IMG/VR virus record: IMGVR_UViG_3300043446_004613
Coordinates: 62,001-126,000 of that record
Direction: 5' to 3' (one strand)
DNA length: 64,000 bases
The notes beneath the pieces are model-generated. The model was not told where the DNA came from and made no database searches. It worked only from the letters and a program-made list of their open reading frames with translations. Positions 1 through 64,000 of this stretch are shown here, in pieces (within the stretch, counting starts at the first letter, position 1; every line of letters starts with the position of its first letter). Both the position numbers and the translations under genes were made by a program.

Positions 1-155
1 TTGCTTCCGAGATAGTTGTACAGCGCCTGTAGCACATTATCCGGGCGATCATCACGATCCAGCGCCTGTTTGAGCGCAAGGTACTGTGGCGTCCAAATAC
101 CTGTTGGATTTGTCGGGCCGGACAAATCGCTAAAATTGGCAGCAAAAGCTTTCAT
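1..155 (-). CDS. hypothetical protein, 3' end outside the window
   Basis: Manual translation MKAFAANFSDLSGPTNPTGIWTPQYLALKQALDRDD... stays open to the window edge; TAGTTA motif 6 nt upstream. Confidence 0.5.
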   Translation of the reverse strand, partial: MKAFAANFSDLSGPTNPTGIWTPQYLALKQALDRDDRPDNVLQALYNYLGS

Positions 156-164
156 CTGGTGTAA

Positions 165-353
165 CTACCAGTTCAGCGCATCTTCGTACTTGCGCATCAA
201 CTGCTCGATATAGCCGCGTTCATCGTCAGTGTAATGCTCCTTGTCGAGGCTTTTAGCTATAAATTGCTGTTCAGATTCGGTCAACTCAAGCTCTGAGTCG
301 GAGAGCTTTATCAAAAAGTTGCCGCGAATCTGGTCGGTGTCGTAGTAGCTCAT
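165..353 (-). CDS. hypothetical protein (62 aa)
   Basis: ORF start overlaps the upstream stop; acidic helical composition. Confidence 0.6.
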   Translation of the reverse strand: MSYYDTDQIRGNFLIKLSDSELELTESEQQFIAKSLDKEHYTDDERGYIEQLMRKYEDALNW

Positions 354-868
354 TTTCGGATACTGCCGCTAATGTAGGACTTCAAGCCCGGTTTTTGGCG
401 AACGTACATCTGATCTGTCACTGGCCGCCAGACCCGCAACTTAAAGCGGTGCTCAACCCGATTCCACATATCATCAAAAGGCGGCGTGCTGGCAGGATCG
501 GTGTACTGCTTCGCCCATTCAGTCATGCGCCCGCGTGCGTAAGGTGAAACCCACATGGCGTGTGTACCCCATGATCCGGTTGGCCCGCAGCGACAAAGCA
601 CGCCGATGTACACAAGATCGTGATCGTGACAGTGCTTCAGTGGGGCTAGAAAGTTATCGGCAACAATCAGGCAGTCATCCTCGAAAACAAGAACGTCTTC
701 GTCTGGAGCTAGGCTATTGTAGATGCCGAAATGACTGCGGCGACAGCCTTCCCGGCCATCATCCATCATCACGGCAGGCCAGATTTGAGCGTTCGCACGT
801 TGCACCAGTTGCTGCACCATGTCGGAACGCTCAGTACACTTAGTATCGTGTATAACGTACGTTTTCAC
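350..868 (-). CDS. glycosyltransferase family 25-like protein
   Basis: VIH...R N-terminus, EGCRRSH and VLVFEDD motifs typical of GT25. Confidence 0.65.
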   Translation of the reverse strand: MKTYVIHDTKCTERSDMVQQLVQRANAQIWPAVMMDDGREGCRRSHFGIYNSLAPDEDVLVFEDDCLIVADNFLAPLKHCHDHDLVYIGVLCRCGPTGSWGTHAMWVSPYARGRMTEWAKQYTDPASTPPFDDMWNRVEHRFKLRVWRPVTDQMYVRQKPGLKSYISGSIRK

Positions 869-889
869 AGGGTCTTCGATGTGACGTCG

Positions 890-1204
890 TCAAGACCAGT
901 CAATAACGCACGGGCCGATGGCGTATACAGCCACTTTAGCTTTACGCTCTTGCGCGTCTGCGATGTAGGCAAACACGTCGGCGGATTTAAGCACAACACA
1001 CACCGGCTCATCACCCGGCGCAATACCTGTGTAGTCTTTGGCTATAAATCCGTTGGCTTCGCACATGCGCCAACGTGAAAGATCAGCGGCGGCGGCACTC
1101 AGTTTATTTTCAGTTTCTTTGTTCATGTTTGATAGAACAGCATCTGGTTGATTTATTTCGTGCTTGTCAATGATTGACGTCAGGTTGAGCCATGAACGCG
1201 GCAC
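890..1204 (-). CDS. hypothetical protein (start may be at 1126)
   Basis: ORF in co-directional gene run. Confidence 0.5.
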   Translation of the reverse strand: MPRSWLNLTSIIDKHEINQPDAVLSNMNKETENKLSAAAADLSRWRMCEANGFIAKDYTGIAPGDEPVCVVLKSADVFAYIADAQERKAKVAVYAIGPCVIDWS

Positions 1205-1311
1205 CCTCGGCAGTTTTCATCCAGCGATCTAACCGGCTAAAATAGACCGGCACTTTCAACGGACGCTGAGGACGCTTAACTTTACGAAAAAATTCGCGCT
1301 CTGTTAGAGGT

Positions 1312-2406
1312 TTACGCTTGCGGGACATTTTCCACCTCCGGGGCGTTGATCAAGACCGGTTCGATCCAAGTCAAACGTTTTGGTGACGCATCGTTCCAAG
1401 GCTTCGGGCCGAAGGGTTGATTACGCATGTGGCCGCGCCGCCAGTGCATGCGAGGAGATGCGTGAGCGCCGGGTGCTCCTGAACTTTCGACACGCTGCGC
1501 CTTGTAGTCCCAACCGATGCAGTTCGGCTGCCAAAGTGCTTCCTGTTCAATCGCACCTTTACGGTTGCGCTTTTCCGGGCGCTGCAAGGCTCCAAGCTTG
1601 ATGACATGAGGCCGGGCAGTCATGGCCAACAACAGCTTGATCGCAAACATCTGAACTTTTGCGTTGAACTGCTTATCTTCGGCGTCGGTCGGAAAGCCGT
1701 CACGGCATGCGTTTAGCGTATCCGGTGAAAGTTGCTCTTCAAGATACGTTGCATCTTCAAACGGAGCGCTATCCATGTCGCGGATGTTCATGTGCGTCGG
1801 AAAACTTCCGACATAGTCCATAGGAATAGCGCCGTCGTTTCCAACCACGATACTGACAATATTGATGCGCTCTGACTGGTTATCGATCTTGTTGAGCGCG
1901 TCCAGCGGGATGTCACAGGCAGGCATGTTTTTAAGGCACTGCGGATAAATGCCGATCGGACTGCGCGTAACGCTGATAAATGGCACGGCATAGCCAAAGT
2001 ACTTTACGGAGAAGTCGACCGGTAGCACGAAGGTCATGGCTGGTAATGGCCACTTAATCTGGTCAAGAACGAAGTCGTCTGGTGGTTCCGTCTGGATTAC
2101 GGCTTGAGCAAACTCACTCTGCACAAAATAAGTCGGAACGCGATACTGCATCTGCATCAGGCTATTGATCAGGCCGGTGACATGCGGAATCATGTGCAGT
2201 TCAGCCTTAAAGCCAGTGAGCAACTCGCTAAGTAAGCTGGCTGCATAGTATTTAGGATTGAGATACTTGTCGCTTGGCGGCTGGATACGTTTTGGGTAAA
2301 GCGCTTTGAATGTATTAGGCTGATCTTTGAGCAGCCCTTTAAGGACGGTATCAAGTATTGATTTTGTATTCACGTTCAAGATCATAAGTGAGCATCGTAA
2401 GGGCAA
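1312..2406 (-). CDS. conserved phage hypothetical protein with C-terminal HxRRGHxR motif
   Basis: HASPRMHWRRGHMRNQPFGP...LTWIEP motif seen in many phage proteins of unknown function. Confidence 0.7.
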   Translation of the reverse strand: MPLRCSLMILNVNTKSILDTVLKGLLKDQPNTFKALYPKRIQPPSDKYLNPKYYAASLLSELLTGFKAELHMIPHVTGLINSLMQMQYRVPTYFVQSEFAQAVIQTEPPDDFVLDQIKWPLPAMTFVLPVDFSVKYFGYAVPFISVTRSPIGIYPQCLKNMPACDIPLDALNKIDNQSERINIVSIVVGNDGAIPMDYVGSFPTHMNIRDMDSAPFEDATYLEEQLSPDTLNACRDGFPTDAEDKQFNAKVQMFAIKLLLAMTARPHVIKLGALQRPEKRNRKGAIEQEALWQPNCIGWDYKAQRVESSGAPGAHASPRMHWRRGHMRNQPFGPKPWNDASPKRLTWIEPVLINAPEVENVPQA

Positions 2407-2440
2407 ACATGTTCGCTGTCAACATCAATATTTAACATAA

Positions 2441-2875
2441 ATGAGTACCGGTAACAAGCACAGCAAAACGCGCTACGAGACAATCGTACCTCGGGAGTTC
2501 AAGGCGACTATTCCAGATCACATTCTGGATCGGCTGCCTACGGATGAGCGCTATATTGTCAGTGCTCTCAGCAAGTTAGAGAACAGCAGCGATTGGGTTG
2601 TGCAGCACCTGCTTAAAACAAACAAGGCTATCCAAGACTTGGATTCGCGTATCGACGATGTAAACACTCGGATTACGGACGGTGAAAACGAGCAAGCCGC
2701 GCTCAACGTCCGGGTGCAGAAAACCGAAGGTGTCGCGGAAAAAGTGCAGAGGCTGTGGGATTGGAAGCAGTATTTTTCTGGCAAATGGGCGGCGTTGGGA
2801 TGTATTGGACTGGTAGTCCTGACAGCACTCGTAAAAGTTGCCTGTGACGCTTTGTACAAACATTTTACCCACTAA
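2441..2875 (+). CDS. coiled-coil protein with C-terminal transmembrane helix (XhlA/holin-like topology)
   Basis: Heptad region AIQDLDSRIDDVNTRITDGE followed by WAALGCIGLVVLTALVKVAC. Confidence 0.65.
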   Translation: MSTGNKHSKTRYETIVPREFKATIPDHILDRLPTDERYIVSALSKLENSSDWVVQHLLKTNKAIQDLDSRIDDVNTRITDGENEQAALNVRVQKTEGVAEKVQRLWDWKQYFSGKWAALGCIGLVVLTALVKVACDALYKHFTH

Positions 2876-3306
2876 TGACAATCGCAGAAGGCTTAATACT
2901 AAGGTTGTTTCGACCGCCTAAGTTTCTTGTTGTCGAAGCACATGCAGGCATCAGCACGTTACTTAGTGCGCACTATGACTGCGACTTGGTGCAGGCAGGT
3001 TCGGCAGTTGAAGCAGCTGACTGTCTAGCATCCGGCGTGTATGACCTGATCATTTTGGATGCTGCGACACTTAACGGGAGCACAGCAACCCTGATCAAGA
3101 ACATTCAGACCATGTGTCCAGATACACCCACCGTAGCGTTTAATGCTGTTAATACTGCGTTCGACGAAGACGCGTTGGTTACGGTATTCAATGGGGCGAT
3201 AAAAATTGAACTGCTGGAACATCTGTTCAAGCAGTTCAAGATTAAGCTGCGCACCCGCGAGATCGCGGAGTACTGTGCAAGCATTGACCGGACGGCTGCC
3301 GCTTAG
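2875..3306 (+). CDS. single-domain response-regulator receiver (REC), atypical
   Basis: FLVVE, YDLIILD (phospho-acceptor Asp position), CPDTPTVAF; CheY-like size. Confidence 0.7.
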   Translation: MTIAEGLILRLFRPPKFLVVEAHAGISTLLSAHYDCDLVQAGSAVEAADCLASGVYDLIILDAATLNGSTATLIKNIQTMCPDTPTVAFNAVNTAFDEDALVTVFNGAIKIELLEHLFKQFKIKLRTREIAEYCASIDRTAAA

Positions 3307-3680
3307 CGTGGCGCTTGGGTAACGATCGAGTGGATTTTCTGGAGCAGCATGTCGTGCGACGGCGGCAACTGGACGTTGCGGGCTTCGTCGAGAACATGTT
3401 GCAGCAAGTTGACCGGTACTTCCTTTCCGGCCATCAGGGCTTCAATGATCTGCTTGTCTTGATCACTGTTGGCGAGGTGCGCGAGGATCAGCACCAGCAC
3501 GTCTTTCATCTGGCTCACTTCACGCGGAGAAAATTGGCCGGGAGGCTGCATGCCTTCACGCCCGCCGCCCATCACACGGGAGAGGTCATCACCACGGCGC
3601 GGCATCGGACGACGACCCGGATCACGGGGCGGCATCGACGGCATATCATCATTTTCACGAATAAGGTTTTTTGCGTTCAT
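3303..3680 (-). CDS. hypothetical protein with LIRE leader (MNAKNLIRE...)
   Basis: Start reassigned from 3956 because that extension runs through the tRNA-like gene; TATTTA motif 8 nt upstream of 3680. Confidence 0.65.
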   Translation of the reverse strand: MNAKNLIRENDDMPSMPPRDPGRRPMPRRGDDLSRVMGGGREGMQPPGQFSPREVSQMKDVLVLILAHLANSDQDKQIIEALMAGKEVPVNLLQHVLDEARNVQLPPSHDMLLQKIHSIVTQAPR

Positions 3681-3892
3681 ATCGTCCATAAATACGGTTG
3701 CCAGTCCAGACTGGCGTGGAACCACTGTCCCGGTTCTGGCGAGAGGTTCTCTCCCTCTGTCAACTCTGCTTGTTCTAAGGCGTTGAGTTTTACCAAATGG
3801 TGGCTGACTAATCTCTTCGATTAACAGCGTGCAGCCAAAGCGCTTCAACTGCACGCCTGTCCAGAATTGTACCAAACCATCAGCCGTTAAAA

Positions 3893-4006
3893 TGGTGGCT
3901 AGGGCTGGATTTGAACCAGCGTTCATACGATGCCTATGCTTTAGGGTGCCCCCCACACAGGAGACTCAGAGTGCCCTCCGGGCGTCTACCGCTGCGCCAC
4001 CTAGCC
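3893..4006 (-). ncRNA. tRNA-like RNA (114 nt) with canonical acceptor, D and T arms but a 61-nt non-canonical central region
   Basis: GGCTAGG/CCTAGCC-A-CCA acceptor stem; D arm GCG-CAGCGGTAGA-CGC; T arm GCTGG-TTCAAAT-CCAGC; no standard 5-bp/7-nt anticodon arm. Confidence 0.8.
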
Positions 4007-4014
4007 ATGACCGT

Positions 4015-4043
4015 ACTGTATACACGTTATTGCTTATCGTCAA
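4015..4043 (-). promoter_or_regulatory. sigma70-type promoter for the tRNA-like RNA
   Basis: TTGACG-17 nt-TACAGT ending 8 nt before the RNA 5' end. Confidence 0.75.
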
Positions 4044-4443
4044 CAGCAGCTTTTAACAAAGTTTCGTCAGGGCAGAGCATAACGGCGGCCTGTTGGTAAA
4101 TCTGACCTTCCAGTTCGTTACCGTCGGCAAAAAATTTACCGGCCATCTCCGAGGCTTTGATCCAAGCGTCTTTTCCGTGTTGAATTTCCAGCTGGCGACA
4201 GACCAGTGATGGTCGCCACAAGCGCTCTACCGGGCGTACGCTGCCGCAGTCGAGGAATACCTGAATACCGGTCAGGATAAACAGCGCACTGTTGGCTGCC
4301 TCTGCCGGATCAGCACCTTCACTAGCCATCAACAAGGCCAGCATGTTGGCTAATTTCTCGTTCTCGCCGCCTTCCTTTAGCGGCAGCAACTGAATCGGTT
4401 CAGGTTTTGCTTCGGGCGATGGTGTTGGTTGTGGAGTATCCAT
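4027..4443 (-). CDS. hypothetical protein (138 aa)
   Basis: ORF in operon run. Confidence 0.6.
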   Translation of the reverse strand: MDTPQPTPSPEAKPEPIQLLPLKEGGENEKLANMLALLMASEGADPAEAANSALFILTGIQVFLDCGSVRPVERLWRPSLVCRQLEIQHGKDAWIKASEMAGKFFADGNELEGQIYQQAAVMLCPDETLLKAAVDDKQ

Positions 4444-4984
4444 GTATTAAAGGTAGTATTTTGATTTTAGCGCCGACACGTTCCGCAACGGAGCGTTCTC
4501 CGGCATCAAGTGTTTCTAGCGTGTAATCGCCGCCTTTTACCCAGACGTCCGGTGCGATTTTCTCAATCACGTCAGTACAGCGCGTATCGTTAAAAGTAAG
4601 AACGTAATCAACAGGCTCCAGCGCGGCTATGAGTGCAACTCGGTCGTTCTCGTTGTTGATCGGGCGTGTCGGCCCTTTTAGTGTGCGGACGCTCTTGTCA
4701 CTGTTTACAGCAACGACCAACACAGCAGGCATGTCCGACAAAGCATCTCCGGTAGCGCGGGCACGCATCAGCAGGTTGAGGTGTCCAACGTGAAGGATGT
4801 CAAAGCAGCCGTTCGTCAAGATGACACGGCAACCTAAAGGTTTTATCCACGTGCTTGTCGAAACGATGATCTTGTCCTGCCAGTTTCTCATTTTTTGCGT
4901 AACTGCACGTTTACCTTGCCGTGACGTAGAACAGAAAATCCAAGCTGCCAGAACTTGCGGGCGGTGCGTAATCTTTCGCGCCAT
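4400..4984 (-). CDS. heptose-1-phosphate adenylyltransferase (HldE C-terminal/RfaE2-like cytidylyltransferase fold); start may be 4891
   Basis: TNGCFDILHVGH, VAVNSDKSVRTLKGPTRPIN and VKGGDY motifs. Confidence 0.88.
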   Translation of the reverse strand: MARKITHRPQVLAAWIFCSTSRQGKRAVTQKMRNWQDKIIVSTSTWIKPLGCRVILTNGCFDILHVGHLNLLMRARATGDALSDMPAVLVVAVNSDKSVRTLKGPTRPINNENDRVALIAALEPVDYVLTFNDTRCTDVIEKIAPDVWVKGGDYTLETLDAGERSVAERVGAKIKILPLIHGYSTTNTIARSKT

Positions 4985-5044
4985 GTGCTGGCTGTAAATT
5001 TCAGTTCATGTGCGTCAGCTGTGGGTGAGTGTTGTGCGGTCATA

Positions 5045-5692
5045 TCAGTAAGTGATTGGGGTATGGCGTTGGCGTAAAAAGAAATTTTGATACTCCTGTT
5101 TGGTAAAGACGCTGACTTTAAGGCCGTTGCGTACAGCGGCATCGAGAATGAACGGGAATGATAGCTGATCACGCCACGAGTAGCGGCAAATCTCAGCCCA
5201 CCATGCTTCGTTCAGGGCAGTTGTGAGCGAGTTGTGTCGCCGGATCAGTACACTGCAAAAGAAAAGGCCCTCCTTAAATCCGAGGGCCTTGTATTTCTCA
5301 AGCTGGGGTGTGACATTTTCCGGGAGATCGTAGCGCTGCGCTAGAATGTGAGCACCTTCTGTGTAGACATCTTTACGGTCAAAGTGCGCAGCTACTGCCA
5401 CGTCAGCCTCGCCGAGCAAGTCACTAATTATCGCCGAAGGTTTGCGTAACATGCGCACGTTACCATCCAGCCAGATGGAAGTGTCACAGTCTTCGTATTT
5501 GTGGGCTAATACTTTGTGGATTTTGGCATTTTTCTTCGGCTCTACGAACATGGAACACGGCGGTTTTGTCTCCCAAAAGACGGAAGGCTGCTGAGTGTAT
5601 GCGACATAGCGGGCATGATCGTCCGCAGGCTGATCGAGCAGTGTATCACGACCAGTTCCGGTGATTGCGGTTATGACTGCTATTTTCTGCAT
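5045..5692 (-). CDS. DUF616-family glycosyltransferase-like protein
   Basis: ITAITG..D, NAKIHKVLAH, SIWLDGN, RDQLSFP motifs. Confidence 0.75.
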   Translation of the reverse strand: MQKIAVITAITGTGRDTLLDQPADDHARYVAYTQQPSVFWETKPPCSMFVEPKKNAKIHKVLAHKYEDCDTSIWLDGNVRMLRKPSAIISDLLGEADVAVAAHFDRKDVYTEGAHILAQRYDLPENVTPQLEKYKALGFKEGLFFCSVLIRRHNSLTTALNEAWWAEICRYSWRDQLSFPFILDAAVRNGLKVSVFTKQEYQNFFLRQRHTPITY

Positions 5693-5707
5693 TGTGTTCT
5701 AAAAGAC

Positions 5708-6127
5708 GTGTACGAACCGAAATACAAGCTTAACCGGCGCGATAATGATCGCTGGCTTCAACTGCTGGCCCGACACTGTCTTGAAGCCAGCCCGAAGAGC
5801 AAATCTAAATACCCACCGCTCTCTGCTAAAGAGAACCGGGAATTCGAGGCCCTTAGCCGGAAGCGTTCACGCAAAATTGAGTCGCACCCGACGGTTAAGG
5901 CTGAGATACTGCATACGCGTCGCCTGAACCGTCGGCTTAACCGGCTTGTGAACAAGCTGGATCGTTTACTAACGGTAGCTGTAAGTCGATGGACGTACCC
6001 AGCTTGGAATATGTATCGAAGCTCCTCAAATTCGAGGAGGCGTACACGTCACCACATTGAGGTCGTGACGTTACCGTGGGCCGGGTTAGGTTGCTCCATG
6101 ACCCATTTCTGGCCTACGGTCATGTAA
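5708..6127 (+). CDS. basic hypothetical protein (GTG start inferred)
   Basis: Fills the gap between two minus-strand genes; GTTCTAA motif variant 5 nt upstream; tail overlaps next gene. Confidence 0.4.
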   Translation: MYEPKYKLNRRDNDRWLQLLARHCLEASPKSKSKYPPLSAKENREFEALSRKRSRKIESHPTVKAEILHTRRLNRRLNRLVNKLDRLLTVAVSRWTYPAWNMYRSSSNSRRRTRHHIEVVTLPWAGLGCSMTHFWPTVM

Positions 6128-6393
6128 ACCTTACCGTCCAGTTTGGCCATCTGGATATAAAGCCCGGTCTTAGCTTCCGTGACACTGCTCAGTGTCACGG
6201 TTTCGCTTTTTAATACGGATGCGGCAAAGCCTTCTTCACGGACAGGCTCGCCGGAACTAAGAGCGTCGAGCGCGGTTTTGTACATCTTTGCCAGCAGCGG
6301 CGCAGTGGCCGCGCTGACGATACTGTGGTTGCGGACGGTAGCTTCCAGCGGCACAACGTGCTTTGGGTCGATATAGGTATAGCGTGCGAACAT
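6049..6393 (-). CDS. hypothetical protein (114 aa)
   Basis: ORF with GTTCTTAA motif 5 nt upstream. Confidence 0.6.
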   Translation of the reverse strand: MFARYTYIDPKHVVPLEATVRNHSIVSAATAPLLAKMYKTALDALSSGEPVREEGFAASVLKSETVTLSSVTEAKTGLYIQMAKLDGKVYMTVGQKWVMEQPNPAHGNVTTSMW

Positions 6394-6413
6394 GGTATTA
6401 AGAACAGAATATC

Positions 6414-6971
6414 TTAAAAATGACGTGCTCGGACAACCGTACGCTGCTCGCCTTCGTTACACCAGAACTTACGGGTGCGCCCGTCACCGATCATTGAATC
6501 ATCCTCCCAGAGCGCGTCGCATACAGCCTTGCCGATGTTGTCCCAGTCTGGCTTTTGACGGTGAAGGCTGCCAAGCATCTCAGCTTTTTTCTTTTTGCTC
6601 CATGACTCAGGCATGGCTATGTAGGCGATAACATCCACCGCGTACACATCAGCGGTCTGTAACCCGTTCGGCGCGGCCTCGCGCAGCCGGTCGCAGTAGT
6701 CACGATAGCGCAGCACCACGTCACGTTTCATCCAGCGGTCGCGCTGGGTCATGCGCGGCTTTCCCATCGGATCACCAACGGAGGTGAATTCAGTGGTTTT
6801 TGCACCCTCTGGTTCAGGTACATCAGAACTTAGCGGCGGTGAACAGTATTTCGGTTCAACCTTAACATTTTCAGTTGCTTGTTCTTTGGATTTAATGTTT
6901 ACTCCAACCAGACTGTTTACTTTTGGATGCTTTGCTAGTTGCTTTTCTAGTTGTGCTTGTGTCCATCCCAT
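6414..6971 (-). CDS. rusA: RusA-family Holliday junction resolvase
   Basis: KPDWDNIGKAVCDAL...DDSMI catalytic motif; GKPRMTQRD N-terminal motif of phage RusA. Confidence 0.85.
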   Translation of the reverse strand: MGWTQAQLEKQLAKHPKVNSLVGVNIKSKEQATENVKVEPKYCSPPLSSDVPEPEGAKTTEFTSVGDPMGKPRMTQRDRWMKRDVVLRYRDYCDRLREAAPNGLQTADVYAVDVIAYIAMPESWSKKKKAEMLGSLHRQKPDWDNIGKAVCDALWEDDSMIGDGRTRKFWCNEGEQRTVVRARHF

Positions 6972-7002
6972 ACAGTTCTAAGAACCGTATTTATTACACA
7001 TT

Positions 7003-8247
7003 ATGCCATATACCGATCCTAATGTTCTGACGGTACTGCAAAAGTACCGTGTTGCTGATGAGCAGGGCAACCTGCGCATGTCACCTATACGCCGTAATCG
7101 GCCAAACGCGCAGCCCGTACCAGTGCTCTCCGCTGACGTTATCGACAAGCTGGTTGCTTCTGATCCTACGCCCGATAAACGCTGGCTCGACTGGATTTTC
7201 TACCAAGCGGGCGGCGGTGACACTGCTAAAAACATGGCGAAGCAGGCACTTGATTCGATCAAACAGCGTTTCATCGATGAGCGCGTTAACGGCTGGACTC
7301 AACCTGTAACTGGTCAGTATCAAAATCCTGTTCCTCGTGCGGAAGCGGTCGCCCGTTGGGAACGTGCCGAACCTAAGTTTCGCGACGTGCTTTTGGTGAG
7401 TGACGAAGACACGGTAAAGAAGCTAAGAACCTTCGGCTTTTATCGCGAATGGCCCGGCAACGCAAATGTATACGCAAACGTGGTCGATGCCATGAACGCA
7501 TACATGAAAGTTTTCAAGCTTTTGGAAAAGATGAACACCGAGCTTGTGCGCGAAGGCGGCGAGCAGCTGCCGACAACACCGGATGGAATTCCAACATTCA
7601 GTCGCATGAAGGAAATCGCGCAGAAGGTTGAGCGCTACTACGCTTCCAAGAAAGCTCGCTCGGACATCCGCGAACAGACGATCTACGACGACGATGTCAT
7701 CACTGCCTTGGCTCCGTTGACGTATGCAGCTGCCGTCAAGTACGGCTATGATCAGTGGCCGTGGGCAAGCCGCAAGGGCTTTGAAGCTGTATTGGCAGGC
7801 GATCCCGGTAACTGGCGTACTCGCGATGAGTGGAAAGCAAACACCAGTCGCGGTACGGCGATCGTTTACCTGACTTTCCATACGCCGGTACCGGCTTGGA
7901 TTGTCCGTCGCGACGGCGCATGGGATGTGAAAGACCTGACGGACTTAGCTCTGCATCTGGAACCGTCCGACGCCAAAGAAAATCCTGATACTTGGCAGGT
8001 TTATGACCAAGAAAACCAGAACACGCGCACGCTTGCTCAAATCAAGCAGATGATCCTCAGCGAGCCTACCCGCACAGACGCGGAAGAGGATGAAGTGCCG
8101 ATCAAGCGTGGTGCAAATGTATACAAGACAACCGAAGAAGCGCAGCATGTCGTTAACAGCCTTGACCGTGCGGTTAACGCTGTTCAGAAATGGCTGGCTA
8201 AGTTCGACATGAAAGCGGTCAAATCGGACGTGTTCACTCTCGATTGA
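7003..8247 (+). CDS. hypothetical protein, paralog 1 (DPTPDKRWL motif)
   Basis: 414 aa; colinear similarity to the next gene. Confidence 0.8.
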   Translation: MPYTDPNVLTVLQKYRVADEQGNLRMSPIRRNRPNAQPVPVLSADVIDKLVASDPTPDKRWLDWIFYQAGGGDTAKNMAKQALDSIKQRFIDERVNGWTQPVTGQYQNPVPRAEAVARWERAEPKFRDVLLVSDEDTVKKLRTFGFYREWPGNANVYANVVDAMNAYMKVFKLLEKMNTELVREGGEQLPTTPDGIPTFSRMKEIAQKVERYYASKKARSDIREQTIYDDDVITALAPLTYAAAVKYGYDQWPWASRKGFEAVLAGDPGNWRTRDEWKANTSRGTAIVYLTFHTPVPAWIVRRDGAWDVKDLTDLALHLEPSDAKENPDTWQVYDQENQNTRTLAQIKQMILSEPTRTDAEEDEVPIKRGANVYKTTEEAQHVVNSLDRAVNAVQKWLAKFDMKAVKSDVFTLD

Positions 8248-8248
8248 T

Positions 8249-9487
8249 ATGCCGTACGATCAGATAACCAACAGTATTCTTGAAAAGTACTGGGTGACTA
8301 ATCCAGACGGCTCACTGCGCACGGCACCGCTGCGTCCGTCTGATCCAGACAGGACACGTCATCCGTACATAAACCCTGACGTACTGGACAGATTGGTTAA
8401 AGCTGATCCTACACCCGACAAACGCTGGCTAGAATGGATTATGTTTAACGCTGGTGGCGGTAAACAAGCGCACGCTAAATCCGTATCCGATGCTGCCGGG
8501 GCTAAATCCAAGTTCATCAACACCCGCGTCGCAGGTTACACCTTAAACGGTGTGACTTATGCACCAATGTTGAGAGAGAAAGCGGAAGAACTTTGGAAAA
8601 AGAACGAAGCGACTATCATCAATCTCATTATGCACGGAGATCAACCGCTGATTGATCGCTGTCATACTTTTGGTTATTACCGCACGTGGCCGGGTAAGGA
8701 TAATCGTTATGCTCACGTTGTTGATGCTATGCAGCAGTTCATGGCTGTGTATCCGCAGCTGAAAAAGCTCAACGCGGAACTGAAAGCGCAAGGTAAAACA
8801 ACCCTTGCGGATTCACCTCGGCGCATCGAAAACCCTACGGAAATGCTGAACGTCGTTGACGAGGTAAAACGGCACATTGCTGCTAAAAAAGCGCGAACAG
8901 ATGTACGCGAGGAAACTGTTTACGACGATGACAACTTGTCGGTTATCGTGCCGCTGACTTACGCCGCAGCATTGAAGTACGGCTATTCTGGCTGGAATGT
9001 TGCCAACCCGGAGACGTTCGAGCGCGTGCTCACGGTAAAAGGAGCGGCAGGCAACTGGCAAGACCCGTGGAACACGATTACGTCTAGTCAGCAAGTGCCG
9101 TTTTTTATTCACTTCAAAGCACCTGTTCCCGGCTGGACTTCAAGCAAGCGCGGCGAGTATAAACAGTACGATTTCACCGATCTTGTGCTGCCCCTATCAG
9201 TTAACGACGCGGAAAAAGTTGAACCCAAAAGCTGGTCGGTAATAGACCAAGAAAATCGGGTAGATACGACGCTGTGGGATGTGACGAGCGCAATTACCAG
9301 CGCAGGTGCAAAGGCTCAACCTGAAGACGCTTCGCCTCTGGACATCTCTATGAACGCTTGGGGACAGACAAACCAGTCACCGGAAGAGGCTCAATCCGTG
9401 GTTGACTCTTTGAATAAGGCAGTAAAAGAAATCCAGAGATGGATCAAGGAGTTTGATCACCAAAAGATTGTGACGCCCGCTGTTTAA
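8249..9487 (+). CDS. hypothetical protein, paralog 2 (DPTPDKRWL motif)
   Basis: 412 aa; shares DPTPDKRWL, FGxYRxWPG, PLTYAAA.KYGY and DQEN with the previous gene. Confidence 0.8.
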   Translation: MPYDQITNSILEKYWVTNPDGSLRTAPLRPSDPDRTRHPYINPDVLDRLVKADPTPDKRWLEWIMFNAGGGKQAHAKSVSDAAGAKSKFINTRVAGYTLNGVTYAPMLREKAEELWKKNEATIINLIMHGDQPLIDRCHTFGYYRTWPGKDNRYAHVVDAMQQFMAVYPQLKKLNAELKAQGKTTLADSPRRIENPTEMLNVVDEVKRHIAAKKARTDVREETVYDDDNLSVIVPLTYAAALKYGYSGWNVANPETFERVLTVKGAAGNWQDPWNTITSSQQVPFFIHFKAPVPGWTSSKRGEYKQYDFTDLVLPLSVNDAEKVEPKSWSVIDQENRVDTTLWDVTSAITSAGAKAQPEDASPLDISMNAWGQTNQSPEEAQSVVDSLNKAVKEIQRWIKEFDHQKIVTPAV

Positions 9488-10191
9488 GCGTCCGGCATCG
9501 CAATCCGAACAACCCGCTGGACGATGCCGCGCATCGAATACGCCACGCTCTTGTCCCGCACGCTATTCAACTGGTCTAGCACCATGCTGGTCAAGGCGCT
9601 TCCAAAGTCAGTGTGAACGTCAGCCGGTGCGTACGCGCTCGTCAGCGGCACAAGGCAGTGATACTTCTCACGTTTGCAGTAACTGGTTGTCGGCCCCCAT
9701 TCCATGATGTCTACACCGACACTATCCATGTAGGCGATGTTGTTGGCCAACAGTGCGTTTACGACATTGATGTAGACAAGGCGGTCAACACTTCCGCCGG
9801 TATTTGGATAGCTGTCGAGCACATCCTTGTAGGTCTTGCAGGTCTTGCGTAACTCAGCATCTTCCAGCTTTCCTTTGACTGTGGCGACTTGCTCGACCGT
9901 CGGAACGTCCAACTTGTTTTTCCAGATCGCTTCGCCACGTTCGCCGGAGCGCTTCAAGATGAACAGTCCAAATTGGCGAAGGACATCCTCCTCGGCGTTT
10001 TTCACGCTATGCAGGGACGGGTACAGATTGATGACCGCGTTGCCTTTGGCGTCCAGCACCGCAGGCGATCCGATGTCATCATTGTGCCCTTGAAACTCCA
10101 GCAAGCGCCAAAGCGGCAGCAGAAGGTCTTTCAAGGCAGAGTTCAGCAAGTGGCTTTGCGCCGCCTGTACGACATGTTTGTAGTCAGCCAT
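9484..10191 (-). CDS. hypothetical protein (235 aa)
   Basis: ORF in operon run. Confidence 0.7.
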   Translation of the reverse strand: MADYKHVVQAAQSHLLNSALKDLLLPLWRLLEFQGHNDDIGSPAVLDAKGNAVINLYPSLHSVKNAEEDVLRQFGLFILKRSGERGEAIWKNKLDVPTVEQVATVKGKLEDAELRKTCKTYKDVLDSYPNTGGSVDRLVYINVVNALLANNIAYMDSVGVDIMEWGPTTSYCKREKYHCLVPLTSAYAPADVHTDFGSALTSMVLDQLNSVRDKSVAYSMRGIVQRVVRIAMPDA

Positions 10192-10194
10192 AAG

Positions 10195-11286
10195 TCAATT
10201 TATGCGGCAGTAGACGGCACCGTTATCGCAAACGGTATAATCGTGATCGTAGTGTGCAACAAAATGCGCCCAGCCGTCAGTGCGAACAGCGCTTTCTGCC
10301 GCAGCCTTAATGTCTATTTGCGCAATACGTAGAGCCTCGCGCATGGCATCTCTTCCGTAAACATCGCGCATCCAAGCCCAAGGATCGACAGTCGGTTTTT
10401 CGTTGTCGATGTAATCCTGCTTTTTGCTGTCTAATAGCGCAGCCAACTCAGGAGTCTCCGGTAACGGCTCACCGTCGGCATCATAAAACGGATCGTTCGA
10501 ATCGACGTAATTGTTGTCATACAAAAACGTAAGAAGCTCGTCGTAGTCGAGGCTGTTTACTTCGTCGTCCCAGTCTTCGTAAGGATCGCCAATGGCATTG
10601 CGCAGAGAGTCCTCGTCAATAAAGCCGCTAAGCCATTCTTGATTGAATACATCCGGCTCATGTTCAAGGTCGTTTGTCACCAGTTCCAAGGCGAATTCTT
10701 CAGCTACGTCTTCATCCTTGAACATCTTGTAGGTTTGCCCTGCAACCTCGAACTCAAAGCGTGTTGTTGAGTCTTTATCGTCCGCATCGTAATCACCAAA
10801 ATGGCGGCTTTCGATTTCGATCTCACTGGTATCAATATTTTCATTTGCAGCGAACTCTATGAGGGCAACATCAACCCAGTTGCCTGCCAGCATGCGTATG
10901 ACTTCTTCACGGGCGTCTAGGTTAGGTTCAGCTTCAAAATCAGGCTCAGGAACTGGATCAGGCTCGGGCGGAAGCGGCAGTTCTTCGGCCTCTCCAACCA
11001 ATTTTGCCATCGGTTTGATCTTGGCCTGTGGGTCGTGGAGTACTTTTTGGACTTCGTCCTTGAGGGCATTAACCGAATCATAGTCACAGCCCGGACAAAG
11101 CTTCTTGGCGTGCGCCTCGCGCATGGATGTGAACGTGCCATGAACACCGCCGCACTTAGGACAGCGTACGTACCACTTCACTTCGTGCGGCCAGTTGGAA
11201 TGATCAGCATAGACGCCGAGAGAACCACTCCAGCCCTCAGCGGATTTTCCCTCACAGATCGCTTGGATGGCAGCTTCAGGAGTCAT
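10195..11286 (-). CDS. acidic protein with N-terminal Zn ribbon
   Basis: CPKC...CPGC; very acidic C-terminal domain ending DGWAHFVAHYD. Confidence 0.75.
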   Translation of the reverse strand: MTPEAAIQAICEGKSAEGWSGSLGVYADHSNWPHEVKWYVRCPKCGGVHGTFTSMREAHAKKLCPGCDYDSVNALKDEVQKVLHDPQAKIKPMAKLVGEAEELPLPPEPDPVPEPDFEAEPNLDAREEVIRMLAGNWVDVALIEFAANENIDTSEIEIESRHFGDYDADDKDSTTRFEFEVAGQTYKMFKDEDVAEEFALELVTNDLEHEPDVFNQEWLSGFIDEDSLRNAIGDPYEDWDDEVNSLDYDELLTFLYDNNYVDSNDPFYDADGEPLPETPELAALLDSKKQDYIDNEKPTVDPWAWMRDVYGRDAMREALRIAQIDIKAAAESAVRTDGWAHFVAHYDHDYTVCDNGAVYCRIN

Positions 11287-11852
11287 GTGGCACGTGGAGC
11301 GTGACGGCGCGGATATTCCGGCTGATCGTTCATCTCCAGCGTGCCGTCAGGCAGGATAGTGTCTTTACGTGAAAAAGGTAGAAGCTCGCCGCCACTCTCA
11401 CGCGTACCGGCGTTGGTGCGGCGATTAAACCAGTACCACGTACCTTTCTGTTGAAAGATGCTCCAACCGGTGCCGTCAATGTATTTGGTGATCCGGTCAC
11501 GGGTAGTCGATGTCTGCCATCCGCCGGTATCGACGACGACTCTGCCGTCTGGATACGCAACGACCACGTCCGTATGGTGGAGATGTACGGCTAATCGATG
11601 ATACGGGCCTCCGTTGTCGTGATTGAAGAGGTAGGTGTTGTTATCGATTTTGCGTCGATAGCGCCCGTTGCTTAAAGCGAGCAGCCTGCGGTAAACGTCA
11701 TTACCTGATCCCGGTACTCGATGCTTAACACCTGCTGCTTGTATCTGCGCCAGTTCATCTGCTGCCGCGCCTAGAGCAAGAGGATCGAAGCCGGAATCAA
11801 CCGGCTGTTCCTCTTCAATGAGCAGGCGTACGATGGTATTGGCAGGGAGCAT
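11283..11852 (-). CDS. phage hypothetical protein with LLIEE leader
   Basis: Start reassigned to MLPANTIVRLLIEEE (abuts upstream stop at 11854); TGGWQTSTTRDRI motif. Confidence 0.7.
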   Translation of the reverse strand: MLPANTIVRLLIEEEQPVDSGFDPLALGAAADELAQIQAAGVKHRVPGSGNDVYRRLLALSNGRYRRKIDNNTYLFNHDNGGPYHRLAVHLHHTDVVVAYPDGRVVVDTGGWQTSTTRDRITKYIDGTGWSIFQQKGTWYWFNRRTNAGTRESGGELLPFSRKDTILPDGTLEMNDQPEYPRRHAPRAT

Positions 11853-11853
11853 G

Positions 11854-12438
11854 TCACTTTTCGTCGGTAACCATGAATTCACCGGGCGCGTAAGAGCGAT
11901 CTTGCGGCGGCTTGTCCCCTTTGAAACGCAAGCGTACACGGCCATCCGCTTCAAAGTTGCTGATCTCGCCGTTATAGGTGTTGCCTTCAACGCTCACTGA
12001 TGCCGGTTCACCTACGCGGAACGGCTTGCGCGGTTGAGCTACCGGTGACGTCGGCGCTTTCGGGGTAGTGTCCGTCTGCACCATAGGTGTCCCACCAGTC
12101 GGTGTACTTGCGCCTTCAGGCCGGGACAGCCCGTAACCGGCGAACGCTTCGCGGATTGAGGTAGGCATGACGCGTGATTCCGTGACGTCTTTCTCCGCGC
12201 AGTCACAGTCGGTCTTGCCGCAATCCTTACATTTGCAGGCAGATTCCAGTTCAAGCAGCTTGCCGCCGCCAGTGTTCAGCGTCAGCAGGCCGGTTAATTC
12301 GTCGGCGACTAACCAGCGCTTTTCCAGCGCTTCTTGGATACCGTCAGAGCCGATGAGATTTAGCAATTCGCCTGTCGTCATGACAGGGCTGGCGCGAAAA
12401 CGACGTTCGTGCAGTTTGCGTGCGATCGAGATGTTCAT
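11854..12438 (-). CDS. hypothetical protein, possible small beta-barrel C-terminal domain
   Basis: ORF with GTATTTAA 4 nt upstream; CKCKDC cluster; FRVGEPASV...YNGEI C-terminus. Confidence 0.7.
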   Translation of the reverse strand: MNISIARKLHERRFRASPVMTTGELLNLIGSDGIQEALEKRWLVADELTGLLTLNTGGGKLLELESACKCKDCGKTDCDCAEKDVTESRVMPTSIREAFAGYGLSRPEGASTPTGGTPMVQTDTTPKAPTSPVAQPRKPFRVGEPASVSVEGNTYNGEISNFEADGRVRLRFKGDKPPQDRSYAPGEFMVTDEK

Positions 12439-12451
12439 ACGTTAAATACGA

Positions 12452-13153
12452 CTATGCCATGCCCATACGGCCTGTAGGCATTTCTTCAGGTTCAGGTGTT
12501 TCAATGCCGCCCTCTTCAGGAGCAGGAGCGCCCGGCTCAGCGCCCGGAGCTTCACCTTCACCGGGTGGAGTTCCTTCCTCGCCACCGGGAGGTGGTTCAG
12601 CGCCGCCTTCAGGGCCACCTTCGGGGCCACCCGCACCGGGTGCTCCGGGCATAGCAGGAGGAGCGCCGCCACCGCCGCCACCGGGCGGTTCTTCCTGCGG
12701 GCCAAAGCTGGGAGCCATCGGAGGCCCACCCATACCGCCACCGCCACCACCGGCCATCGGTTCATTGCCGGTGTCTTCCATGCCACGGGGCAGTTGTTCT
12801 TCAGAAGCGATCAGCACTTTAAGCTGGTCGCGCAAGCTGCTGAAATACTTGTTCAGCGTCCACTGGTCGACGGCAAGGATGTCAGCGCCGGACTTCAGGA
12901 CTTCGAGCGTTTCGCGGTTGATGGAGCCGGTGATCTCATTGGCCCGCCAAATCTTTAAGAACTCGCGGACTTTATCGGCGTAGGCGTAGTTACGACCCTT
13001 CTCGACTTCATCGAGCATGTTCATCAGCTGGCGCTCGATCTTGCCCTGCCACTGCACGACGGAAGTACCGGCAAAGCCTTCCATGATGTCTGCGCGGTAC
13101 GCAGAAAAATCAAGGCACCCCATGCTTTCGTAATCGTAAAAATTGCGGTTCAT
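12452..13153 (-). CDS. protein with Gly/Pro/Glu-rich low-complexity C-terminal half
   Basis: GGGGGGMGGPP...PPGGEEGTPPGEGEAPG. Confidence 0.75.
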   Translation of the reverse strand: MNRNFYDYESMGCLDFSAYRADIMEGFAGTSVVQWQGKIERQLMNMLDEVEKGRNYAYADKVREFLKIWRANEITGSINRETLEVLKSGADILAVDQWTLNKYFSSLRDQLKVLIASEEQLPRGMEDTGNEPMAGGGGGGMGGPPMAPSFGPQEEPPGGGGGGAPPAMPGAPGAGGPEGGPEGGAEPPPGGEEGTPPGEGEAPGAEPGAPAPEEGGIETPEPEEMPTGRMGMA

Positions 13154-13515
13154 ACGCCTAAATTAAAATCTTGCTGTTTGATCGGGCCTGCGCCCGGTTT
13201 TGTTGACCACTCATCCGCGTTCCGGTCGGTGATGTAAAAACAGTCGTACATCCCGTACTTTACCGGAATCTGAAATTCGCCCGGACGCGTCTTCCACGTT
13301 TTTGTTTTACCGTTGCGGCGGACTTCGGCTTGACCCCGTGTATTCCGCTTGGTGCGGTGGTAAAAGCGCTGTGCAGTCTGCGCAGTGCGATAGTTCACAA
13401 CACCAGAGGCATCCTCTACAGCCGATGCGTCAGCATGCTGATGTACAAAGTCAACCGGATCAAAATCCGGCTCAGCTTCCAGCAGCGAATCAACGACTTG
13501 GCTTGCCTTGCTCAT
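13150..13515 (-). CDS. hypothetical protein with VVDSLLE leader
   Basis: MSKASQVVDSLLEAEP; TKTWKTRPGEFQIPVKYG motif. Confidence 0.7.
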   Translation of the reverse strand: MSKASQVVDSLLEAEPDFDPVDFVHQHADASAVEDASGVVNYRTAQTAQRFYHRTKRNTRGQAEVRRNGKTKTWKTRPGEFQIPVKYGMYDCFYITDRNADEWSTKPGAGPIKQQDFNLGV

Positions 13516-14395
13516 GCTTCTTAGCTTTATTCTTGCGGAAGCGGTTACGTAAAGGCTGACCCATCGGCGACTCTACCGCCGGGATCGCCGAGACGCCGGT
13601 CATCTCCTGTAATTCGCTTTCATCGATGTCGTCGATGTCGCGAACATACTTATGACAGTCACAGCGGTTACCGTTGCCGGAACCGTTCCAGCACGCACCT
13701 AAGCGCACACCTGTTCCTTCAGGGTCTTCGCGGTGGTCTTCCTTGGTGTGACCGCAACGGGCGCAAACATGATGCTTTTCGTCCAACATACGCTTTGCCA
13801 GAGCACGGGCAGACTCCTTAACGCCCTTGGGTTTACCTTCGGGTTTGTCGCCGTCTTTGGGCTTACCAACGCCTTTCTGGCCGTCGGAACTACCCTTGGT
13901 ATCGTATGTGACAGGGTTGAGTTCATCGTCGTGTTCCACCGGGGTGGTGGCAAACTTCTGCGCATCCTTGACGACCTTTTCCAAGGATTCGGCATCCTTC
14001 TTGTTATCCGGGGTGTCGAGGATTCCCAGTTCGATGAAACCGATCTTCAGGTCGGGCACTTCGTTGCTCATGGCCTGATCGCCACGCTGGGACATAATCC
14101 AGCCCTGCTCGGCGAGTTTGTGCATCGCTTCCGGTGTACGCAGCTTAGCCACGAGTTCGTGGTATTCCGCATCGCAGTCGCAATGAATCTCGTAGCACTC
14201 GTCGGCGTCGCCAACTTCCTTGTCGATGCCGATAGATTTGAGTGCGGCGACGAGCGGCTTTTTGCTCGCCGCCGTCTGTTCCATCTCTTCCTCAGCGGCA
14301 TCTTCAAACAGCTTCACGATGCTCTCACCCAACGCTTCGTTGGTCTGACGAACGGCTGCCGGGCCAAATAGGAATTCAAGCAGATTTTTTCGCAT
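13490..14395 (-). CDS. acidic putative head/scaffold-type protein with internal Cys/His finger
   Basis: Multiple LxE sites; CARCGH...H...C...CDC. Confidence 0.7.
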   Translation of the reverse strand: MRKNLLEFLFGPAAVRQTNEALGESIVKLFEDAAEEEMEQTAASKKPLVAALKSIGIDKEVGDADECYEIHCDCDAEYHELVAKLRTPEAMHKLAEQGWIMSQRGDQAMSNEVPDLKIGFIELGILDTPDNKKDAESLEKVVKDAQKFATTPVEHDDELNPVTYDTKGSSDGQKGVGKPKDGDKPEGKPKGVKESARALAKRMLDEKHHVCARCGHTKEDHREDPEGTGVRLGACWNGSGNGNRCDCHKYVRDIDDIDESELQEMTGVSAIPAVESPMGQPLRNRFRKNKAKKHEQGKPSR

Positions 14396-14428
14396 ATCCG
14401 ACCTAACTACGCTAGTCGCGTCAGCAAT

Positions 14429-14917
14429 CTACTTTTGTTGCTTATCACGATTATGCGCATCGACCAGCTGAGCTTGGATAATCGGTGCCAGAACGGCTGG
14501 ACTATAGCTCGGCCCTTTGACCCACTTACCATCTTCACGGCGGTGGCCGTCGATGAACTTGGAGTCGTTGCTGCGCATGACTTCATCAAATCCGGGCTTA
14601 CACTCGATGCCCATCGCGACGGCGGCACCTAAAACCACGACCTGTAAGTCGTTAACTCCGTCGTAGGCTTCCACAAGATCATGAAAATTGAGCGCCGGTT
14701 TAGCGTCGTCGGCGACAATTTCAATCTTCGGTTTTTTACCTTTACGGGTATCCAGTACCATGCGCAGGCCGAAAGCGGCGCACAGTTCAGCCAATTCCTC
14801 GGCGATCAGCTTGATGCGGAGGACACGGGTTTCATGATCAGGCATCGTTGGGCGATCGGGTGTCGCCTGACCAGCCTTGACCATCCATTCACGTACATGT
14901 TGTTGTTCGTTTTTCAT
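14429..14917 (-). CDS. MazG-like nucleoside-triphosphate pyrophosphohydrolase (PRA-PH-like)
   Basis: LRIKLIAEELAEL, EAYDGVNDL, FDEVMRSNDSK motifs. Confidence 0.8.
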   Translation of the reverse strand: MKNEQQHVREWMVKAGQATPDRPTMPDHETRVLRIKLIAEELAELCAAFGLRMVLDTRKGKKPKIEIVADDAKPALNFHDLVEAYDGVNDLQVVVLGAAVAMGIECKPGFDEVMRSNDSKFIDGHRREDGKWVKGPSYSPAVLAPIIQAQLVDAHNRDKQQK

Positions 14918-16560
14918 GAGTAAAACTTAAAAGAGTCTTTGAACCATTTCGGGAAGAACTTGCTATTTTCGTTGTACAGTCGGATAAAATCACGATCCAG
15001 AATATAAGTCGAGCCGTGATCAGTTTCGCTGCGGACAATGCGACCGCACGCCTGTAAAATAGTCATGACTGTCTGTAGCGTATACCAGTCTTTATCGATT
15101 TCCATCTTAGCTGCAACCTGCTCGTCACCGAGGTAAGGAAACGGCACTTTTGCGATGATCTGAAAACGGGCTAGATCATCATCAAAGCTGTAGCCTTCTA
15201 CGATGCTTGGACTGAGCATTACGGTCGGCAAGGTACTTTGCCGATGATGGTTGAAATCCGAGACACGCGACGCAGCTTTTTGGGAAAACAACAAACGTTT
15301 ACCGTGAGGTGTCGTCCGCATGTGCTCGTAAATTTTTTGACCTAGAGCGTAGCTGTGACAGTGGATGATTCCTTTCTCGTCCGGGTGTGCGTCAAGAATC
15401 GTGCTGCACATCGACATCAAACGGGGAAGTGTTTCATCGATGTACTTGCGCCCCATCGAACCGACGGTTGTCATGTGTACCAAACGGTTGTCTACAGGAA
15501 ATGTACTGTCTAGTTCCAACCACGCTACGCCAGCTGGATCAAGCCCCATGCTGCGGCAGAACACATCTTTCGGCCCCGGATATGCGCTCATGTAAACACG
15601 GATGGCGCTCATTGAATCAAGCAGCTGCGGTGCAAACGGTGCTGCGCTTAACGGTTTGGCGATCGATACCAAATCATCCTCAGTCTGTTTTTGCCAGAAA
15701 ATCCAGTCTTTCGGGTAACTGACCATTGTGTCTACAGCGTAAGTTATACGCCCAACATGGTTCTGTAAACGCTTGAGTTCGTCCTGCATCTTCCGGTTTT
15801 GATAGCCGCTGGCGGCTAAGTTTTCGGCTAACATGTCTAGGCGGTTCGTGCAGGTCTTCAAGTAACAATTCTTCAGCCAGTCAACAAACTGAGCCAACTT
15901 ATTCATCTTCGGTACCGGGCGGCAATCAGGTGCCCAGTTGTCTAGTGCTTCACTGTCTACAACGACTTCAACGAAACCGGTAATCTGCCGTTCAAGGGTG
16001 TGGCACTCGTCACAGATGATAATGTTGCGCGGCGGCAGTTCGTTGACGTACAGGTGCTCTGTAAACAGATACGGATAATTCGTGACGGCAACTTTCGACA
16101 TCGAGAAACGCCATTTTGCCAACTGGTACGGGCACGTTTTGTTCGCACGTTGGCTACACATTTTGCCGTTTTTATCCCCTTCTGCGCTGGCCATGCCGCC
16201 AAGCATGCAGTTACCGTAGCGCTGGCAGCCGTACTCTGAACTGCTCTTGATGGAACCAGCATCCGTTCTGAATTTTGCGATGAAGCGCGGAAAGTCCGCC
16301 TCCAGCTGATCTTGCAGCATCTTTTGCGTGACGAGGTAGTAGCCTCCGCGCTCATAGCCGTTTAGCTCAAAAGATGAACCCCAGATTGACACTGCTGTTC
16401 CAATACCTGTTTTACCGACACCGGTTGGGGCTGCAATGACGATGTCGCGGTAGCCTTGGTTGACCGCATCTTGGATAAATTCCAGTGCCTCTACCTGCGC
16501 GGGACGCGGGTTAGCCATTGGAAAGTAATCCATGATCTGGCCGCCTATTTTTTCATTCAT
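14914..16560 (-). CDS. DinG/YoaA (XPD-family) ATP-dependent helicase
   Basis: APTGVGKT Walker A, DECH, Cys cluster for Fe-S, EGYSF..D, QACGRIVR; start set at MNEK from upstream motif. Confidence 0.88.
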   Translation of the reverse strand: MNEKIGGQIMDYFPMANPRPAQVEALEFIQDAVNQGYRDIVIAAPTGVGKTGIGTAVSIWGSSFELNGYERGGYYLVTQKMLQDQLEADFPRFIAKFRTDAGSIKSSSEYGCQRYGNCMLGGMASAEGDKNGKMCSQRANKTCPYQLAKWRFSMSKVAVTNYPYLFTEHLYVNELPPRNIIICDECHTLERQITGFVEVVVDSEALDNWAPDCRPVPKMNKLAQFVDWLKNCYLKTCTNRLDMLAENLAASGYQNRKMQDELKRLQNHVGRITYAVDTMVSYPKDWIFWQKQTEDDLVSIAKPLSAAPFAPQLLDSMSAIRVYMSAYPGPKDVFCRSMGLDPAGVAWLELDSTFPVDNRLVHMTTVGSMGRKYIDETLPRLMSMCSTILDAHPDEKGIIHCHSYALGQKIYEHMRTTPHGKRLLFSQKAASRVSDFNHHRQSTLPTVMLSPSIVEGYSFDDDLARFQIIAKVPFPYLGDEQVAAKMEIDKDWYTLQTVMTILQACGRIVRSETDHGSTYILDRDFIRLYNENSKFFPKWFKDSFKFYS

Positions 16561-16623
16561 GCGTGACAAAGAACGGCGTTTTGTAAACACGTACGACGTA
16601 AATCTGCGCCGGTATGTAAGGAT

Positions 16624-17031
16624 ATGGCAGATTTCATGTATCCGAGCATAAAAGAAAAGATGCTATCAGGTCAGTTTAACTGGCTTTCTGACAGCATCGT
16701 AGCGATTCTCGTCGCTTCCGGCAAGTATACACCGTCGGTAAATCACGCCTCTTTGCTCGATTTACCAGTGACTGCGCGGGTCGCCACGTCGGATGTGCTT
16801 ACCGGTCGCACCGTTGTAAATAATGTTGTTGACGCAGACGACTACCTCTTCTCTAACGTGTCAGGCCCGCAGGTTGCAGCCGTCGTTCTCGCTGTCAACA
16901 GCGGCACAGAGGCTACCTCATGGTTGATTGCTTATCTGGATAAGGGTGTCAGCGGGCTGCCGTTTAATCCGTCAGATGGCCCGGCCCAGCTGGCTTGGGA
17001 TAACGGAGCTAATAAGATTTTTGCCCTGTAG
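16624..17031 (+). CDS. putative virion (tail/baseplate-associated) protein
   Basis: FMYP...NW..D...LIAYLD...GLP...WDNG.NKIFAL pattern seen in phage structural genes; upstream of baseplate gene. Confidence 0.6.
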   Translation: MADFMYPSIKEKMLSGQFNWLSDSIVAILVASGKYTPSVNHASLLDLPVTARVATSDVLTGRTVVNNVVDADDYLFSNVSGPQVAAVVLAVNSGTEATSWLIAYLDKGVSGLPFNPSDGPAQLAWDNGANKIFAL

Positions 17032-17038
17032 TTATTGC

Positions 17039-17290
17039 ATGTGGTACGCCATAACACTAATCGGAGCGGTGATCCTCACCGCATTGGTTGTTCGCAGCTG
17101 CTGTCGGACATCTGCTACTATTGGACTGGCCCGCTGGGTGCCCAACCGCGAGCGTAAATTCGGGCAAGCCTTGTCCTACGGAATCGTCATTGTTCGGGTT
17201 GAAGGTCAGGCTGAAGAGCGCTGGGTGTTTACGCCGCACGAGCGCGAAAACATGCTAAAACGCGCTGAAGCTAATCCCGAAGATAATTGA
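17039..17290 (+). CDS. small membrane protein
   Basis: MWYAITLIGAVILTALVV N-terminal TM helix; TAGTTA 4 nt upstream. Confidence 0.6.
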   Translation: MWYAITLIGAVILTALVVRSCCRTSATIGLARWVPNRERKFGQALSYGIVIVRVEGQAEERWVFTPHERENMLKRAEANPEDN

Positions 17291-17306
17291 TTTGGTTCTT
17301 ACCGGC

Positions 17307-17534
17307 ATGGCTATAAATTTCAAGGCTCATGCCGAAAACTTACGCACGCTGGCTGATGGAGCGTCTAGGCTCGATCGGCAGAACTGCAACAATCTGCACT
17401 TAGTGGCCGATGTTCTAAACCGCATCGATCACCTTAAACAACAGCTTACGAACTGTAATGCGGACGATGATGACGACGTCACCCGCACAGCAAAAGAGCT
17501 TATGGCCGTGCTTGGAATCCAGCCCGGTAGTTAA
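17307..17534 (+). CDS. hypothetical protein
   Basis: ORF with GTTCTTA 5 nt upstream. Confidence 0.55.
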   Translation: MAINFKAHAENLRTLADGASRLDRQNCNNLHLVADVLNRIDHLKQQLTNCNADDDDDVTRTAKELMAVLGIQPGS

Positions 17535-17537
17535 AGC

Positions 17538-19877
17538 ATGGCGAACGAGACACTTCGCTACATAAAGTACGACTACCAAAGTCAGAAGGATGCGCTGTTA
17601 CAGCGGATTCGTGACCGGTGGCCGGGGCGCTGGAACGATTTTCTTGCCAACAGTCTTGGCATCGTGATCGTTGATGTCGTTGCGTGGTCACTCGCGACGC
17701 TGGCGTTCTTGGTCAATCGCGTTGCGGGCGAGCAGTATGTGCCTACGATGACGTTGCGGGAGTCGGCGGTGCGCATTGGAGCTTTAACCGGCTACCAGCT
17801 ACGCAGCGCTTTGCCTTCTACTGTCAGCTGCGAGGCGACGATCACGACACCGCAGCCTGCATCAATTACCATCTACAAAGGCACGCTGATCCGCAGTAGC
17901 GACAGCAAATCGCTGGCGTTTGAAGTTGTCAAAGACTACACGATTGCAGCGGGCGAGTACACGCCCAAGGCGCTGGTGGTTACGTTCAGCCCCAGTATTT
18001 CCGGTCAAAACGTTCTCAACACGTTTTTGCGCGTCACGAACGGTTCTTCGGCGGTGGACGAAGTAGACACGACAATCGATCTCTCACAGTACATCGAAAT
18101 CGGCCAGACGCTGTACATGCTGAATGACACCACCGGCTACACGATCCAGAACATCGAAACGGCTCCGGGAGGCGTCAACAATAATTCCCGTATTGTGCTG
18201 GATTCCCCTTGGACGGGTGACAGCGGTGTTATCGAAGCGCAGGTATTCGAGCAGCGCATCCAACTGGTGCAGGGTCAGACGGTAATCGACCGCTTCGTAG
18301 CTCCGGCGCAGACTACCGGCTATGCAGTGCGCTTGAGCCGTACACCTGTAATCGATGACTCGGTTCAAGTCAGTGTCAACGGCGAACCGTGGCAGCAGGC
18401 ATCTTCGGTCGGTGTGCAAGACGGAACCGCCACAGTTTTCCAAGTAAAGACCTACGTAAACGGCGAAACAGCCATCCTGTTTGGCGACGGTGTATTCGGT
18501 GCAGCCGTGCCTGCGGACGCTGCGATTACCGTGACCTACCGGATTGGCGGCGGTGTTGCGGGCAATATTCCGCTGAACACCATCAACACGTCTGTTACCG
18601 GACTGGTCACCAGCCTTTCAAACCCGGTATCGGTGCAGATCACCAATCAGGTCAGCACCGGCCAAGGCGGCAAAGAAGCGGAAACTCTGGATCAGGCCCG
18701 TGTTAACATCCCATACTACACGCGCACTAATGATCGGGCAGTTACGCTAAGCGATTACCAGACAATCGCTCAACAGTACAGTGATGCGCAGCTAGGTGCG
18801 GTAGCCTATGCGCGGGCCGTTGTCCGCACGGAAAACTCCCTGCTTGAAGGTAACGTCGTCAGTGTTTACGCGTGGACTACCGGTACCGATGGCGGCCTAG
18901 TCTCGCTGAACGCGCAGCTTAAAGTCGCACTGCGCTCCTATCTGCAAACAAAAGCAGTCGGCACCGATTTCGTTCAAATCTTAGACGGTACAAGTCGCCC
19001 GGTTCCGATCAGCTTGCGGTTCAAGACTGCCAGCGGTTTCGGGATCAGTGACACCAAATCGCTCATTATTGGCACCATCGACAAGTACATCACGTCGCTT
19101 CGGCCCGGTGATCCGGTCATCTACAGTGACCTCGTTTCCCAGTTGGATGGCGTGCTCGGTGTATCCAGCTTGATCATGGCTACACCGAACACTGACCTGT
19201 ATCCGTCAAACAGCACAGAATTATTCACGGTACCGCAAGATACGTTTGTTTACGCGCTCAGTAAAACAGCCAGCGGCTCTCCGATTGCCGACGGTAGCAG
19301 CCCCTATACGGTGCAGCTACCGGTATTCCCTGTTCAGACTTGGTCATTTAACCTGCTACTTGGCGGAAAAGAGATCAGCATCCTGCCTTACATCTATCAA
19401 GGTGCTGATGGTCGCGTGTTGGTTCAACAGAGCCGTTTGATTGGCGAAGACCTGAGCACGGAAGCAGTCAGCACGGTGAACCTCTTGACCGGGCAGGCGG
19501 TGCTGTACATCAAAGGCGCTCCCGGCGATCTGGTAATGGAACTGGTCACTGCTCAAGGCTACAGCGCAGACCGCGTAGTCAACCTGTACATTGGGTACAC
19601 GGGCGATACCAGCCAGACCAAGCGCCGCGAAATTCGCGCTGCGTTGCAGGCATGGAGTCAGGGCCTGTACATCGGCGGCGTCATTTACGCAAACGAAGTC
19701 GACGGTGTTGCGGCCTCGGTGGTGAACGTCAAAGACATGGTGGCGTCCATTCCCGGAATAACAGCCGTAAGCCGGGTGGCTTTGGATACCCCGGCAAACA
19801 CGCTTGAAAGGGTCACGGCATCGGACTACGAACTGTTGCGCGTTGGCCAGATTGTGCTTAACAACCAAGTTGATTGA
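17538..19877 (+). CDS. baseplate wedge protein (T4 gp6/Baseplate-J-like)
   Basis: YDYQS..DAL...W.DF...SLG..IVDV, YRIGGGVAGN, GGKEAETL...R, RAVTLSDY. Confidence 0.88.
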   Translation: MANETLRYIKYDYQSQKDALLQRIRDRWPGRWNDFLANSLGIVIVDVVAWSLATLAFLVNRVAGEQYVPTMTLRESAVRIGALTGYQLRSALPSTVSCEATITTPQPASITIYKGTLIRSSDSKSLAFEVVKDYTIAAGEYTPKALVVTFSPSISGQNVLNTFLRVTNGSSAVDEVDTTIDLSQYIEIGQTLYMLNDTTGYTIQNIETAPGGVNNNSRIVLDSPWTGDSGVIEAQVFEQRIQLVQGQTVIDRFVAPAQTTGYAVRLSRTPVIDDSVQVSVNGEPWQQASSVGVQDGTATVFQVKTYVNGETAILFGDGVFGAAVPADAAITVTYRIGGGVAGNIPLNTINTSVTGLVTSLSNPVSVQITNQVSTGQGGKEAETLDQARVNIPYYTRTNDRAVTLSDYQTIAQQYSDAQLGAVAYARAVVRTENSLLEGNVVSVYAWTTGTDGGLVSLNAQLKVALRSYLQTKAVGTDFVQILDGTSRPVPISLRFKTASGFGISDTKSLIIGTIDKYITSLRPGDPVIYSDLVSQLDGVLGVSSLIMATPNTDLYPSNSTELFTVPQDTFVYALSKTASGSPIADGSSPYTVQLPVFPVQTWSFNLLLGGKEISILPYIYQGADGRVLVQQSRLIGEDLSTEAVSTVNLLTGQAVLYIKGAPGDLVMELVTAQGYSADRVVNLYIGYTGDTSQTKRREIRAALQAWSQGLYIGGVIYANEVDGVAASVVNVKDMVASIPGITAVSRVALDTPANTLERVTASDYELLRVGQIVLNNQVD

Positions 19878-19878
19878 T

Positions 19879-20134
19879 ATGGTTTCACCTCAGATTAAAA
19901 AGCTTGTTGAGGATGAGTCTGTAGACGCGCAAGGCTACATCGATAGCACGCCCAATCCGTACGAGGTAGAAGTGCGCGTCTGGATAAAGTTTTCCGAACC
20001 GCTTGCTAACCGCGAAGTGGTTGCTGACCGCGTTAAAAGCTGCCCTAGCCGCTGAAATTGAAAGCGGTAATGGATTATCCGGTGACGAGAATGAAGCATA
20101 CACTGAGTCATTCACCGTCCAGCTTGTCGACTGA
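19879..20134 (+). pseudogene. small protein interrupted by an apparent 1-nt insertion (A4 run at 20035-20038)
   Basis: MVSPQIKKLVEDE...VADRVK continues as AALAAEIESG...VQLVD* if one A is removed; the stop then abuts the convergent gene at 20135. Confidence 0.55.
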
Positions 20135-20941
20135 TCACGGAAGTCTTCCAAACATCAACTCTTTGGGAATAGCTGTCGGCCCCTCGATATTACGGAACGC
20201 ACTTCCCGGCAATGATCGATTCTGCGGATAGCTGTAATCTCCAATCTGCACGAATAGCTGAGGGAAAAGATCACGATCAGTGTCAACGCTCTCGCCGAAT
20301 TGGCACGCTTCGCGGTATAGGCGATGACCGTACTTATGCGCCAGATTGGTCAGCATTGCTTGTTCACAGCGGTGCTCGTGAAAGCCTTCAACCTCCGGTG
20401 CCAGCACACTCGGATCAAACGTGTTGCAGCGAATGTCGAGCACGTAATGCTGCCACTCTGCAAGAAATGGTATGTGATCCTTTGTGAACGCCATGAAACG
20501 CGCAACAGCGTGCTGCTGGTCGTAGTATTTCGGCTCATCCTGCCCCATTAAGATGTAGCAGTCGCGTTTGCACCAGCGGCGCTGCCAGCAGCCGACTGCG
20601 GAAAACAGCATGATGCGCTCCCGTTCCGCTGTGTCGTAGATTACGGATAGATCGTGGATCGGATGAGTATCTCCGTCGACAAAAAGCACAACCGCATCCG
20701 GGTTGCGGAAGAGCGCGTCCATGATAACAAACGGTTTCCAGCTGAACCAGCCGTAGCCGCGAGTTTTTGGATGTGTAAAAAGCGGGTTAGCTTTAGCCAT
20801 GAACTCGGGACACGCAGTAGAGAGCCAGTGGTCATCGTAAACAGTAACTTGCTCGGCACCGAATTTTGGTGCGTTCTGAACGGCAAGACTTGTTGGGTTA
20901 TGGTAGCGCTGGCCGCTGAAAGTAATATAAATGCGTTTCAT
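20135..20941 (-). CDS. glycosyltransferase-like protein
   Basis: RGYGWFSWKPFVI, LFVDGD (DxD), HRCEQAMLT motifs. Confidence 0.65.
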   Translation of the reverse strand: MKRIYITFSGQRYHNPTSLAVQNAPKFGAEQVTVYDDHWLSTACPEFMAKANPLFTHPKTRGYGWFSWKPFVIMDALFRNPDAVVLFVDGDTHPIHDLSVIYDTAERERIMLFSAVGCWQRRWCKRDCYILMGQDEPKYYDQQHAVARFMAFTKDHIPFLAEWQHYVLDIRCNTFDPSVLAPEVEGFHEHRCEQAMLTNLAHKYGHRLYREACQFGESVDTDRDLFPQLFVQIGDYSYPQNRSLPGSAFRNIEGPTAIPKELMFGRLP

Positions 20942-21534
20942 CGTGACATAATTACATTCTCGGCGTTTTGTCCGATGGGACGAAAACCGTACTGTTCTGC
21001 AATTTGGCGCATCTCGTTGACATGCCCGTCATGCTCCACGCAGATTACACGTGTGGCGGTAAGCTGCGTCCACGGTAAAGCGCGGAACAAGTCGATGTTA
21101 ATGCTCTCGACGTCAATGTTTATGAATTCGTGTTGTGTACCGAATGATTCAAACAGCACCCCAAGCGGCATCGTGTATACCCAGTGCTTATTGAAGCGGA
21201 TGGTTGAACCAGCTTCCCATTTATCTTTATGCGCCGCGCTGACGCTTGATACGCCGTCACCGTTGCTATCATACCACGGACAGAGTGTTCCAGCAGTCCC
21301 CGGCGTTATGGCGGCATTGACGAGGGAGATTTTCGGGTTGTCCTTATGCAGTTCAGCCAAGCGGACAAAGACGCACGGTGATGGTTCAACGCATACCCCA
21401 GACCAGCCTAATTCGACCAAACGGTAAGTGTTGCTTAAAGCCTTGCCGTCAAACGCGCCAATGTCGAGAAAGCTGCCGGTGATACCTTCCAGTGCTTTGG
21501 TGATGATCTGCTCTTCGTTATTTTGTGAGTACAT
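20938..21534 (-). CDS. FkbM-family methyltransferase
   Basis: YSQNNEE, FLDIGAFDG..SNT, GVCVEP, FINIDVE. Confidence 0.85.
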   Translation of the reverse strand: MYSQNNEEQIITKALEGITGSFLDIGAFDGKALSNTYRLVELGWSGVCVEPSPCVFVRLAELHKDNPKISLVNAAITPGTAGTLCPWYDSNGDGVSSVSAAHKDKWEAGSTIRFNKHWVYTMPLGVLFESFGTQHEFINIDVESINIDLFRALPWTQLTATRVICVEHDGHVNEMRQIAEQYGFRPIGQNAENVIMSR

Positions 21535-21569
21535 GTTAAAAAGAACTTACTTTTTATTAAATTTTTATG

Positions 21570-21598
21570 TTTACGTTTGTTGTGCTACTGTCTACACT
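21570..21598 (+). promoter_or_regulatory. sigma70-type promoter, predicted leaderless transcript
   Basis: TTTACG-17 nt-TACACT; GTG start 6 nt after the -10 box. Confidence 0.55.
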
Positions 21599-21604
21599 CC
21601 TGAC

Positions 21605-22429
21605 GTGAATATCGAAACCCTTAAAGACCTGCTGGCCGTTCCAACGCTCAGCTACAAAGAACACGCGTTAGTGAACTGGCTGGTTCACTACATCACACAC
21701 AACATTCCCGGCTGCACCGTTACAATCGATCCCTATCGTAACGTGTACGTGCGCAAAGGTACGGCTAAACAGGCACCCTGCATCGGAGCGCACATCGACA
21801 GCGTCCAGCCGCTGCGCAAAGTCAAAATCGTACAGGAAGGTACGCGTATTATCGGTTATGCCGATAAAAATCGTCAAGTTGGTATCGGCGGTGATGACAA
21901 GGCGGGCGTTTTCGTGTGCCTTAACCTGCTTGAGCGCTTCAGTGACATCAGCGTGATCTTTTTCGCTACCGAGGAGTGCGGTTGCGTCGGCGCACGTAAT
22001 GTAGACCCTGAGTTTATTGCCGGAGTGGGATACTTGATCGAATACGACTGCCCCAGCCGTAACATGTTATCGTATTCCGTTGGCGGTACCCGCCTGTTCC
22101 AGAACCGGGGTGACTTTATTCAGACAGCTTTTCCTGTCCTTATGCGCCACGGCACCCAGCTATGGCAACGGCATCCGTACACCGATGTCATGGCCATCCG
22201 CCGGTTATTTCCGATCTCGTGCCTGAATCTGTCCTGTGGCTACTACAACTGGCACGCAGATAACGAGTTTGTCAGCCTGCCTGATGTTGACTTGGCCATC
22301 GCACAGGGCGAGGAGTTGATCGCTACACTGGGAAGTAAGGCATACCCTTGCCCGATCGACTTAGCGTTTGATACGGATGCGCCATTGACGCCGATTACAA
22401 GTCTGCACGTGCCAGACCCGCTATCGTAG
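21605..22429 (+). CDS. M28/M20-type zinc peptidase-like protein
   Basis: HIDSV, GGDDKAG, TEECG, EYD, WHADNE metal-ligand motifs; GTG start inferred. Confidence 0.8.
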   Translation: MNIETLKDLLAVPTLSYKEHALVNWLVHYITHNIPGCTVTIDPYRNVYVRKGTAKQAPCIGAHIDSVQPLRKVKIVQEGTRIIGYADKNRQVGIGGDDKAGVFVCLNLLERFSDISVIFFATEECGCVGARNVDPEFIAGVGYLIEYDCPSRNMLSYSVGGTRLFQNRGDFIQTAFPVLMRHGTQLWQRHPYTDVMAIRRLFPISCLNLSCGYYNWHADNEFVSLPDVDLAIAQGEELIATLGSKAYPCPIDLAFDTDAPLTPITSLHVPDPLS

Positions 22430-22441
22430 TTAAGGCTGCAC

Positions 22442-23290
22442 ATGTTTGAAGCTGCGTGGGTCATAAATAAATTCTGCAACATGGAGTGCTCGTACTGCAA
22501 CGCGCACAACGTGACGAAGCAACAGCAGATACCAGTCGACAGAATACTACGCTTTTTCAACAGTAAAGGGCGCAAGTGGCACATCAATATTGCGGGCGGT
22601 GAACCGTTTCTGTACCCGAAATTCAATGACCTATTGCACCGGCTTTGTGAAAACCACGAAGTCAGTATCATCACTAATCTGGATACGCCGCCCGTTCTTG
22701 ACTTCATTCAGACGCCACCTAAAAGCGTTCGGTACGTGATGGCCTCCCTGCATCTAGGCCAAAATCGGCGTCTGTCTGTGGATGAGTTTTGCGCCCGGAT
22801 AAAAGCTCTCAACCAAAAAGGTATTCACACGTTTGCGACGCAGGTCATCACACCAGAGGTATTCGATGCGTTTGACGGTGTGCTGAACGAATTCATATCC
22901 AAACACGGACTGGTGGTAGCCCCCAAGTGTCTGCGGGGTCTGCACGCTGGCAGTGTATATCCGGCAGCGTACACAACAGAACAAAGAGAAAAATTCTTGG
23001 AGTGGAGCCTGCTTGCGCAGCAAAGCCATAACGGGCAGCTGCACGATATGTCTGTTGATCGGGCATTTATCCACGGACGCGCTCCGTTTTTAGGCAAGCA
23101 CTGTCGGGCAGGTACGGACTTCATCCGCATACATGCAAGCGGCAAGATCACACGCTGCGGCGACAGTAACACTGTGATCGGAAACCTTTTGACGGGTGAG
23201 CTTCACCTAAAGGCGGAGCCTGCGCTGTGCGATATAAAAGACGCCTGTCCGTATTTTTGTTACCGGCACTCTTTACTGACAGCGCCGTAG
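22442..23290 (+). CDS. radical SAM protein with C-terminal Cys-rich (SPASM/twitch-like) domain
   Basis: CNMECSYC, GGEPF, C-terminal CRAG...RC...CD...C...C. Confidence 0.85.
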   Translation: MFEAAWVINKFCNMECSYCNAHNVTKQQQIPVDRILRFFNSKGRKWHINIAGGEPFLYPKFNDLLHRLCENHEVSIITNLDTPPVLDFIQTPPKSVRYVMASLHLGQNRRLSVDEFCARIKALNQKGIHTFATQVITPEVFDAFDGVLNEFISKHGLVVAPKCLRGLHAGSVYPAAYTTEQREKFLEWSLLAQQSHNGQLHDMSVDRAFIHGRAPFLGKHCRAGTDFIRIHASGKITRCGDSNTVIGNLLTGELHLKAEPALCDIKDACPYFCYRHSLLTAP

Positions 23291-23297
23291 TTAACAC

Positions 23298-24014
23298 GTG
23301 GATAACGATAATCCAGAAGCGTTTTTGGCGCACTTGCCGCCGACGAAAGAACTGCACGTACAAGAATTGCGACGCAACATGTTCAATTACGTGCAGGATT
23401 TCTTTTACGATAACGAGGAAGAAAGCGACGACGTTCGGATGTACACAGAAGACGGTGCTTACGTGAGGCAGGTTCCAAACAGCTACAACGGACGTGACAT
23501 CTACGTAGCTGTTCGCGACGATCATCCAAATCCCGAGCGCCGTCGGTCTGAAGTTGTGCTTACTGATCTTCAACACCGTACGATTACAACGTATAGACAC
23601 CACATCAGTTTTGCAGAAGCAGCTATGTCGGCGATAGCCCTTGCAGCGAAGCTGGAGAACGGCCAAGCTGAAATTGTAGGCCGAAACCGTTTAATCGTTC
23701 ACGAATCTATGATCACTGAAAGTAAACACAAAGCAGACTGCACCTGTGGTTTCTGTAAAAACAAAGGGAGCTTCGGCAAAAAAGAAAAGGCCGAAGCCAA
23801 GCCTGAGATGACCGCAGAAAGCGTTGTAGACACGCTTCTTGAAAACGATTACGCGCAGCGCATGAAAATCGGCGCGGACGTTGAAAGCGAACACACCAGT
23901 GATCCAAAAAAGAAGCGTAAAATTGCACGCGAGCACATGCGCGAGAATCCAAAGTACTATCCCAAGACGCCTAAGCCGAAGGGCGCTAAAGAAGCGTTGC
24001 GCTGGACAAAATAG
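23298..24014 (+). CDS. modular hypothetical protein with DUF5661-like C-terminal domain
   Basis: GADVESEHTSD...KIAREHMRENPKYY; internal CTCGFC; internal VVDTLLE. Confidence 0.7.
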   Translation: MDNDNPEAFLAHLPPTKELHVQELRRNMFNYVQDFFYDNEEESDDVRMYTEDGAYVRQVPNSYNGRDIYVAVRDDHPNPERRRSEVVLTDLQHRTITTYRHHISFAEAAMSAIALAAKLENGQAEIVGRNRLIVHESMITESKHKADCTCGFCKNKGSFGKKEKAEAKPEMTAESVVDTLLENDYAQRMKIGADVESEHTSDPKKKRKIAREHMRENPKYYPKTPKPKGAKEALRWTK

Positions 24015-24097
24015 TTAAGCACTTGGTCTGCCGTCAGCGTGTTAGTGCTGGCTGCTTCGACAGGTGCGAATACCAGCACGCGCTACTGACCGGTTGC

Positions 24098-24495
24098 TTA
24101 GACGGCTCTGATCGGGTGTTCCACAGGCCAGCGCTTTTCTAGTTCAATCAGGCGCTCTTTTAGACTGTACGGGCTGATTAACTCCTCAACACCTGTACCG
24201 TTTGTAGCGTGCTGATAGTAGTAGCGCAGCGAAGCAAGGTAGCAATGTCCGGGCGTACGTGCATATTTTGCACCTAAGCATACGGAAATCAACAAAGGGC
24301 AGCGTCCGTTTTGACCTCCTCTGTAGATCGTTTTTCCCAATCATCGTTTACATCATCGTACGCGTATCCCAGCGTTTTCAAGAGCATGCCGACATCAGGC
24401 AACTCATCAACATAGCGTGCCGGGTCATCGTCCATGCTGGAATCTTACAGCAGGCGAGCTACCGCACAGGCTGCACATGTCGCGGCGATACTCAT
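24098..24495 (-). pseudogene. interrupted LLE-leader family gene (in-frame TAA plus frame break)
   Basis: MSIAATCAACAVARLL-TAA-DSSMDDDPARYVDELPD; stop at 24445-24447; second break near 24290-24340. Confidence 0.5.
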
Positions 24496-24977
24496 TGAGG
24501 CGTCGGCGGTAGAGGTTTGTCAAACCAGACACGTGAACCATCGTTCAGTTCAACACCTAGCATGTGATCGCGGTATTTTCCGTGCAGGTCAGTAAAGCTG
24601 TAGCGCACTTCTTTTTCTTTTAGCGGGCCGCCGCAGTATTGACATTTTTCGCCAGTTTGTGGCTTTAACGCGTTGCATTGTGAATCGGCACAGACATGTA
24701 CCGTGTGTGTTTGCTTGTAATTGTCAGTACTGCCGATCTGCGCCCCGTAAATTCGGTGACTGACATCAGGCTTATCCACACCGATCCGCGCCAGCGCTCG
24801 TTCGTATCCGATGGATCGGCCCAGTTCAAGAAATAGCTCGTGCGCCTGCCGTTTCTTTTGCAGTAACTCATCGTAGGTTTGACCCGCTTTATCCCAGTGC
24901 TGTACGCGATTATACGCCTTCACGTGCTGGTTGAGGTCATTCTCCAGCAATCTGTCTACTATGTGTTTTGCAGTCAT
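24492..24977 (-). CDS. Zn-ribbon protein with IVDRLLE leader
   Basis: MTAKHIVDRLLEND; CADSQC...CQYC. Confidence 0.7.
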   Translation of the reverse strand: MTAKHIVDRLLENDLNQHVKAYNRVQHWDKAGQTYDELLQKKRQAHELFLELGRSIGYERALARIGVDKPDVSHRIYGAQIGSTDNYKQTHTVHVCADSQCNALKPQTGEKCQYCGGPLKEKEVRYSFTDLHGKYRDHMLGVELNDGSRVWFDKPLPPTPQ

Positions 24978-24980
24978 ATT

Positions 24981-25145
24981 CTAATTACCGTAGTATTCAA
25001 TCTCAAGCAGTTGGGCGACGAGCGAAGCGTCAGCTTGCCTGTCTTGGCGCGTGCGCCGGTCTGCCCACTTATGCTTGTGTGGTTTGCACATGGCGCAGCT
25101 ACAGCCCGGCTTGTTGGATAACTTTCGTTTAAGACGATTGTTCAT
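24981..25145 (-). CDS. small basic Cys/His protein (54 aa; not in ORF track)
   Basis: MNNRLKRKLSNKPGCSCAMCKPHKHKWADRRTRQDRQADASLVAQLLEIEYYGN; ATGA overlap with upstream gene. Confidence 0.65.
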   Translation of the reverse strand: MNNRLKRKLSNKPGCSCAMCKPHKHKWADRRTRQDRQADASLVAQLLEIEYYGN

Positions 25146-25552
25146 AGCGGCTCAATGGTTACCACGCCTTCCAGAGTGAAAATGTTCACGTGGATATGGT
25201 CGGCAGTAGCTAAAGTCGTATTACTGTATACAGGTTTAATTCCGTCGGCAACGGAGATTGTTATGTGTGGGTAGTCGTTTTCGCTTTCGACGCCGACAAG
25301 GGCCGCCTGCGCTTTACCGTCATCAGCGTAAGCTACGACAGGTATGTGTACGATTTCACCTTCAAGGTCACGGTATTTGGACAGAGTCGCTTCATCCGGG
25401 TCATAGGCCATCGTGACGTGATGCGCTATTACACGTTCCAGCGTCGGCGGGATGCGTCGCAAAAGCTCGGCACGGCTGGCCGGTGTCAGCACGGCACCGA
25501 CAAAGAGTCCGGTGCTTTCGAGCATCTGCTTTACAACATTCTGCGCGTTCAT
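25142..25552 (-). CDS. 2H phosphoesterase-family protein
   Basis: Two HxT motifs (AHHVTM, PHITIS). Confidence 0.72.
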   Translation of the reverse strand: MNAQNVVKQMLESTGLFVGAVLTPASRAELLRRIPPTLERVIAHHVTMAYDPDEATLSKYRDLEGEIVHIPVVAYADDGKAQAALVGVESENDYPHITISVADGIKPVYSNTTLATADHIHVNIFTLEGVVTIEPL

Positions 25553-25556
25553 GTCG

Positions 25557-25570
25557 TAACTACGTAGTTA
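25557..25570. promoter_or_regulatory. palindromic bidirectional motif TAACTACGTAGTTA between divergent genes
   Basis: Perfect 14-bp palindrome made of two back-to-back TAGTTA motifs; recurs at 41661. Confidence 0.7.
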
Positions 25571-26701
25571 ATGGATATGAGCGAAGAAAACTTAGACAGC
25601 TTTGATGTTGTTGTACCGGAAATTCCATTACCGGTAGCAGCAGAAACCGCAGACATTAAAGATGAATTCGAGGGCGGTTTCAAATTCGCTTTTATTGGCA
25701 GCGGCCAAGGCGGCGGGCGACTGGCACATACTTTCTGGAAGCTCGGCTACCGTCGCGTTTGCGCCGTCAACACCGCGTCGCAGGACTTGGCAACCTTGCC
25801 GTTGCCGGAGGCCAACAAGCTGTGTCTCGGCGATGCAGGCGGCGCAGGCAAGAATCCAGCGGTGGCCAAAGCCACGTTCAAAGAGCGCAAAGAGGACGTT
25901 CTCGATTTCATGCGTCGCTCATTCGGCCCCGGACTCGATCGCGTATTTGTCTGCGTTGGTGCGGGCGGAGGAACTGGCGCGGGTACGGCAGTGCAGCTTG
26001 TAGACACAGCCGTCGAACTTCAGAAATCGCTCAAGTGCAAGAGCGACAAGGTCGGCGTCATCGTAGCGCTGCCCAAGCTGGCCGAAGGCAAGAAGGTAGC
26101 CGCTAATGCGTACAACACGCTGAACGATCTTCTGTTCCTTGTTGAAAAGGAGGTCGTATCACCGTTGATTGTGGTTGATAACGAGAAGATTGGAACACTC
26201 TATCCGAATCTCGCTGTTGATCCATTTTGGGATACATCGAATACGAGCGTGTGCTCCCTGTTCCATCTGTTCAATACGATCTGCGTCAAAAACAGCAGCT
26301 ACACCAGTTTCGATCGCGCTGACTTGCTGACGGTACTCGACAGCGGCTTAATCACTTTTGGAGCCAATCCGGTTACTTCGTACAGCAGTGAAACGGACAT
26401 CAGCTATGCTGTTCGTAACAATCTGCGTAAGAACATTCTTACCGGCGGCATTGACCTCGCTACCGGGGACATTGCAGCCGCTGTGGTTATCGGCGGTGCC
26501 GAGATCATGAACTCAATGCCGCAGGCATATATCGAGCACGCGTTTGACCAGCTGAACCGCATGCTCAAAGCAGGCAGCACTGTTCATCGCGGCATCTACA
26601 AGGGCAACAAGAATAACCTAGTCGTGTATACGATGGTAGGCGGTTTGGCGAAGCCGAAAGAGAAACTGGCTGATCTCAAGCGTGTTGGCGACCTGATTTA
26701 G
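25571..26701 (+). CDS. tubulin/FtsZ-family GTPase (phage PhuZ/TubZ-like candidate)
   Basis: GSGQGGG, AVNT, GAGGGTGAG signature loop, VDNE, SFDRAD T7-like loop; no FtsZ C-terminal tail. Confidence 0.9.
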   Translation: MDMSEENLDSFDVVVPEIPLPVAAETADIKDEFEGGFKFAFIGSGQGGGRLAHTFWKLGYRRVCAVNTASQDLATLPLPEANKLCLGDAGGAGKNPAVAKATFKERKEDVLDFMRRSFGPGLDRVFVCVGAGGGTGAGTAVQLVDTAVELQKSLKCKSDKVGVIVALPKLAEGKKVAANAYNTLNDLLFLVEKEVVSPLIVVDNEKIGTLYPNLAVDPFWDTSNTSVCSLFHLFNTICVKNSSYTSFDRADLLTVLDSGLITFGANPVTSYSSETDISYAVRNNLRKNILTGGIDLATGDIAAAVVIGGAEIMNSMPQAYIEHAFDQLNRMLKAGSTVHRGIYKGNKNNLVVYTMVGGLAKPKEKLADLKRVGDLI

Positions 26702-26712
26702 TTCTTGAGGGA

Positions 26713-27471
26713 ATGATCAGAGTCATCACTGCTGCTGACGACGTGTTTAAGCACGCCGTCATGCTTACGGTTAATGCGTCTGCCCGCGCAGGCTATACCA
26801 CTGAGGTTTATGATCTCGGTGGTTTAGGTTTTGGAAAGCCGTATCCGCGACCGGAGCAGTACAAAAACCATCGCCGATCTCATCTGTTCGGCCCATGCAA
26901 GCTGATTGATCAAAACGTTCGAGGTGTCGCGCCTTGGAAACCTGCATTGATCCGGGATGTACTGCTTACCTGTAAACCGGAAGATTACGTAGTTTGGCTT
27001 GATGCCGACGCTTGGATCATAAGGCCACTGAACGCTATCCAGACCGACGACTACGACATCGGCGTTACTGTCCGAAACGCGAACGAAACAGATCACGGGC
27101 ACGGCTTAATAAATGCCGGTGTCTTGTTTTTAAGACCAACACAAGCAGCCTTAAATTTCATTGACCGCTGGATACAGGAAATACCGCTCTCGACGGTACA
27201 GTCCGATCAGTTCACGCTAAATGATCTTCTGGAACGGGAAAACGTATTCAGATCGCGTGATGCTGTGTCTGTCGGGTATAACACGCGTTTTAAGTTTTTT
27301 CGTGCCGAACAGTTCAATTTCTACTACGCTCCAAAACCCCTGCTGCCTACGACCGCTATAGTACATTTCAAGCGTGATACACGTAAAAAGCACGCTGATT
27401 TTGAGCAGTGGATCGCTACAACTGCACCAGCATATCTCACTGCTGGCCTATCTGTTGATCGCGTGGCGTGA
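26713..27471 (+). CDS. nucleotide-diphospho-sugar glycosyltransferase (GT-A fold)
   Basis: WKPALI, VWLDAD, INAGVLF, SDQ..LN, IVHFK. Confidence 0.75.
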   Translation: MIRVITAADDVFKHAVMLTVNASARAGYTTEVYDLGGLGFGKPYPRPEQYKNHRRSHLFGPCKLIDQNVRGVAPWKPALIRDVLLTCKPEDYVVWLDADAWIIRPLNAIQTDDYDIGVTVRNANETDHGHGLINAGVLFLRPTQAALNFIDRWIQEIPLSTVQSDQFTLNDLLERENVFRSRDAVSVGYNTRFKFFRAEQFNFYYAPKPLLPTTAIVHFKRDTRKKHADFEQWIATTAPAYLTAGLSVDRVA

Positions 27472-27667
27472 CCTTAGCGCCGGGCGGATATGAGCCGACA
27501 TAGACAGGCGCACCGCTTTGCGCATAGCCGCTGCGCAGCATTGAACTGCCAAGCTTTATACCCAGCTGCGCCCAAGCATCTTCGGGATTAGAGGCCGTGA
27601 CGCCGATAACTTGTCGCTTTTCCTGATTTGTAAACGTGTAGCTGTAGTAGCGAATAAGGGCACTCAT
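27437..27667 (-). CDS. hypothetical protein (76 aa)
   Basis: ORF with CGTAGTTAA 5 nt upstream. Confidence 0.55.
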   Translation of the reverse strand: MSALIRYYSYTFTNQEKRQVIGVTASNPEDAWAQLGIKLGSSMLRSGYAQSGAPVYVGSYPPGAKVTPRDQQIGQQ

Positions 27668-27701
27668 TGCTTTAACTACGGCTCGGCGTTGTATTTAGTG
27701 C

Positions 27702-28157
27702 GTGGATTACAGAAACACATTTGCATACAAGCTGTTGCAGAAGTTCGAGTCAATGCGTGAGCGTGTTGCGCATTACGTGGCTGTTATTGATGAGTGCCCT
27801 ATCCCAGCGTTCATAACATCGCGAGACGGAAAGGAACTGTATTACGTAAATGCCGCGTACCGCGAGCTTTTTGGCAAGGATGAAGCGCAGCTTCAGGAAG
27901 ATGAGTGGATGAAATTGATCCACCCAGATGACCGCGCTAAGGCGGCCACTGTCTGGCAGGAATATATTAAAAATCCAGTGAATAATGTCCCGATGATCCA
28001 CACGCTGCGGTACATTACACGCAATGGTGTGTTGCCAGCATCTACGAAAGTTACCGCTATTCCGGGTAACGGCATCGTAGGATACATCGTGTGCGCAACA
28101 GGATGTTCAGCGTCTAGTATTCGCGATCTTCAGCCGGTTTCGACTCCGTCGATATAG
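27702..28157 (+). CDS. stand-alone PAS-domain protein
   Basis: CPIPAFIT..DG...YVNAAY.ELFG, WMKLIHPDDR PAS signature. Confidence 0.8.
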   Translation: MDYRNTFAYKLLQKFESMRERVAHYVAVIDECPIPAFITSRDGKELYYVNAAYRELFGKDEAQLQEDEWMKLIHPDDRAKAATVWQEYIKNPVNNVPMIHTLRYITRNGVLPASTKVTAIPGNGIVGYIVCATGCSASSIRDLQPVSTPSI

Positions 28158-30108
28158 TGCGTCCCATCATCTGCGCAAACTGCGTTTCGGTAAGCTTAGG
28201 CACACCGTACTTTAGCGCGGCAGCCAGTTTATTCACACCGGGGTCAGTGCCAACGACAAGGTAGTCAGTTTTGCTGGTCACGCTGCTCTTCCAAACACCG
28301 CCTGCATTGCGGATAATGTCCGGTAGGTCATCGCGACCGCCGCACAAAAGACCTCCGGTAACACAGAACGATTTACCTTCCAGCGGCCCGCTGGCGCGTT
28401 TTTCACCGCTTAGCTTGATGAGTTGGTCAAGGCTGTCGATCTCTTCAACGTTGTTCAGGACGTACTCCGTCAAGTTTTGCATCACGACTGGCCCTACAAT
28501 CTCAACCAGTGCTTTGGTGTCATCATCAGTCGCAAACATCTCAGGCAGGCTCGCCCAACGATCGGCTATTTCCATGCTTAGGGCTTGACCTAGGCCGTCA
28601 ATGCCGAGTGCGTGGAGTTTGCGCCAAAACGGTTTACCAGCTACTGCGGCCCGCCCCGCCAGAAACCGTTTTTTGGCCGCTGCCTTTAGGAAGGTAGGGT
28701 CAATCGTAAACACGTCCGATATTGAACGTACCCCGTTTTCGACCAAGGTCTGGACAAGCACGTCGCCGCAACCATCAATGTCCAGCGCCTGCTTGCTACA
28801 GGCATGCTGGATACGTCCGACAATCTGATCTTTGCACTCTGGGTTTAAGCAAAACGTGTCCACAAACCCTTCCGGTCGTTGCAGTACGGACTGGCAGCAC
28901 GGACACGTGGATGGAAGTTTGTAGACACCCTTAGCGTTTTTATTGGTAAGCCCGACAATTTTCGGGATGATTTCAGCCGACTTTTCAACCAACACATCAT
29001 CACCGACATTGATGCCTAAACGGTCAATCTCGTCTTGGTTGCAGATCGAAGCCCGAGCTACCGTAGTTCCGCTCAAACCAACTGGGTGAAGGTTAGCCAC
29101 TGGAGTCAGCTTGCCTGTGCGTCCGACTTGAACCGTAATGCTTTCAAGTCGTGTCGTTTTACGTTCCGGCGGAAACTTGTAGGCACAGGCCCATTTGGGA
29201 TACTTTGTGCCGACACCCAGCTTCAGCTGTTCGCGCAAGTCATTGATCTTGAAAACCAGTCCGTCGGTAGGCAGATCAAGGAATTGACGGGCCGCGTCAG
29301 CCTCGGCAATACGCTTCGCAAGCTGTTCAGCAGTTTCAACCTTAAAGCAGTCTGCCACCGTATTGCACGATTGCGTTACCGGAAGCCAGTAGACACTTTG
29401 GAAGCCTAAAAACTCTAGGTAGTCTGTCAGGCCGCTTTGGCTGGGTGCGACGGCGTCTCCACGCGTCATACCGTAAGCCACAAAGCAAAGGTTGCGTTCG
29501 GCAACCTGTCGTGGATCGCGCAGTTTAAGTGTGCCTGCGGCAGCGTTACGTGGATTAGCCAGCAGCGGTTTACCCTCCTTTTCCAGTTTCGTGTTTAACT
29601 GGTTAAAGGTGCTGTAGCGCATGTAGACCTCACCTTTGACTTTGCAGTCAACAGGCGCTGAGAGCTTGAGTGGTATAGTCGGTATTGTACGCGCATTTGC
29701 GGTTACATCGTCGCCTTCCATGCCGTCACCGCGAGTGATCGCTTGCGTCAGCACGCCCTTCACGTAGATCAGCTTTAAGGACAACCCGTCAATCTTAGGC
29801 TCCATCGTTACCTCGGTCGGCCCGAGATATTTGAGCACTTCCTCGGCAGTGAACGTATTCTCAAGCGACAGCATCTTTTCATCGGTATGCGGAACCTTGT
29901 TAAAAGAGGTACACTTGGCACCGACACGCTGCGTAGGGCTGGCAGGATCAGCATACTGAGGGAATTCACGTTCCAGATCGGCAAGCTCATTGTACAGCTT
30001 ATCGAACTCGGCATCAGTGATTGGGCTGCAATTCAAGACGTAGTACTGGTAAGAGTAACGGGTGACGTCAGCCCGGAGCTTGGAAATACGATCAGATGTT
30101 TCGGACAT
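28114..30108 (-). CDS. ligA: NAD-dependent DNA ligase
   Basis: EPKIDGLS active site, RNAAAGTL, DGLVFK, QVGRTG, Zn finger, C-terminal BRCT. Confidence 0.97.
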   Translation of the reverse strand: MSETSDRISKLRADVTRYSYQYYVLNCSPITDAEFDKLYNELADLEREFPQYADPASPTQRVGAKCTSFNKVPHTDEKMLSLENTFTAEEVLKYLGPTEVTMEPKIDGLSLKLIYVKGVLTQAITRGDGMEGDDVTANARTIPTIPLKLSAPVDCKVKGEVYMRYSTFNQLNTKLEKEGKPLLANPRNAAAGTLKLRDPRQVAERNLCFVAYGMTRGDAVAPSQSGLTDYLEFLGFQSVYWLPVTQSCNTVADCFKVETAEQLAKRIAEADAARQFLDLPTDGLVFKINDLREQLKLGVGTKYPKWACAYKFPPERKTTRLESITVQVGRTGKLTPVANLHPVGLSGTTVARASICNQDEIDRLGINVGDDVLVEKSAEIIPKIVGLTNKNAKGVYKLPSTCPCCQSVLQRPEGFVDTFCLNPECKDQIVGRIQHACSKQALDIDGCGDVLVQTLVENGVRSISDVFTIDPTFLKAAAKKRFLAGRAAVAGKPFWRKLHALGIDGLGQALSMEIADRWASLPEMFATDDDTKALVEIVGPVVMQNLTEYVLNNVEEIDSLDQLIKLSGEKRASGPLEGKSFCVTGGLLCGGRDDLPDIIRNAGGVWKSSVTSKTDYLVVGTDPGVNKLAAALKYGVPKLTETQFAQMMGRTISTESKPAEDREY

Positions 30109-30136
30109 AATCTGTTCTTTATGTTAGGTGATTCAG

Positions 30137-30165
30137 AGTGTAGACAGTTACGCATTACGAATCAA
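30137..30165 (-). promoter_or_regulatory. sigma70-type promoter for ligA
   Basis: TTGATT-17 nt-TACACT. Confidence 0.5.
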
Positions 30166-30184
30166 CATTTTATTTTAATTATTT

Positions 30185-30475
30185 ATGGTCATCGATGAAC
30201 AGACAGCAAAGACAGCCCAGAGCGTGCTCATGTACGTAGGGCTGGTGGCGTTGCTTAGTGCGGTAGGTTGGCCGCTATTTCGTCTTGTGCGCTGGGCACG
30301 TAAATTTTGGAAGGCGCGTCGACGCTTTAGCGCGGTTGGATGCTACTGTGCGCACTGTGCCGCTCCAAACACAGGTGATCCACAAAAAGCAATAGCCGTG
30401 GATGACCACGGCTATTTTGTCTACCAATGCCGCTACTGCGAGCAGCTGACACTACTTCCGCTGCCGAATAAGTGA
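30185..30475 (+). CDS. small membrane-anchored Zn-ribbon protein
   Basis: TM helix VLMYVGLVALLSAVGWPLF; CAHC...CRYC. Confidence 0.65.
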   Translation: MVIDEQTAKTAQSVLMYVGLVALLSAVGWPLFRLVRWARKFWKARRRFSAVGCYCAHCAAPNTGDPQKAIAVDDHGYFVYQCRYCEQLTLLPLPNK

Positions 30476-31762
30476 TGCGGCTAAGCTCTCTTCCTGACGG
30501 CCTTCTTCCTCGGCGCGGATTTCGTTAACGATGTTCTGGATGTACTGACGTCCGCGAGGTGTCTCCTGTAGGATGTCCTGCATCAACTGGTTGAATTCAC
30601 CTGTTGGGCGCGTGACCAGATGGCGGTAAATCTTGCCCATCAAATCGGCACCTCCAGCGTTATTTACGAGATGGTTCAGATGACGCCAGACGCCCGGCCC
30701 TTTCATGATGTCCCACTGTTCATTCGCAAGCGTGTCGCCCTTGGAATAGGCATACTTGCGCACTTCTTCCGGGTCATCCTCGTTGAAGGACAGGAACTCG
30801 TACAAGCCTTTGGCCAGTTCTTGGATCAGCACTGGGAATACCAGAGCAGAAGCACGAATTGTGTACGTGCCATCATCTTCCGGTGTCACTTCTTCCATGC
30901 CGCCACCGCCCGCGCCAGAACCCATCATCTGGTTGAGGGTATCTTCCGGCATCATCCAGTACATCAACTCAGCGATAGACATGAGCTTACCGTAGGTTTG
31001 TAGGATGTTCGGGTCGATTGCCCGTAGCTGGTCGGCGATCTGGTGGTAGGCGTAATTCTTGTTGATGGCCGCGCCTTGGATGAGCATGTTGATGAAGCGG
31101 CGTTTATTAGCTTCTTCGTCGTATTCGCCGCGAATCTGAGGCACGTCTAAACCGAGTTCGGCGCGTTCCTCTTCTGTCTCCTCACCCGGTTCAACCTGCA
31201 TCTGCTGGCCCTGCTCTTCCTCATCTTCGGCTTCCTCAGCTGCACCTTGGATACGCTGCTGCATTTTGCGCATCATCGCTTGCGGATCAAGCAACCGAGC
31301 TTCAATTTTCAGATCACCGGATTCAACAGCTTCGCGGGCATCGCGGAATTCAGGCAAGCTGAGCACCACTTCAACCGCTGCCTGTTCCAGTTCTTGGCGG
31401 TGCGCGGCCTCGGCGCGGGTAGCCTGCTGCATCGCCTGCATCATGAGCATACCCAGCTGCTGCGGCTGCATGCGGCGTGGGTCTTGCCCAGTGTACTGCT
31501 GCACCTTGCGCACGATCTCAGGATACACGTTGGACGTCACCAATTCGCTGTAAGACTGGGTCGGATCAGGCCGATTTGGGTCATCGCGGTATGGCGCACC
31601 TTGGCGGCGTGCTGGCTTGTTCTGCGGAAAGGCAGGATTACCAGCATACGGATGCTGGCCGGTCTGGATTTTGCGCTTTTTCTGTGGATCGATCCAGTCA
31701 GGCACGTCGCCCAGATCGAGTGCCATTTCCGTCAGGATGCGCTTGGATAGTGGAGTACTCAT
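30452..31762 (-). CDS. conserved large-phage protein, putative head/core component
   Basis: KRRFINMLIQG and FPVLIQELAKG motifs; MSTPLSKRILTE leader; start set at ATGA-type overlap. Confidence 0.7.
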   Translation of the reverse strand: MSTPLSKRILTEMALDLGDVPDWIDPQKKRKIQTGQHPYAGNPAFPQNKPARRQGAPYRDDPNRPDPTQSYSELVTSNVYPEIVRKVQQYTGQDPRRMQPQQLGMLMMQAMQQATRAEAAHRQELEQAAVEVVLSLPEFRDAREAVESGDLKIEARLLDPQAMMRKMQQRIQGAAEEAEDEEEQGQQMQVEPGEETEEERAELGLDVPQIRGEYDEEANKRRFINMLIQGAAINKNYAYHQIADQLRAIDPNILQTYGKLMSIAELMYWMMPEDTLNQMMGSGAGGGGMEEVTPEDDGTYTIRASALVFPVLIQELAKGLYEFLSFNEDDPEEVRKYAYSKGDTLANEQWDIMKGPGVWRHLNHLVNNAGGADLMGKIYRHLVTRPTGEFNQLMQDILQETPRGRQYIQNIVNEIRAEEEGRQEESLAASLIRQRK

Positions 31763-31983
31763 GCGCCTTTGATGAGTTGCTTGGCCTTGCTCTCCCAACA
31801 AGCTTTTGGCTTAGGCATCGGCCCCGGTTCAGTGCCGTGACGGCGACGACGGAACGGATTGGGATGTTTGCTAGGAGCCGGGCGACCCGGTTTGGTGTCG
31901 GGCTTGACGTCAGGTTTGACATCAGGCTTGGTCGGAGCTTCAGTCGGGCCAGCGGCCCGTTCAAATAGTTGACGCGCTTTCAT
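31759..31983 (-). CDS. small Pro/Lys-rich protein (KPDV repeats)
   Basis: MKARQLFE leader; PTKPDVKPDVKPDTKP. Confidence 0.65.
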   Translation of the reverse strand: MKARQLFERAAGPTEAPTKPDVKPDVKPDTKPGRPAPSKHPNPFRRRRHGTEPGPMPKPKACWESKAKQLIKGA

Positions 31984-32002
31984 GCTATCCTTAAATACGT
32001 GG

Positions 32003-35000
32003 TCACTTGTCGATAATGAGCAACTTGTCCCAGTCGATGTCCTTCTTAGGAATCTTTTTCATGTTCAAGTAGTTCAAACCGACTTCACAGTCACCGCTAA
32101 ACGGAACCAGCATCCAAGACGTATCGAAGTTATTTCCGAACACATGCTTAAAAACGTCAGGAAAGTTGTTCAATACATCGGTTACGATTTCGTGGACGAT
32201 TGGAAGTTCTTCGCGGACGGCGTCGATGACCAGCGAGTCATGCACCGTTGAAACCAGAATAGATTCCAAGTTCATCTGGCGCATAAGGTCTTCGATGACA
32301 CACAGAGCCGTCAACATCATATCCGAAGCTGTTGACTGAATGAGGTGGTTACATCCAGCCCGTAAAGCTTTAGCCTGTGCTTCCTTATCCTCGCCAAGAA
32401 CTTCCTCAAACACACGCACACGGCCAAAAACGGAACAGGCAACGTGGTTGTCCATGATGAAGCGCTTGTACTCCATCAGCAGCGTCTTCAGTGAAGGGTA
32501 GGAGTCGAAAAATAGCTCGATGATATGCTGACATTCTTCAGGGCTGCGGAAAATGCCTTTCATCGCCAGCACGTTTTGTAGACCAAACGCACCGCCACCG
32601 TAGCCGGTCAAAAAGTTTACGGTCTTGCCGATGGAGCGCTTTTCATCCAGTTCCTTCGCCTCTTTGCTGTTACCCTTCTCCTGCAACGACTTCATGTAGT
32701 CCTTACTGAAGTGCTCGTAAGGTACGTCGAATATGCGACTGGTCGTAAGCGAGTGCAGATCGATGTCATCAAAATACGCTTTTACCATCGTCGGATCACC
32801 GCAGGCGGCAGCCATGAGGCGTAGTTCGATCTGCGACAAGTCCCCTTGATACATGCAGCCGCGCTTACCGAAACGGGATACGAACATGGATTTAACAGCG
32901 CCGTCGCGGGGTAGCTGTTGCAAGTTCGGGTCTTTGCACGACAGACGACCTCCGCGAGTCCCGGTTAGCAAAAAGCTGGCGTGGATACAGCTGTCAAAGC
33001 ACAGATGCGCATCTGCTGTGCGCTGCTTCTTATCCAAACCTTCGCTGAAATAGTTTTGCAGTGGCCGAACGTAGGTGCTGTAGAGCTTGAACTCTTTCCG
33101 GTAATTCATCAGTGGGCGGAGTTGCTCGTGCTCTGAGCATAGATTGTTAAGTGTGAACTTGTCTACAGCTGCGACCTCGCGCAGCTGCTCCTGCACAGCG
33201 GCGTTCAGTGCAGCCTCGTCATGGTTTAACTCCGGGCGCATTGATGCGATTGTCGCGGTTAGACTCGCGGTTGCCTCGTCAATATTTTCGCCGAGCAGCT
33301 TTCGACCCTGCTTGGTAAAGCGCTTTACAGGTAGTTTTAGGACATTGAATATCAAGTCTTTAAGCTGACTCTTGTTTTCAAGGTCTAGCTCAAAGCCTTT
33401 CTCTGTCGCCGCTTTCTCCTTGATCCACGATGCGATACGCGGGTCAACATTGGCCATGCTTGTGCGCAGTTCCTTGATGCGCTTAGGCATAGTGTCTTCC
33501 ATCATGTGCAGCGTAGCTTTATCAATGTATAGACCGCGAGCCATCATCTTCATCAAAACACTCGCAGCGGGAGACATGATCTTTTCGTAGACCCATTCGC
33601 GATTATGTGGGGCATACCAGCGAAACTTTCCGGGACGCTTTGGATCAGCTAACGGAATCTCGTAAAGGCGACTCGTTGCCAGCTTTTCAGCAATCTTCTC
33701 TCGGGCTTGATAGCACACTTCAACGTCACCCATTACGTAAGGGATCAAGTGCGTCTCGGTTTTATCAACCGGACAGTTTAGGTAGTGGCCACCTTTACCT
33801 TCTGCCGGGTGCATGCTTTCACGGTGGAGGTCGATTAGAAGCGTCATGTCTTCTTCATAACCGGCAAGGTCAGGTACCCACTCGTAAGCAAGCACCTCTA
33901 GGCCAAGGCTGCCACGGCGCTGCTGGATGGCAAACGCCATGTGCCACGTGTCGTACTTGCAGGCGTTCGCGAGCTTTACCAACCAGCTGTCGCGCTTGCG
34001 GTTGTACTGCGGATCATCCCAACCGACCAGCTTCGTTTTCCAGAAGGTGGCGTAGGTGTAAAGCATGTCGAAGGTCAAGTTATGGCCAATTAGTGTTGAC
34101 TGCGTCAGCACCTTCCAGACATCCAACTTCAGCACGTGCAGATAAGGTCGCAGCGGGCTTTCGCGCCACTCAGGGAAATCCTGCGTAGGGCCGAAATCCC
34201 ACGGAAATCCTATAGAGCGCGGCTTATTTGTAAACGGGTCTGTCCAGCGCAACATGATGCTGACAATCGCCGCATCTTTAGCCCACGGACGCACACCTGT
34301 AGTTTCCGTATCGTAGCATATAGCGAGCTTCTTACCGTTCGCCTTCAAAGCTTCGATCTGCTCGAGTAGTTCACCCAATACAGCGCTGACTTCTGCCGGG
34401 TCTTCTGTCCAGTGATACCACTTGCGTGTGTACTTTGGAGCCGGTACGCCCTGCTTTGCCATCTTCAGCGCGGCCACGATTTGCTTTTCCCAGCGAGCAC
34501 GTACACTGCGATTTTGGCGTGCGTTGATGATGCGCGGCGACTGGATAGGCACCATAGGTATGCGCCAGTCCGGTATTGGGCCGAAAAGTGGATGACCGAT
34601 GGCGTCAACATTATTAGGCAATTTGTACGATAGAGCGTACTTCGGATTTGTCAGCCAATCATCCGGCCAACCGCGAAAAGTCAGGAGGCGACCTGACCAT
34701 TCTTCGGCATTTGATTTGTGTGATAGCATGCCGAGTGCGACCGTACCGACAGGCATTATCAGCGCAGGCGGGTAGCGCATTAAGTCATCAATCGCATGAT
34801 AGCGGCACCAATTAGCACGCGGCTTCAGATCGACCATCTTTTTAAGCCAATTCGAGCAGCGCGTCATGGTAACCCAACGTACGTCGTCCAAGGTAACGCC
34901 TGTTGTAGCTTGGTGTTTACGGATTATCTGGCGAAGCACTGCCGGGCTGCCATCACCGGCAATACCGAGCGCTCCCGCCATATCGTCAGGATGGGTAACA

Positions 35001-35380
35001 CCGTCAAAAATAATCGTAATCAGTGGCTTTTTGCTGCCGCCGAAAGGCATGAAAGGGGTACGGCACTCGTGGTTGAAAAGGTCGCACTGCTTACAAAGCG
35101 GTGATTCGGCGCTGGGTACAGGTGCCTTTGGCAGCATCGGCGGATTTTGATCGTACGGCGTAATCCACTCGATCTTCTCTTTCTTCTTTCCGGTGGGAGG
35201 TGTTATCGATTTCTCTTCGCCGTAGTAGTAGATGAGCATGTCCTTGTCCATCTTGGGCAGGATCTTCAACTGAGACTGTGTTACCAGCGTCCCATCCGAT
35301 AAACGGAATAAGCGCTTTTTACTCGGTTTGCGAGGCGCAAGCGTCTCTTCTGCTTTTTGCTGTTCTGTTTCGTCTGACAT
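32003..35380 (-). CDS. polA: family A DNA polymerase with N-terminal UDG family 4-like domain and 3'-5' exonuclease
   Basis: Motifs A DLSQIELR, B RSIGKTVNF..GYG, C VHDS; ExoI YDTETTG, ExoII GHNLTFD; N-terminal CKQC...RC...C. Confidence 0.95.
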   Translation of the reverse strand: MSDETEQQKAEETLAPRKPSKKRLFRLSDGTLVTQSQLKILPKMDKDMLIYYYGEEKSITPPTGKKKEKIEWITPYDQNPPMLPKAPVPSAESPLCKQCDLFNHECRTPFMPFGGSKKPLITIIFDGVTHPDDMAGALGIAGDGSPAVLRQIIRKHQATTGVTLDDVRWVTMTRCSNWLKKMVDLKPRANWCRYHAIDDLMRYPPALIMPVGTVALGMLSHKSNAEEWSGRLLTFRGWPDDWLTNPKYALSYKLPNNVDAIGHPLFGPIPDWRIPMVPIQSPRIINARQNRSVRARWEKQIVAALKMAKQGVPAPKYTRKWYHWTEDPAEVSAVLGELLEQIEALKANGKKLAICYDTETTGVRPWAKDAAIVSIMLRWTDPFTNKPRSIGFPWDFGPTQDFPEWRESPLRPYLHVLKLDVWKVLTQSTLIGHNLTFDMLYTYATFWKTKLVGWDDPQYNRKRDSWLVKLANACKYDTWHMAFAIQQRRGSLGLEVLAYEWVPDLAGYEEDMTLLIDLHRESMHPAEGKGGHYLNCPVDKTETHLIPYVMGDVEVCYQAREKIAEKLATSRLYEIPLADPKRPGKFRWYAPHNREWVYEKIMSPAASVLMKMMARGLYIDKATLHMMEDTMPKRIKELRTSMANVDPRIASWIKEKAATEKGFELDLENKSQLKDLIFNVLKLPVKRFTKQGRKLLGENIDEATASLTATIASMRPELNHDEAALNAAVQEQLREVAAVDKFTLNNLCSEHEQLRPLMNYRKEFKLYSTYVRPLQNYFSEGLDKKQRTADAHLCFDSCIHASFLLTGTRGGRLSCKDPNLQQLPRDGAVKSMFVSRFGKRGCMYQGDLSQIELRLMAAACGDPTMVKAYFDDIDLHSLTTSRIFDVPYEHFSKDYMKSLQEKGNSKEAKELDEKRSIGKTVNFLTGYGGGAFGLQNVLAMKGIFRSPEECQHIIELFFDSYPSLKTLLMEYKRFIMDNHVACSVFGRVRVFEEVLGEDKEAQAKALRAGCNHLIQSTASDMMLTALCVIEDLMRQMNLESILVSTVHDSLVIDAVREELPIVHEIVTDVLNNFPDVFKHVFGNNFDTSWMLVPFSGDCEVGLNYLNMKKIPKKDIDWDKLLIIDK

Positions 35381-35410
35381 CGAATCAAAAGAACGGTGTT
35401 CTTAAAAAAT

Positions 35411-36481
35411 ATGGAACGTGAATCACAAAGTATACCGCTACCATGCTTCGGCATGGAGCATAATAGCAGCGATCCGCAGTGTTTAAGCTGTAAGCATGAA
35501 GCCGATTGCCGCATATTCATGGGTGCTCGCGCAGATAAAGTGACGCTGGATCAGGTAAAGTTCGACTTGATCTCAGACAAGTACCCAAAAGAAATATTTA
35601 ATGTTGACGACCCTGACAAGGTGCGACTGCAAACACTATACTGTAATTGTTACGCTACGGTATTTGACGGAGTAGTCCCCGATAAAAACGACAATGCTGA
35701 GCGCTTTAGTGCAAAGATATTAGCCAACGCCAACGCTGCTGATTGTTCACTTCGCATGTTCATGCTGTCAAACATGATAGCTCACGAGACACACGAAAAA
35801 CAGGTTATCAAGCATACGGAGAAACTGCGAGCGTCACGCTTTACGGCACGTTCGCTCACAAGCGCGTACGCCATAAAACGGGCGCAGATGTATCAACAGA
35901 TGTGCCGTGACCGCTTTGGCGTATTCAGTGTTAAAAGCTTGGCGGCATTGTCGGATGATAAGGAAACCATGACCGACACTGAACAGCTGATGCTGCAAAA
36001 TGAAGTCATGGCCGGTACGTGGATGGTGCGCCACAAGATATTTAACAGCGGCCCGAGCGAAAGACTGATGTTTGACACCCTTGAATTCCAACTGAGCCAT
36101 GAATGGTTGGCACTGGAATCATCTTACACGCGCTACGTGCTCACGCCGATGCGCCTCGGCGAGCTTAAAAGCACCAAGGTACAGGAGTATCGGCGCAAAG
36201 AAGTACTCGACCTTATCGGTTTTTTGAAGCGTAACCCGAGCAAAGGCCGCTGGTATTGGACGACGCGTCAGGCTATCATGGCAAAAGCTGTGACGCAGGT
36301 GCTCGCAAAATTTAATCTGCAACCGTGCGATTTCATGTATAGTCGCGAACCTGTCACAGACGTGATGAGTTTTTGGCGCACGCTGGGCCTGACAGTCCGG
36401 CACTACCACTGCCTGTTGTACCTGAACGGCGAAAACAATTTATTTACGCCGCGTCACCTTCGCTGGGAACACCGTTCTTAA
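35411..36481 (+). CDS. hypothetical protein with N-terminal Cys cluster, replication-associated
   Basis: PCFG...DPQCLSCKHEADC; directly upstream of helicase. Confidence 0.7.
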   Translation: MERESQSIPLPCFGMEHNSSDPQCLSCKHEADCRIFMGARADKVTLDQVKFDLISDKYPKEIFNVDDPDKVRLQTLYCNCYATVFDGVVPDKNDNAERFSAKILANANAADCSLRMFMLSNMIAHETHEKQVIKHTEKLRASRFTARSLTSAYAIKRAQMYQQMCRDRFGVFSVKSLAALSDDKETMTDTEQLMLQNEVMAGTWMVRHKIFNSGPSERLMFDTLEFQLSHEWLALESSYTRYVLTPMRLGELKSTKVQEYRRKEVLDLIGFLKRNPSKGRWYWTTRQAIMAKAVTQVLAKFNLQPCDFMYSREPVTDVMSFWRTLGLTVRHYHCLLYLNGENNLFTPRHLRWEHRS

Positions 36482-36488
36482 CACCGCT

Positions 36489-37928
36489 ATGTCACGCTGG
36501 GAAACCTACAACTTCACGAACGACTTTCAGGACATGATCCTCGCGTGCCTTATCCGGCACCCGGAAGAATTTTATGCGTTCGGCGAAATCATCAAACCGG
36601 AATTCTTCACCGGATCAATAGCCACCGAAGCGGTATTCAATCTGATGCAGTATCGGACTGAGTACGGCAAGGTGCCTAACTTTACGGTACTGGCCAACTA
36701 CGCCTTTCACCGCTCGGCCACCGTTAACATCGATCACGCCAAGGAACTTTTCGACTACATCGAGAAACTGGCCAGCATTGAAACATCGGAGCGCAAGTAC
36801 ATCGTCAACTCGACGGTAAAATTTGCGAAGGAGCGGGCTATCTATGACGCGATCCGCAAGATTCACGCAGCCCAGACAGAAGGTAAACCGTTGGATGTCG
36901 TCAAAGTCATGTCCGATGCGCAGGCCGTCGGCGAGAACATGAACGATTACGGCCTGTCGCTGGCCCACGACACCGACAAGATCATCGATACGGTCACCCA
37001 GAAGAGCTACGGCGTCATGACGGGCTACGCGGAATTCGACAAGCTCTGGAAAACCGGCTGGGCACCCGGCTGGCTGATCGTACCGCTGGCTCCGCCTAAG
37101 CGCTACAAGACCACGTTTTCGATCAATCTGGCGCTTAATATCGTCACCAATCAGGACGCGGATGTGCTGTATTACGCCTGCGAAATCTCGCAGGAACTGG
37201 CAGGCATGCGTGCGCTTTGTAATGTCACGGGATGGAGTACCGATGCTTTCTACGAAAGCCCGGAAAAGGGCAAGCTTACGGCCAAGAAAGCTGTTGATGG
37301 AAAACTCTGGGGTAACATCGTCTTCAAAAGCTATCCGTCCAAAAGTGCATCGATCAGTCAGATCAAAGCCCATGCCAAGCACCTGATTGAAACACACTCG
37401 TTGAACGTCAGAGCGATCATCATCGACTACGCAGAAACGGTTAAGGCAGACAAGGTCGATAAAGACATGCCTGACTGGCGTCAGCAAGCTGACATCTACA
37501 CGCAGGCGCGTGCGATGGGGTCTGAACTTGGATGCTGCGTCATCATGCCGGATCGCTGCAATAAAGACACGGTGGGCCGTGATGTGCCGAGCATGAAGTC
37601 GTTCCAAGGTGCGTTTGAGAAAGCCGGTATTGTCGACATCGCTATCGGTCTGTGCGCCAGCGACAGCGAACTGAAGCAAAACCGGATGCGCTATTTTGTG
37701 TTCCTCAACCGTCACGGAGAAGCCTTGAAGCACTACGAGGGCAGCATCGATCCTGAACGTATGCAGATGTCCGTCGGGAGCGAGATCGAGTACAATCCAG
37801 ACGAAGAAGAAAACCAAAGCCGTGGCGGTGGTAGCGGCCATTCCCGCAGCGGTTTACCTAAAAAGCGCACAAGCGCAGCGTCTCGGCAAGCGGCACACGA
37901 AGCGGCGATGACTCAAGCAGACGGATAA
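36489..37928 (+). CDS. DnaB/gp41-like replicative helicase
   Basis: RecA-like SF4 layout: APPKRYKT (variant Walker A), YYACE, IIIDY Walker B, VFLNRHG. Confidence 0.85.
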   Translation: MSRWETYNFTNDFQDMILACLIRHPEEFYAFGEIIKPEFFTGSIATEAVFNLMQYRTEYGKVPNFTVLANYAFHRSATVNIDHAKELFDYIEKLASIETSERKYIVNSTVKFAKERAIYDAIRKIHAAQTEGKPLDVVKVMSDAQAVGENMNDYGLSLAHDTDKIIDTVTQKSYGVMTGYAEFDKLWKTGWAPGWLIVPLAPPKRYKTTFSINLALNIVTNQDADVLYYACEISQELAGMRALCNVTGWSTDAFYESPEKGKLTAKKAVDGKLWGNIVFKSYPSKSASISQIKAHAKHLIETHSLNVRAIIIDYAETVKADKVDKDMPDWRQQADIYTQARAMGSELGCCVIMPDRCNKDTVGRDVPSMKSFQGAFEKAGIVDIAIGLCASDSELKQNRMRYFVFLNRHGEALKHYEGSIDPERMQMSVGSEIEYNPDEEENQSRGGGSGHSRSGLPKKRTSAASRQAAHEAAMTQADG

Positions 37929-37934
37929 TTTTAA

Positions 37935-37963
37935 TTGACTGTATACATTTGTGTGCGTACAGT
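37935..37963 (+). promoter_or_regulatory. sigma70-type promoter for the tRNA/ncRNA/tmRNA cluster
   Basis: TTGACT-17 nt-TACAGT ending 5 nt before the tRNA. Confidence 0.8.
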
Positions 37964-37968
37964 CTGTT

Positions 37969-38045
37969 CGCGGGGTGGAGCAGCCCGGTAGCTCGTCTGG
38001 CTCATAACCAGAAGGTCGTTGGTTCAAATCCAACCTCCGCAACCA
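37969..38045 (+). tRNA. tRNA-fMet (CAT), initiator type
   Basis: Full cloverleaf, C1:A72 mismatch, anticodon loop CTCATAA, encoded CCA. Confidence 0.95.
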
Positions 38046-38054
38046 ATTTCGGTA

Positions 38055-38216
38055 GCTTGCCGTGAGCAAGTGAATGTCGCAGCACGAGCGGCTAGGTACA
38101 GTGCGGGTTGAGAGATTCCCGGCGTCGTGCAGTGTCTCTCTGGTGGAGGGCCAGTGATGGCCCCCGGCGAGCAGCCTAGCGTGACTGCCGCAGTCTTTAC
38201 CGGCTGCAACTGCTCG
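38055..38216 (+). ncRNA. candidate structured ncRNA of unknown class
   Basis: Nested helices, GNRA hairpin and a 6-bp loop-loop pseudoknot; followed by a U-rich tract. Confidence 0.6.
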
Positions 38217-38234
38217 CTTTTTGATTTTTGATTT

Positions 38235-38652
38235 GGGCGCGTACTGGTTTCGACTTTGATCGTAGCGGTGACGCCGACATGCCGAGGATGATGGTTGGCC
38301 TCGTAAAACAAACCGTCAAAAGTTAAATGCTGAAGAAGCTGAACTGAACAGCCTCCTCGCGGAAGCCGAAAGCATTTTCAACAATGCTGACGAAGTTCTC
38401 GCGAACGCTGAAGCTGTGGCGGCCTAACGGCCACCACCCGTTTACCGATCGATGCCTGCTGAATCGAGTAAACGCCATTAGCAGGACAGTGTGGATGCCG
38501 AGCAACGTCGGCGTTGGCCCGTGCCAGCCTATGGCGCAACCGGCAGGGTTTTCAGTTGTCGCTCTGATCCTGCCGCACAAAAGCGAAGAAGCATGTGAAT
38601 GGTGCAGTGTTACGGACATAGGACAGGGGTTCAACTCCCCTCGCGTCCACCA
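38235..38652 (+). ncRNA. ssrA: transfer-messenger RNA (tmRNA)
   Basis: 5' GGGCGCGTACTGGTTTCGAC; 3' GGGGTTCAACTCCCCTCGCGTCCACCA; G3-U wobble; pk1 CGAGG/CCTCGTAAA; tag ORF 38329-38427 ending AVAA*. Confidence 0.95.
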
Positions 38653-38656
38653 CTTT

Positions 38657-38761
38657 ATGAAAGAATTCTTGATCATGTTCGGTGTTGGCTTTGGTGTAGT
38701 CTTGCTTGGGTTTTTGATTGGAAGGCTCTTGGCTAACGTCCTTTTCCCAGAGTCAGACTAA
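38657..38761 (+). CDS. small membrane peptide (34 aa)
   Basis: MKEFLIMFGVGFGVVLLGFLIGRLLANVLFPESD. Confidence 0.55.
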   Translation: MKEFLIMFGVGFGVVLLGFLIGRLLANVLFPESD

Positions 38762-38801
38762 TTTTACACGACCGTCAAAGACGACGTAGAGCGCGATCCA
38801 T

Positions 38802-38915
38802 TTGATATTAACCGATCCAGCGAATCCGATTAGTCCGCTTAATCCAGCGAATCCAGCTAATCCAAGCAACCTTCTCAATCCAGCAAATCCAGCTAGTCCG
38901 CTGTGGCCGCGCTGA
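38802..38915 (+). repeat. 9-nt degenerate tandem repeat encoding (N/S/D)P(A/L/I) peptide
   Basis: aatccagcg/aatccagct/aatccaagc/aatccagca units; translates DPANPISPLNPANPANPSNLLNPANPASPLWPR*. Confidence 0.65.
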
Positions 38916-38922
38916 TGTAGTT

Positions 38923-39201
38923 ATGGGCATGGATTACGACCCGCTTGAAGTACAGAAAAATATCGACCACGCGAATAATCTGCGAGCGCGGATTAAGCAG
39001 TCGTTATCAAAGTCACCTGCACACACGGTTGTAAACCGGCTGTTGGACGAGCCTCTTCCGAAACATGGAGCACGCGGCACTCAGCGCAAAAAAGCCGCCA
39101 GCGCTCGATCGGCCCGCATGAGCACCAACCGTAACCTGCGTGCGCGGAGCTTTGGTCGCAACGACAACTACAGCGTCCGCGATCGCGGCTGGCCAACGTG
39201 A
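38923..39201 (+). CDS. basic hypothetical protein with internal VVNRLLDE
   Basis: ORF with TAGTTA motif at its start. Confidence 0.6.
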   Translation: MGMDYDPLEVQKNIDHANNLRARIKQSLSKSPAHTVVNRLLDEPLPKHGARGTQRKKAASARSARMSTNRNLRARSFGRNDNYSVRDRGWPT

Positions 39202-39962
39202 AACAGGCTGTTGTATTTGTTTGCCACCGTTGGTGCGCGTCTACGCGCTCAGAATTTGAGCGCATGCAGCGCGAGATCGGAAACCGCGCCGACTGCTACC
39301 TGCTTTTTCAGTCAGATACTCCAGTCGACTATCCCGTTTTTCGCGTAACGTCTGCCGATCTTATTGACCTTGGTTACCGTAATCTGACACTGCCGCTACA
39401 GGCAGGTTTTAAGCAGCTGCCTGTTTTCGTCTTCCACCGCAAGCAATCTTATGACTACTACTGGTTCGTCGAGTATGACGTACGTTTTACCGGTAATTGG
39501 GAATTATTGTTGACGAGCTTTGAGACTAATCCGGTCGACTTTCTAGCAGCGCACGTGCGCACAGACGTGCAAGAACCTGAATGGTGCTGGTGGCCTAGCC
39601 TGCAACACCCTACACAAGTACACCGGAATAAACTCAGGTGTCTTGCGGTCGTGTTTAGAATCAGCCGTGCTGCGATGGGCTGCCTTGATGATGCCTACGT
39701 CTCTGGTTGGATCGGTCACCCCGAGGTGCTGTGGCCTACAATCCTGTATCATGCTGGGTATACGATCGAAGATTTTGGCGGTGAAGGTGCATTTACACCT
39801 GCCGGTCGCGTGGCACGCTGGTACTGCGATAGCTCTCCGAACAGTAAAGGTCAGCTATACGACGGCACTTTACGCTTCCGAAACCCTATGCGTGTTGCCG
39901 GTACTTTGACGGATAAGCTCTACCATCCAGTTAAAACGGCTGATCATCAGGAACAGGTTTAG
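39198..39962 (+). CDS. DUF3405-like glycosyltransferase-related protein
   Basis: YDYYWFVEYDVRFTGNW, GHPEVLWPT. Confidence 0.6.
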   Translation: MKQAVVFVCHRWCASTRSEFERMQREIGNRADCYLLFQSDTPVDYPVFRVTSADLIDLGYRNLTLPLQAGFKQLPVFVFHRKQSYDYYWFVEYDVRFTGNWELLLTSFETNPVDFLAAHVRTDVQEPEWCWWPSLQHPTQVHRNKLRCLAVVFRISRAAMGCLDDAYVSGWIGHPEVLWPTILYHAGYTIEDFGGEGAFTPAGRVARWYCDSSPNSKGQLYDGTLRFRNPMRVAGTLTDKLYHPVKTADHQEQV

Positions 39963-40473
39963 CGTCGTATTCGCTTTCGTCCGCATCTCCACGCTCCGTG
40001 CGCGGTGTGTTGTCGGCACCTTGAGCACTATTCTCTGCGTGGGTTAAAACCCGGATATTCCAGATGTGGTAGCCTTCATTCCAGTCTTTACGGTCGATTG
40101 TAAGGTCATCTGGTTGATTGCCGCGCTTGGCTAAATAACCCGTATCTGTGCAGAATTTAATGAATTGTTCAAGGGTTAGTGTAAAAGGCAGATTCCGTTT
40201 ACGAGCGCTGTGCCTGAGCATATTCAGCACGTACGTCGCAGGATGTCGCTCTTTAAGACGGCGAGAACGACACTTCCAGCAATGCTCCAGCATATAGCCG
40301 TTAGAGTTAACGGCTCGCGCATTACGGCACCACTTAGACGCGCACTTGTCCTCTTTGCTTCGCGCTTTGGGTGCCTGCTTCCACTTTTTACGGTTACGTC
40401 GGCGCACGCAGGTTAAGAACGGATTAAGTATTTTTTGATTACGGTTGAAAAAGCGTTTACAAATAAGTTGCAC
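39931..40473 (-). CDS. HNH-like phage protein
   Basis: LTLEQF...LTIDRKD..EGY...NIRVLT..ENS pattern; N-terminal Cys pairs. Confidence 0.55.
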   Translation of the reverse strand: MQLICKRFFNRNQKILNPFLTCVRRRNRKKWKQAPKARSKEDKCASKWCRNARAVNSNGYMLEHCWKCRSRRLKERHPATYVLNMLRHSARKRNLPFTLTLEQFIKFCTDTGYLAKRGNQPDDLTIDRKDWNEGYHIWNIRVLTHAENSAQGADNTPRTERGDADESEYDAKPVPDDQPF

Positions 40474-40496
40474 GGCTGTTGCATACAGTGTATCGT
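40468..40496 (+). promoter_or_regulatory. sigma70-type promoter, predicted leaderless transcript
   Basis: TTGCAC-17 nt-TATCGT; ATG 7 nt after the -10 box. Confidence 0.5.
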
Positions 40497-40503
40497 CCTG
40501 CGT

Positions 40504-40692
40504 ATGGACGCTGCTGTAAACAACCAGCCGTGCAACTGCGAACTATGCCAGCCAAACTGGCATTTAGGTCGCGACGGTGAGTTTGAGCGTGCCCCGGAGA
40601 CGGTCGAAAAGAATTCGACCGCGTTTACCCCGGAGCACTTGCTTGCTCATTTTCGTCGGATCGAAGCAGAGTTTGAGTTTGTCATTGGCTGA
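40504..40692 (+). CDS. small hypothetical protein
   Basis: MDAAVNNQPCNCELC... Confidence 0.5.
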   Translation: MDAAVNNQPCNCELCQPNWHLGRDGEFERAPETVEKNSTAFTPEHLLAHFRRIEAEFEFVIG

Positions 40693-41599
40693 CCGGAGGC
40701 TTGCAAAAGCCTGTAAAAGCCTGTGGAAGCGCAGGCTTAGCAGGACGCGTCACCGCCGTTTTCTTCGACAGAATCACACCCGCCTTCTCAAGTGAAGCTG
40801 CGTTTGAATAGTAGATCAGCAGCGTGCAGAGTTCATTCTCGCGCTCGAACATAGTCTCGCTCACCTCGCTTTTAACTGATGTGCCCCAGCCGGTACCAAG
40901 GCTGAAATCCGGCACGCTGACGCTGTTGCACATAATACGGCCTTCGCTTTTGTTCGGGGTCATGCGCATTACATTTCCAGAATAGAGCGTAGAGTCACCT
41001 GCTACACTTGAGTCGGCAGGTGTATTGAAAGTCGTATACGTGGGCTGGCACGTATAGTCCACCATCCAGATCGGCGTGCCGGGCCATGCTGGTTTAGCGG
41101 GCCATGTCGGTGGCGGAGGATAGTGCCAGTGGTGATGGTGCTCCTCCACGATGGTCTGCTGCTGCTGCTTTTTGAAAGCTTCCAGTATCTTATTCGCTTT
41201 GGGTTTTTCGCTGATAAACTTCACACCGATTACGCCACAATTATGCACGTCACCTGAAGCTGATTTGGCATAAGCTTTCTCCTTATTTTCAAAGACGAAG
41301 CGGCTGGCCTCCTTCAAACTGGTGCGCCAGCCGTCCACTTCCACGGTACTGTACGCCGGGACAACGTAGCCACGAGCTTCCGGCGCACAGGGCTGGCCAT
41401 CGACGACGTTTACACCATCGATGCTGACAACCGCCAAGACGCGCTGGGCGCTGTTGTTGGTCAGCTTTACCGTGTAGGGTTGACCCTGACGCCCTTCAAC
41501 GAAGGTCAGGCCGTTCAGGCCGTATTCAGGAATGTTTACTGTGCCGGTGCCTTTGGAACGAGGCACGGCTACGGATACTTCAAACAGGTCATGTTTCAT
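40682..41599 (-). CDS. conserved hypothetical protein (NNSAQRVLAVVSIDG family)
   Basis: EGRQGQPY, VVSIDGVNV, DGWRTS, GVIGV motifs; start set at MKHD after AAAGGT. Confidence 0.7.
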   Translation of the reverse strand: MKHDLFEVSVAVPRSKGTGTVNIPEYGLNGLTFVEGRQGQPYTVKLTNNSAQRVLAVVSIDGVNVVDGQPCAPEARGYVVPAYSTVEVDGWRTSLKEASRFVFENKEKAYAKSASGDVHNCGVIGVKFISEKPKANKILEAFKKQQQQTIVEEHHHHWHYPPPPTWPAKPAWPGTPIWMVDYTCQPTYTTFNTPADSSVAGDSTLYSGNVMRMTPNKSEGRIMCNSVSVPDFSLGTGWGTSVKSEVSETMFERENELCTLLIYYSNAASLEKAGVILSKKTAVTRPAKPALPQAFTGFCKPPVSQ

Positions 41600-41660
41600 T
41601 TTACCTTTCTGCCGCATACGCGGACTTTTGTTTACAGCTGGCGTGTTTGCCGGTTGTATA

Positions 41661-41676
41661 TTAACTACGTAGTTAA
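41661..41676. promoter_or_regulatory. palindromic bidirectional motif TTAACTACGTAGTTAA
   Basis: Perfect 16-bp palindrome between divergent genes; core identical to 25557-25570. Confidence 0.7.
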
Positions 41677-41684
41677 GAACAGAA

Positions 41685-42224
41685 ATGACCGCACCGAAAG
41701 GAACAAATCTTAAAGCTGTTGCGATCGCCGCCAAACTGCTTGAAAACGAAGACCTGTCGTTTACGAACCAGTACCGTGGAGGCGATGGCACAGGTGGTCT
41801 TATTCTCTGGGGTGGCTCGCCATCTGACCCTGATGGTGATCCAGAAGGTACCATTCTTATCGAGTGGGGCGTTGAGATCGAAGCACGTAGCTGGGGCATA
41901 AAGGACATCGTGCCGTTCATCAAGCGCATCGTGCTGGATGGATACTGGAACATCTATCAGGAAACAGGCCCGGATGTTGAGAGCGAAGAGCGCTTTCATT
42001 ACGAATACCCGGAGACACCGGAAGCAAAGCCTACGGTTAAAGCAACAGCAGGCTCTGTAGACGTCGATACAGCTAATCCCGAGGATGTTGAACGCTTGGC
42101 ACAGCCACCAAAATGGAAGCTGGAATATGGTATCGACCGCTATCGCGACAACGATAACCGTACCACGTTCATTCCAAAAGCGGATGTTAATCTGACCACC
42201 CGAACGATTGAAATCACGTTCTAA
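41685..42224 (+). CDS. acidic hypothetical protein with AAKLLE leader
   Basis: AVAIAAKLLENED. Confidence 0.7.
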   Translation: MTAPKGTNLKAVAIAAKLLENEDLSFTNQYRGGDGTGGLILWGGSPSDPDGDPEGTILIEWGVEIEARSWGIKDIVPFIKRIVLDGYWNIYQETGPDVESEERFHYEYPETPEAKPTVKATAGSVDVDTANPEDVERLAQPPKWKLEYGIDRYRDNDNRTTFIPKADVNLTTRTIEITF

Positions 42225-42229
42225 GCAGC

Positions 42230-42910
42230 ATGGCAAACTACCGGCTGACCACCCGAACGTTTTCAAGGCAGTGGCGGCGCAGCAAACTCTACTCTGATAA
42301 AGAGATCAGATGGCTTGCGCGTAAACGCAACTTGACCCTTAAAGACGAGCGCACCGCTATCCAAGTTCTTGACCGTAACGCTAAGGTAGTCGCAGCCTTT
42401 CAGCAGGTTGATGAAGCTGAAGCTCCACACATGCGAAAAAAATCAAACCTGTACGCCGCACTAAAGCTTGGACTTTGGCTGCTTTGCGCGTTGCCTGCTG
42501 CGGCCCAAACGTACGAGGAAAAGGTGATTGCTGCTGTACTAATGGGTGAAGCTTGGGGCGAAGGTACGAACGGTATGACCGCTGTCGCAGAAGTAATTCA
42601 TCAGCGGTCTGTTGATAAGCAAAAGACGCTCCTCCAAATCGTCACGACTCATAGCGGACACATCCACGCGTTTTCATGCTTGAACGGAACATCGCCCAGT
42701 CAGCTTATCAGCAAGTTCAAAGACGAACCTGACTTTCAAAAAGCGCTAGAGATTGCCAAAACAGCATGCCGTACGCCGGATCAGTTGCCGGGCACGACGA
42801 AGCATGCTAATCATTTTACACGTACAGACGAAACACCGTGGTGGGCAAAAAACAAAAAGGCAGTCGCCGTAGTCGGAAATCACTCGTTTTACCGCATGGA
42901 GCGGTACTAG
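42230..42910 (+). CDS. SleB/Hydrolase_2-family cell wall hydrolase with N-terminal extension
   Basis: GEAWGEG..GM.AVAEVI..R, FSC, HF...PWW, VGNHSFY. Confidence 0.85.
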   Translation: MANYRLTTRTFSRQWRRSKLYSDKEIRWLARKRNLTLKDERTAIQVLDRNAKVVAAFQQVDEAEAPHMRKKSNLYAALKLGLWLLCALPAAAQTYEEKVIAAVLMGEAWGEGTNGMTAVAEVIHQRSVDKQKTLLQIVTTHSGHIHAFSCLNGTSPSQLISKFKDEPDFQKALEIAKTACRTPDQLPGTTKHANHFTRTDETPWWAKNKKAVAVVGNHSFYRMERY

Positions 42911-43179
42911 CGCTTGGATTCATTGACGGCTCGAGCGAACCGGGAGCACACATCTCACCGGAAACGGCGGAGCTTTGCGGCTTTAAGCACGGAGATTACG
43001 TGCAGATCGAAAGCGATGAGTCGTGTACTTCAATCACGCGCTCTCTCTGCACTCACGGCCATTTTGGTATGCAACCGAACTACATCTATCTGGATGACGA
43101 CAGTCTCGACTACTTGCAGAGTGAGACAAGGAAACCGGTAAAGGTTTGCCTTTCAAGCGTCACCTTTGATGTACCTTGA
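42838..43179 (+). CDS. hypothetical protein, start unclear
   Basis: HISPETAELCGFKHGDYVQI resembles a double-psi barrel segment; overlaps the SleB 3' end. Confidence 0.4.
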   Translation: MVGKKQKGSRRSRKSLVLPHGAVLALGFIDGSSEPGAHISPETAELCGFKHGDYVQIESDESCTSITRSLCTHGHFGMQPNYIYLDDDSLDYLQSETRKPVKVCLSSVTFDVP

Positions 43180-43292
43180 CTCAGGTAAACTGTATACACT
43201 TGAGCAACTAAATAACTTGTTTGCGCCGTGACTTTACTGACAACGGGCCAAGTAATTAAATTGAACAAAAATTAAAAATAACGTGTTTGATG

Positions 43293-43323
43293 GAACGGCA
43301 ACCTTCGGGTTGCCGTTCTTTTT
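43293..43323 (+). terminator. Rho-independent terminator
   Basis: GAACGGCAACC-TTCG-GGTTGCCGTTC-TTTTT. Confidence 0.85.
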
Positions 43324-43328
43324 AGCGT

Positions 43329-43628
43329 ATGGCACAAGACAAAAACGAAAACGAATACAAAGAGCATCCGATGCGCATATCGGTGGCTGAAATCAATCCC
43401 GACGCGTTATTTATGGACGGTCACGATGATGCAATCATCGGCGTCGCTTCACGCTGCGGCATGAATGACGTCGCTTGCTATGACTACGACAAAGTGATAG
43501 CAAAGCACATCGAAGAAGGAATGTCCGAAGAAGAAGCGATTGAGCACTTCAGCTACAATCAGATCGGCGGTTGGGTTGGAGATAATACGCCGGTATTTGT
43601 CCGTCTGCTCCCGCCCGCTTCCGAATAA
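43329..43628 (+). CDS. conserved phage hypothetical protein
   Basis: DGHDDAIIG...YD..K...GMSEEEA.E.F.YN..G.W.G..TP pattern. Confidence 0.75.
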   Translation: MAQDKNENEYKEHPMRISVAEINPDALFMDGHDDAIIGVASRCGMNDVACYDYDKVIAKHIEEGMSEEEAIEHFSYNQIGGWVGDNTPVFVRLLPPASE

Positions 43629-43669
43629 AATGTCAGCGTAAAAATTACAAAAACCTGTTCTTAGTACAC

Positions 43670-44764
43670 ATGAGCAATACTCAACAAATGACTAATGTCG
43701 TTGGATACTACAACGGAAACAAGTGGCCTATTCAGCTTGTAATATCCAAGCTGAACCTCACCCTGACACTGGAACCGGGTAAGTACGTTCTTGATCGACA
43801 GGGACGTAAGATCAACGATCCCTACTTCGAGGTGTTTGCGAACAACAAGCAGCTTCACCGCGAAACGTCCACTACATCAGTGCCGGTAATCGCCATTCCG
43901 GTAGTTGCGGCAACAACAACAACACCTTCACCGTCTACAAATCCAGTGCGCTCGATTGATAAGTTTGAGCGCGATACCAAAGGTGTGCGTCGCCCGGTAT
44001 TGACTCAAGCGCAACCGGTTGAAATGCCAAAACCTTCCATTCCGGTGGTTGCTTCCAACAGTCAAGCCATCCATGCGCTTTCGATGGATGAAGCACGCCG
44101 TCTTGGTTTCGTCAGGAAGGTACGCGAAGTGCCGGAAGATTACGGCGTCACGGACACGAACGGTTTACCGCCGTCACGTATCCCCGAGATGAAGTACTCG
44201 ATTGATCCGACCATCAACAAAGCGCAGCCGCCGTTGCCCAAGGAGATGCTCAACCTGCCGAAAGATGATCCAAGCAATCCGCAGCGTTCGCAGCTTGTCG
44301 CCGGACTCACCCAGAGTAACCGGATGCCCGCCCCTGACGCGTCGACCAGTCCATTTGCCAACACGACGGTAGCAGACGCACCTGCCGAAAGTCCGCTTGT
44401 CGCCGGAACGCCGATTACCGAAGCGCAGGAATCGCTGCCCGAAGAAAGCCAACCCGTCCTCGATGAAGGTGCCGTGGAAAGCGACCCGGTGGTTGAAGCC
44501 GCCGAGACGATCCTGCCGATGCCGAATCTGGACGACGACGACGACGACGACGAAGAACCTGCACCTGCACCTCAGCCCGCAGCGGCAGCCCCAAAACCGG
44601 CTCCGGCAGCCCCCAAGGCACCGACCAGCGCTGGCAAGTACATCTGCGTCGGATGCGGTAAACCGTTCGGCATGCTCAATCAGTTGAAGCGCCACGCCGA
44701 GAAGGAACATCCCGACCGTTTGAACGCCATCTTGTCACCGTACCGGCAACAGACACTACCTTGA
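43670..44764 (+). CDS. Pro-rich/acidic protein with C-terminal C2H2 zinc finger
   Basis: YICVGCGKPFGMLNQLKRHAEKEH; (GAC)7 poly-Asp tract. Confidence 0.75.
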   Translation: MSNTQQMTNVVGYYNGNKWPIQLVISKLNLTLTLEPGKYVLDRQGRKINDPYFEVFANNKQLHRETSTTSVPVIAIPVVAATTTTPSPSTNPVRSIDKFERDTKGVRRPVLTQAQPVEMPKPSIPVVASNSQAIHALSMDEARRLGFVRKVREVPEDYGVTDTNGLPPSRIPEMKYSIDPTINKAQPPLPKEMLNLPKDDPSNPQRSQLVAGLTQSNRMPAPDASTSPFANTTVADAPAESPLVAGTPITEAQESLPEESQPVLDEGAVESDPVVEAAETILPMPNLDDDDDDDEEPAPAPQPAAAAPKPAPAAPKAPTSAGKYICVGCGKPFGMLNQLKRHAEKEHPDRLNAILSPYRQQTLP

Positions 44765-44775
44765 GTAGTTAAGGC

Positions 44776-45546
44776 ATGGTATCAGGCCCGAGCAGTAACG
44801 GCAGTCAGCCGGTCAGCACGAGTGCGCAGAGTCCCGATCTGCTCCCGCTGACCGGCTACTCTATTGATCAACTGAAGAACTACATCATGCGCCAGCTTGG
44901 CGCTCCGACGTGGAACGTTGAGTTGACCAATCAACAGATCATTGATTGCATCCAAGATGCGCTCGGCCTGTATTCTCAGTGGGTGCCGAACATAAAAGTC
45001 GGCAATCTCTTGCTGACACGCGGCCAGTTCAAATACCTCGTAAACGAAAACGTAGGGCTGGGCGTCGCTCGGGTTGACTTTGTCGAACCTAACCCAGTAC
45101 CCACGGAAATCTTCTATGGTAACCTGATCAATCCTGCGCCGCTCTTTCGTACCGGCTTGGACGAGTACGATGTGTTTCTGCGCTGGCGTAAGACGTGGCA
45201 GCGTGTCACGTCAATCAAGCCAGACTGGTTTTATGACGAGATGGAGCACGCGCTTTACATCCATAACCCGATTGAGCGTTATCAGGCTGGCATATTCTGC
45301 TACTGGCCACACGAGAAGACCGAAAAGCTGAATTACACAGGTGCTGACTGGGTCAAGCGCTTTGCACTGGCCCGCTCCAAGTTGTTGCTTGCAGAGACGT
45401 GGATGAAATTTTCCGGCGCTATTCCCGGCCCCGGTCAAAACATCCAACTGGATCAGCAACGGCGTGAGTCTGCGCAGAGCGAAATCGATAAGCTGATGGA
45501 ACAGCTAAAGGGCATGCAATTAAGCACGCCAATCATGGTCGATTAG
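44776..45546 (+). CDS. neck/head-completion protein (T4 gp13-like)
   Basis: LKNYIMRQLGAP..NVEL...QI.DCI.DAL..Y; WVKRFALA..K; KFSG.IPG. Confidence 0.75.
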   Translation: MVSGPSSNGSQPVSTSAQSPDLLPLTGYSIDQLKNYIMRQLGAPTWNVELTNQQIIDCIQDALGLYSQWVPNIKVGNLLLTRGQFKYLVNENVGLGVARVDFVEPNPVPTEIFYGNLINPAPLFRTGLDEYDVFLRWRKTWQRVTSIKPDWFYDEMEHALYIHNPIERYQAGIFCYWPHEKTEKLNYTGADWVKRFALARSKLLLAETWMKFSGAIPGPGQNIQLDQQRRESAQSEIDKLMEQLKGMQLSTPIMVD

Positions 45547-46321
45547 TTGAAAAATGTGCCCGGACAGTTTTGCGGATGTTATTTGCCAGCGTACTGGCTC
45601 TTTTGTCATCATTTTTCGGTGTAGCCTCAATGAAACCTTTTATCTGCTTGAACGATGCGCTAGGCACGTGCGCGGCGCACAGTGTGCCTAGACCCATCGT
45701 TCGATCGCAGTTATCGAGTGTCAGCATCACAGGTGTTCCTACTGCCACACACGGTAAGGCGACGTGAAGCCGAGAGGTTATTACGCAGCGTGCGGCAGCG
45801 TAACGGCGTAAACGTTTCAATGCCTGCCATTCGCGGCGACCAACAGGTGCGTTAGGATCGACTTCGACGTCGGCGTAGACTAGCGGCAGACCGGCACAGG
45901 GCGGAATGTCCACCGCCAGCACTTCTTCAGTTTTAGGCACATCAGGTCGATTTAAGGTCAGTGTCACGCAGCCAGCAAAGTAAGCTTCGATACCGCAGGC
46001 TTCAAAAATGGCAGCGGTTGATGTATCACGCGTATACACCGGTTTTCCGTAGCTATTCCAGTAATCACGGTGTTTATCGACAAGCTCACGTTTAGCGATG
46101 TGCACGCCGACAAACAGCGGATTATAGTTGGGATGCGGCGGCCAGTCCCATGCGTTGTGCTTGTACCATCCTGCAACAACGACGTTTGTGCCGGGTGGCA
46201 CGCAGTATCCGAGGTGCTCGCGATCGACTTCCAAGTCGACGCCGGGCATCATGTTGCGCACGGCAAGTGCCTGCATATCGTCGCCGTTGTTCGTAGTTGA
46301 GCAAACAATTAACGCGTTCAT
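45533..46321 (-). CDS. polysaccharide pyruvyl transferase-family protein
   Basis: NNGDDMQ, RD..T, FAGCVTLTL, ITSRLHVALPC.A.GTP. Confidence 0.8.
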   Translation of the reverse strand: MNALIVCSTTNNGDDMQALAVRNMMPGVDLEVDREHLGYCVPPGTNVVVAGWYKHNAWDWPPHPNYNPLFVGVHIAKRELVDKHRDYWNSYGKPVYTRDTSTAAIFEACGIEAYFAGCVTLTLNRPDVPKTEEVLAVDIPPCAGLPLVYADVEVDPNAPVGRREWQALKRLRRYAAARCVITSRLHVALPCVAVGTPVMLTLDNCDRTMGLGTLCAAHVPSASFKQIKGFIEATPKNDDKRASTLANNIRKTVRAHFSTNRP

Positions 46322-46336
46322 GCTAGAAAGAACAAT

Positions 46337-46915
46337 ATGTCTAAAGTCATTTGTGTTGGTAATCCTAAAACAGCAACAACAAGTTTACAGCGGGCTATGG
46401 AATTGCTTGGTTACTCTGTAATGGGTTGGAATGACTACGCTGTGCAGTCTTGGATTTCTGGGCAAGATGAGTTGTGCCTGAGCTTGGCAAAACCATACGG
46501 ATTTTTGAAGGATTGGCCTTGGCGCACGTACTACAGAGTGTTTGATAAAGCATATCCCGGCAGTAAGTTTATCCTTACTACGCGAAATGTAGACGCTTGG
46601 GTTGACAGCTTGATTCGCCATCTAGCCTACCATAAATCGACACCTTGGGCAGAACAAGCTCGTATCAAAGGTTATGGCTTTGACCCCCGTAAGCACGTCA
46701 ACGACAAAGCGTTTCTCATCGACTACTACGAGGCAAAAAACGCCGAAATAAGAAACTACTTTATCTCCAGACCTGATGACCTTCTGGAGCATGACTTTAC
46801 GATTGATCCAACATGGGAAGCGCTATGCGGTTTTCTCAAGAAACCGGTTCCATTAAAAGCGTTTCCAAAATTAAACGTAAATCCGCTTAAAAGTGAAAAT
46901 GTTCAACGTACTTAG
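46337..46915 (+). CDS. sulfotransferase-family protein 1
   Basis: VICVGNPKTATTSL (5'-PSB loop), DWPW, KFILTTR..DAW..S, WEALCGFL. Confidence 0.82.
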   Translation: MSKVICVGNPKTATTSLQRAMELLGYSVMGWNDYAVQSWISGQDELCLSLAKPYGFLKDWPWRTYYRVFDKAYPGSKFILTTRNVDAWVDSLIRHLAYHKSTPWAEQARIKGYGFDPRKHVNDKAFLIDYYEAKNAEIRNYFISRPDDLLEHDFTIDPTWEALCGFLKKPVPLKAFPKLNVNPLKSENVQRT

Positions 46916-46918
46916 TAC

Positions 46919-47518
46919 ATGAGCAAGATAATCTGTGTCGGCAACTCTAAAACGGTATCGTCGTCAATACTGACGGCGGCTAACATACTAGGTTACAGCA
47001 CCATCGGCTGGAACGAGCACTACGTTAAAGCGTGGAATTCCGGCGATGAATCCTCTTGCCTATTAACGGCGCAGGCGTATGACTTTTTATACAGTTGGCC
47101 GTGGCGCTGCCTTTACCAGCAGCTGGATGCAGCCCATCCCGGCAGCAAGTTCATCCTGTCTACAATGAATAGCGACACATGGGCCGATCAGTTTGTGCGT
47201 CATATCGCCTACAATCGACCCCTGTCGTGGATTACGGAAGCTCGCATCAAAGCGTACGGTTTTGATCCAGAGATGTACTTGGATGACAAGCCTTACCTTA
47301 TCCAAAACATCTACGAGGCCAAAAACGCAGAGGTTCAAGCGTACTTCGCAAGTCGCCCGGACGATTTGCTTACCGTTGACTTCAACACTGATCCTACGTG
47401 GGATGCCCTTTGCACCTTTTTGGGTAAGCCGATACCGGATGTACCATTTCCGGTCATTCCAGCAGCAAGTAGCCCCGTCATTCTTGGGTACGGAGCGACA
47501 GGCACTAATGTTCCGTGA
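46919..47518 (+). CDS. sulfotransferase-family protein 2 (tandem paralog)
   Basis: IICVGNSKTVSSS, WPW, KFILST, WDALCTFL. Confidence 0.78.
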   Translation: MSKIICVGNSKTVSSSILTAANILGYSTIGWNEHYVKAWNSGDESSCLLTAQAYDFLYSWPWRCLYQQLDAAHPGSKFILSTMNSDTWADQFVRHIAYNRPLSWITEARIKAYGFDPEMYLDDKPYLIQNIYEAKNAEVQAYFASRPDDLLTVDFNTDPTWDALCTFLGKPIPDVPFPVIPAASSPVILGYGATGTNVP

Positions 47519-48867
47519 ACCGCATTGTAGACAAGCTGCTTGAAATGGACATTCCAGACGATCCTCTGGAGTTAATCCATCAAACGCACAATCCGTCCGA
47601 TGAAGCGCAAAGCATCTTGCGCGATGAGCTTGTCGACATGGGCTGGCGGCATATCCGACTCACTCTCTCTGATGAAGGCTGGTTGCTTCACGCCGGTATG
47701 ATTGATCCGCAGCACCGCGCAGAGTGGGAAAATAGCGGTGCTCGTGTAGCACCGGCTCCCCAAGAAACGCCGCTGCTACGCCCGCGCATAATGCGGACGT
47801 TCAAGGCTGCGGCTCGTCGCGCTGGCATGGACGTAAGTAGCGCGAAGCTGACGTCAATAAGACCTGCGTATGACTCGCACGATCTGTACTACGCATGGGA
47901 AGACTTTGAAGATGATCCCGGTGATTGGGAGATCGAAATTGAACTCCAGTGGTCACCAAAAGACAAGTTTTGGAGCAAAGCCAGCGCAGCACTCGGCTAC
48001 GAGACTAAACCCTACCAGCAGGCAGGAAAGCTCGCAAAAACCGGTTCAGCAAAACCATCTCCACTTACCCCTGAACAGCTAGATGCTGCGGATGACGCTA
48101 CGCGCTCACGGCTCTTAAAAGCTGAACGTGCCGCTCAAGGTTCGGAAGAACGTGCGGATAAAGCCTTGCAGCGTTGGCGTCAGGCCGGAGCCGACCGGGC
48201 TGAACTGTCGAAATACCTTGAGCAGACAGACGAAAGCATAAAAGGCATGGTCGCTGCCGGATTACTCGGTGCCTCCACTTTAGCCGGAACGGCAGCAAAG
48301 CACACTCAGCGCCCGGCACGCATGCCGCATAGCCAGATTGTTCAAACCGCAAAGCGTATGGATACACAGTCACCAGAATCGATCATCATGGGTTATGAAA
48401 ACAGCAAAGATAACCCAAAAGGCGGCTACGATAAGCGAACTGGACGTTGGTATCCACATCGCAGCATTGAAGGCGGTTCAGACACGATTGCCTACGGGCA
48501 CAAGATTCAAGCCGGTGAAGACTATAGCAACGGTTTGTCTGACGCAGAGGCTACGGCACTTTTGCGGCAAGACATCGCAAAGCGGGAACGCGACATCCAG
48601 CGCAATATTCCGGCGTACGCCAGCTTGCCGCAGTACGTTAAAAATGCGGTGATTAGCGCGTGGTACCGTGGTGATCTCGGCCCACGGGCGACTCCGCGCA
48701 CACTCCGTTTGATAAACGCAGGCCAGTGGGAGCAGGCAGCCCGCGAATATCTCAATCATAATGATTTCCGTAATGGCCCGAATGGCGTCAAAAACCGTAT
48801 GCAGAATAACGCAAACGCTTTTGCCCGCTATGCTCAAGAAAAAGGCACAACATACGCAAGTCACTGA
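47515..48867 (+). CDS. multidomain protein with C-terminal GH24 (phage lysozyme-like) domain
   Basis: YEN...GGY...WYPH.S.EGG.DTIAYGHK...LL.QD; IVDKLLE leader. Confidence 0.8.
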   Translation: MNRIVDKLLEMDIPDDPLELIHQTHNPSDEAQSILRDELVDMGWRHIRLTLSDEGWLLHAGMIDPQHRAEWENSGARVAPAPQETPLLRPRIMRTFKAAARRAGMDVSSAKLTSIRPAYDSHDLYYAWEDFEDDPGDWEIEIELQWSPKDKFWSKASAALGYETKPYQQAGKLAKTGSAKPSPLTPEQLDAADDATRSRLLKAERAAQGSEERADKALQRWRQAGADRAELSKYLEQTDESIKGMVAAGLLGASTLAGTAAKHTQRPARMPHSQIVQTAKRMDTQSPESIIMGYENSKDNPKGGYDKRTGRWYPHRSIEGGSDTIAYGHKIQAGEDYSNGLSDAEATALLRQDIAKRERDIQRNIPAYASLPQYVKNAVISAWYRGDLGPRATPRTLRLINAGQWEQAAREYLNHNDFRNGPNGVKNRMQNNANAFARYAQEKGTTYASH

Positions 48868-48910
48868 TAATAAGGCGCATGCGTAGAAGTAAAATAATTA
48901 AATAATAGTG

Positions 48911-48938
48911 TTGACGCTTGGCTTATCGTGTATACACT
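48911..48938 (+). promoter_or_regulatory. sigma70-type early promoter, predicted leaderless transcript
   Basis: TTGACG-16 nt-TACACT with AT-rich UP region; ATG 6 nt after the -10 box. Confidence 0.65.
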
Positions 48939-48944
48939 GGAGCC

Positions 48945-50312
48945 ATGAAATATACGATATTCGAGCACAACTTCAGTGTCCTCACCAAGAAGCTGACGAA
49001 CCTCAATCAGAAGCTCACACGTATTGGCGCAAGCCCAGTGGCTTTTTCCGTTACAGGCCAGCACGATGTTCCGGCAAACGACAACCCGACCAAGCTGCTG
49101 CGCACGTTCGATATTGAAGTCAGCTGCGCCAATCCTAGCCACAACGGTTGGAAGTTTATCGCGACAATCGTTCATACGGACGAAGGCAACATCGTTCGCG
49201 CTGTTCCGGGCTTTGAAGTATCTGCTGAACACCGCGACCGCCCAACGTGGTGTGATCACTGCAAAACTAACCGTCAGCGCCACGACACGTATATTGTCCG
49301 GCATGATGACGGTCGCACCATGCAGGTCGGTTCATCCTGCCTCGGCGAATTCATCGGCTCAGCCAATCCAAACACCCTGTGCAAAGCTGCCGAACACATG
49401 CTCAACGCGTTCGACGTATGCGACGCTGCACAGAGCCGCAACTGGCTCGGCGGTGAAGGCGCGGGTGTTTACCGGATCGACCTCGACACATTCCTCGCTA
49501 ATGTCGCTGCTACCGTGCTGGCGCAAGGACAGTATGTTACGCGCAAGAGCGCCTATGAACAACATACCACAGCAACCAGCGACATCGCCCGCAACAGCCG
49601 CTACGAGGTTACACCTGAAGCGATTAAGCTTGCGACCGATGCCCGGAACTGGGTTTTGAACACGTATAGCCCTGCAATTACCGATGTTGATGGCCTCAGC
49701 GACGGTGCGATCATCGACATGATCACCGATAGTTTCAAGTCCAGTAATCGCCAGCTGTCCGACTTTGAGCACAATCTGCTCGCAGCTGCTCGCGCTGAAG
49801 CGATTGAACCCCGCCTTTGCGGTATTGCGGCATACATCGTAGAAGCCTATCGTCGTGCGCAGCCTAAGACCAAGCCGACACAGCTGGACGCTGTGGGTCT
49901 GGAACGTATTTTCCAGATGTTTGATAAGGCAAAGTCCAACAAGCTGGCACACCCCGGTATTCGCCTTGTGGACGACGCCGGACAACATTTGAAGCTATCA
50001 CTTGCGGCAGATTCATCGAAGAACGCGGGATACGTTTACGTAAAGGGCACCGAGTACTTTGGCAAAATCTCTCCGAAAGGTGAGTTCTTCCCGGTCAAAG
50101 CGTGCCCTAGCACTGTCCACGGCCAGCTGGCCGCGTTCGCTGCTGATCCTGAAACGATTGCAGCCAAGTACGGTAAGATGACCGGATGCTGCTGCTTTTG
50201 CAGCCGTAAGCTGGATGATGCGCGTTCAACTGAAGTCGGTTACGGCCCGGTCTGCGCTAAAAAATTCGGACTGAACTGGGGTAAGCAGCTTGAAGAAGTT
50301 TTAGCCGCGTAA
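48945..50312 (+). CDS. phage protein with C-terminal DUF6011-like Zn domain
   Basis: CDHC...R, VGSSCL, CCFCSRKL.D.RS..VGYGPVCAK. Confidence 0.75.
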   Translation: MKYTIFEHNFSVLTKKLTNLNQKLTRIGASPVAFSVTGQHDVPANDNPTKLLRTFDIEVSCANPSHNGWKFIATIVHTDEGNIVRAVPGFEVSAEHRDRPTWCDHCKTNRQRHDTYIVRHDDGRTMQVGSSCLGEFIGSANPNTLCKAAEHMLNAFDVCDAAQSRNWLGGEGAGVYRIDLDTFLANVAATVLAQGQYVTRKSAYEQHTTATSDIARNSRYEVTPEAIKLATDARNWVLNTYSPAITDVDGLSDGAIIDMITDSFKSSNRQLSDFEHNLLAAARAEAIEPRLCGIAAYIVEAYRRAQPKTKPTQLDAVGLERIFQMFDKAKSNKLAHPGIRLVDDAGQHLKLSLAADSSKNAGYVYVKGTEYFGKISPKGEFFPVKACPSTVHGQLAAFAADPETIAAKYGKMTGCCCFCSRKLDDARSTEVGYGPVCAKKFGLNWGKQLEEVLAA

Positions 50313-50336
50313 GCGGTTTAGTGGGACAGGGGAACC

Positions 50337-50367
50337 AAAAGGCGATCTCTTAGGAGGTCGCCTTTTT
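50337..50367. terminator. bidirectional Rho-independent terminator
   Basis: AAAA-GGCGATCTC-TTAG-GAGGTCGCC-TTTTT between convergent genes. Confidence 0.85.
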
Positions 50368-50704
50368 ATTTTACAAGTCGGCGCAAGATGTTTGCAGGAC
50401 GCCCGGTATTCGCGACAAGCTCTACAGCGCTGTCATCCCAAATCTCAACGCAATCGAAGTCCTTCGCATTAGTCACCTCAAGATCAGGAAGCCCTTGAGC
50501 ACGCAACCAGTCTTTTACGTAGGGGATGTTCGCAGGAACAGCAGCCCGAGCCGTAAAAATCTTCACAGTCTTCCCGTCGGCCAGCCAATCGCGTACACGA
50601 TCAAGCATCTCTGGTATAGCCGGGCCAATGTGCTGCGGCCCTTTCCACCCAGAGTAGTGAGCAAGTGTGCCGTCAAGATCGACACCTATCCAACGTTTAT
50701 CCAT
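50366..50704 (-). CDS. HAD-superfamily phosphatase-like protein
   Basis: GVDLDGTLA motif I, IFTAR, IWDD. Confidence 0.75.
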   Translation of the reverse strand: MDKRWIGVDLDGTLAHYSGWKGPQHIGPAIPEMLDRVRDWLADGKTVKIFTARAAVPANIPYVKDWLRAQGLPDLEVTNAKDFDCVEIWDDSAVELVANTGRPANILRRLVK

Positions 50705-50712
50705 GTTGTTAA

Positions 50713-50865
50713 CTACATGCGCGGGCGCACCCTCTTAAAAGGATAGCCCTCTATGCTTGTGCTGGTTTTGCCGCAAGGGCACGTGAAACGGAATTTCTTC
50801 GCGTCCCAGAGCAACGTCGGAGAACCGCAGCAAGCTGTCGGTTGTTTTAGCTCTTTTGGCTTCAC
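50713..50865 (-). CDS. small Cys-rich protein (50 aa; not in ORF track)
   Basis: MKPKELKQPTACCGSPTLLWDAKKFRFTCPCGKTS...; GTGA overlap with HU stop. Confidence 0.55.
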   Translation of the reverse strand: MKPKELKQPTACCGSPTLLWDAKKFRFTCPCGKTSTSIEGYPFKRVRPRM

Positions 50866-51158
50866 TCAGGATTAAGCTGATTGTTGAGTTCTTTGCCAGC
50901 ACGGAAACGAACAGCCTTACGCGCAGGGATGCTGACGTTGCCCTTTTCAGGGTGCTTTGGGTTACGTCCTACTTTCGCTTTTCGATCGACGACGTCAAAC
51001 ATTCCAAAGCCGCGAAATTCAACGTTGTTACCGCTGGCTAGGGCATCAGTAAGCACGGATAGAGTGACGTCAACAATGCCACGGGCGCGGTCTACCGGCA
51101 TACCGAGGCGCAAGTTGAGTTCTATAGCTAGGTCGTTACGTGTAAAGTTTTGGCTCAT
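50862..51158 (-). CDS. HU/IHF-family DNA-binding protein
   Basis: VEFRGFGMF...RKAKVGRNP...IPARKAVRFRAGKEL. Confidence 0.93.
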   Translation of the reverse strand: MSQNFTRNDLAIELNLRLGMPVDRARGIVDVTLSVLTDALASGNNVEFRGFGMFDVVDRKAKVGRNPKHPEKGNVSIPARKAVRFRAGKELNNQLNPE

Positions 51159-51484
51159 TTTTTACGTCCTTCCCAGAATCCGAGTACGATGCGTGCGGCG
51201 GATTCAGGCATTAAGTTGATGTCGGCTTGCACGTCCAAGATGAAAACCAGCCCGCGATAAACGAGCACGATAATCCAGCACTGCGTCAGGAAAACGGCGG
51301 CAAGCGCCAAGCCAATCAGCTGGATTCCGGTAGGTGATCCAACCAGTTTCCAGACCAAAGCACTGATCCAGATTAGGAGAACAACGCCCAGACAGACAAA
51401 GTCGTGCGGCGCAAAAAGTCCAAGTTTGCGCTGTGCTTGAAAGCGCGACATCTGCTTCTCGGGAGCAATGACAGGTTCAGCCAT
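51155..51484 (-). CDS. two-TM membrane protein
   Basis: Two hydrophobic helices; start set at MAEP. Confidence 0.7.
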   Translation of the reverse strand: MAEPVIAPEKQMSRFQAQRKLGLFAPHDFVCLGVVLLIWISALVWKLVGSPTGIQLIGLALAAVFLTQCWIIVLVYRGLVFILDVQADINLMPESAARIVLGFWEGRKK

Positions 51485-51485
51485 A

Positions 51486-53003
51486 TTATTCAAAGGTTTC
51501 TTTGCTGTGCTGTTCAATCAATGCGATAAGCTCAGCCAGCGGAGTATTATCGCGGGGATACCACGTCTTTTGTTTACCCGTCAGCTTCTTTTTAAGCTCA
51601 TCGCTGGGTTCGCAAAAACGAAGTTTCATCGGAGCTTCACTGTCGAGACAGAACAGAAAACAACGTTTACGCTCCGCCCCTACGTAGTGATACCAAAACT
51701 GACGACCTTGGCGTTCAGCACGGTTAAATGTCTCATCGAGGTGACTGATGATTTCTGCCTCATCGTTGCTGGTAATCCGCTGACTGGGTTCGTTGGTAGG
51801 CCGGGGCAGGTAGGCAGGCGTGCGCTGCTGGCGGGCACCCAGCAGCTTAGGGCTGATTGCCATCTTTGATAGCCCAAGATTTGCGGCTTCGACAGAGCAG
51901 GAGTGACGCAAGTCACAGGTGTTGCATTGGCGAGCGTTCTTGGAGTACAGGATGCCATAGCAGGCGAGTTTTCCGTTTCCGATCGAACGCGGAACCTTGG
52001 CGTTAACCTCAGTCAACATCTCGGCAACTTGTGGCGACACCTTGTCAAATTGATCACGGGCCGCCATCGTGAGCATGCGGCGTACGACCATACCGTCAAG
52101 GTCAGTTGGAATCTGTAGTCCGAAGACAAGTTTAAGCTGTGCGATGATTGCGTTTTGACGGGCTTCGCCGTCGTGTTGTTCTTGAGTTACCATACGATGC
52201 GCTAGAGTTTTGTTACGTATTGATAGAACAGCTTCTGAAAATAGTTCGGTCGAAATTCCGACAGCTTCCGCCATGTGCGTGAATTTTATTTTTACCGTCA
52301 CCTTTCCCTTGTTGCCTTTGCGCATCGCGTCCAATTCGGCATAGCAGCGTGCGTGCGCACTAGGGCTAATTAGTTCGTGAAAAACAAGCTTCTCTACAGG
52401 CGTAAGTTGGAAAGCAAACTCAGCCGCTGTTTGGCTAAATCCCCAATCAATGTCGTTTTCGTCGCATCCACTGTCTACGTCGTGCATGTCCGGCACTTGC
52501 AGTCCCAAATCAGGGTCGTCAAGTGATAGGTCAACGTTCTTGTGATACTCTGGCGTTTCCTCGCTGTCATGCGCAGCTTTAGGCGCGTCTAGTTTTTGCT
52601 GTTGACGCGGCGGCGGTTTTTGACCAGTGCGCTTTTCCGTAAAGCGGTATTTCTGAACACGGCTTTTGGTGTTGTTGTTTACACTTGTCTTGAAAAAGGC
52701 AAAAAACGAGTGACGAGTCGGACACTTATCGCCGCCCATGATGCCCTTGCTGATAAGTTTGCTGAGCACAAGGTTGCCTTCACCCATCAGTTCGTCAAAC
52801 TGAAGGTGCGGCGTAGTCTCGTCGCGGTATTGGTTAGCCACAGTGGCGATGACACGCTGTAGATCAGGCATCATCTCTTCCAACACCGGAGGTCTAAGCT
52901 TCGGGTCTTTGAAGATTAGGAATAAACGTTGACGCTTTGGGCGCAGTGCGCCAAGGATGTCACTCGTTAGCCGAATCTTCGTTGAAAATGCTGTGCTCGC
53001 CAT
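51486..53003 (-). CDS. sigma-factor-like protein with C-terminal Zn-binding extension
   Basis: Region 2-like LQRVIATVANQY...FDELMGEGNLVL...FFAFFK; HTH-like MAEAVGIS; CYG...CNTC...C. Confidence 0.55.
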   Translation of the reverse strand: MASTAFSTKIRLTSDILGALRPKRQRLFLIFKDPKLRPPVLEEMMPDLQRVIATVANQYRDETTPHLQFDELMGEGNLVLSKLISKGIMGGDKCPTRHSFFAFFKTSVNNNTKSRVQKYRFTEKRTGQKPPPRQQQKLDAPKAAHDSEETPEYHKNVDLSLDDPDLGLQVPDMHDVDSGCDENDIDWGFSQTAAEFAFQLTPVEKLVFHELISPSAHARCYAELDAMRKGNKGKVTVKIKFTHMAEAVGISTELFSEAVLSIRNKTLAHRMVTQEQHDGEARQNAIIAQLKLVFGLQIPTDLDGMVVRRMLTMAARDQFDKVSPQVAEMLTEVNAKVPRSIGNGKLACYGILYSKNARQCNTCDLRHSCSVEAANLGLSKMAISPKLLGARQQRTPAYLPRPTNEPSQRITSNDEAEIISHLDETFNRAERQGRQFWYHYVGAERKRCFLFCLDSEAPMKLRFCEPSDELKKKLTGKQKTWYPRDNTPLAELIALIEQHSKETFE

Positions 53004-53970
53004 AACGCCGTGGGTCGATAGTCTCGATCATCTCGTTGTACGTTTCTTGTGCTGAACGTACAGTTTTCTTGTGTTTGCGGGCGACCTCTGCGATCGAATC
53101 AGGGTCTAAATCTGTCTTGTCGATGTCACGCATCAACAAGTAATCAGAATGGATTTTTGACAGCTGTTGGATGGTAGGAAACTTCATCCGTTTGCCTCCG
53201 AACAGCACGCACAGCTTTTTAGCAACTTCAAACCCGAACTCATCTACAATATCGGGCAGATACGTGTAGCTTTGAGAAGCCAGCACAAGATCGTATTCTG
53301 TAAACGGGACGTAAGTTTGTTTATAGAAGGCTTGGCGCAAATTCACGATTGACCAGTCGTAAAAGAATTTGGATAAGTCGAAACTGATACCGTAGGCATA
53401 AGCTGCGCTGCGAATTGCGTCCTGCTTATCGTGCTCGTCGTCTATGATACACTGGATCAAGAAGCGGATAGCGCCAATCTCCTGTGGATCGCCCCATCGA
53501 CAGTTTAGCTCTCTAAGCTTGTTGTGCGTTTCCTGTACGGCATCGTGCTTGTCGACTTCGTGATCATCAACGCCGTAAAACTTTTCAAGGTTATCGCTGG
53601 TGACGTGGAATCGACGCCGGTACTGATTTACTTTCTGTAGTTCAGAACGAAAAGCGTTTTTAGCGCATTTGCTAAACCAAGAAAACAACTTGCCCTTTTT
53701 AGGCTGCCACGCTGCCAGCCACTTGATGACTTTTTCCTGTGCAGCGCTGACCAGTTGTGGAAGATCGACCGTGTAATGAAAATCTTCAAACTGCGCTAAA
53801 CGCTCAAACATCGCCGAGGAGCCGACGACAATGTTTTCAAGCACGAGCATCGCATCTTTGTGGCGACCAGCCGCGTTCAGCTGCTTCCACTGGATAGCCA
53901 GCGGCGTCAGTTGACTTGCCGGAAATATATGCTCTCCGTCAGCGGGTGTTGCTGGATTCTTCTTTGGCAT
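52960..53970 (-). CDS. sigma region 2-like domain fused to Mor-like activator domain
   Basis: WQPKKGKLFSWFSKCAKNAF; LPDIVDEFGFEVAKKLCVLFGG.RMKFP; C-terminal HTH. Confidence 0.6.
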   Translation of the reverse strand: MPKKNPATPADGEHIFPASQLTPLAIQWKQLNAAGRHKDAMLVLENIVVGSSAMFERLAQFEDFHYTVDLPQLVSAAQEKVIKWLAAWQPKKGKLFSWFSKCAKNAFRSELQKVNQYRRRFHVTSDNLEKFYGVDDHEVDKHDAVQETHNKLRELNCRWGDPQEIGAIRFLIQCIIDDEHDKQDAIRSAAYAYGISFDLSKFFYDWSIVNLRQAFYKQTYVPFTEYDLVLASQSYTYLPDIVDEFGFEVAKKLCVLFGGKRMKFPTIQQLSKIHSDYLLMRDIDKTDLDPDSIAEVARKHKKTVRSAQETYNEMIETIDPRRYGEHSIFNEDSANE

Positions 53971-54661
53971 CGGCGGGTAAAACGGTGTACTGGTGAACTT
54001 TGTTGATCAGTTTTTCCGTATCGGCGCAAACATCGTCAGCTTCCTTGTCGCCGTTTGTAACGTGAGGTTGCATAAGCTGCATGACGCCTTCAAGAAGGCT
54101 CAGTGCGGCAACGCCGACCAGATATGGAAAATGCGGACGAATGAACTTTGGCGCATCTCCAGCGTTGTCCGTCTTTTTACCAGACTTTTGGTCGCTGTCA
54201 ACCGCAGGTGCTGGTTTGGCTTTTGCAGCCTTGGCTTTCGGGGCACTGGTGGGTTTAAGCTCTTCCGCTTTAACCGGTTCAGCCTTCGGTTCTTCCGCGT
54301 TGGTTTCTGCCGGTACGTCAAGCTTAGCTGCGGGCTTAGCTTTGGGTTTTGGCGCTCTGCTGCGCGGTGCGGGCTTTTGCGTTGGAACCTTCTGCGTGAT
54401 TTTGATCGCAGGGTTGCTGCTCAAAAAGCGGTGCGCGTGACTTAACAAGTCCAATTTGGACATTGATGCCACGTCGCCACCATTGTCATGGATATTATCG
54501 ACGACGGCTACAACTTCGGCGGGAAAATCAACAAACGACTGATCAGGCTTGCCGATGGCCACCGTATTTGTGCTGAGTTTGCGCTTGAGCGCGTGGTCGT
54601 TCGACAAAATAGTGTGTACGCGTTGGTAGCGAACAAATGAGGTACGTTTAGTTTCAGGCAT
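53939..54661 (-). CDS. Ala/Pro/Lys-rich hypothetical protein
   Basis: Low-complexity central linker; start set at MPET. Confidence 0.65.
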   Translation of the reverse strand: MPETKRTSFVRYQRVHTILSNDHALKRKLSTNTVAIGKPDQSFVDFPAEVVAVVDNIHDNGGDVASMSKLDLLSHAHRFLSSNPAIKITQKVPTQKPAPRSRAPKPKAKPAAKLDVPAETNAEEPKAEPVKAEELKPTSAPKAKAAKAKPAPAVDSDQKSGKKTDNAGDAPKFIRPHFPYLVGVAALSLLEGVMQLMQPHVTNGDKEADDVCADTEKLINKVHQYTVLPADAKEESSNTR

Positions 54662-54692
54662 AAAGCGCAACTTGTTATTATGTTGTAAACAG

Positions 54693-54737
54693 TGGGAGAT
54701 CAAAAGTAAACATAAATCGTTATATTTTGATCTCCCA
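54693..54737. repeat. 13-bp perfect inverted repeat with 19-nt spacer (terminator or operator)
   Basis: TGGGAGATCAAAA...TTTTGATCTCCCA, intergenic. Confidence 0.7.
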
Positions 54738-54744
54738 TTTTGAT

Positions 54745-55554
54745 TTAATCTTCAGGTTCAGGGTCGCCTACGAGCACTGGTTTGTTACGGCGTGGCACAG
54801 GGCGAGCGAGAACACGTGGCTTTTCTTCCTCATCCTCATCCTCATCCGCGTTTGGCGCAGCATCTTCAGCTTCCTCACCTTTCGCCTTGGGTTGAGCTTT
54901 GGCCGCGTTTACGACACGACGAGACAAATAGTTCTCATCGGAGTCTTCTGCGCTTTTACTCTTCCCTTTGGGACGTGAAGGTGCTTCGTCCTGTTCAGGT
55001 GCTTCTTCCGCAGCAGGCGTTTCGTCCTGTGCAGCGGATTTACCTGCTTGGATGGCTTTTCCGGCTTGCACTGCTCCGGCGACGGCAGTCAACAGGGTGT
55101 GGCGTAGACCAGCCGCTTCAAAAAACCCCGACACACGCGGACTGTAAGGCCCAAAGCGCTTGATGACACAAGCCATGTCTTGAAAGTCCCACGGGCGCGT
55201 TTTTAACTTAACTCCGTCGTCCTTTACGACAACCTCGATCCGGGAAAGGTAACGGAACATCTCCGCGTTACGTGTTCTATCGTCGGACTTTTTCCAGAAG
55301 TGGTTGTCGACAACAAGGACGTAATTCGGACGCGACTCGACCAGAAGTCGGAACTCTTCTGGCATTTTCTTTAGCTTGAGTACTTCGCCTTTTGGTTCGA
55401 TTTCCTCTTGGTTCTCGTCCATACGGACGCATAGAACTGGTTCGATTACGACGTTATTCTCGATCAGCGGCGCAAACATCAGGTCGCTGTTCAGACACTT
55501 TTGGAACATGTCTGACAGTTCCTTTTCTTGCACGTATTCAATATGTGTTGGCAT
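54745..55554 (-). CDS. phage metallopeptidase-like domain (apparently degenerate) with acidic tail
   Basis: YVLVVD..FW...D..R.A...LSRI...DFQD...VIKRFG pattern without HExxH. Confidence 0.55.
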   Translation of the reverse strand: MPTHIEYVQEKELSDMFQKCLNSDLMFAPLIENNVVIEPVLCVRMDENQEEIEPKGEVLKLKKMPEEFRLLVESRPNYVLVVDNHFWKKSDDRTRNAEMFRYLSRIEVVVKDDGVKLKTRPWDFQDMACVIKRFGPYSPRVSGFFEAAGLRHTLLTAVAGAVQAGKAIQAGKSAAQDETPAAEEAPEQDEAPSRPKGKSKSAEDSDENYLSRRVVNAAKAQPKAKGEEAEDAAPNADEDEDEEEKPRVLARPVPRRNKPVLVGDPEPED

Positions 55555-55557
55555 AGT

Positions 55558-56931
55558 TTATTCCTCGGTAGCTTCTTGCGACACGCCGAGCGGATCGGAC
55601 ATGTCTTCGTCAACTTCGACACCTTCATCAAGACCTTCGGTACTCATACAGTATTCGATGGCCTTGGCCCAAAGCAGGTCGATGTCTGCTTTGTGTTTAT
55701 CATAGAACTTAGGCCACTCTGACCGGAACTTAAAACCGGGGTCTTTGCGGCTTCCTGTGCGGCGGTTTGCAGGCAATTCGTCATCGTCTTCCAGTGACGT
55801 TTCAACTGACGCAGCGTCAAAAGTTGTCGGGACGATGCCATTCTTTTTGAACTTCAGGATGTAGCCAGTGTGCTTGGTTTCAGCCTCAACTTCAACGAAG
55901 CCAAGGTAAACCAGCGTTTCCAGCATACTGAAGATGTTATTGAGTCCGCCGTTCTTTTTATCAAAGAGCAGCACCATACGGCCATCGCGCAGCGGCGGTT
56001 TGATCCGGTTTTTCTTTGTATGGAATCCAACCAGCAAGCCCGCACTGAACTGAGCGTCCGGCACAAGCTTATATTTCTGGCCGTACGCATACATGAACAC
56101 GCGATGTGACGAATAAAAGCGGAGCGCCATACCGCCTACTGACGTGTAATCGTCAGGACTGATCGTGTAGCTGCCTTTTTGTCCCGGCGCGGAGCCGGGG
56201 TTGAATTTCGTACGTACCTGATTGGTGAACAAGATGGCGGCTTGACAGCGGTTAACTTTGCGCACCAGACGGCACAGAGCACGACTGATCTGCTTGGGCT
56301 GGCGCGGGAAATCTTCCGTTCCCCACTTGGCCTCAAGCTCTTGGCGTGTCGACGTAGAGGCAATGGTATCGACTACGATGAACATGAAGCGCATGATGCC
56401 ATCCTTTTCCTGTTGCGCCAGACGGTCATTCTGATACGACAACGCACCGTCGATTGCCTTAAACACGTCGTCAGTGGTATCAAATCGCCCACCGACAACG
56501 TCGAGTGCTTCGCCATCGACGACAAGCTTCATGTCGTCGTCGAGCGAACCTTCGTTATCAATGTACACAGTTACAACTTTACACTTATCAGGATCAAGGG
56601 GCTTGAGTGTTACATTGCCGTGTTCGTCGCGAACAATCTCGGCAACGTGCTTCTTCATCGCACGGCCCGCACAGCGGATGGCCATCGCGGTTTTACCGCA
56701 ACTTTCCAGTCCGTACAGTTCAACCATGCGACCGATTGGAATACCGCCTGCGATGTCGTCAAACGACTCGATGCCGGTGGTCAGCACGTACTTGACCTCG
56801 CTTAACACGAGGTCTTTAGTACGGCTGATTTCCCAGCTGGCAGCGTTTTCACCTTTAGGTGCAATGGACTTGAGCTTGGCAATCAAACCCTCGTTCTCAT
56901 CGACCTCTACAGTTTTACGTTTAGCTGCCAT
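55558..56931 (-). CDS. recA: RecA/UvsX-family recombinase
   Basis: GGIPIGRMVELYGLESCGKT, IVVDTIA, LFTNQVR, GGMALRFYSS, KKNRI.PP. Confidence 0.9.
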   Translation of the reverse strand: MAAKRKTVEVDENEGLIAKLKSIAPKGENAASWEISRTKDLVLSEVKYVLTTGIESFDDIAGGIPIGRMVELYGLESCGKTAMAIRCAGRAMKKHVAEIVRDEHGNVTLKPLDPDKCKVVTVYIDNEGSLDDDMKLVVDGEALDVVGGRFDTTDDVFKAIDGALSYQNDRLAQQEKDGIMRFMFIVVDTIASTSTRQELEAKWGTEDFPRQPKQISRALCRLVRKVNRCQAAILFTNQVRTKFNPGSAPGQKGSYTISPDDYTSVGGMALRFYSSHRVFMYAYGQKYKLVPDAQFSAGLLVGFHTKKNRIKPPLRDGRMVLLFDKKNGGLNNIFSMLETLVYLGFVEVEAETKHTGYILKFKKNGIVPTTFDAASVETSLEDDDELPANRRTGSRKDPGFKFRSEWPKFYDKHKADIDLLWAKAIEYCMSTEGLDEGVEVDEDMSDPLGVSQEATEE

Positions 56932-56936
56932 AAGTT

Positions 56937-58343
56937 TTAAGCGTCAGCGGGCATGGTGGTTAAACGGGCGCGAAGACGATTGGCTGATTCTGTGCCAGCA
57001 CCTTTACCGCGAGCCACTGGCGTTGGAACGTCGTCATCTTCTTCCGGTTCAGCATCTACCGGCGCAGCTGTCCGCTTCGGCGCGGGCGGCACTGGATCGG
57101 TGTCATCTTCAGGCAGGTTGTCTTCTTCTTCAGATTCCGCCTGCGGAGTTCCGGTTGCTTCGCTCTTAGCAGGGGTAGCTGCGGCGGAGCGCTTGGACGT
57201 CTGACCGAAGTTGCGAACCGGTGACTTTGCAGGTGGTTCGCTTTCTTCCGCAGGCTCGTTGGAAGCGTCATCATCGACGGGTTCTGAGCGACGGATAGGC
57301 TTGGGCTGGGCTTTGGGCGGCGTGCGCTGTGGGCCAAGATCACCGTCGTCATCATCGTCGACAGCTTCATGTGCCGGATTAGCGCGAGCAGGGCGGCGCG
57401 GAGCTTCAACTTCATGCTCAACCGGGGCGCTACGACGAGCACGCGGAGCTTCGTCTTGCTCGTCAGCTTCCGGTGCTGCACGGCGGCCTGCCGGACGAGC
57501 CGGTGCGTCATCAACGTCATCTTCAACCGCAGGACGTGCAGAGCGAGCCGGACGACGGAACGCTGCTTCGTCATCATCGCCGTCATCGGCGTAACCACCA
57601 CGAACAGCACCGCGACGCGGAACGTCGCCACCGCCGCGATGTGCGCTTTCCTGAAGCTTGTCAGCAAACTGCTGCATCTGTTCGGCGGTTGGAATTGTCA
57701 CTTTCGGCGGCTTGCACGCGGCCATGATCTTCTTGATGTGCTCGTTATACTTCGGATCATCCAGAGTGAAGATCGGAGCACTGTCTTGTTTATCAAGGCG
57801 CATACCCTTACCGCCCTTGCTGACGACAAAGTCATTGCCCTGCTCAAAGTCCAAAATGCTGTCCATACACTTGCGACCACCCGCCATGTAGAACGCTTTC
57901 AGTTCTTCAAACGTTGAGCGATAGTGCCAGAACTCGTAAGGGTTAAGCACTTCCGACAAAGGCTGCTGCACGCCGTCTTTGTCGAAAACCAAACAGTAGG
58001 TAAGGAACTGCGGCGTCGACATGGCTTTGTAGCCAATCTTGCTGATCGCTTCGTCGCGGTCGGCGTTCAGTTCATCGCAGACCGTGCAGACAGGGCACTC
58101 GCAGTCCGGGTCGCCGCCGAAGTCCATCGCCGTATTGCGCGGGCAGGTGATCGGAAGCTTGTTGTTCCAGTGGCGGGCGATACGGGCGAACCAGAGTCCA
58201 TCCGGCCCGAGTTTGGCGGGCAGGAAGCGGATCGTCCAGCTTTGACCGCGTTCCAGTTTGACGCGGCGGTTGCCGCGTGATTGAGATTGCAAGAAGGCGT
58301 CTTCGCCCTGCATGCGTTTGAGGATTTTAGGATCGATGCTCAT
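56937..58343 (-). CDS. gp32-like single-stranded DNA-binding protein with long low-complexity tail
   Basis: IRFLPA, Zn-type H...CPR...CPVC, DFEQGNDF; next to RecA. Confidence 0.75.
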   Translation of the reverse strand: MSIDPKILKRMQGEDAFLQSQSRGNRRVKLERGQSWTIRFLPAKLGPDGLWFARIARHWNNKLPITCPRNTAMDFGGDPDCECPVCTVCDELNADRDEAISKIGYKAMSTPQFLTYCLVFDKDGVQQPLSEVLNPYEFWHYRSTFEELKAFYMAGGRKCMDSILDFEQGNDFVVSKGGKGMRLDKQDSAPIFTLDDPKYNEHIKKIMAACKPPKVTIPTAEQMQQFADKLQESAHRGGGDVPRRGAVRGGYADDGDDDEAAFRRPARSARPAVEDDVDDAPARPAGRRAAPEADEQDEAPRARRSAPVEHEVEAPRRPARANPAHEAVDDDDDGDLGPQRTPPKAQPKPIRRSEPVDDDASNEPAEESEPPAKSPVRNFGQTSKRSAAATPAKSEATGTPQAESEEEDNLPEDDTDPVPPAPKRTAAPVDAEPEEDDDVPTPVARGKGAGTESANRLRARLTTMPADA

Positions 58344-58369
58344 AATACTTTTTCTGGTCTTGTTTTTGT

Positions 58370-58840
58370 TTATTCAACTACATTTCTACGTTTGTCCGGT
58401 TCATGCTCCATGCGACGAGTCGCTTCAATAGAACGGAGAAGTTCCATTTTCGCTTCGATGGCCTTGATCGTGGCCGTTATCCAGTCGTAGTCTTTCTCAG
58501 CGCGAGCGTAAGCTTCCGACGCTGCCTTAACCTCTGGAGCAAGAGTAACTGCGCGTTCAAGCGCGGCTTCGGTCATCTTTTCGCCGAAGCCTTGACTCAT
58601 GAAGCCGCCGTTTTTAAGGTCGAAGTATGCCTTCGCTTCGGCTTCCTTGAGTTTATATTTATTGTTGATGACGCGTTCGTTGGCTTTACCTTTTTGGTAG
58701 CCAAACCATCCGATGTAGGACGGCAGCATGCCAGCCGCCTCGCCGATGTCTTCAAACGAAGCCTTCAACACGGCATCGATGTCGGCAGTCTGGCCGTCGA
58801 TGGTGAAGGACTTCAAAACCGGTATGGACTGTTTTCTCAT
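58370..58840 (-). CDS. UvsY-like recombination mediator (candidate)
   Basis: Helical protein with KMTEAALERAV...; clustered with RecA and SSB. Confidence 0.5.
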   Translation of the reverse strand: MRKQSIPVLKSFTIDGQTADIDAVLKASFEDIGEAAGMLPSYIGWFGYQKGKANERVINNKYKLKEAEAKAYFDLKNGGFMSQGFGEKMTEAALERAVTLAPEVKAASEAYARAEKDYDWITATIKAIEAKMELLRSIEATRRMEHEPDKRRNVVE

Positions 58841-60069
58841 GGTGTTGCCGGGTGAAAAGCATCCAACTGCTTTTGCGCTAATTCCATCAAGTCTACCTTC
58901 TTTAGAACGTCGTCAGGTGCAACTGCGGAGGTAACTTCGCAAGAATGTTGCCGGATACCTTGAGGGCACTTGTTTACAGGGAACTCGCCAAACGCAAAGC
59001 ACGGAGAGAATTGACAGGCATCCTGCTTCCAGACAGCTAAGTCCATGTAGTTTTTATCGTAACCGATGCGTGCGCCGGGAGCGTGTGTACCCCAGATGCT
59101 AACCGCAGGCGTGTTCAAAGCCTGCGCCATGTACAGCGGAGCGCTATCCAAACAGACTAATCCGGCTGAACGGGAGATCAGCGCCATGAGCACGCGGATC
59201 GACGTGCTGTCGATTGCGTTGATGACTCCGCCACCCAGCTGGGCTATACGTTGATTGAATTCGCCTGCGCTCATATCCATATCCGGCAGACGCAAAGAAC
59301 TGTTTCCTACAACCACAACCGGACGGCGTGTAGACATTTCTTTAATAATTTCCAACCACGTGCCGTAGTTCATGCTACGCAGGGTCGCGTTGCTGAAAGG
59401 TGCAACGACGTAGTAGCCAACATGCCGCAAGTCGACTTTACGCTGCTCCCAGACGTAACGGTAGAGTCGATCAAGGTTTTGATAGTCTTCAGAAATCAAG
59501 GTTGCCGTAGGGCGCTTCCACTTAGGATCAATACTTGCCGGATCAAAACCAAGCTGCTTAAACAGTGCATCATACACGTTCAGCTGGTCACCCTCACAGT
59601 CCTGCTCGGTGACCGTATTGATGAGCCAGTGGTAGTTGTACATGCGGAGATGGTCATACTCCAGCGGGCCGCATTTGACGCACTTGTTGCTGATGAGCGG
59701 GCTATGCGTCAACACTAATCCCCGATCTGCGAACGCCATGACGTCGATTTCAACGTCACCGCCCGATACGTGGTTGATGAAACCCAGCGGCCCGGTAAGG
59801 AACAACAGGTCACCTATGCCGCGCTCACGGCAACGCTCCACCAAAATCTTAGCGCCGGTCACGTTTTTACCAGCGGTAAGCCGGTTATAGAGCGAAGCCC
59901 CATCCAGTTCGGATACGGTATCAATGAAGTCCTTGATCGGTTCAATGCGGTTTGCGTTTACAACGTAGCGGCGGTTTGGATTGAACAGCCACGTTTCGTC
60001 AGCGGTCTGGTTAAACATCACCGGTTCCTTGACGGTTACTATCAGCCATTGCGTATTGATCGGAATCAT
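58837..60069 (-). CDS. GT9 (heptosyltransferase-like) glycosyltransferase
   Basis: RGIGDLLF; LDSAPLYMAQALNTPAVSIWG. Confidence 0.8.
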   Translation of the reverse strand: MIPINTQWLIVTVKEPVMFNQTADETWLFNPNRRYVVNANRIEPIKDFIDTVSELDGASLYNRLTAGKNVTGAKILVERCRERGIGDLLFLTGPLGFINHVSGGDVEIDVMAFADRGLVLTHSPLISNKCVKCGPLEYDHLRMYNYHWLINTVTEQDCEGDQLNVYDALFKQLGFDPASIDPKWKRPTATLISEDYQNLDRLYRYVWEQRKVDLRHVGYYVVAPFSNATLRSMNYGTWLEIIKEMSTRRPVVVVGNSSLRLPDMDMSAGEFNQRIAQLGGGVINAIDSTSIRVLMALISRSAGLVCLDSAPLYMAQALNTPAVSIWGTHAPGARIGYDKNYMDLAVWKQDACQFSPCFAFGEFPVNKCPQGIRQHSCEVTSAVAPDDVLKKVDLMELAQKQLDAFHPATP

Positions 60070-60090
60070 GCGTTGTAAAAGAACAGGGTT

Positions 60091-61626
60091 TTAATTTTTT
60101 GTCGTACCAAGATACGGACGTACAGATGCAGGCATTTCTGCCAGTTCATTTTCCTTCCAAGCACGCACTTTTGGCCAAACTTGCCATTTTGTAAACATGT
60201 GTGCGTTCTGCATGCCCGGTTTTATGTTAGGCAGCTTATCCTTGATCCAGCCTTCAAAGTCATAGTCTGGATCGTCATAGTGGCCGCCACGACGGTGTTT
60301 TTTGACGGTTTCTTCCATATTACGGCGTGTACCGGTGAAATGGTAAATCATTGGGCGGAAGACAACTGTGGGGGGTGTAAAAGGGCTGCGACAAGCCTTA
60401 AAACGCATGCCCGACCCGATATAAACGACCGCCGTATCGGTTGCACCGTCAACAGGAAATCCCGGTAAACCGATGACAGGGATCATGCGCACGCTGACGC
60501 TTTGACGACCTTGTTCGACGTAAGCTTTGATTACTTTAAGCGTACCACGCATCCAAAGTTCATCGCCATCGACAATAAGGATATGCTCATAACCCAGCGA
60601 ACGAATCCAATCCAAGCTGGCATTACGCAGGCGGGTTTCTACGTCGATACGGCTGCTTCCCTCCGTAGTGTAGGAGTCAACATTATATTTTGAATAATGC
60701 ACTGTCTGACCGGCGTCTTTGAGCGCTTTGACAGCTTTTTGCACATCATCAACATTCTCTTGTTCAACCGGTTCACCTGACCAGTACTTATCGGGCTGGC
60801 AGAAACAGAAATCGTTAACACCCTCTTCAACAAGGCGTTGGCAAACGTCAAGCAGGCACAGGTCATCCTTTGTAACCTGCAAGTAGGCGACATACTTATC
60901 GTTTTTGTTATTTTTTGTTGACGCCTCTGATTTGACTGCTTTAGGGCCATCATCCAGAGGGAAACCGGCTGCACGGCGAAAGTTAAACAGCATCTCGCCT
61001 GTATTCCAACGTTCTTGCGACGCATGGATGAGATCGTGGCCATCGCGTGGGCGCTTGCCGCAGTCCGGGTGTAGGTGCTCAAACAATAGATGATTAGCGT
61101 CGATAACCACGCCGTCGCGAACAGCTACCTCGCCAAATTCCGTATCGTTGAACATGGACGGATATTTCGGGTAAAATAGATAACCGAAACGCTCATAGCG
61201 TTTACGCGTCAGGATTGAGAGTACAAAGATATTGTGGACGTAGCCGTCTTCGACTTTGACCACGTACTCCCCATCAATCCAATTAACAGGCTTGAGCGAA
61301 AGAAGTAACTCATCCCAGTTGTTTGGCGGCACAAAATCGTCGGCTACTGCAATGAGTACTTTACCTGTAGACACTTCGGCGGAAGCGTTCCAACCTGCGA
61401 CACAGGTTTTAGGGCCGTTGTTTACAGCTATTTTGACATTCAAGTTTTCTTCTGCCAGAGCCTTGGCTACGTCAAGGCAGGCACTATTTCCAGCATCGAT
61501 GCCCAAGCACCATTCGATAGTTTCAGGGTTTTTGGCACGGGTATTCCATAAATTAACGACACGGGCCATGATTTGAGGCCGGACACTGGTGAAGCACAGA
61601 GAAAATATAGGTGTAGATTTATTCAT
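60091..61626 (-). CDS. glycosyltransferase with two GT2-like domains
   Basis: VADDF and IVDGDE DxD motifs; HLHP; YHF. Confidence 0.75.
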   Translation of the reverse strand: MNKSTPIFSLCFTSVRPQIMARVVNLWNTRAKNPETIEWCLGIDAGNSACLDVAKALAEENLNVKIAVNNGPKTCVAGWNASAEVSTGKVLIAVADDFVPPNNWDELLLSLKPVNWIDGEYVVKVEDGYVHNIFVLSILTRKRYERFGYLFYPKYPSMFNDTEFGEVAVRDGVVIDANHLLFEHLHPDCGKRPRDGHDLIHASQERWNTGEMLFNFRRAAGFPLDDGPKAVKSEASTKNNKNDKYVAYLQVTKDDLCLLDVCQRLVEEGVNDFCFCQPDKYWSGEPVEQENVDDVQKAVKALKDAGQTVHYSKYNVDSYTTEGSSRIDVETRLRNASLDWIRSLGYEHILIVDGDELWMRGTLKVIKAYVEQGRQSVSVRMIPVIGLPGFPVDGATDTAVVYIGSGMRFKACRSPFTPPTVVFRPMIYHFTGTRRNMEETVKKHRRGGHYDDPDYDFEGWIKDKLPNIKPGMQNAHMFTKWQVWPKVRAWKENELAEMPASVRPYLGTTKN

Positions 61627-61652
61627 AGTCTGTTCTGTAGAACAGAAAACTT

Positions 61653-61925
61653 ATGGACGCCAAACTGGATAGTGAACTTAAAATGACCCGGATACGCGGC
61701 GCGGCTTTGACTTTGCGCGTTCAGCCGGTAATGGTCATGTCTGAGATGCTGAGTGAGTACATTCAGCTTTGCGATGCTCAGCAACGTCAGATCGCTGACT
61801 TATGCGCCATAATTGCCAAATATGAAGCTAATCAAACAAATGATCCAGCAGTACCAAGCCAAGCACAACCGCCTGCCGCTGCAAGTCCTTGTACACCCGG
61901 TAGCACTGACAGCCCTCGCACTTAA
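61653..61925 (+). CDS. small coiled-coil hypothetical protein
   Basis: ORF; 3' third overlaps the next gene. Confidence 0.5.
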   Translation: MDAKLDSELKMTRIRGAALTLRVQPVMVMSEMLSEYIQLCDAQQRQIADLCAIIAKYEANQTNDPAVPSQAQPPAAASPCTPGSTDSPRT

Positions 61926-62055
61926 AAAGTCTGCCCTGCCGATGTGTGATGGCGTACCAATCGTGTGTCGTGAGGTTACAGTGGCACCTGCTGTAGACAG
62001 TCTTCGCCTTGGTATAACCGTAATCGACGGAGCCATCCGTACTTTTGACATCTAA
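61822..62055 (+). CDS. hypothetical protein
   Basis: MKLIKQMIQQYQAKHNRLP... Confidence 0.55.
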   Translation: MKLIKQMIQQYQAKHNRLPLQVLVHPVALTALALKKSALPMCDGVPIVCREVTVAPAVDSLRLGITVIDGAIRTFDI

Positions 62056-62980
62056 TTTTATGCGTAGCCTAATTGCAATCAAAACCTATCGCCGACTCCA
62101 CGCCCTCAAAGCTATGATGTCGGGCATCGAACAACACTGTCCGCAGTATCACTGCATTATCAGCGAAGACTGCGGTCAGCGTGATGGAACGACAGATTTC
62201 ATTACTAAAGGCCGTGTCGGCACAGCTGTGCCGGAACTGCTGTCGACAAAGCATGTCGTTGAAAGCGGCGACGCTAACTTCATTAACGCAGATGTATACA
62301 CTGGAGACGTAAATCTGGGTGTTACAGGCAACAACAACCGTTTGCTCAAGCTGTTCATGGATGGCGAGTGGGATCACCTGCTGCTGTGCGATGACGATTT
62401 GCTCGTGACGGGTGATTTCGTTGAAGCATACGCGAACGCCCATGCAGACCTTGGTGTGGACATGTTTTGCTTCTGCGACTTCACTGAAGCATCTCCAGCC
62501 ATATCCGGTGCCCCGGAAACGTATAAATGGACTACTTATCCGATGCGCGGTTATCAAGTAAAGTTTCTACCCCGCTTCACCGGCATCATGATGTCGGTAA
62601 CACGCAGCCTCATTGAAAAGATAGGCTACATGGATGCCGAGTTCGGCAAGTTTGGAGAAGAACACTGCGACTGGACAATTCGTGCGCGTATGGCAGGCGG
62701 CATACGTCTGAACAACACGGATATGAATTGTTTGGACATCGCCCATAACCGCCTGACCCATCAAAACGTACAGACCAGTATGTCAGGTTCAGCGCGTAAG
62801 CACGCTGATCAAGAAGCCCACGTCGCTATGCAGCGGGCTGCCTATGAATACCGTTTGCGTCACTATTACCGGCCCTTCCGTCTTACCTATCCAGTGATGG
62901 CGGCAGGCCATTCCGGTGTCGGCGTGCCCTGCCGCCAGCTGGATCAGATCGGCTATAGACTCGTGAACGCCCCTGCGTAG
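62045..62980 (+). CDS. GT2-family glycosyltransferase
   Basis: IISED, LGVTGNNN, LLCDDD, IGYMD..FG.FG.EH.DW..R. Confidence 0.8.
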   Translation: MTSNFMRSLIAIKTYRRLHALKAMMSGIEQHCPQYHCIISEDCGQRDGTTDFITKGRVGTAVPELLSTKHVVESGDANFINADVYTGDVNLGVTGNNNRLLKLFMDGEWDHLLLCDDDLLVTGDFVEAYANAHADLGVDMFCFCDFTEASPAISGAPETYKWTTYPMRGYQVKFLPRFTGIMMSVTRSLIEKIGYMDAEFGKFGEEHCDWTIRARMAGGIRLNNTDMNCLDIAHNRLTHQNVQTSMSGSARKHADQEAHVAMQRAAYEYRLRHYYRPFRLTYPVMAAGHSGVGVPCRQLDQIGYRLVNAPA

Positions 62981-62987
62981 TTAGGCT

Positions 62988-63635
62988 GTGACTAAGAATC
63001 CGCATCTGAAGAAATTACTCGGCGAATCGGAACACGACGAGGTTCACCGCTACGCCGATGCTATGCAGCAAACGCCGCAGAACGGACGCGAAGCATACCC
63101 AGATCAGCCTGAGCTTGCCTCTGCGTTTGATCGGCTGCATTTGCAGGATAAGTCGTTGGACGAACTGCGCGACATGGTTGCCAATCAAGCGCTAAACGGC
63201 TTTGAGCTTGAGGTCGTAAACAACGAGATCGAGTTTTTGAGCGGACTCTCTGAAAATCTCGAAGATCAGCAGAATATGCCCGCACGTCCAAAAGACGAGA
63301 CGCAGGACGACACGCCGATCAAGCCGAAAAGTAACAAGGCGGCCAGCTTCGGAAACGTCAACGTGGAACTGGCTCCGAGCGTGCGGGAATTGATCGGTCT
63401 TTGGAAGCGCGGCGAGCACATGGCAGTTGCCGCCCGCTTGATGTTCACGCCAGCGAGCTATGTCGATTTCATTGCGTTATCTTTTACCATTGGTCAAGCT
63501 GGTGCAATGGAATTGGCTGGTTTACTGGATGAACTTTCAGATACCGAAAATATGCGACCGCCGTCCACCCCGCCAGAGTACAAAGAATTGCTTCAAAAAG
63601 TCGCAGGAGCAAACGCAGAGGAAAACGTTATATGA
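62988..63635 (+). CDS. acidic hypothetical protein with KKLLGE leader
   Basis: GTG start 4 nt after TAGTTA; MTKNPHLKKLLGESE. Confidence 0.7.
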   Translation: MTKNPHLKKLLGESEHDEVHRYADAMQQTPQNGREAYPDQPELASAFDRLHLQDKSLDELRDMVANQALNGFELEVVNNEIEFLSGLSENLEDQQNMPARPKDETQDDTPIKPKSNKAASFGNVNVELAPSVRELIGLWKRGEHMAVAARLMFTPASYVDFIALSFTIGQAGAMELAGLLDELSDTENMRPPSTPPEYKELLQKVAGANAEENVI

Positions 63636-64000
63636 GCAGCAACCCCCTTTTAGCCCGCGCCCTTGGTGAATCAACCGGCGATGTCGTGCCGGTTCTCGCC
63701 AATGTACCGCGCAGCACGCAACGCAGTCGTCTTGAGCGCCTGCGCCAGCGCCGTGATCCAGAAGGTATTGAATCCAAAAATGAAAGCCATCGGCGCGACA
63801 TCTCGCGCCTGATCGGTGAATCTGAAACCGATGAGCAGCAAAAGCGCAGCGATAGCGTTATCCCGGACGAAGCAGAGGAGATTGATAAGAGCGCCTACAC
63901 TGTAGGCAAGCCGATTGATCCGCCCAAGAAAGTCGTGCAGGAACCGTCGCATCCAACAGCTGATAAGGAGAAGTACATTACTCCGGCATCTGCTTTGACT
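63632..64000 (+). CDS. hypothetical protein, partial (RALGE leader)
   Basis: Manual translation MSSNPLLARALGEST...ISRLIGESE... open to the window end; ATGA overlap. Confidence 0.65.
   Translation, partial: MSSNPLLARALGESTGDVVPVLANVPRSTQRSRLERLRQRRDPEGIESKNESHRRDISRLIGESETDEQQKRSDSVIPDEAEEIDKSAYTVGKPIDPPKKVVQEPSHPTADKEKYITPASALT

What the first reader, a model, noticed from the sequence alone, without database searches (positions are those of the whole stretch)
51486..53970. Two adjacent divergent sigma-like factors, one fused to a Mor-like domain
Seen: 52960-53970 has a region-2-like segment (WQPKKGKLFSWFSKCAKNAF) plus a Mor-type module; 51486-53003 has region-2-like and HTH-like segments plus a Zn-binding extension. 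Knowledge: T4 gp55 is a region-2-only sigma that needs the co-activator gp33, and Mu Mor is a middle-gene activator. Inference: these two proteins read the GTTCTT and GTANTTA classes, with co-activator function built in by fusion. With the motifs they would form an undescribed transcription cascade.
Basis: partly seen in the sequence, partly recalled or inferred. Interest (0 to 1): 0.7.

Follow-up and report, generated by a model that had tools for sequence, protein, structure and literature searches.

The report
Two divergent phage sigma factors
A 211-kb uncultivated freshwater phage carries two adjacent, very divergent sigma-factor genes, each fused to extra domains, which most likely steer the host RNA polymerase to two phage-specific promoter classes that sit directly in front of start codons.

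Summary
Window 52960-53970(-) (ORF-A, 336 aa) and 51486-53003(-) (ORF-B, 505 aa) are real, overlapping genes. The pair is conserved in a large clade of uncultivated jumbo phages.

ORF-A has a well-supported sigma region-2 fold (like E. coli sigmaE and T4 gp55), a middle helical domain, and a complete Mor-type HTH module. ORF-B has sigma2-like and sigma4-like domains, an acidic linker, an invariant Cys4 metal site and a DUF1801/YjbR-like end domain. All sequence-level matches to known families fall below curated cut-offs. The case rests on predicted folds, recurrent weak hits and a weak positive RNAP-docking test.

The two motif classes are real and conserved in relatives. GTTCTWW precedes replication genes and GTAGTTA precedes virion genes. 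Both lack a -35 element. Both obey the same spacing rule as the phage's host-type early promoters: the shortest and commonest gap between the -10-like hexamer and ATG/GTG is 6 nt. This implies leaderless mRNAs.

Which sigma reads which class is untested. Both genes lie in GTTCT-headed operons, so a simple one-to-one cascade is not shown. No phage RNA polymerase was found.

Verdict: a new variant of a known kind (phage-encoded sigma factors). It is interesting but rests on computation only.

The parts
52960..53970 (-). ORF-A, 336 aa: sigma-like factor with a C-terminal Mor-type module
   Evidence: ORF. 293 homologues, many of 334-337 aa, on contigs up to 245 kb. AF2 model pLDDT 77. The top 30 AFDB-SwissProt matches are all sigma factors.
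53605..53916 (-). ORF-A residues 19-122: sigma region-2 (sigma2) domain
   Evidence: VIA-align Z 9.5-10.7 to sigmaE region 2, T4 gp55, SigW, CnrH and SigC. Pfam Sigma70_r2 in 10/36 relatives. PHROG 234.
53329..53550 (-). ORF-A residues 141-214: middle four-helix domain with an HTH-like helix pair (sigma4/sigma3-like, unresolved)
   Evidence: Whole small sigma factors align to ORF-A 19-217 (ECF SigF 6-176, sigma-28 33-228; sigmaE 1or7). There is no sequence-level support.
53005..53316 (-). ORF-A residues 219-322: Mor-type HTH module
   Evidence: Pfam Mor 239-306. PHROG 836. 16/36 relatives hit Mor. Atlas structural TM 0.66 to Mor clusters.
51486..53003 (-). ORF-B, 505 aa: sigma2-sigma4-like factor with a long C-terminal extension
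   Evidence: ORF. 146 homologues. 238 representative clusters. AF2 model pLDDT 76.
52644..52886 (-). ORF-B residues 40-120: sigma2-like domain
   Evidence: VIA Z 6.7, rmsd 2.6 A over 71 residues to RpoE (5uxx). Full-length sigma-28, sigmaB and ECF sigmas align across 40-272. Protein-language-model neighbours: 60/100 Sigma70_r2 clusters, score 0.95-0.96. hhalign to ORF-A region 2 is in register, E=0.027.
52446..52592 (-). ORF-B residues 138-186: acidic, disordered linker after the invariant FTEKRTGxKPPP motif
   Evidence: pLDDT <50. Alignment.
52188..52436 (-). ORF-B residues 190-272: sigma4-like HTH domain
   Evidence: sigmaF region 4 (8jzt_E), rmsd 2.3 A over 64/69 residues, Z 7.2. SigD and SigL region 4 also match.
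51834..51971 (-). ORF-B residues 345-390: invariant Cys4 metal-binding module (C-X11-C-X2-C-X5-C)
   Evidence: C348, C360, C363 and C369 are invariant in 38 sequences. Only weak Zn-ribbon and Fe-S-motif alignments were found.
51489..51773 (-). ORF-B residues 411-505: alpha/beta domain of the DUF1801/YjbR type (also resembles the T4 MotA C-terminal domain)
   Evidence: DR2400 (2a1v) Z 7.7, rmsd 3.0 A over 91 residues. MotA CTD Z 5.6. Atlas TM 0.55-0.62 to DUF1801/YjbR clusters.
60078..60084 (-). GTTCTTT (M-class) site 8 nt upstream of the ATG of the 410-aa gene, upstream in the same minus-strand gene array
61637..61643 (-). GTTCTAC (M-class) site inside the palindrome CTGTTCTACAGAACAG, at the divergent head of the minus-strand array that contains both sigma genes
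54694..54736 (-). Stable hairpin between the metallopeptidase-like gene and the 240-aa gene that precedes ORF-A. It may be an internal terminator or attenuator.
   Evidence: dG -19.8 kcal/mol, z -5.7. Sequence.
50710..50716 (-). GTAGTTA (L-class) site 5 nt upstream of the ATG of the 112-aa gene, downstream of the sigma genes

Best explanation
ORF-A and ORF-B are two phage-encoded, extremely divergent members of the sigma-70 family. Both have an ECF-sized (small, two-domain) sigma core, and each is extended by extra C-terminal domains. They are made together from a middle-phase operon that also encodes the recombinase and the SSB. They then bind the host RNA polymerase core through their sigma2 domains. 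This binding is inferred.

The phage has no polymerase of its own and uses three promoter classes:
- E (early): a host-type class with an UP element, TTGAC, and TGTATACAGT.
- M (middle): (C)TGTTCTWW, in front of replication and recombination genes.
- L (late): GTAGTTA, in front of virion genes.

M and L have no -35 element, as with T4 late promoters. In all three classes the -10-like hexamer ends 6 nt before the ATG/GTG, as both the minimum and the most common gap. Transcription would therefore start on the first base of the start codon and give leaderless mRNAs. This fits the near absence of Shine-Dalgarno sequences.

The most likely division of labour is that at least one of the two proteins is the late (GTAGTTA) sigma. 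Whether the other reads GTTCT sites or assists the first is open. The Mor-type module of ORF-A, and the Cys4 plus DUF1801-like extension of ORF-B, probably replace or regulate the contacts that a -35 element, a co-activator or an anti-sigma would otherwise provide. This last point is inferred.
For: Sigma identity:
- ORF-A's sigma2 fold is supported as set out in the observation check.
- All top 30 AFDB-SwissProt matches for ORF-A are sigma factors, with probability up to 1.00. The top BFVD matches are phage sigma factors.
- ORF-B residues 40-272 align to sigma-28, sigmaB, sigmaF and ECF sigmas, with both domains in order. Its protein-language-model neighbours are Sigma70_r2 clusters.
- ORF-B 30-280 docks on E. 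coli beta' 1-400 plus beta 825-1000 with ipSAE 0.43, against 0.00 for the best of 3 controls. The tool's own verdict is 'weak support'. The runs agree in at least 62% of contacts and partner pLDDT is at least 57.

Conservation:
- One ORF-A immediately followed by one overlapping ORF-B in 4 of 4 whole genomes.
- Synteny with the SSB and UvsX genes is conserved.

No phage polymerase:
- No Pfam RNA_pol or Rpb2_6 match in six frames.
- No PHROG polymerase among the large ORFs.
- No DxDGD-type motif in a large ORF.

Promoter reading of the motifs:
- Strong enrichment and orientation upstream of genes.
- 38/47 GTAGTTA sites are followed by a start codon, against 11% for permuted words.
- Shine-Dalgarno sequences are almost absent.
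- 53% of GTTCT genes and 37% of GTAGTTA genes follow a strand switch, against 24% of other genes.
- Function split: L precedes the portal, sheath, baseplate wedge, tail-fibre-like and head-tail adaptor genes. M precedes DnaB, DNA polymerase, primase, two helicases, SbcC, SbcD and RusA.
- Textbook host-type promoters obey the same geometry. In relative G002, 17 of 23 TGATATAGT sites precede an ATG, 11 of them at exactly 6 nt, each with an UP element and a TTTACA -35. The minimum and mode are also 6 nt for M and L when counted from GTTCTW and nGTAGT.
- M and L motifs are conserved in relatives whose ORF-A is only 45-59% identical, while the host-type -10 differs between them.
- TATAAT is depleted, 17 sites against 80 expected.
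Against: - Every sequence match to Sigma70_r2, gp55 (PHROG 234) and Mor is below the curated thresholds.
- Profile searches of the PDB give nothing significant.
- Foldseek E-values are only about 0.01-0.5, and whole-chain TM scores are low because the domains are oriented differently.
- VIA Z scores of 6-8 for ORF-B are in the range that helical proteins can reach by chance, according to the tool's own note.
- The docking result is 'weak' and used E. coli subunits, because the host is unknown.
- Both sigma genes lie in M-class operons, so M cannot be started by them alone.
- No -35-like element exists for the sigma4-like or Mor-like HTH domains to read.
- No RNA data could be found, so no transcription start is measured.
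Confidence: 0.6

Rival explanations
1. The two proteins work as one unit on a single promoter class (the late GTAGTTA class). One acts as the promoter-recognising sigma and the other as its partner or co-activator. Known parallels, cited from memory, are T4 gp55 with gp33, SPO1 gp34 with gp33, and the two-subunit sigmaO-RsoA of Bacillus. The GTTCT class would then be read by the host holoenzyme helped by an early phage protein, or by a virion-delivered factor.
For: The gene pair is always adjacent and overlapping, with one copy each in 4/4 genomes, which suggests coupled synthesis. Both genes are themselves in GTTCT-headed operons. No third sigma-like paralogue exists.
Against: Each protein by itself has a sigma2-like domain plus HTH domains, so each looks self-sufficient. 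No fused A-B protein was seen among 22 long homologues. No A-B interaction test could be run.
Confidence: 0.25
2. GTAGTTA and GTTCTWW are RNA-level translation-initiation signals (unusual ribosome-binding or factor-binding sites), not promoters. The two sigma-like proteins would then read other, unidentified promoters.
For: The motifs sit 4-9 nt before the start codon, which is the place of a Shine-Dalgarno sequence. Canonical SD is almost absent. Motif-bearing genes inside co-directional arrays have small gaps just large enough for the motif.
Against: - Unmistakable host-type promoters (UP, -35, extended -10) occupy the same position with the same 6-nt rule, so this position is a promoter position in these phages.
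- The two motifs split by gene function, as temporal promoter classes do.
- They are enriched at strand switches.
- Back-to-back palindromic pairs fill 18-26-bp divergent intergenic regions, which leaves no room for separate promoters.
- More than half of the genes have neither motif nor SD, so translation does not require the motif.
Confidence: 0.12
3. ORF-A and/or ORF-B are not sigma factors. They would be helical HTH transcription regulators, or anti-sigma or sigma-appropriating proteins, that only resemble sigma domains.
For: No curated family threshold is reached. ORF-B structural scores are moderate. ORF-A's best sequence match is to an activator family, Mor.
Against: The sigma2 match of ORF-A covers the whole domain at 2.6 A. 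The hit lists in three libraries are almost purely sigma factors. The ORF-B domain order sigma2-linker-sigma4 matches small sigmas. Docking to beta'/beta is above all controls.
Confidence: 0.1
4. A cryptic, very divergent phage RNA polymerase among the unannotated large ORFs (725-2127 aa) reads the motifs.
For: Eight large ORFs have no PHROG match at all. crAss-like and phiKZ-like polymerases are known to escape profile searches (from memory).
Against: No Pfam polymerase match in six frames. No catalytic D-x-D-G/I-D motif in any large ORF. Several of these ORFs are preceded by the late motif, as virion proteins are.
Confidence: 0.03

Closest known systems
T4 late transcription: gp55 (sigma2-only sigma) with gp33 co-activator and the gp45 clamp, at -10-only promoters (TATAAATA)
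   Same: ORF-A's sigma2 domain superposes on gp55 (7d7c_F, Z 9.5, 17% identity) and weakly hits the gp55 PHROG. The phage promoters also consist of a -10-like element with no -35.
   Different: ORF-A is nearly twice as long as gp55 and carries two further HTH-type domains. No gp33 or clamp partner was identified. The replication module is not T4-like: it has a phrog_17-type polymerase and a DnaB helicase. The promoter sequences differ and abut the start codon.
Bacillus phage SPO1 cascade (host sigmaA early, gp28 middle, gp33/gp34 late); knowledge from memory, mentioned in PMC13401047
   Same: It has three temporal promoter classes, host polymerase throughout, and phage sigma factors made in the preceding phase.
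   Different: In SPO1 each class has -35 and -10 elements and ordinary leaders. Here the phage classes are -10-only and leaderless, and the two sigma genes are adjacent in one operon.
ECF (group 4) sigma factors with C-terminal extensions (ECF41, ECF42, ECF44 and similar; PMC7826278 notes that phage sigmas are divergent and swap domains)
   Same: Both have a two-domain sigma2-sigma4 core of about 200-270 residues followed by a fused extra domain. ORF-B's Cys-rich module recalls the Cys-rich regulatory extensions.
   Different: No ECF Pfam model reaches threshold. No ECF-type -35 (GGAAC-like) element is present. The fused domains (Mor-type; Cys4 plus DUF1801/YjbR-like) are not the ones described for ECF groups in that paper.
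Phage Mu Mor / C activators (Pfam PF08765)
   Same: ORF-A residues 219-322 match the Mor family in sequence (weakly but recurrently) and in predicted fold.
   Different: Mor is a small stand-alone dimeric activator that binds a dyad upstream of -35 and works with host sigma-70 (from memory). Here the module is the C-terminal domain of a sigma-like protein, and no conserved upstream site exists.
Jumbo-phage 'group 2' sigma factors (Iyer et al. 2021, PMC7824862)
   Same: These are jumbo phages without their own polymerase that encode sigma factors to recruit the host enzyme.
   Different: That group is T4-like, with a family B polymerase, gp23 capsid and gp33 orthologue. This clade has no match in 50,697 GenBank phage records and has a different replication module.

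Membership tests
Sigma-70 family (ECF-like / group 4) | sigma2 domain fold (regions 2.1-2.4) | tested here: met
   ORF-A: rmsd 2.6 A over all 91 residues of sigmaE region 2, Z 9.5-10.7. ORF-B: Z 6.7, rmsd 2.6 A over 71 residues, plus full-length sigma alignments. The ORF-B match is weaker.
Sigma-70 family (ECF-like / group 4) | sigma4 HTH domain C-terminal to sigma2 | tested here: inconclusive
   ORF-B 190-272 fits sigmaF, SigD and SigL region 4 (rmsd 2.3-2.9 A). The ORF-A middle domain is placed on sigma4 by Foldseek and VIA but has no sequence support.
Sigma-70 family (ECF-like / group 4) | Pfam Sigma70_r2 / r4 score above the gathering cut-off | tested here: not met
   There is no hit for either query. 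Relatives reach at best E=5e-4 (10/36 for ORF-A, 1/38 for ORF-B). A six-frame family search of the genome is negative.
Sigma-70 family (ECF-like / group 4) | binds RNA polymerase core (beta' clamp helices, beta flap) | tested here: inconclusive
   ORF-B 30-280 against E. coli fragments gives ipSAE 0.43, with 0.00 for the best control. The tool calls this weak support.
Sigma-70 family (ECF-like / group 4) | confers promoter-specific initiation | not testable with these tools
   This needs in vitro transcription or TSS mapping. No RNA run was listed.
T4 gp55 late sigma family | sigma2-only protein of about 185 aa working with gp33 and a sliding clamp | tested here: not met
   ORF-A is 336 aa with two further domains. 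PHROG 234 gives only E=0.0028. No gp33 or clamp was identified among the ORFs scanned, and this was not an exhaustive search.
Mor/C transcription activator family (PF08765) | Pfam Mor score above the gathering cut-off (24.9 bits) | tested here: not met
   The query scores 19.2 bits. 16/36 relatives hit at E<0.1 with a best E of 2.5e-4. One relative (P0016) carries a precomputed PF08765 call.
Mor/C transcription activator family (PF08765) | Mor-type fold (helical domain with C-terminal HTH) | tested here: met
   Atlas structural match over residues 219-312 to clusters that are 100% and 97% Mor, TM 0.66 and 0.46 by the hit. A BFVD Mor protein has probability 0.93.
Mor/C transcription activator family (PF08765) | stand-alone small activator that binds a conserved dyad upstream of the promoter | tested here: not met
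   The module is fused to a sigma-like protein. No conserved sequence lies upstream of either motif class in four genomes.
WhiB-like (Wbl) Fe-S proteins (considered for the ORF-B Cys4 module) | Cys-Xn-Cys-X2-Cys-X5-Cys motif with Wbl sequence or fold similarity | tested here: inconclusive
   The Cys spacing C-X11-C-X2-C-X5-C fits the pattern. However, there is no Pfam Whib hit and no PDB WhiB hit. Only weak eL37 Zn-ribbon (E=0.56) and Fe-hydrogenase Fe-S-motif (E=0.71) alignments were found.
T4 MotA C-terminal DNA-binding domain / DUF1801-YjbR fold (ORF-B 411-505) | alpha/beta fold of the family | tested here: met
   DR2400 Z 7.7, rmsd 3.0 A over 91 residues. YdhG Z 6.3. MotA CTD Z 5.6. Atlas TM 0.55-0.62. 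This shows the fold only; no function is shown.

The most novel reading that the evidence does not exclude
A whole clade of uncultivated jumbo phages runs a fully leaderless, three-tier transcription programme on host RNA polymerase. In it, -10-only promoters are activated without a sliding clamp or a separate co-activator. ORF-A would unite a gp55-type sigma2 domain with a Mor-type activator module in one polypeptide. ORF-B would be a second sigma whose activity is gated by a built-in Cys4 (Zn or Fe-S) and DUF1801-like sensor domain. Each would read one of the two phage motif classes.
Probability: 0.2. Interest if true: 0.8.

Novelty: new variant of a known kind. Interest (0 to 1): 0.6.

Why it matters
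Phage-encoded sigma factors are a classic way of taking over the host polymerase. The known examples come from a few cultivated phages.

This pair of sigma-like proteins is invisible to curated family models. It carries domain fusions not described for sigma factors: a Mor-type module, and a Cys4 plus DUF1801-like module. It is conserved in hundreds of environmental jumbo-phage contigs.

The genome also offers an unusually clean, testable promoter grammar. Three classes share one spacing rule that puts the transcription start on the start codon. If confirmed, it would give new orthogonal sigma/promoter pairs. It would also be a natural example of genome-wide leaderless expression, and a case where -10-only promoters work without the T4-type clamp machinery.

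Tried and rejected
- DNA and protein searches of 50,697 GenBank phage records found nothing. No cultivated relative could be used.
- Profile searches of PDB sequences with the full families and with sub-domains gave no significant hit.
- Pfam scans of the short stand-alone ORF-B-like proteins, the ORF-A middle domain and the Cys4 module gave no transitive link to Sigma70_r4, Sigma70_r3 or WhiB.
- The WhiB-like reading of the Cys4 module was therefore dropped to 'unresolved metal site'.
- A-versus-B profile comparison aligns region 2 in register, but weakly (E=0.027).
- A search for RNA sequencing runs found none listed, so transcription starts could not be measured and read laying was not used.
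- Host inference from the phage NAD-ligase failed. The best matches are 30-40% identical and spread over many phyla. Only one tRNA was found.
- A Bacteroidota-type promoter (TTTG...TAnnTTTG) was considered because SD is absent. It was rejected: 2 sites against 1.3 expected.
- The exact heptamer GTAGTTA is not enriched in every relative. De novo k-mer analysis was needed to show that TAGTTA and GTTCT are conserved upstream of starts.
- A Rosetta-stone A-B fusion was looked for and not found.
Full report
**Context**

The window is bases 62001-126000 of a 211,113-bp IMG/VR virus record, estimated 93% complete. The same DNA is held by runs of a freshwater metagenome. GC content is about 52%.

The genome encodes:
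- a myovirus-type virion: tail sheath, baseplate wedge, portal, major head protein, protease and head-tail adaptor;
- its own replication and recombination set: DNA polymerase, DnaB, primase, helicases, NAD-ligase, UvsX-like recombinase, gp32-like SSB, SbcCD and RusA.

No record among 50,697 GenBank phage genomes resembles the two genes, by DNA or by protein.

**The observation**

ORF-A (52960-53970, minus strand, 336 aa) and ORF-B (51486-53003, minus strand, 505 aa) overlap by 44 nt.

ORF-A has 293 homologues. Most are 334-337 aa and 57-76% identical, on contigs up to 245 kb. ORF-B has 146 homologues in the same search type and 238 representative clusters in the exhaustive search.

In four whole genomes of the clade there is exactly one ORF-A, immediately followed by one overlapping ORF-B, and no further paralogue. 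The neighbourhood is conserved: glycosyltransferase, a 410-aa protein, SSB, UvsX, a 180-265-aa protein, ORF-A, ORF-B, then a small membrane protein.

**ORF-A**

Sequence signals are weak but recur across the family:
- Pfam Mor, E=0.0013, below the cut-off.
- PHROG 836 'late transcriptional activator', E=1e-4, and PHROG 234 'late sigma transcription factor', E=0.0028.
- Among 36 relatives, 16 hit Mor and 10 hit Sigma70_r2.

The AlphaFold2 model (pLDDT 77) gives the stronger evidence:
- Residues 19-122 superpose on E. coli sigmaE region 2 (rmsd 2.6 A over the whole 91-residue domain) and on T4 gp55, SigW, CnrH and SigC, with Z 9-10.7.
- The 50 best Foldseek PDB matches are almost all sigma factors.
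- All 30 best AFDB-SwissProt matches are sigma factors.
- The best BFVD matches are phage sigma factors.

Several complete small sigmas (ECF SigF, sigma-28, sigmaE) align to residues 19-217 alone. The middle domain (141-214) may therefore stand in for sigma4 or sigma3, but no sequence search supports this.

Residues 219-322 match Mor-family clusters structurally, with TM 0.66. The Pfam Mor profile maps wholly within this domain.

ORF-A is thus a small sigma-like core with a complete Mor-type module fused to its C-terminus.

**ORF-B**

No Pfam or PHROG family is hit. The model (pLDDT 76) shows these parts:
- a sigma2-like domain (40-120);
- an invariant FTEKRTGxKPPP motif followed by a disordered acidic linker (138-186);
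- a sigma4-like HTH (190-272; sigmaF region 4 fits at rmsd 2.3 A over 64 of 69 residues);
- a helical segment;
- a Cys4 module with four invariant cysteines;
- an alpha/beta domain (411-505) of the DUF1801/YjbR type, which also resembles the T4 MotA C-terminal domain.

Further support:
- Full-length sigma-28, sigmaB and ECF sigmas align across 40-272.
- Protein-language-model neighbours of residues 30-280 are mostly Sigma70_r2 clusters, with scores of 0.95-0.96.
- Profile comparison with ORF-A aligns region 2.2-2.4 in register, but weakly.
- Docking of residues 30-280 on E. coli beta' 1-400 and beta 825-1000 scored 0.43, against 0.00 for the best of three controls. The tool rates this as weak support. 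The runs agree in at least 62% of contacts and partner pLDDT is at least 57.

The metal in the Cys4 module cannot be told. There were only faint Zn-ribbon and Fe-S-motif alignments and no WhiB match.

**No phage polymerase**

- Six-frame searches for T7-type and multisubunit polymerase domains are negative, while the control genomes ring for the latter.
- None of the large ORFs hits a polymerase PHROG.
- No large ORF has a D-x-D-G/I-D catalytic motif.

A very divergent enzyme cannot be fully excluded.

**The motifs**

Genome-wide, GTAGTTA occurs 47 times. Thirty of these lie within 80 nt upstream of a co-oriented gene, where 2.4 are expected. Thirty-eight are followed within 4-9 nt by an ATG/GTG that opens a long ORF, against 11% for permuted heptamers. 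Most of the rest precede GTG starts that my gene calls missed. GTTCT(T/A)(T/A) behaves likewise, with spacers of 5-8 nt.

Canonical Shine-Dalgarno sequences are almost absent.

Neither class has any conserved upstream (-35-like) sequence in any of four genomes.

The classes split by function:
- GTAGTTA precedes the portal, sheath, baseplate wedge, tail-fibre-like and head-tail adaptor genes, and several very large unannotated ORFs.
- GTTCT precedes DnaB, DNA polymerase, primase, two helicases, SbcC, SbcD, RusA and a glycosyltransferase.

Of GTTCT genes, 53% are the first gene after a strand switch, as are 37% of GTAGTTA genes. Only 24% of motif-less genes are, and those are mostly tightly coupled to the gene before them.

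**A third class, and the spacing rule**

A palindrome, TGTATACA, marks about 13 intergenic sites that have an A/T-rich UP-like stretch, a TTGAC box and TGTATACAGT. This is a host sigma-70-type promoter with a TAnnnT hexamer.

In relatives the same class is textbook. G002 has UP, TTTACA, about 16 nt, then TGATATAGT. Seventeen of its 23 sites precede an ATG, 11 of them at exactly 6 nt. G004 has TGGTATATT with the same rule. Six nucleotides after the hexamer places +1 on the A of the ATG, so these early mRNAs would be leaderless.

Counted from GTTCTW and from nGTAGT, the other two classes have the same minimum and the same mode of 6 nt.

TATAAT is strongly depleted, 17 sites against 80 expected.

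De novo k-mer analysis shows that GTTCT and TAGTTA are conserved upstream of starts in relatives whose ORF-A is only 45-59% identical, while the host-type -10 sequence differs between them.

I therefore read both phage-specific motifs as -10-only promoters of leaderless or near-leaderless mRNAs. This is inferred. No RNA run was listed, so no start site is measured.

**How the parts fit**

The sigma genes have no motif directly upstream. They lie in a long minus-strand array headed by GTTCT-type sites at about 60080 and 61640. A stable hairpin at 54694-54736 lies before the gene that precedes ORF-A. In G002 a GTTCT-type site lies directly before ORF-A.

The proteins are therefore middle-phase products, well placed to switch on the late GTAGTTA class. 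They cannot by themselves explain the first firing of the GTTCT class. A one-sigma-per-class cascade, a joint late factor, and a positive-feedback loop all remain possible.

**Comparison and verdict**

Phage sigma factors, -10-only late promoters (T4) and leaderless phage transcripts (noted in PMC5312081) are all known. Jumbo phages that lack a polymerase but encode sigma factors have been described (PMC7824862), and phage sigmas are known to be divergent and to swap domains (PMC7826278).

New here:
- the particular architectures (sigma core plus Mor module; sigma core plus Cys4 plus DUF1801-like domain);
- their conservation as an overlapping pair in a large uncultivated clade;
- the three-class, start-codon-abutting promoter grammar.

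This is a new variant of a known kind. The identification as sigma factors is likely: about 0.9 for ORF-A and about 0.75 for ORF-B. The promoter reading of the motifs is likely, at about 0.75. The pairing of each protein with one class is unproven, at about 0.3.

Noticed in passing
whole genome; in the window e.g. 48929-48936 (upstream of the DUF6011 gene at 48945): There is a third, host-type early promoter class: an A/T-rich UP-like stretch, TTGAC, about 14-16 nt, then TGTATACAGT, ending 5-9 nt before the ATG. About 13 sites exist. Relatives have TGATATAGT or TGGTATATT with exactly 6 nt to the ATG, which implies leaderless early mRNAs.
   Followed up: yes
whole genome (G000), 40 sites: The palindrome TGTATACA occurs 40 times, against roughly 3 expected. 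Only 15 sites are intergenic promoters. The other 25 lie inside coding regions without a -35 box and are unexplained. They could be sites for a DNA-binding protein or a modification enzyme.
   Followed up: partly
whole genome (G000): TATAAT is strongly depleted (17 sites against 80 expected), and TGnTATAAT and TATAAATA are absent. This looks like selection against stray host -10 elements.
   Followed up: no
window 25557-25570, 41662-41675, 6975-6985 and about 61630-61645: Back-to-back palindromic motif pairs (TAACTACGTAGTTA, GTTCTAAGAAC, CTGTTCTACAGAACAG) fill divergent intergenic regions of only 18-26 bp, with a start codon on each side.
   Followed up: partly
window 37969-38045 and 38235-38652: A single tRNA-Met (CAT) is the only tRNA in the genome. 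Next to it is an ARAGORN tmRNA-like call with an atypical tag peptide, which is possibly spurious.
   Followed up: no
window 54694-54736 (-): A 13-bp-stem hairpin (dG -19.8 kcal/mol, z -5.7) lies between the metallopeptidase-like gene and the 240-aa gene that precedes ORF-A. It may be an internal terminator or a processing site.
   Followed up: partly
homologues P0318, P0023, P0301, P0308, P0281, P0298: One ORF-B homologue (899 aa) has an insertion of about 400 aa inside the sigma2 region. One ORF-A homologue is a tandem partial duplication. Several ORF-B homologues duplicate the sigma4-like or the C-terminal DUF1801-like domain. Stand-alone proteins of 200-290 aa match only the sigma2-sigma4 half of ORF-B.
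   Followed up: partly
window 54745-55554 (-) and 56937-58343 (-): A protein with a phage metallopeptidase domain (PF18894) and a long charged tail, and a gp32-like SSB with a long acidic, Pro/Ala-rich C-terminal half, lie in the same operon as the sigma genes.
   Followed up: no
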